From the IMG/VR virus record IMGVR_UViG_2695420685_000013: DNA of 11,844 bases; one strand, given 5' to 3'. Positions 1-11,844 of this stretch are shown here, piece after piece (positions within the stretch are counted from its first letter, which is position 1; every line of letters starts with the position of its first letter). The stretch comes from a virus (taxonomy: Duplodnaviria; Heunggongvirae; Uroviricota; Caudoviricetes). A program made the position numbers and the translations under genes. Under the pieces are notes generated by a model. That model was given only the letters and a program-made list of their open reading frames with translations, made no database searches and was not told the DNA's origin.

Positions 1-605
1 CGGTCCGGCGCGGGGTGTGCGGTGATGTCCACACTCACCGGCTTACCGCTGCCGTTAATCAGGTTCACCGCCGATGTACCTGTCTCCGGCAGGGTCACCT
101 CACGGTCCAGTGTCAGGGTGCGGCTGGCGGCATCAATGGACAGGATGCGTCCGCCGGTCATGGTCCCGGCATAGTCGTTATCACAGATTTCAATAATGTC
201 ACCGGGTGTGTGACGCAGCCCCTGTGACCCGAGCGTGAAATCCACCGTCTGCGTTTCCAGCAGTCCGGTCTTTATCACCCACAGCCCGGCACGGTGGGCC
301 TGACCGCGACTGGTGCAGCCGAACGCATCCATCTTCAGCAGGTTGCGTCCGTAGCGCAGTATGGCTTCCGGGTCTTCCACCAGTTCCGTGGAGGTCTGCC
401 AGCCGTTATGCGGGTCGACGTAACTGACCTCCACCGCAGTATGACGGTCCTTCAGGGCGCTGAAACTGTAGCGGAATCCCACACCTTCATTGTCAGCCAC
501 CACATCACTGTTTGTGTAGGGCCACACCACATCTGACGGACGGTCCTGCACAAACGTCAGCGTCTGCCCGTTCCATACCGGCATACAGCGCCCACTTGTC
601 CACAT
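1..605 (-). pseudogene. J: Host specificity protein J (central tail fibre), downstream portion in a different reading frame from the J start; open to the window edge
   Basis: Hand translation of the minus strand from ~579 downward gives [28 protein letters not shown]..., which continues lambda-J-like sequence but in a frame offset from ORF 505..1488. This frame has a stop at 648-650 upstream and in-frame ATGs at 603-605 and 582-584; no stop seen down to at least position 480. Confidence 0.6.
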
Positions 606-1488
606 CCGCCGCCCCCAGACGTTTTCCCATTCCGTAGCGCGGGTGGGTCAGCATGTCCCACAGGCACCAGGCCGGGTTATTGCTGTATGCCGGTTTCAGG
701 CTGCCGTCCCAGATACCGCTGTAAGTGCGTTTTTCCGGGTCATAGTTTGACGGTACCTGAATGATGCGACCGCGGATATGGTAGTTCACCGTCATCTGCT
801 GGCCACCAAACTGCTCCGCATCCACCTGCAGCCCCACAATCGCCGTGTTCGGGTAGCACTGTTTCACATCGATGATTTCGGTGTATGACGACCAGAGCGT
901 CTTATTCTGCAGCTGGTCCGAGGTGCTGTCCGCCGTCTCCCGGACCATCCGGATGTTAAAAGGACGGGGAGGCAGATTATCCAGAATCACCGACGCCAGA
1001 AACTGCGAGGTGGTCTTGCCGTTAATGGTGACATCATTTTCCGTCACCCAGTTACCGTTACGCTGCAACTGAATCAGCAGTCGGACAGAAGAGGGATTAC
1101 GGTCGCCCTTTGAGGTGGTCTCCAACAGTGACTGCACCCCGAAGGTGACCCGCAGGCGGTCAATATTCGCGGACGTAATGGTGCGCGTCACCGGCTTTGC
1201 CTTCGTCACTTCCACGCCCAGTGCGGTTTCAGCTCCGGAAGACTCAAAGCCTTCAGGTGGTGTCTGCTCCTGCTCCCCGGCGCGCCAGACCGCTGTCACA
1301 CCATGTATCACAGGATTACCGTCCGTGTCCGTCAGCGGAGTTTTGTTCACCAGGATACTCTGCAACCCCTTCACCGGACCTTCAATCGGCCCTTCACCAA
1401 TGGCATCAATCACGCTCATCATCTGCGTGGACTTAAGATTGTCCTTTGCCTCAACCGGCGTGTGCGCCCTGCCGCCACCTTTACCCAT
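505..1488 (-). CDS. J: Host specificity protein J, N-terminal ~327 aa fragment ending at a premature in-frame stop
   Basis: ORF begins [39 protein letters not shown]..., which matches the lambda gpJ N-terminus as I recall it, through ...[15 protein letters not shown]; it then diverges into [25 protein letters not shown] and stops at 505-507. RBS GAGAGG lies 6 nt upstream of the ATG (reverse complement of 1495-1500). Confidence 0.85.
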
Positions 1489-1621
1489 AATGTTCCTCTC
1501 AATTGGTATTATTAATCGCAGTGATAGGATATTGCACAGCTATTGCGCGATATCATCAGAACGCTGTTTGTTACCCTGTAACCAGCAAGCTCAGTCTGTT
1601 AACGGAATTAATGAGGGTTTT

Positions 1622-2149
1622 ATGAAATGTAAAATCATTGCTGCCATTGCCATGCTGACAGCAGCATCATGCGGATACGCAGCAGAACAGGAAGTCCCAA
1701 TGAACCTTGTCAGTGCTGACGGAAAAGAAGTCAGCATTGGAAAAATAACCATTCAGGAGACCCCCTACGGTCTGCTGTTCACACCAGCCCTTCACTCTCT
1801 GTCTGAAGGCATTCATGGTTTTCATGTGCACGAAAAAGGAAATTGCGCCCCGGCACTGAAAGACGGAAAACCGGTCGCAGCATTATCGGCTGGCGGTCAC
1901 TTTGACCCGAAAAACACCGGCAAACATCTTGGCCCCTGGTCTCCGGATGGACACCTGGGCGACCTCCCTGCGCTGTTCGTGACGCATGACGGAAAAGCGA
2001 ACTACCCGGTCCTGGCCCCGAGACTGAACTCATTAAAAGAGATTAAAGGGCGTTCTCTCATGCTTCATGCTGGCGGTGATAACCATCATGACCATCCGGA
2101 GCCCCTGGGCGGTGGTGGTGCGAGAATGGCCTGCGGCATCATTCAATAA
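1622..2149 (+). CDS. sodC: Periplasmic copper/zinc superoxide dismutase (SodC family), phage-borne moron
   Basis: ATG at 1622 is preceded by GAGGG (1613-1617). Product [23 protein letters not shown]... has an N-terminal signal-peptide-like segment, the Cu,Zn-SOD motifs GFHVHE, GGHFDP and HLGDLP, and a C-terminal [12 protein letters not shown] matching Cu/Zn SOD signature 2. Stop TAA at 2147-2149. The six-frame ORF 1115..2149 is an artefactual 5' extension running antisense through J. Confidence 0.92.
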
Positions 2150-2155
2150 TCAGTC

Positions 2156-2184
2156 AGGTAAGGGGCGGGCCCCTTACCTTTATT
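2156..2184 (+). terminator. Rho-independent terminator-like hairpin immediately after sodC
   Basis: AGGTAAGGGGC (2156-2166) pairs with GCCCCTTACCT (2169-2179), followed by TTTATT. Starts 7 nt after the sodC stop. Confidence 0.55.
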
Positions 2185-2297
2185 CCTCAGGACGATAAAT
2201 CCTTTCTCCCTGAAAAGAACGGCACATCCTCCCTCTCTGAGTTAATGTTTTTGTCGTGACATAAGAATAATTCCTTACACTCAATCTTCGTAACGCT

Positions 2298-2340
2298 CCC
2301 GCAGTTCCTGTCCGTGAGCACTGCGGGATTTTTTCGCTTT
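2298..2340 (+). terminator. Second plus-strand terminator-like hairpin with T-tract, abutting the 3' end of gene I
   Basis: CCCGCAGT (2298-2305) pairs with ACTGCGGG (2320-2327) across a 14-nt loop, followed by ATTTTTTCGCTTTT. The orientation fits termination of plus-strand (sodC-direction) transcripts, not the minus-strand tail operon. Confidence 0.4.
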
Positions 2341-3020
2341 TATGCCTGCCGCCCGATAACCACCACCTTCCCGTCACCGCCTTCATCACGGGTACTGATG
2401 TCCTGGGAGATTCGCCGGGAGCCAACCAGCATTTCACCGTAAGGCACCGGCATCGGGTTCCCCTGGGCAATCATGTTATCCAGCGAGGAAAAGTACGTGT
2501 TCTGTCTGCCGTTATCCGTTGCGCGGTAATCCGGTGTTTTTGCCTTCGGGGCCAGCATCTGGGCCACACCGCCCAGAATCATGCTGGCTCCAAGTGAAAA
2601 CAGCATCGTGGTGGCAGAAAAACCACCGGCTGCCAGGGCTGAACCCCATAACGCCATTGATGCCCCGGCAGTGAAGAACGACCCCACGATGGCCGCCGCC
2701 CCCAGCACAATCTGCAGTCCACCCTTTCCGGCCCCGGCCAGTCGCGGCACAATGTGGATGACCGTTCCCTCACCCAGCTGTTCGTGAAGACGGGCGTACA
2801 CCGCCTCCGGTGCCGTGTCATCACCGGCAATACGTATCTGGTACCAGCCTTCGTTCATCTGACGGCGGAATCCCGGCATCTGCATCGACAGGGCACGGAT
2901 GGCTTCCGCTGCCGTGTTCACATACAGGCTGAGGCGGCGGCCAAATCGTTGTAAATCCCCGTGAAGGCAGATACGTGCCAGTGGCGGTGACGCCAGGCTG
3001 AATGCGTTCGTCGTTGCCAT
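2340..3020 (-). CDS. I: Tail tip assembly protein I
   Basis: 226 aa ORF; N-terminus MATTNAFSLASPPLARICLHGDLQRFGRR... and C-terminal region ...NTYFSSLDNMIAQGNPMPVPYGEMLVGSRRISQ resemble lambda gpI as recalled. Position between K and J matches lambda synteny. Confidence 0.9.
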   Translation of the reverse strand: MATTNAFSLASPPLARICLHGDLQRFGRRLSLYVNTAAEAIRALSMQMPGFRRQMNEGWYQIRIAGDDTAPEAVYARLHEQLGEGTVIHIVPRLAGAGKGGLQIVLGAAAIVGSFFTAGASMALWGSALAAGGFSATTMLFSLGASMILGGVAQMLAPKAKTPDYRATDNGRQNTYFSSLDNMIAQGNPMPVPYGEMLVGSRRISQDISTRDEGGDGKVVVIGRQA

Positions 3021-3661
3021 TTTTCGGAATACCTCTCCCGTTTACTCAGTTGTTCAGGCAGATGGTGAAGCAGTTCACCGTTGCCGCAGTATATGGCGGC
3101 ATGATTGGCCACCGATGCGCCAAAGCAGCACAGCAGGATATCGCCAGGCTGTGCGGAAGGCAGGGAAATCCTGTAAAAACCAGTCGCCTCCATATTGTCC
3201 AGGTACAGGTTCTGACCATTGCGCCACCAGTCATCCTCACGCTCAAAATCCGGCATATCAATTCCCGCCAGATGGTATGCATCCCGGAACAGCGTGTAAC
3301 AGTCCGTCACCCCGTGCTCAAAGAGCCGTCCTGTCAGATGTGGCACACAGCGGAATTTATGAATGTCCCCCCGGCAGACCAGCCACCAGGACAGTGCACT
3401 TTTTATCTGCAGCCGCCGGTCGGCCTCGCTCAGCCAGGGCAGACCACCGGGATGACTGTGGACCAGTGCCACAATCTCCCCCTGCATCTCTGCCCGCAGC
3501 CAGTCTTCCGGTGCAATACGAAAATACGCCTCCGGCTCTGCAGAGATATTCACACAAGGGATATACCGCTCCCCCTCCGGCGTTCTCACCACGAAGCCGC
3601 ACGACTCCGCAGGCGCACACCGCCGGGCATGCGCCAGAATCGCTGATTCAGTCTGTGTCAT
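2918..3661 (-). CDS. K: Tail tip assembly protein K (JAB/MPN metalloprotease-like plus NlpC/P60-like domains)
   Basis: Start placed at the internal ATG (3659-3661) giving MTQTESAILAHARRCAPAESCGF..., 10 nt downstream of the L stop; the longer six-frame ORF (to 3922) would overlap L. Contains a JAMM-like motif HSHPGGLPWLSEAD (HxHx7Sx2D) and a downstream Cys/His pair (GVTDCYTLF ... NHAAIY). The 3' end overlaps the I start by ~100 nt, out of frame. Confidence 0.88.
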   Translation of the reverse strand: MTQTESAILAHARRCAPAESCGFVVRTPEGERYIPCVNISAEPEAYFRIAPEDWLRAEMQGEIVALVHSHPGGLPWLSEADRRLQIKSALSWWLVCRGDIHKFRCVPHLTGRLFEHGVTDCYTLFRDAYHLAGIDMPDFEREDDWWRNGQNLYLDNMEATGFYRISLPSAQPGDILLCCFGASVANHAAIYCGNGELLHHLPEQLSKRERYSEKWQRRTHSAWRHRHWHVSAFTGIYNDLAAASACM

Positions 3662-3671
3662 AAACCGGGAT

Positions 3672-4370
3672 TTACTGCGAAAGTTTATTAATGGAAAGGA
3701 AACCGCCAAAATTAGCCACCATGCCGCGCATCTCACACCCGCGCATGCACTTGCTGCATCTGTCCTTACGGATATCCGTGGTGGGGTTGTCGAACTCATC
3801 CGCCACCGCAGGACCGTTATACCCGCATTCATCTCCCCGGTAATCCCACATACAGGTGTTCGCCAGCATGATGCGACCAGGAAACAGCGCCCCGTCCGTC
3901 TCCGTCGGTGTTGCCAGCACAAACGAGGCTGTCATGGCCGTCAGCTCTGACATCTGCTCCACCACCCAGCGGTCGCTCAGCTCCTGCTCCGGGTCCGCTT
4001 CCGGATTGCCCGCCACAAAATTCACCGCATCCAGAAAACGGGCATACACCCGGCGGCGGACCACCGTGGCCCCCACCAGGCTCTGCAGGTCCTCCGCCAT
4101 CCCGGTGACCAGACCAAACAGATTGGACACCGTCAGCGACGGTCTGGCACTGCTGCCCTTCCCGTTCATCTCAAAGCCACTGCCGTCAATCGGGTATGCC
4201 TGATATTGCCGCCCCTGCCAGGTAACCGCCTCCCCTTTTTCATTCAGCTCATTGCAGAAAAAATACCGCTCACCACCCTGTACCGTCAGGTCGATTTCCC
4301 AGAGTACCACCCGCGGTGACTGCTCTGATTTAACCGACTCGTTCAGACTTTCTTCGTGAATATCCTGCAT
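3672..4370 (-). CDS. L: Minor tail / tail tip protein L
   Basis: 232 aa, the same length as lambda gpL; MQDIHEESLNESVKSEQSPRVVLWEIDLT... with a C-terminal cysteine cluster (CMWDYRGDECGY ... CSKCMRGCEMRG). Its start ATG overlaps the M stop (TGATG). Confidence 0.92.
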   Translation of the reverse strand: MQDIHEESLNESVKSEQSPRVVLWEIDLTVQGGERYFFCNELNEKGEAVTWQGRQYQAYPIDGSGFEMNGKGSSARPSLTVSNLFGLVTGMAEDLQSLVGATVVRRRVYARFLDAVNFVAGNPEADPEQELSDRWVVEQMSELTAMTASFVLATPTETDGALFPGRIMLANTCMWDYRGDECGYNGPAVADEFDNPTTDIRKDRCSKCMRGCEMRGMVANFGGFLSINKLSQ

Positions 4371-4699
4371 CAGTTCACCACCTGCTTAAACTCGGCACTG
4401 AATTCAACCCGCAGCATGCGAACCCGTGATGACCAGGCGGCACAGGTCACCTTTATCTGCCGCCAGGCATAAGGCGGTGTCCACAGAAACGCCTTCCAGC
4501 CACCGTGCTCTGCCAGGAATGCCTCCAGATGTCGGGCCTCCTCCCGGGTCACGGAAAGCGTCACACGGTATGTTTTCAGGTCAGCATTCAGCCCCGCCGC
4601 CATACGCTGCGAATACCCGTCACCAAAACGCACTTCACGCACCGATGGCTGCGAGTTCACCTCCATATCCGGCTTCACTTTCCAGCGAAATGTTTTCAT
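4370..4699 (-). CDS. M: Minor tail protein M
   Basis: 109 aa, the same length as lambda gpM; position between H and L; start overlaps the H stop. Confidence 0.9.
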   Translation of the reverse strand: MKTFRWKVKPDMEVNSQPSVREVRFGDGYSQRMAAGLNADLKTYRVTLSVTREEARHLEAFLAEHGGWKAFLWTPPYAWRQIKVTCAAWSSRVRMLRVEFSAEFKQVVN

Positions 4700-7275
4700 C
4701 GCCTGCCTCCGGAAAAGACGCCGCCATCACGCATCTGCGCCTGAATCTCATCCTGCGCCCCCTTGCGGGCCATGTCATACACCGCCTTCATCAGCTGCGG
4801 CCCCGCCTGTCCGTTGGTGCCGTCGTTCTGAATCACCACGTGATTGTTCTGATTAAAATTAATGCCTTCCGTCCGCCGCATCTGCGCCGGACTTCCGGCA
4901 CCGCCCACATAACCACCTTCCGCATAGCCCCGCATCAGGCGGTACAGGTTGCCGACGCCAATCCGGCTGGTTGCTTCCTTCGTGAAGACAAACTCCCCGC
5001 GATGAACAATTCCCGCAGGTTCATATTTACCCCCCGTCCCCGTAAATCCCCCGGTCGCGAAATGGAAGTTCGCCGCCGCAGCCTGAATGGCCGTCCCCGT
5101 GGAGGCAGACGCACCACCACCGAAAGCACCGCCAATGGCGCTGCCGATACTCCCGACTATCCCCACCATCGCCTGCTTCAGAAAAATCTCTGTCAGCATG
5201 GAGAGCACAGAACGGGTGAAACCACGCCAGTTCTGTTCGCTGCCGGTCAGCATCGCTGCCATATTCTGTGCAATACCGTCAAAGGTCTGCGTGGCCACGC
5301 TTTTAACCTGCGAAAAACTGTCCGTCGCACTTTCTGCCCACTCGCCCCAGCCGGACTTCAGACCGGCCATCCAGCTTCCACGAAGCTGCTCCTCCGCAGA
5401 CCAGGTGTTCTTCAGTGCAGATGTGGCCTTCGCCAGCGCATCCGGATTATCACCGTACACGTCACGAAGGCGCTGCTCTTCCGACTCCCGCTGCGCCTGA
5501 CGGTCGGTGAGGCCCCGCGCCTGGGCACTGATTGCCGCCTGCTTCGCGCCCTGCTGCTGCTCAAACCGCGCAGCCTGCTGTGCCAGCTCATTCAGCCGTT
5601 TCTGGTGTTCAACTTTGTCTCCCAGCTCAGCCAGCTGGCGTTTGTACTCCAGCGTCTCTTTCTCATGGGTCAGCAGGGATTTTTCCTGCTCAGATAACTG
5701 CCGTTTCGTGGCTGCCTCTTTCAGGACCGCATACTGATTTTCCGCTTTCCATAAATCGCGACGCTGCTGGCTGATTTTCTCATTCGCACCGCTGTGTTTT
5801 TCCAGCGTCCGGAGCTCGGTTTCAAGCGCCAGCAGGGCAGCATGCGCCTGGTCTTCCTGACGCTCACCGGCTGACACTTTGACTCCTGACGACTTCGGCT
5901 TTTTCAGCGTCGATTCATAATCCTTTTTCGCCGCCGCCATCAGCGTGTTGTAATCCGCCTGCAGGATTTTCCCGTCTTTCAGGGCCTTATTCAGTTCTTC
6001 CTGACGGGCGGTATATTTCTCCAGCGGCGTCAGCAGACGCTCATACGCCTTCTGCGCCTCTCCGGTATACTTCAGCTGTGATGCGTCCCGTTCGGCCCGG
6101 TCCCTGGCGGCCAGTTCACCGGCTTTTTCCATATCCGACTGCAGCGTGGCCGCTGCCAGACCCAGACGGGCATTTTCCCGGTCATCCCATGCCCCCTGAA
6201 GGTTCGCACGAAAAGAGGAGGTCTTTCCCCGGCGCTGGCTCCGGCTCTGGTACCACTGCCATTTTTTATCCGCCTCATCAAATGCCTTCTGCGCACTGGC
6301 GAGCATATCCGCTGAGGATTCAGGACGACCGATATCCAGAATGGCATCCCACATCGATTTGAATGCCTTCCCTGTTTTATCCGCCCAGGTCTCCAGTGTT
6401 CCCATGTTTTCTTTCAGGCGACGGGTCTGCTCATCAAAGCCTTTCGTGGCGATATCGTTCGCCGCCTGCAATGCCCCGGCCTCGTCTCCGGAACGCTGCA
6501 GCTGTGCAACATACGCAATCTGCTCTGCCGTCACGTTACGGAACTGGCGCGCCATCGCCATCAGTCCCGACGTCGGGTCAGTGGTCAGCTTCCCGAAGGC
6601 TTCAGCGACTTTATCCACCTCCACACCGGATGCAGACGCAAAACGCGCGACACTCTGGTTGATGGCATCAAACTGTTCACCACCACGCACACCGGCATTC
6701 ACCAGGGCTGCCAGTGACTCTCTCGCCTGGTTAAACGTCAGCCCTGCGGCCTGTCCGGCTCTGGAGAGCGTCAGCATGCGATCGGCAGTCAGTCCGGACT
6801 GATTACCGGAAAGAACCAGGGTTTTATTAAACGCTGAAAGCGTGGAATCCCCCAGGTACCAGGCGTACGCAAGCGCACCTGTCGCCACCGCCAGCGAGGT
6901 GACCCCGACCATCGGCAGGGTGATCGCACCGGCAAGTCCCCTGAACATGGGGATCATCCCGCCGAAGGAGTCCTTCACCTGACCGCCCTGTTGCAGCAGG
7001 ATCAGCCAGGGATTCTGACCACCGGCAAGCTGCGTGGCGATATCCGTAAACTGTGCGGGCAGGGTTCGCATGGCCGCTTTATACTGCCCGACGGAAATCC
7101 CGGCTTTTTGTGCAGCCAGCGCCTGACGACTCAGGTTCTGCTCAACGACACCGGCGGTTTTTCTGGCGTCAGTCTCCAGTCCTGAAAAATGACGCCTTAC
7201 CCGGCTCATCTGCTCATCGAAACGGACCGCATCCAGACTCAGGTCAATAACAAGATCACCAACCGGCTGGGACAT
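4696..7275 (-). CDS. H: Tail tape measure protein H
   Basis: 859 aa ORF; N-terminus MSQPVGDLVIDLSLDAVRFDEQMSRVRRHFSG..., long coiled-coil-like central region rich in A/Q/E/K/R, and Gly-rich C-terminal region GGAFGGGASASTGTAIQAAAANFHFATGGFTGTGGKYEPAGIVHRGEFVF resemble lambda gpH as recalled. Strong RBS GGGAGG upstream of the ATG. Confidence 0.95.
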   Translation of the reverse strand: MSQPVGDLVIDLSLDAVRFDEQMSRVRRHFSGLETDARKTAGVVEQNLSRQALAAQKAGISVGQYKAAMRTLPAQFTDIATQLAGGQNPWLILLQQGGQVKDSFGGMIPMFRGLAGAITLPMVGVTSLAVATGALAYAWYLGDSTLSAFNKTLVLSGNQSGLTADRMLTLSRAGQAAGLTFNQARESLAALVNAGVRGGEQFDAINQSVARFASASGVEVDKVAEAFGKLTTDPTSGLMAMARQFRNVTAEQIAYVAQLQRSGDEAGALQAANDIATKGFDEQTRRLKENMGTLETWADKTGKAFKSMWDAILDIGRPESSADMLASAQKAFDEADKKWQWYQSRSQRRGKTSSFRANLQGAWDDRENARLGLAAATLQSDMEKAGELAARDRAERDASQLKYTGEAQKAYERLLTPLEKYTARQEELNKALKDGKILQADYNTLMAAAKKDYESTLKKPKSSGVKVSAGERQEDQAHAALLALETELRTLEKHSGANEKISQQRRDLWKAENQYAVLKEAATKRQLSEQEKSLLTHEKETLEYKRQLAELGDKVEHQKRLNELAQQAARFEQQQGAKQAAISAQARGLTDRQAQRESEEQRLRDVYGDNPDALAKATSALKNTWSAEEQLRGSWMAGLKSGWGEWAESATDSFSQVKSVATQTFDGIAQNMAAMLTGSEQNWRGFTRSVLSMLTEIFLKQAMVGIVGSIGSAIGGAFGGGASASTGTAIQAAAANFHFATGGFTGTGGKYEPAGIVHRGEFVFTKEATSRIGVGNLYRLMRGYAEGGYVGGAGSPAQMRRTEGINFNQNNHVVIQNDGTNGQAGPQLMKAVYDMARKGAQDEIQAQMRDGGVFSGGRR

Positions 7276-8127
7276 ATCTCACACCTCCCGGAATCCCCGC
7301 TGAAGCCATCATTAATGCGGCATCATCCACCATGACATCCGCCACATCCGCAGACGATAAAATATCGCGCCCTCCGTCCCCACCGAACCGGACGCCTCCG
7401 GCAAGTCCTGCCGCTTTCTGCATCAGCATTTTGTCCTCATCCGGCCTCTCCACCTGCTCTTCCTCATGCCGGGGGACAAGCAGACTGAAATCAGAGGGAT
7501 GCATATCCGGATCGCAAAAAAACAGGCTGAGTACGGCGTACGTCAGCCCGGAAAAATGCATATCCAGCTGGGTATCCTGAAAATAATGCGTGCGGTAAAA
7601 ACGGTGCCAGTCGGCATATTCGGTGGATGTCATCCCGGCAAGCATGGCGCGCCAGTCGGGTCTCCCCATCTCACGCGCCAGTCTGAGGGCAAAGTTCAGC
7701 TCGCCGTCGAAGACTTTCCCGCAGAAAAATCATCATCAGTCAGCGTGTTATTTTTCGCCACTTCAGTAATATCAGTATCCGGACGAACAGCTTCGATCAT
7801 CCCGGACAGACACAACACCACGTCTTCCGCCCGGGCAATGGCATCGGCAGGCCAGGTGGTGAGCACTTCCTGCTCTATCTTCATCACGGCCTCATTCATT
7901 GACGGTGACTGCGTTTTCTGTGGATGGTTATGCCACAGGGACATCGCCACCAGAAACGCGCCGGTTCTGACGAGATCTTCCACGCTTACCTGCAGGTTGC
8001 CGCTGGATTCTGCCTGTTCTGCACGCCGTTTCAGGAGGGCAAGATGCTCGATACGCTGCAGCGCAGACAATTCGGAAAGCGTGACAGACACACCGTTATA
8101 TTCAAATTGTTCTGTTTTCAGAAACAT
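7256..8127 (-). CDS. T: Tail assembly chaperone G-T fusion made by -1 programmed ribosomal frameshift (G frame from 8127 to the slippery site at 7714-7720, then T frame to the stop at 7256-7258)
   Basis: Minus strand reads ...GCG GGA AAG TCT...; slipping -1 on G GGA AAG continues as VFDGELNFALRLAREMGRPDWRAMLAGMTSTEYADWHRF..., which is the six-frame ORF 7256..7669 and resembles lambda gpT. The site sits 5 codons before the G stop, as in lambda. Confidence 0.8.
7696..8127 (-). CDS. G: Tail assembly chaperone G
   Basis: Start placed at the internal ATG (8125-8127) giving MFLKTEQFEYNGVSVTLSELSALQRIEHLALLKRRAEQAES..., with RBS GGAGG (reverse complement of 8133-8137) just after the V stop. The longer six-frame ORF (to 8199) would overlap V. 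Confidence 0.9.
   Translation of the reverse strand: MFLKTEQFEYNGVSVTLSELSALQRIEHLALLKRRAEQAESSGNLQVSVEDLVRTGAFLVAMSLWHNHPQKTQSPSMNEAVMKIEQEVLTTWPADAIARAEDVVLCLSGMIEAVRPDTDITEVAKNNTLTDDDFSAGKSSTAS
7714..7720 (-). other. Slippery heptamer G GGA AAG (programmed -1 ribosomal frameshift site for G-T)
   Basis: Reverse complement of plus-strand CTTTCCC at 7714-7720; the same heptamer and position as the known lambda G/G-T recoding site. Confidence 0.8.
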
Positions 8128-8140
8128 GTATGACCTCCGT

Positions 8141-8893
8141 TTACCCTGCAGCGCCCGCTTCAGTAACGGTGACTTCAGCCACTGCGGCGAACTGACCATT
8201 TCCGCTCACCACAGGGATCTGCACCTTACCTGTCGCCACGCCGTTTACCGTAATTGTCATATCTTTCACACTAATGGTGGCTTTCGACGGATCGGCGGAA
8301 ACCGCTCTGAACGTCTTGTCTGTTGCACTTTCCGGCTCAAAAGAAACCGTCAGGGTGGTTGTTTTCCCTTTTGCCACCGTACCGGATGTCGGCGTCACCT
8401 TAATCGCACTGACCGGCGTAATTTTGCTGCGTTCTTCCGCTACAGAAGGTTTACCCACGTTAGTGACTTTCACCGTGCGGGTGATCACTTCTTTCGCCGT
8501 CACGGCCTTACCGATACTGCTGACCCAGCCACGAAACACATCCACCGTGCCATTCGGAAAACGGATTTTATAGGCCCGGACATCGCCGCTTTCAAACCAG
8601 CCTATAAGCCCTTTCTGGCCTTCCTCTCCCGGTTTCCAGGCCAGCGTAAAACTGGTATCACCTGCAGATTTCTGCCCCTGCCCGGTCGCGGTCCAGTCCG
8701 CGTCTTCATCATCCAGGTAGTTATCATCGTAGGATTCTGCCGTCATCTCGCCCGGCGTCAGATCCTTCACCTTAGCCAGTCGCTGCCAGTCATCGTCTGA
8801 CAACGGGTTTGCATAAGCATCACCCTTGCCGTTGTAAACCCACAGAGTGGTACCGGCACCTTTTACCGGCTCAAGGGGATTTGGTGTTGCCAT
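8141..8893 (-). CDS. V: Major tail tube protein V with C-terminal Ig-like domain
   Basis: 250 aa; [57 protein letters not shown]... resembles lambda gpV. C-terminal segment ...[40 protein letters not shown] looks like a Big_2-type Ig-like fold. Confidence 0.95.
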
Positions 8894-8900
8894 ATCGTCC

Positions 8901-9296
8901 TCACATCTCGTATGTAATGGAATAAGTCAGATCTGCAGAACTCCATAACGCCATATCGTCATCACGACGATACTCATAGCCCTGCGTAACCATCGTGGTA
9001 ATCAGTCCTGCCAGTGCCGGGATCGCGGTCATCGCCGGGTAAATCCGGCTTTCCATCCACTGATCGAGCTCTGAATCCGGTACCTGTGCCGGTAAAAACA
9101 CCTCAATATGCAGTGTGGCCCGCCAGGTATCTGCATCCAGCTCTTCACCGGTATACTCTGCATCCGTCAGATAAACCGCGATCGCAGGAAAATCCTCTTC
9201 GTCAAAAACAACGGGGCGACCATCAAACAGCGTCGCCCCGTGTTCATGCTGCTCGAGTGCATCCAGCACTGCGGCACGAATGTCAGTGTGTTTCAT
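8901..9296 (-). CDS. U: Tail terminator protein U
   Basis: 131 aa, the same length as lambda gpU; [54 protein letters not shown].... Start overlaps the Z stop (ATGA). Confidence 0.93.
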
Positions 9297-9868
9297 CGTT
9301 TTATCGCAATCCTCAGTTGTTGTTTCAGCGCGTATGCCAGTTCTTTAGGCAGGCGTTCACGCCGGATACGGTCAACATTCTCATCAAATGCCTGTTTCAG
9401 TGGGGCCGCCATCGGGATTTTCACCACCTGAATGGGAAGGCGATTACGCTTTTTCCTTCCCTTGTCGTCATTGCCCTCCTTATATCTGGCCTGGGGAAGA
9501 CGTTGCATAACATGCCAGCGCCCATTATTTAATCGCTGGATAAATGCCCGCTGATAACGATGCTGACCGGCTTTGAGTATGCTGTTCGGACGACGCCCCA
9601 GCATTCTGATCCCCAGCTTAATCACAGGGAGATCACCGCGGTTAACGATAATTCTGGCATTCGGATTTCTGACCGTCGCCCGTTTCAGTCTGGACCGTTC
9701 CTTTACCAGTTTCCGTCTCACCCTGGTTTCCCGGGCAACCTGTGACGAAGACTGATTAATCGCCGTTGTGGCCACGCGGTTAATGGTCATTGCAGAAGCA
9801 GCCGGAATGGCGTTTTTACGAACCCGGCTCAGATTGTCAATCGCCTGATCAAGCCCTTTTATCGCCAT
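9293..9868 (-). CDS. Z: Tail completion protein Z
   Basis: 191 aa basic protein MAIKGLDQAIDNLSRVRKNAIPAASAMTINRVATTAINQSSSQVARETRVRRKLVKER... in the lambda Z position between FII and U. Confidence 0.88.
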   Translation of the reverse strand: MAIKGLDQAIDNLSRVRKNAIPAASAMTINRVATTAINQSSSQVARETRVRRKLVKERSRLKRATVRNPNARIIVNRGDLPVIKLGIRMLGRRPNSILKAGQHRYQRAFIQRLNNGRWHVMQRLPQARYKEGNDDKGRKKRNRLPIQVVKIPMAAPLKQAFDENVDRIRRERLPKELAYALKQQLRIAIKR

Positions 9869-9882
9869 AATTCACCCTGCGT

Positions 9883-10236
9883 TTATCGTCGCCGGTTAAC
9901 TGCGGGTGGTTGCCCACGGTTGAGCCAGAGATAACAGCTACCCCCGTCATCCGGAGAAACACGATCCACCCAGAATGTCTCACCATTAATGGTCAGCGTG
10001 TCACCACGCCGCACGGCACGAACCGTATCCGTCCGCACAAATAATGACGGGCTGCTTCCTTCAATACGGACCCCGCCACCGGCAAACCCCAGCGACTCCG
10101 GATCGTCAAAAACCCCCTGAACTTCGCTGCCACACTGTGCCCCCGAGGTGAACTGCGCACAGAGCCCCATCACTTCAACAATCGTTCTGTCCACCCCGGC
10201 AAGGGCAGCATCAAAGGAATTCTCAAAATCACGCAT
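9883..10236 (-). CDS. FII: Head-tail connector / head completion protein FII
   Basis: 117 aa, the same length as lambda gpFII; MRDFENSFDAALAGVDRTIVEVMG ... FWVDRVSPDDGGSCYLWLNRGQPPAVNRRR resembles lambda gpFII as recalled. Confidence 0.92.
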   Translation of the reverse strand: MRDFENSFDAALAGVDRTIVEVMGLCAQFTSGAQCGSEVQGVFDDPESLGFAGGGVRIEGSSPSLFVRTDTVRAVRRGDTLTINGETFWVDRVSPDDGGSCYLWLNRGQPPAVNRRR

Positions 10237-10597
10237 AAACGGCCATTCCGCTCCTGACCATGTCTTTTGCCACTGAGGGGGGCATCAGAATTACTCTGCC
10301 AGCATCAACATGCTCAACAGGCTCACCTGTTTCATCGTCAACACCGCACAGGTAAAAACACTTCAGAAGCCTGATACGTTCCAGAATACCAACGTCATCC
10401 TCACCGGTGTGCCTGCATGCCTGCTCATGAACGGTATCATCAACATCTGCGATTTCATTTTCCGAGGCGCAAACCTCCTCTTCCCACTCTGCCACACGCT
10501 GTGCGATATCCGCAGCACTCCCCGACATATCCGCCTCGCGCCCCAGCAGACCAGCCAGTTCACGAAGACGTTTCTGATTTTCTTCTTTTGTTGCCAT
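10229..10597 (-). CDS. FI: DNA packaging / head assembly accessory protein FI
   Basis: Start placed at ATG 10595-10597 (MATKEENQKRLRELAG...) with RBS GGGAG 8 nt upstream. The six-frame ORF start at 10645 is not an ATG and lies inside the upstream hairpin. Acidic protein in the lambda FI position; overlaps the FII start by 8 nt. Confidence 0.8.
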   Translation of the reverse strand: MATKEENQKRLRELAGLLGREADMSGSAADIAQRVAEWEEEVCASENEIADVDDTVHEQACRHTGEDDVGILERIRLLKCFYLCGVDDETGEPVEHVDAGRVILMPPSVAKDMVRSGMAVYA

Positions 10598-10612
10598 ATC
10601 CAGCTCCCTGTG

Positions 10613-10640
10613 AAAAAAACACGGGGGCATTTCGCCCCCG
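10613..10640 (-). terminator. Intrinsic-terminator-like GC hairpin plus U-tract between E and FI (minus-strand sense)
   Basis: Minus-strand RNA would read CGGGGGC-GAAAU-GCCCCCG followed by UGUUUUUUU (plus-strand 10622-10640 hairpin, A7 run at 10613-10619). It lies in the 51-nt E-FI intergenic gap. Confidence 0.6.
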
Positions 10641-10648
10641 CTCACGGA

Positions 10649-11677
10649 TTATTTCACCTGTACCACCACAAACTCATCCGGATCCGGCAGCACCATCAGC
10701 GGCGCGGACTGCGTCATGGTGAATTCACAGGACGGATCGCCCACGGTCAGCCAGTGTTTCGGGTAACGGGAAGAAGCCACCACTCCTTCAGACAACGCCT
10801 GTGCATCCTTAATGGCTCCATAGCAACGAATCCCCTCTGCTGCCGTATTCCCCAGCACCAGCGTGCCCTCCGGCAGATAACGTTTTTCGGTACCGTCCTC
10901 TGCCACATAAGACGTTTTCGCTACCACAATGGCCAGATCGCCGTAATACCCCTTGAAGGATACCACTGCGCCCAGATCTTTCACTGCCGTTTCGAGTTGT
11001 GAATTTGAGCCGCGACGGGTATCCATTTTTTCGCGGAAAAGCTTAAAGCCATTCAGCAGACGCCAGACGGTACCGTCCATAATGGCAATATTCACAAGAC
11101 CACTGGCCTGATCACAGAAAAGGTCGATATCATATGTCGGGTCGAACGTGTCACGATCCTGTTTTGACCACTCCTTACCGCTACCTTGTATGATGTTATT
11201 CTTCGTCGATCGGCCAAAATCGACTTCAATTTTCTCGAACTGGTCTCCTTCCATCGTATATTTGCCATACAGCACGGCATTCACCGCCTGCATTTCTTCC
11301 ACCTGCACAATAGCGTGCTCTTCCTGTTTGAGGTTATCAGTGATGATACGCAGACGACGGTAGGCCGGGTCGTTCAGCTGAGCCGGATCTTCACCGGGAA
11401 GGCGCTCAACCGCCTGCTGGTAATTAAATTCGTGTTTCGGCTTGACGTAGCCCGGACGCAACACGCGGGTTTCACCACCACGATGGCGCAGCACTTTTCC
11501 TTCAACGATCGGGGAGACATAGGCCGCCACCGGCGTTTTTCCGGTAATTTTGTCCAGCATCACCTCTTCGGTGTGGAAATTCACCGTACGGCGGAAAAAC
11601 AGCTCCAGAAACAGCGCACGAAATTTCACTTTTTGTTCGGTATAACCGAGTAACTGGCGGGTCGTAAACAATCCCAT
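10649..11677 (-). CDS. E: Major capsid protein E
   Basis: 342 aa; MGLFTTRQLLGYTEQKVKFRALFLELFFRR ... VSPIVEGKVLRHRGGETRVLRPGYVKPKHEFN ... AVNAVLYGKYTMEGDQFEKIEVDFGRS ... TRRGSNSQLETAVKDLGAVVSFKGYYGDLAIVV ... TMTQSAPLMVLPDPDEFVVVQVK is collinear with lambda gpE as recalled. RBS AGGAA upstream. Confidence 0.96.
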   Translation of the reverse strand: MGLFTTRQLLGYTEQKVKFRALFLELFFRRTVNFHTEEVMLDKITGKTPVAAYVSPIVEGKVLRHRGGETRVLRPGYVKPKHEFNYQQAVERLPGEDPAQLNDPAYRRLRIITDNLKQEEHAIVQVEEMQAVNAVLYGKYTMEGDQFEKIEVDFGRSTKNNIIQGSGKEWSKQDRDTFDPTYDIDLFCDQASGLVNIAIMDGTVWRLLNGFKLFREKMDTRRGSNSQLETAVKDLGAVVSFKGYYGDLAIVVAKTSYVAEDGTEKRYLPEGTLVLGNTAAEGIRCYGAIKDAQALSEGVVASSRYPKHWLTVGDPSCEFTMTQSAPLMVLPDPDEFVVVQVK

Positions 11678-11705
11678 AAATCAGTTCCTTTCATTCAGAA
11701 ATCAG

Positions 11706-11727
11706 TCAGGCCACCATGGTGGCCTGA
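11706..11727. repeat. Perfect palindrome TCAGGCCACCATGGTGGCCTGA in the D-E intergenic region
   Basis: Positions 11707-11726 are exactly self-complementary and the flanking T/A pair extends it to 22 bp. It lies 8 nt downstream (minus sense) of the D stop and upstream of the E RBS. Confidence 0.7.
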
Positions 11728-11734
11728 TAACGTG

Positions 11735-11844
11735 TTACGGCAGAGCCGCGTGACTCAGGGCTGTGCCGGCAAAGGCATTTGCCTTTTTGTGTTCATCCAC
11801 ACTGTCAGGCCAGCGGATTGCCTCCGTCGCAAAGGTCCCCGACT
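11735..11844 (-). CDS. D: Head decoration protein D, C-terminal part only (5' end beyond the window)
   Basis: Minus-strand translation of 11844 down to 11738 gives SGTFATEAIRWPDSVDEHKKANAFAGTALSHAALP, then stop TAA (reverse complement of 11735-11737). Resembles the lambda gpD C-terminus (...[32 protein letters not shown]) as recalled. Confidence 0.75.
   Translation of the reverse strand, partial: SGTFATEAIRWPDSVDEHKKANAFAGTALSHAALP

What the first reader, a model, noticed from the sequence alone, without database searches (positions are those of the whole stretch)
1..1488. Host-specificity gene J is frame-disrupted about 300 codons in
The J ORF starting at 1488 reads like lambda J through ...[10 protein letters not shown] (codons at 583-597), then gives 26 unrelated residues and stops at 505-507. 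J-like sequence resumes in a different frame from ~590 downward ([20 protein letters not shown]...) and stays open to the window edge. The KWALY codons and the RCM codons overlap on the DNA (583-597 versus 582-590). Compared with lambda J as I recall it, roughly 40-odd residues between these two blocks are absent, so this looks like a deletion of non-multiple-of-3 length rather than a simple 1-nt slip. An intact J is needed for receptor (LamB-type) recognition and tail tip assembly in lambda, so this prophage may be unable to make infectious particles, or the read may carry an assembly error. The recalled lambda segment is from memory and is the weakest part of the claim; the frame break itself is seen directly.
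Basis: partly seen in the sequence, partly recalled or inferred. Interest (0 to 1): 0.55.

Follow-up and report, generated by a model that had tools for sequence, protein, structure and literature searches.

The report
Prophage tail gene J broken by deletion
The tail-tip gene J of a lambda-like prophage in an E. coli draft genome has lost 140 bases between two copies of a 12-base repeat, which shifts the reading frame and makes it a pseudogene, an ordinary case of prophage decay.

Summary
On the minus strand, J starts at 1488 and matches intact J proteins through residue 303 (…KWALYA). It then reads 24 out-of-frame codons and stops at 505-507. J-like sequence resumes in another frame at 590 and stays open to the window edge.

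Compared with intact J genes (phage BP-4795, about 99% identical; lambda; several E. coli prophages), the window lacks exactly 140 nt. In the intact genes this stretch is bounded by a perfect 12-nt direct repeat, GCGCTGTATGCC. One copy remains at 580-591. It is the only direct repeat of 12 nt or more within 300 nt in that gene.

The best explanation is slippage or short-homology recombination between these repeats, leaving a J pseudogene in an otherwise intact tail module.

The identical truncated protein is on four contigs from at least three E. coli assemblies. The lesion is therefore inherited and not a one-off assembly error, although a shared pipeline artefact is not fully excluded.

The junction was not found among 9,435 J copies in complete E. 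coli genomes. Five of the ten closest J genes are pseudogenes through other lesions, so J decay is routine here. Interest is low.

The parts
505..1488 (-). Truncated J ORF of 327 aa: 303 native N-terminal residues (including the FNIII-A domain), then 24 out-of-frame residues, then a stop at 507-505
   Evidence: ORF list and translation. Pfam PF24801 FNIII-A_GpJ, E = 2.5e-42. 99.9% nucleotide identity to BP-4795 J over 908 nt. The source record names it 'host specificity protein [Escherichia coli]', CTT60053.1.
580..591 (-). Deletion junction: the single surviving copy of the 12-nt direct repeat GCGCTGTATGCC (read on the minus strand)
   Evidence: The two BLAST pieces overlap by 12 nt in the window. 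The repeat lies at L001 3897-3908 and 4037-4048 in BP-4795, 140 nt apart. DEC5B and 493/89 carry the same pair, and lambda carries a 10-nt version.
508..579 (-). 24 out-of-frame codons ([24 protein letters not shown]) that are really J codons 350 onward read in the wrong frame
   Evidence: Translations in the two frames.
1..590 (-). Downstream J remnant in the shifted frame, corresponding to residues 347-542 of the intact protein. It is open to the contig end. In-frame ATGs lie at 605-603 and 584-582.
   Evidence: Translation without stops. Pfam PF13550 Phage-tail_3 matches from profile position 19 onward, so the first ~18 positions are lost. 98.1% nucleotide identity to BP-4795 J.
577..589 (.). 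One arm of a 13-nt perfect inverted repeat (partner at 682-694). It overlaps the surviving direct-repeat copy.
   Evidence: the repeat finder pair I1. The same inverted-repeat pair sits at a rearrangement joint in the Shigella sonnei J allele.
682..694 (.). The other arm of the 13-nt inverted repeat (ACCGGCATACAGC on the J coding strand)
1622..2149 (+). sodC (Cu,Zn superoxide dismutase, 175 aa), a cargo gene between tail genes I and J on the opposite strand. It is intact.
   Evidence: Gene call with PF00080 Sod_Cu. Annotated as sodC, WP_000649829.1, at the same position in the related prophages.
2340..11677 (-). The rest of the lambda-like head-tail module: I, K, L, M, H, T, G, V, U, Z, FII, FI, E. 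All ORFs are open. All but FI and Z have the same length as in the 493/89 relative.
   Evidence: Gene calls with Pfam families, compared with the RefSeq annotation of strain 493/89. The G/T slippery heptamer GGGAAAG lies at 7714-7720.

Best explanation
This is gene J (the tail-tip / central-fibre 'host specificity' protein) of a sodC-carrying lambda-like prophage of E. coli. A 140-bp deletion between two copies of a 12-bp direct repeat has turned it into a pseudogene.

Mechanism (inferred). The ancestral gene carried GCGCTGTATGCC twice, 140 bp apart. One copy encodes A-L-Y-A. The other lies in a different frame within M-R-C-M-P. Slipped-strand mispairing during replication, or short-homology recombination between the copies, removed one copy and the 128 bp between them. 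Because the two copies sit in different frames, the deletion has to shift the frame.

Consequence (partly shown, partly inferred). Translation from the J start gives 303 native residues plus 24 out-of-frame residues, then stops. Residues 304-350 of the hub region are gone. The remaining ~800 codons are out of frame. They hold the hub domain, the FNIII repeats, the fibre and the receptor-binding domain.

In lambda, gpJ forms the trimeric tip on which the tail is assembled. This prophage therefore cannot make its own tails. It is a decaying resident, unless another lambdoid prophage in the cell supplies J or repairs the gene by recombination.
For: Shown directly:
- The frame break is at the stated coordinates.
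- Exactly 140 nt are missing relative to BP-4795 J. The 12-nt repeat lies at both borders of the intact gene, and one copy is kept in the window.
- The same repeat pair occurs in O55:H7 DEC5B and O157 493/89. Lambda has a 10-nt version at the same spacing.
- It is the only direct repeat of 12 nt or more within 300 nt in BP-4795 J. Shuffled sequence gives 0.06 on average.
- No foreign DNA and no Ns lie at the junction.
- The missing residues align with residues of solved lambda gpJ (8IYK and others). The deletion removes the first ~18 positions of Pfam PF13550.

Evidence that it is inherited:
- The exact 327-aa product is on 4 contigs in GCA_001277535.1 (this window), GCA_001286305.1 and GCA_966508555.1.
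- The contig ends differ between these assemblies. There are 0 to 1 SNPs across the shared tail region.

Context:
- Of the ten closest sodC-adjacent J genes in complete genomes, five are pseudogenes through different lesions: a nonsense codon, 1-nt insertions or frameshifts, and an IS3 insertion.
- In GCA_966508555.1 the same J also carries a second frameshift, G4 to G5.
- Defective lambdoid prophages with frameshifts, deletions and IS insertions are documented in E. coli O157 (PMC2669165).

From established knowledge, not tested here: gpJ is a structural part of the tail tip (PMC10721106, PMC11101478), and lambda J mutants make no tails.
Against: - No raw reads could be examined.
- By my recollection, not verified, the two 2015 E. 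coli assemblies and the S. sonnei assembly may come from one high-throughput pipeline whose gap-closing step merges sequence ends on overlaps of 10 nt or more. The origin of the 2025 assembly is unknown. The three assemblies are therefore not proven to be technically independent.
- The junction was found nowhere else: 0 of 9,435 J copies in 4,256 complete E. coli genomes, and none in phage genomes, IMG/VR, JGI metagenomes or GTDB species representatives.
- The deleted interval has no unusual DNA secondary structure that would favour slippage (z = -0.69).
- Loss of tail production was inferred, not measured.
Confidence: 0.85

Rival explanations
1. Assembly or library artefact. The genome holds an intact J, and the 140-nt gap was produced when a scaffolding or gap-closing step merged two sequence ends on the 12-nt overlap, or when chimeric library molecules were assembled.
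For: - The junction is absent from all complete E. coli genomes, phage genomes and contig collections searched.
- The only other junction-bearing sequence found is a 2015 Shigella sonnei draft. There it sits next to an inverted duplication that has a single N at one joint, which looks like a scaffold join.
- In the window and in L004 the junction lies only about 590 and 250 nt from a contig end.
- J is multi-copy in such genomes, with a median of 3 places per genome, and that fragments short-read assemblies.
Against: - The same junction occurs in at least 3 E. coli assemblies with different contig boundaries. One of them continues 3.1 kb past the junction.
- There are no Ns in any of these contigs.
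- A 12-nt repeat is far shorter than any usual assembly k-mer. A false merge would need both sequence ends to stop exactly at the repeat copies.
- Deletion between short direct repeats is a well-known real mutation class.
Confidence: 0.1
2. The split gene is still functional. The downstream part would be made by a +1 ribosomal frameshift, or by re-initiation at the ATG at 605-603 ([11 protein letters not shown]...) or at 584-582. The pieces would then act together as a tail tip or in some new role.
For: - In-frame ATGs lie just upstream of and at the junction in the downstream frame, preceded by a G-rich run (sequence; ORF 9212..10711 in L002).
- Both fragments keep recognisable domains.
- The rest of the tail module is intact.
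Against: - Forty-six conserved hub residues are physically missing whatever the frame.
- All homologues encode one continuous protein.
- No slippery motif is conserved at this site, and the arrangement is confined to one small lineage.
- In L002 the downstream piece is broken again by a second frameshift, as expected under relaxed selection.
Confidence: 0.03
3. The loss was adaptive: J was inactivated by selection, for example to stop release of infectious phage while keeping the cargo genes sodC and lom, rather than by neutral decay.
For: - J is hit repeatedly by different lesions in the closest relatives (5 of 10) while sodC and lom stay intact.
Against: - J is about 3.5 kb, by far the largest target after H, so frequent neutral hits are expected.
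- Losing J does not prevent induction or lysis, so the host gains little directly.
- Some annotated frameshifts in long-read genomes may be sequencing errors.
- No test of selection was possible.
Confidence: 0.02

Closest known systems
Lambda gpJ (tip attachment protein J, central tail fibre; PDB 8IYK, 8K35, 8XCG) and its intact orthologue in phage BP-4795 (ORF72, YP_001449309.1, 1158 aa)
   Same: Both fragments are clearly J. The N-terminal 303 residues and residues 347-542 align colinearly. They carry the FNIII-A_GpJ and Phage-tail_3 domains. The gene sits after tail genes L-K-I, and in the longer sister contig it lies before lom.
   Different: There is no continuous ORF. 140 nt (residues 304-350) are missing and the frame is shifted. 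A sodC gene lies between I and J. BP-4795 and lambda do not have it there.
Defective lambdoid prophages of E. coli O157/O55 ('defective prophage pool', Asadulghani et al. 2009, PMC2669165)
   Same: It is a lambda-like prophage with cargo genes and an inactivating lesion in a morphogenesis gene. The closest complete-genome relatives are O55:H7 and O157 prophages, several of which have a pseudogenised J.
   Different: This particular lesion, the 140-bp repeat-mediated deletion, was not seen in any of 5,426 complete E. coli genomes. Only the tail and head part of the prophage is available, so other defects and inducibility are unknown.
Deletions between short direct repeats (slipped-strand mispairing or RecA-independent short-homology recombination, classically mapped in E. 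coli lacI). This comparison rests on my own knowledge.
   Same: There are perfect repeats at both borders in the ancestor, one copy is kept, nothing is inserted, and the repeats are close together (140 bp).
   Different: The mechanism itself cannot be shown from sequence. No hairpin-forming potential was found in the deleted interval.
Programmed -1 frameshift of lambda G/GT
   Same: Two overlapping reading frames in a tail gene. The real G/T site (GGGAAAG) is present elsewhere in the window, at 7714-7720.
   Different: At the J break there is no slippery heptamer. Restoring the frame would need +1. Homologues have a single ORF and sequence is physically missing, so this is a mutation and not recoding.

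Membership tests
Lambda J / TipJ tail-tip protein gene | N-terminal hub region with the FNIII-A insertion | tested here: met
   PF24801, E = 2.5e-42, at residues 86-207 of the 327-aa ORF. The intact BP-4795 J, which the window matches at ~99% nucleotide identity, aligns with lambda gpJ.
Lambda J / TipJ tail-tip protein gene | Complete Phage-tail_3 hub domain (PF13550) | tested here: not met
   The match in the downstream fragment starts at profile position 19 of 164. In intact BP-4795 J it starts at position 1 (residue 330). The first ~18 positions lie in the deleted 140 nt.
Lambda J / TipJ tail-tip protein gene | One continuous ORF of about 1,130-1,160 codons | tested here: not met
   The ORF stops at 505-507 after 327 codons and the rest is in another frame. 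In sister contig L002 the gene is in three ORFs. It is therefore filed as a J pseudogene, not a functional J.
Lambda J / TipJ tail-tip protein gene | Position in the tail module: after L, K, I and before lom | tested here: met
   Gene order in the window and in L002. Related prophages have the same order.
Lambda J / TipJ tail-tip protein gene | C-terminal fibre and receptor-binding domain | tested here: inconclusive
   These lie outside the window. In L002 the domains (PF09327, PF12421) are present, but in a separate ORF behind a second frameshift.
Deletion between short direct repeats | Identical repeat at both borders of the missing segment in intact relatives, and one copy left at the junction | tested here: met
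   GCGCTGTATGCC at L001 3897 and 4037, with a single copy at window 580-591.
Deletion between short direct repeats | No inserted or foreign sequence at the junction | tested here: met
   The flanks align base for base with BP-4795 up to the repeat on both sides.
Deletion between short direct repeats | Arises by replication slippage or RecA-independent recombination | not testable with these tools
   Needs genetics. Only the sequence footprint is available.
Programmed ribosomal frameshift | Frame change conserved among homologues, with a slippery site | tested here: not met
   Homologues have one ORF and 140 more nucleotides. There is no GGGAAAG-type site at 560-610.
Assembly artefact | Junction confined to one assembly, or marked by Ns or scaffold joins | tested here: not met
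   Four contigs in at least 3 assemblies, with no Ns.
Assembly artefact | Junction not supported by raw reads | not testable with these tools

The most novel reading that the evidence does not exclude
The conserved short motif in J makes this spot a recurrent rearrangement hotspot. The motif occurs as two direct copies 140 bp apart (10 nt in lambda-type alleles, 12 nt in this one) and as a 13-nt inverted copy 245 bp upstream of the second direct copy. On this reading, the same 140-bp deletion arose independently in two J alleles. One is this E. coli prophage. The other is a lambda-like J in Shigella sonnei, which differs by 10% and 23% on the two sides of the junction. In S. sonnei it comes with an inverted duplication joined through the inverted copy.
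Probability: 0.3. Interest if true: 0.25.

Novelty: already known. Interest (0 to 1): 0.12.

Why it matters
The main value is for annotation. The source record names the 327-aa fragment 'host specificity protein', but it should be treated as a pseudogene. Prophage-completeness tools would probably still score this tail module as intact.

It is also a clean, base-resolved example of how a resident lambdoid prophage loses infectivity while keeping cargo genes such as sodC and lom. The 140-bp deletion could serve as a PCR marker for this small E. coli lineage. It does not reveal a new system or mechanism.

Tried and rejected
**Junction searches that found nothing**
- The junction 40-mer against 5,426 complete E. 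coli genomes and against 50,697 phage records gave no match.
- Exact and degenerate junction patterns in the GTDB species representatives, JGI metagenomes and IMG/VR gave no match.
- A 42-nt probe (TGG + repeat + 27 nt) was designed so that junction-bearing copies would rank first. Every best hit started at query position 4, so none of 9,435 J copies has the junction.

**Other tests with negative or limited results**
- A hairpin-assisted slippage model is not supported. The deleted interval folds no better than shuffles (z = -0.69).
- Rfam and tRNA scans of the window found nothing.
- The protein search with a 58-aa junction peptide returned only proteins of 101 aa or less and did not return the window's own 327-aa protein. 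It is therefore not a census of junction-bearing ORFs.
- Other members of the 90% cluster that have similar lengths are ordinary contig-end partials, not deletion products.

**Hypotheses rejected**
- I tested whether the second frameshift in L002 is shared with the frameshifted J of strain 493/89. It is not. The lesions are at different positions.
- Programmed frameshifting and a functional split gene were considered and rejected, for the reasons given under the rival explanations.

Full report
**What is in the sequence**

The window is a complete 11,844-bp contig, CYAQ01000075.1, of the E. coli draft assembly GCA_001277535.1. Read on the minus strand, it carries a lambda-like late module: E, FI, FII, Z, U, V, G, T, H, M, L, K, I. 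A sodC gene follows on the plus strand at 1622-2149, and then comes J.

The J ORF starts with ATG at 1488 and stops at 505-507, giving 327 aa. Its product is J-like through ...[12 protein letters not shown] and then reads [24 protein letters not shown]. The frame that begins at 590 reads [20 protein letters not shown]... and stays open for 196 codons to the contig end.

From the ruler, the KWALY codons are 597-583 and the RCM codons are 590-582. The out-of-frame tail is 24 residues (25 relative to lambda), not 26.

**What happened**

All related J genes in phage genomes and complete E. coli genomes align to window 1-1600 in two pieces that span 140 more bases than the window.

The closest phage is BP-4795. 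Its J is annotated as one 1,158-aa protein. Against it:
- The upstream piece is 99.9% identical over 908 nt.
- The downstream piece is 98.1% identical over 591 nt.
- The two pieces overlap by 12 nt in the window.

Those 12 nt, GCGCTGTATGCC, occur twice in BP-4795 J, exactly 140 nt apart. The window keeps one copy, at 580-591, and lacks the other copy together with the 128 nt between them.

The first copy encodes A300-L-Y-A303. The second lies in another frame within M346-R-C-M-P350. A deletion between them therefore cannot preserve the frame (140 = 3 x 47 - 1).

The same 12-nt pair is present in the related prophages of O55:H7 DEC5B and O157 493/89. Lambda J has a 10-nt version at the same spacing. 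In BP-4795 J this is the only direct repeat of 12 nt or more within 300 nt. Shuffled sequence gives 0.06 on average.

This is the classic footprint of a deletion between short direct repeats, by replication slippage or short-homology recombination. That mechanism is inferred from the footprint and from established knowledge. The deleted interval shows no special hairpin potential (z = -0.69).

**What is lost**

The missing residues 304-350 are conserved in lambda gpJ, whose tail-tip structure is solved (8IYK, 8K35, 8XCG).

Pfam places FNIII-A at residues 86-207 and the Phage-tail_3 hub domain from residue 330. In the window's downstream fragment the hub-domain match begins only at profile position 19.

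According to the structural papers, the N-terminal part of gpJ (HDII, HDII-insertion with FNIII-A at residues 72-215, HDIII, HDIV) forms the trimeric conical tip together with gpL and gpI (PMC10721106, PMC11101478).

Everything from residue 304 onward cannot be made from the J start codon. That includes the rest of the hub, FNIII-1/2, the fibre and the receptor-binding domain. From established lambda genetics (my knowledge, not tested here), J-defective phage make no tails.

The remaining genes of the module are open. All but FI and Z have the same length as in the RefSeq annotation of strain 493/89.

**Real or artefact?**

The exact 327-aa product is recorded on four contigs. They come from this assembly, GCA_001286305.1 (L004) and GCA_966508555.1 (L002, plus one similar place not shown).
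- L004 differs from the window by one SNP in 8,462 nt and ends at a different position.
- L002 is identical to the window over window 1-9065 and diverges only at a mosaic boundary near 9066-9430.
- L002 continues 3.1 kb past the junction, through the rest of J and lom.
- None of these contigs contains an N.

A 12-nt repeat is too short to mislead a k-mer assembler. I therefore take the deletion as real and inherited in a small lineage, with confidence about 0.85.

The residual doubt, about 0.1, has three sources:
- I could not see any reads.
- The 2015 ENA drafts may share one pipeline whose gap-closing step merges ends on short overlaps. This is my recollection and is not verified.
- The junction appears nowhere else.

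The junction is absent from 5,426 complete E. coli genomes, from phage records, and from IMG/VR, JGI metagenomes and GTDB species representatives. A probe designed to rank junction-bearing copies first found none among 9,435 J copies.

**Context: J decay is routine in this prophage family**

I looked at the ten closest sodC-adjacent J genes in complete genomes.

| Strain | State of J |
|---|---|
| OkiPb01688 | intact |
| C325 | intact |
| Z1323HEC0422 | intact |
| JEONG-1266 | intact |
| ESDR8 | intact |
| DEC5B | pseudogene, nonsense at codon 934 |
| 493/89 | pseudogene, one inserted T |
| LSU61 | pseudogene, frameshifted |
| 2013C-3264 | pseudogene, IS3 insertion plus frameshift |
| OkiPb01713 | pseudogene, frameshifted |

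Some of these frameshifts could be sequencing errors.

In L002 the window's own allele carries a second lesion outside the window. A G4 run has become G5, which splits the downstream part again. That product is on two contigs.

This matches the published picture of lambdoid prophages in O157. They carry frameshifts, deletions and IS insertions, yet they can still be complemented by, or recombine with, co-resident prophages (PMC2669165). J-like sequence is multi-copy in these genomes, with a median of 3 places per genome, so rescue in trans or by recombination is plausible.

**A possible second occurrence**

A search with the junction peptide found a 48-aa ORF in a Shigella sonnei draft (P0016; GCA_001251315.1). 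Its J allele is lambda-like and clearly different from the window's. It has 10 mismatches in the 100 nt to the left of the junction and 70 in the 300 nt to the right. Even so, it has the same repeat-to-repeat junction.

That allele also carries a 161-nt insertion. The insertion is an inverted copy of J nucleotides 1040-1197. It is joined through a 13-nt inverted repeat, ACCGGCATACAGC / GCTGTATGCCGGT, that overlaps the direct repeat, and one joint has a single N. The same inverted repeat is present in the window at 577-589 and 682-694.

Two readings are possible. Either this is a real, independent, more complex template-switch rearrangement, which would make the site a hotspot, or it is a scaffold artefact. 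I could not decide between them.

**Rivals considered**

- Programmed frameshifting or a functional split gene is very unlikely. Sequence is physically missing, homologues have one ORF, no slippery site is present, and the downstream part is broken again in L002.
- Adaptive loss of J cannot be tested here. Because J is a large target, it is not needed to explain the data.

**Verdict**

The feature is an ordinary prophage pseudogene, formed by a 140-bp deletion between 12-bp direct repeats. Interest is low (0.12). The only mildly novel possibility is that the site is a recurrent hotspot.

Noticed in passing
window 1622-2149 (+): An intact sodC (Cu,Zn superoxide dismutase, 175 aa) lies between tail genes I and J on the opposite strand. 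The identical protein (WP_000649829.1) sits at the same place in all ten related E. coli prophages inspected. BP-4795 and lambda have no gene there.
   Followed up: partly
L002 10669-10673 (sister contig, GCA_966508555.1; beyond the window edge): The same J allele has a second frameshift. A GGGG run is GGGGG, which ends the middle fragment at ...LHLAQG and splits J into three ORFs. The resulting 481-aa product is recorded on two contigs.
   Followed up: yes
L016 5027-8461 (Shigella sonnei GCA_001251315.1, contig CWWC01000017.1): A different, lambda-like J allele has the same repeat-to-repeat 140-nt junction. It also has a 161-nt inverted duplication of J nt 1040-1197, joined through a 13-nt inverted repeat, with a single N at one joint (L016 5836). 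This is either a complex template-switch rearrangement or a scaffold artefact.
   Followed up: partly
window 577-589 and 682-694: A perfect 13-nt inverted repeat lies inside J (ACCGGCATACAGC / GCTGTATGCCGGT). One arm overlaps the surviving direct-repeat copy. It is conserved in lambda J (nt 795-807 and 1040-1052).
   Followed up: partly
L005, L007, L009, L010, L013 (complete E. coli genomes): Five of the ten closest sodC-adjacent J genes are annotated pseudogenes with different lesions: DEC5B nonsense at codon 934, 493/89 +T, LSU61 and OkiPb01713 frameshifts, and 2013C-3264 IS3 insertion. None has the 140-nt deletion.
   Followed up: yes
window 7714-7720 (-): The lambda-type G/GT slippery heptamer GGGAAAG lies about 16 nt before the stop codon of G. 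It is consistent with the conserved -1 programmed frameshift that makes G-T.
   Followed up: no
window about 9066-9436 and beyond (Z/U region): There is a mosaic boundary here. Sister contig L002 is identical to the window from 1 to 9065, has 6 SNPs at 9066-9430, and is only 94% identical beyond that. This points to recombination with another lambdoid prophage at the head-proximal side.
   Followed up: partly
window 1486-1488 vs L001 3000-3002: J starts with ATG here, but with GTG at the same position in BP-4795. The similarity to BP-4795 begins exactly at the J start, because BP-4795 lacks the sodC insert.
   Followed up: no
(method): The word-indexed protein search with a 58-aa query returned only proteins of 101 aa or less and missed the window's own 327-aa protein. 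It cannot be used to count junction-bearing ORFs.
   Followed up: no

Follow-up and report, generated by a model that had tools for sequence, protein, structure and literature searches.

The sodCI gene of the Salmonella prophage Gifsy-2 (STM1044) is an established virulence factor. It encodes a prophage periplasmic Cu,Zn superoxide dismutase and lies in the tail operon, in opposite orientation to it, between a lom-like gene and L. The sodCIII gene of Salmonella prophage Fels-1 (STM0924) is also in opposite orientation and occupies the slot between tail genes I and J. The SodC-F1/SodC-F2 family of E. coli O157:H7, encoded by prophage Sp10 of strain Sakai and by prophage copies in EDL933, was characterised experimentally by D'Orazio et al. 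2008 (PMC2569942). The two proteins are one residue apart, and SodC-F1 is dimeric with an activity of 19380 U/mg (PMC2569942). Under the heading 'Lipid modification signal' the authors described an AASC motif and a cleavage site between residues 20 and 21, and found SodC-F to be in part membrane-associated via this AASC lipobox (PMC2569942). SodC-F was made in log phase and anaerobically, independently of rpoS, and was enriched in intracellular bacteria; the chromosomally tagged protein accumulated in uninduced cultures, and the sodC-F promoter fragment that was fused to lacZ comprised the 299 bp upstream (PMC2569942).

A second group of described elements concerns the same part of the tail operon. 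PasB is a small RNA of EPEC E2348/69 (Pearl Mizrahi et al. 2021, PMC8550237), and EcOnc22, EcOnc23 and EcOnc24 are small RNAs of EHEC Sakai (Tree et al. 2014, PMC4104026). An Hfq-dependent transcript of about 83-85 nt has been reported only for sodC-less EPEC and EHEC copies (PMC8550237; PMC4104026), and no Hfq peak is listed by Tree et al. for the Sp10 spacer (PMC4104026).

The stretch of DNA analysed here, called the window throughout, comprises 11,844 nucleotides. We put at roughly 93% the probability that its I-J region represents the sodC-F moron carried by a lambdoid E. coli prophage of the O157:H7/O55:H7 type, working by the mechanism proposed below. The encoded protein is identical over 175 of 175 residues to ECs_1989 of Sp10 in O157:H7 Sakai and to RefSeq WP_000649829.1, and all 851 nucleotides of the I-J spacer (851/851) are identical to those of Sp10. 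The AASC lipobox, the 20/21 site and the flanking genes are likewise shared with SodC-F1/F2. There is no difference from Sakai Sp10 within the cassette; the differences are SNPs in the flanking I and J and a 140-bp deletion in the J of the window. For the head-tail module, the best identity among the complete genomes searched was about 97-98%, and over the whole 11.8 kb no complete E. coli genome reached 99% or more, the best standing at 97-98% in 3-5 pieces. The window is a mosaic, related to prophages of the Sp10 and Sp4 types.

Table 1. Features of the I-J region, in window coordinates.
Feature	Position	Strand	Remarks
Tail-tip/host-specificity gene J, 5' part	1..1488	minus	Pfam FNIII-A_GpJ 2.5e-42
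J start codon	1488-1486	minus	
sodC upstream region	1489..1621	plus	39.8% GC
J Shine-Dalgarno GAGAGGA	1494..1500	minus	5 nt before ATG; direct reading
sodC Shine-Dalgarno GAGGG	1613..1617	plus	4 nt before ATG; direct reading
sodC (sodC-F type), 175-aa precursor of predicted periplasmic Cu,Zn superoxide dismutase	1622..2149	plus	
Signal peptide, aa 1-20	1622..1681	plus	signal peptidase I site YA|A
AASC lipobox, aa 14-17	1661-1672	plus	inside signal peptide
sodC intrinsic terminator	2156..2184	plus	10-bp stem, 6 G-C pairs, loop 4, tail TTTATT
Cassette-specific spacer	2185..2235	plus	site of small-RNA promoter in sodC-less alleles
Resident I-proximal segment	2236..2339	plus	common to sodC-less prophages
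PasB-like small-RNA body (candidate)	~2253-2334	plus	antisense to tail operon
Small-RNA terminator	stem 2297-2328, T-run 2329-2334	plus	
I stop codon	2340-2342	minus	
Tail assembly gene I, 226 aa	2340..3020	minus	Pfam Lambda_tail_I 1.5e-16, aa 15-97

The identity of the protein is indicated by several matches. Pfam Sod_Cu (PF00080) was hit at E = 3.9e-32 with 111.9 bits (cut-off 28.9), and the match extended over positions 3-133 of the 133-position profile. The NCBIfam SodC equivalog (NF007628) scored 218.4 bits against a cut-off of 165, PHROG 1975 matched as 'superoxide dismutase precursor' in the category moron, and bacterial SodC structures in the PDB were matched at E of about 1e-62. The first-pass annotation had named sodCI, sodCIII and the O157:H7 prophage copies as kin of the gene, and the amino acid identities of 58.8%, 60.5% and 100%, respectively, bear this out. 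It had also staked the assignment on conserved metal-ligand histidines, all of which were found on alignment. The residues that we take to be the ligands, following standard bovine/bacterial SOD1 numbering, are H68, H70, H93 and H149 for copper and H93, H102, H111 and D114 for zinc, and none of them varies when the protein is aligned to SodCI and SodCIII. The same holds for the disulfide C75-C171 and the catalytic arginine R168. The N-terminus carries an export signal, with a hydrophobic core and an A-x-A-like site before residue 21, and this leader is identical to the one analysed experimentally in PMC2569942. The window SodC is, as judged by these motifs and matches, a Cu,Zn superoxide dismutase of the bacterial periplasmic type. 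Fels-1 SodCIII retains all catalytic residues, but its own signal peptide is unlike that of the window and has no AASC lipobox.

The placement of the gene in reverse orientation between I and J, as first described, was borne out. Both codons that bound the spacer were located, and 851 bp were counted between the J start and the I stop where about 850 had been estimated; the plus-strand frame of 175 codons with its own ribosome-binding site and signal peptide was likewise recovered. The overlap of I and K is 103 nt, as in lambda. The statement that I and J are contiguous in lambda did not hold, as a 60-bp gap separates them there, and in sodC-less relatives of the same tail module the I-J spacer is about 238 bp long.

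We use the term moron in the sense of Juhala et al. 2000, for which an extra gene between conserved neighbours should be present in some close relatives only, bring its own terminator and a promoter active in the lysogen, and differ in base composition from the genes around it. Among 5426 complete E. coli genomes, 547 hold the sodC allele, counted as at least 80% of positions 1300-2500, in which the annotated sodC is flanked by gpJ and the tail assembly protein; Stx2a phages EH2201 and EH1846 bear it as well. Near-identical I and J flanks enclose a spacer allele without sodC in 595 genomes, as well as in Stx2c/Stx1a phages. The cassette is thus polymorphic for presence and absence among related tail modules, and is not carried by all. 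A factor-independent terminator of its own follows the gene: the hairpin at 2156-2179 (-17.4 kcal/mol) has a T-rich tail on the plus strand only. Read on the minus strand, the same hairpin leads into GACUGA and lacks a U-tract, so it does not serve the late operon as a terminator. A weak minus-strand terminator candidate within sodC (1865 to 1846; 6-bp stem with 3 G-C pairs, loop of 8) was taken as chance. The sodC promoter must lie in the upstream region, within 1489-1621. It was not located by a sigma-70 consensus scan of 1300-2500, which returned zero sites, and manual inspection yielded only 8/12 matches (TTGGTA-16-TAGGAT, 1503-1530). A possible PhoP-box-like half-site, TGTTTG, noticed by eye at about 1565-1570 was rejected, having no second half-site and no conservation in Fels-1.

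Base composition lends little to the case for horizontal acquisition of the gene itself, for which it had been cited. The sodC frame is 52.8% GC (GC3 50.6%), not in the mid-40s as hand counts had suggested, and falls within the range of 51.9-60.2% spanned by the 14 structural genes of the window (z = -0.96; GC3 z = -1.38). Of the neighbouring tail genes, I is at 60.2% GC and the 5' part of J at 57.4%. Only the first 200 bp or so of the insert and the non-coding flanks stand at 40-47% GC, and the 851-bp insert as a whole, at 49.6%, is the lowest stretch of that length in the window.

The insert is composite. Its 104 bp nearest to I, which include the second hairpin, also occur in sodC-less prophages and hence lie outside the cassette. 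At the other end, the J Shine-Dalgarno falls inside the cassette, and alignment shows a different sequence at that place in the sodC-less allele, which puts the boundary exactly at the J start codon. The true sodC cassette therefore extends over about 1489-2235 (about 750 bp). Of the terminator hairpins that had been assigned downstream of sodC, the first (2156-2179) does serve sodC, but the second (2297-2334) belongs to the resident small-RNA locus. In this tail module, the space between I and J has two tenants: a small-RNA locus and an optional sodC cassette.

The resident tenant was compared with PasB, whose coordinates (PMC8550237) were mapped on NC_011601. PasB of E2348/69 lies at the same place as window positions 2253-2334, immediately beyond the stop codon of I and in antisense orientation to the tail genes, and the 3' arm of its terminator, CACTGCGGGATTTTTT, is identical in the window together with the T-run. 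In the window the body within 2236-2339 leaves 5 nt between its end and the stop codon of I, and the same antisense position after I was found at seven other loci. The body shares 60% identity with PasB of E2348/69 and 93% with the common variant, and it matches the copy in sodC-less Stx2c phages at 100%. The PasB-like locus probably belongs to the EcOnc22-24 family. We word this assignment as probable because the coordinate shift between Sakai genome versions was inferred, with calibration at AgvB1 only (about +140 at 1.94 Mb, for a total genome difference of +128). RNAalifold on eight PasB-like variants gave no covariation, a result of little use because the 5' arm of the terminator is put out of register by indels. 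No Rfam family reached its gathering score anywhere in the window; a sub-threshold STnc400 hit at 2113-2189 (23 bits against 80, E = 0.11) was dismissed as chance, the Gifsy-2 and Fels-1 sodC loci having no such match.

What sets the window apart from the sodC-less alleles is the promoter of this RNA. Those alleles bear TTCACA-16-(T/A)ATAAT, with TATAAT in E2348/69 (11/12) and AATAAT in the Stx2c phage (10/12). In the window this sigma-70 promoter is absent and cassette DNA stands in its place: positions 2185-2235 are only 27-35% identical to the sodC-less alleles, and identity rises to 60-100% just downstream. The alignments thus indicate that the sodC cassette has displaced the small-RNA promoter. 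The segment TGAGTTAAT is retained at 2238-2246 and could act as a cryptic promoter. With its promoter removed, the RNA may be made only by read-through. A specific form of this proposal is that the small RNA of sodC prophages derives from the sodC 3'-UTR, by read-through of a leaky terminator (TTTATT) and processing, under control of the sodC promoter; we regard it as distinctly unlikely. Alternatively, the small RNA may simply be silenced in sodC alleles.

If sodC were ancestral in the I-J spacer, the sodC-less spacers, with their small-RNA promoter and sense-strand hairpin, would be replacements or deletion derivatives. The placement and orientation of I-sodC-J are shared with Fels-1 at only 60% amino acid identity (about 65-70% at the nucleotide level), and the same arrangement at such low identity implies that it is old. 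The typical GC content of the sodC frame among the structural genes of the window would also suit a long residence, and a boundary exactly at the J start with an intact small-RNA body fits a replacement in either direction. On the other hand, sodC is missing from this site in lambda and most relatives, and the small-RNA element is the commoner of the two, being present in 1373 genomes as compared with 547 for sodC. A promoter-to-terminator unit is found in seven sodC-less alleles, six of them with the complete small-RNA unit, and is decapitated in the sodC allele, which looks like the derived state. Fels-1, moreover, is without the small-RNA element: its spacer from sodCIII to I is only 53 bp and contains nothing PasB-like, and its non-coding DNA cannot be aligned to the window except in the region of the J ribosome-binding site. 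Taken together, we consider an ancestral sodC unlikely.

In the mechanism that we propose for the sodC-F moron, the cassette of about 750 bp sits in the I-J spacer, oriented against the late operon; it consists of an upstream regulatory region, a ribosome-binding site, the SodC precursor gene and a strand-specific intrinsic terminator. These elements, with their identity, distribution and boundaries, come from the present analysis; activity, expression and localisation are taken from the literature. In the lysogen, the late operon would be silent and sodC would be transcribed from its own promoter. The signal peptide would export the precursor, with partial lipidation at the AASC lipobox, and the dimeric enzyme would dismutate periplasmic superoxide, adding to the resistance of the cell against oxidative stress from outside. 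In the lytic phase, late transcription antiterminated by Q would run antisense through the cassette to J; as both hairpins are without a U-tract on the minus strand, it should not stop there. The cassette adjoins the resident small-RNA locus, having replaced its promoter. Late read-through and the fate of the small RNA are the steps that we infer.

That late transcripts cross antisense sodC to reach J, as the first-pass annotation had pointed out, follows from the layout; the further claim that sodC and J expression would thereby be entangled is conjecture, and has no bearing on this copy, whose J is a pseudogene. One could suppose that the antisense placement is itself functional, with convergent sodC transcription or late antisense RNA regulating J or sodC. 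To arrive at J, the late transcript does have to traverse 851 bp, including 528 nt in antisense to sodC; the terminators are strand-specific, and the orientation has been kept in Fels-1 and Gifsy-2. However, lying in reverse and ending in a one-way terminator is how a moron ordinarily spares the operon. Gifsy-2 sodCI is located elsewhere, between the lom-like gene and L and not in the I-J slot, so there is no specific link to J, and relatives with IS elements or frameshifts in J keep sodC. A regulatory role for the placement is quite improbable.

The disruption of J was seen by alignment to the intact J of Stx2a phage EH2201 and to strain 493/89. A frameshifting deletion of 140 bp, bounded on either side by a copy of the 12-bp repeat GCGCTGTATGCC and with its junction at about 580-591, leaves an open frame only over 505-1488 (327 aa). 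In the best 12 complete genomes the two-piece matches lie 140 bp further apart, so that the deletion is absent from them. By its reading frame, the J of the window is a pseudogene. Because J is frameshifted, the prophage copy is probably defective, and the lytic-phase part of the mechanism may never operate for it. Related prophages also have IS elements or frameshifts in J, with sodC still present. The damaged J and the many IS elements and frameshifts with which related prophages are riddled might suggest that the window sodC, too, is a decaying and non-functional remnant of a defective prophage. Yet the sodC frame is intact, the spacer including its regulatory regions is 100% identical to that of Sakai Sp10, and the sodC-F genes are expressed and active in Sakai (PMC2569942). 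Defective prophages, moreover, normally keep their cargo genes. We hold decay of this sodC to be extremely improbable, and the sodC-F moron remains our reading of the region.

Given the complete match of the spacer to Sakai Sp10, the wide distribution and the characterisation of 2008, the sodC moron is already known, and there is nothing new in the gene, its position or its product. Prophage SodC is a recognised lysogenic-conversion factor that aids enteric pathogens against exogenous superoxide, and its presence bears on the virulence profiling of strains. What the present analysis adds is modest and concerns anatomy, namely a two-tenant I-J spacer in which the small-RNA promoter appears to have been displaced by the cassette. 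If the small RNA were indeed made by read-through from sodC, the locus would show, on a small and testable scale, how a moron can rewire a riboregulator of a phage.

The head and tail genes of a lambdoid prophage's late operon fill the window, all on the minus strand in the order E, FI, FII, Z, U, V, G, T, H, M, L, K, I, J. The overlap between I and K is 103 nt, exactly lambda's figure. The RefSeq homologue of I is annotated as 193 aa (582 bp). Since the 226-aa ORF in the window holds the complete Pfam Lambda_tail_I domain (aa 15-97) and keeps the lambda-like overlap with K, the shorter start probably truncates the protein. Between I and J lies a gap of 851 bp (1489-2339) with a single convincing ORF, on the plus strand. 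Its product matches Pfam Sod_Cu over the full domain (3.9e-32), the NCBIfam SodC equivalog (218 bits against a cut-off of 165), PHROG 1975 ('superoxide dismutase precursor', category moron) and solved bacterial periplasmic Cu,Zn superoxide dismutases (E about 1e-62). The Cu ligands H68, H70, H93 and H149, the Zn ligands H93, H102, H111 and D114, the C75-C171 disulfide and R168 are all present and invariant in the alignment with Salmonella SodCI and SodCIII. An N-terminal signal peptide is cleaved before AEQ, and an AASC lipobox lies inside the same leader. The sodC moron that the first-pass annotation placed in reverse between I and J is thus borne out, as are its signal peptide, ribosome-binding site and terminator, and the metal-ligand histidines whose lack would have refuted it are present; the second hairpin that it also assigned to the insert belongs to a resident PasB-like small-RNA locus. 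An Rfam STnc400 hit at 2113-2189 (plus strand), over the 3' end and terminator of sodC, scored 23 bits against a gathering threshold of 80 (E = 0.11) and was judged to be chance.

Features of the I-J region in the window and of the corresponding hairpin in two comparison loci with sodC-less spacers
Feature	Position	Strand	Details
J start	1488	-	product begins MGKGGG
Tail gene I	2340-3020 (stop 2340, start 3020)	-	226-aa ORF
sodC ORF	1622-2149	+	175 aa
sodC ribosome-binding sequence GAGGG	4 bases upstream of ORF	+	
sodC terminator hairpin	2156-2184	+	10-bp G+C-rich stem, TTTATT tail, -17.4 kcal/mol
Second hairpin with T-run	2297-2334	+	5 nt from I stop codon
PasB-like segment	2236-2339 (small-RNA body about 2253-2334)	+	antisense to tail operon, just after I stop
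Sense-strand hairpin, sodC-less spacer	L002 1754 to 1731	-	
Sense-strand hairpin, sodC-less spacer	L008 1631-1654	+	tail-operon sense strand there

The kinship proposed with the O157:H7 and Salmonella copies was confirmed. The window SodC is identical at 175 of 175 residues to ECs_1989 of prophage Sp10 in E. coli O157:H7 Sakai, and the next relatives among phage records are Fels-1 SodCIII (60.5%) and Gifsy-2 SodCI (58.8%). Whereas sodCIII of Fels-1 occupies the same I-J slot in the same reverse orientation, sodCI of Gifsy-2 has another place in the tail operon, with a lom-like gene on one side and L on the other. In or beside the Fels-1 tail-fibre gene (L006 1-163), Rfam also gives a strong hit (155 bits) for IsrG, an Hfq-binding small RNA; it is unrelated to sodC but is a further case of a small RNA lying within a tail module. 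In a comparison of 1440-2400, the 851-bp spacer is identical to that of Sp10 at every base, yet the coding sequence of I and J next to it differs by several SNPs, and none of the complete genomes searched reaches 99% identity over the whole window. These differences point to a cassette that travels between slightly differing tail backgrounds, that is, to mosaicism. Of 5426 complete E. coli genomes, 547 contain at least 80% of 1300-2500, and among the matches listed sodC is annotated with 'tail assembly protein' on one side and 'gpJ' on the other. The region is also carried by two Stx2a phages, EH2201 and EH1846.

The O157:H7 prophage enzymes SodC-F1/F2 were characterised by D'Orazio et al. 2008 (PMC2569942). 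They are dimeric, exceed chromosomal SodC in stability and have about three times its activity (19380 vs 6290 U/mg); their expression, in log phase and under anaerobic conditions, does not depend on rpoS; they are enriched in intracellular bacteria and contribute to peroxide resistance; their partition between periplasm and membrane is caused by the same AASC lipobox. Expression in the lysogen, activity, localisation and a contribution to peroxide resistance would, on the strength of this literature, extend to the window's enzyme. Given the identity to the Sp10 copy, the distribution and this characterisation, the sodC moron is genuine and was rightly identified, but it is not new: earlier experimental work has described it.

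A GC content in the mid-40s had been estimated for sodC, but the ORF has 52.8% GC (GC3 50.6%), within the range of the window's 14 structural genes (51.9-60.2%; z = -0.96 for GC and -1.38 for GC3). A contrast exists only against the immediate neighbours I (60.2%) and J (57.4%). The 851-bp insert is the lowest-GC stretch of its length in the window because its non-coding flanks are AT-rich (upstream 39.8%, I-proximal segment 43.3%). Presence/absence polymorphism is better evidence of moron status than GC. Genes I and J, taken to be contiguous in lambda, are 60 bp apart there, and in the sodC-less allele, carried by Stx2c and Stx1a phages and by 595 genomes, the spacer is still about 238 bp. The match between this allele and the window ends precisely at the J start codon, which makes the J Shine-Dalgarno sequence part of the cassette, and the two can be aligned again from 2236. 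The sodC cassette proper therefore spans about 1489-2235; the size first given for the insert was right, but by this alignment the insert is composite, and 2236-2339, second hairpin included, is resident DNA. In the sodC-less spacers a strong hairpin that resembles a terminator and is tailed by TGTTTTTGTG lies on the late-operon sense strand, about 40 nt upstream of J; the window's sodC allele lacks it.

The resident segment resembles PasB, an 83-nt Hfq-dependent, Northern-validated small RNA of EPEC E2348/69 (PMC8550237, EPEC-unique small-RNA table), which lies on NC_011601 from 1466343 to 1466261, where it immediately follows the I stop on the strand opposite the tail operon. The 3' arm and T-run of the PasB terminator (CACTGCGGGATTTTTT) are identical to window 2318-2334, and the bodies share 60% identity. 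The window element is 100% identical to the copy in sodC-less Stx2c phages, and its identity to a variant found in about 650, mostly extraintestinal, E. coli records is 93%. Counted over 5426 E. coli genomes, PasB-like elements are present in 1373, and each locus examined has its copy flanked by the J start and the I stop. For Sakai, Tree et al. 2014 reported Hfq-bound peaks in Sp15, Sp14 and Sp11, three homologues named EcOnc22/23/24 (PMC4104026, Table S2), with an RNA of ~85 nt on Northern blots that is destabilised without Hfq and lies antisense to tail genes. These peaks map within I-J spacers. Their coordinates refer to an older Sakai record, and with a shift calibrated at AgvB1 (about +140; total length difference +128) they fall on the PasB-like body. 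EcOnc22/23/24 are thus probably the PasB-like element, an assignment short of proof that depends on this shift.

Just upstream of the small RNA, the sodC-less allele of E2348/69 has a near-consensus promoter, TTCACA-16-TATAAT (11/12), and that of the Stx2c phage has TTCACA-16-AATAAT (10/12); the (T/A)ATAAT hexamer is kept in seven aligned variants. The corresponding stretch of the window is replaced by cassette DNA (27-35% identity), and a promoter scan of 1300-2500 returned no site, so the sodC cassette has decapitated the small-RNA gene. Tree et al. list no Hfq peak at the Sp10 spacer (PMC4104026). The small RNA of the sodC allele may be silent or may arise by read-through of the sodC terminator.

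Both hairpins also fold on the minus strand, but neither is followed there by a U-tract, and they are thus one-way terminators against the late operon. From established lambda biology, Q-antiterminated late-promoter transcripts would run antisense through the cassette on their way to J, and these hairpins would not stop them. An entanglement of sodC and J expression had been read from this layout, which is all that supports it; the position of sodCI in Gifsy-2 argues against a specific sodC-J link, and J in the window is a pseudogene. Two copies of a 12-bp direct repeat, GCGCTGTATGCC, bound a 140-bp deletion that shifts the J frame at about 580-591 (minus strand), with a stop at 505-507, leaving an open frame at 505-1488 and a product of 327 aa. 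The deletion is not present in the 12 best-matching complete genomes. The window prophage is probably defective, though the deletion may instead be an artefact of assembly. Relatives have other J lesions, a frameshift or an IS3 insertion. The closely related sodC prophages of strains 2014C-3061 and 493/89 are degraded, with IS3 in J and the tape-measure gene and a frameshifted J; they carry the type III effector cargo nleA, espS and tccP2 beside the tail fibres, and sodC is intact. Prophages bearing sodC are often defective while sodC remains intact.

Since Fels-1 shares the I-sodC-J layout at 60% identity, the arrangement is old. The sodC-less spacers may be the derived state. The small-RNA unit, however, is intact from promoter to terminator in the sodC-less alleles and decapitated in the window, which favours the sodC allele as the one derived within this E. 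coli tail lineage. The word sodC is absent from the main text of the preprint by Zhu, Shabalina and Storz on Pas small-RNA distribution. The one small addition made here is the sodC cassette beside a PasB-like small-RNA locus, together with that locus's promoter loss.
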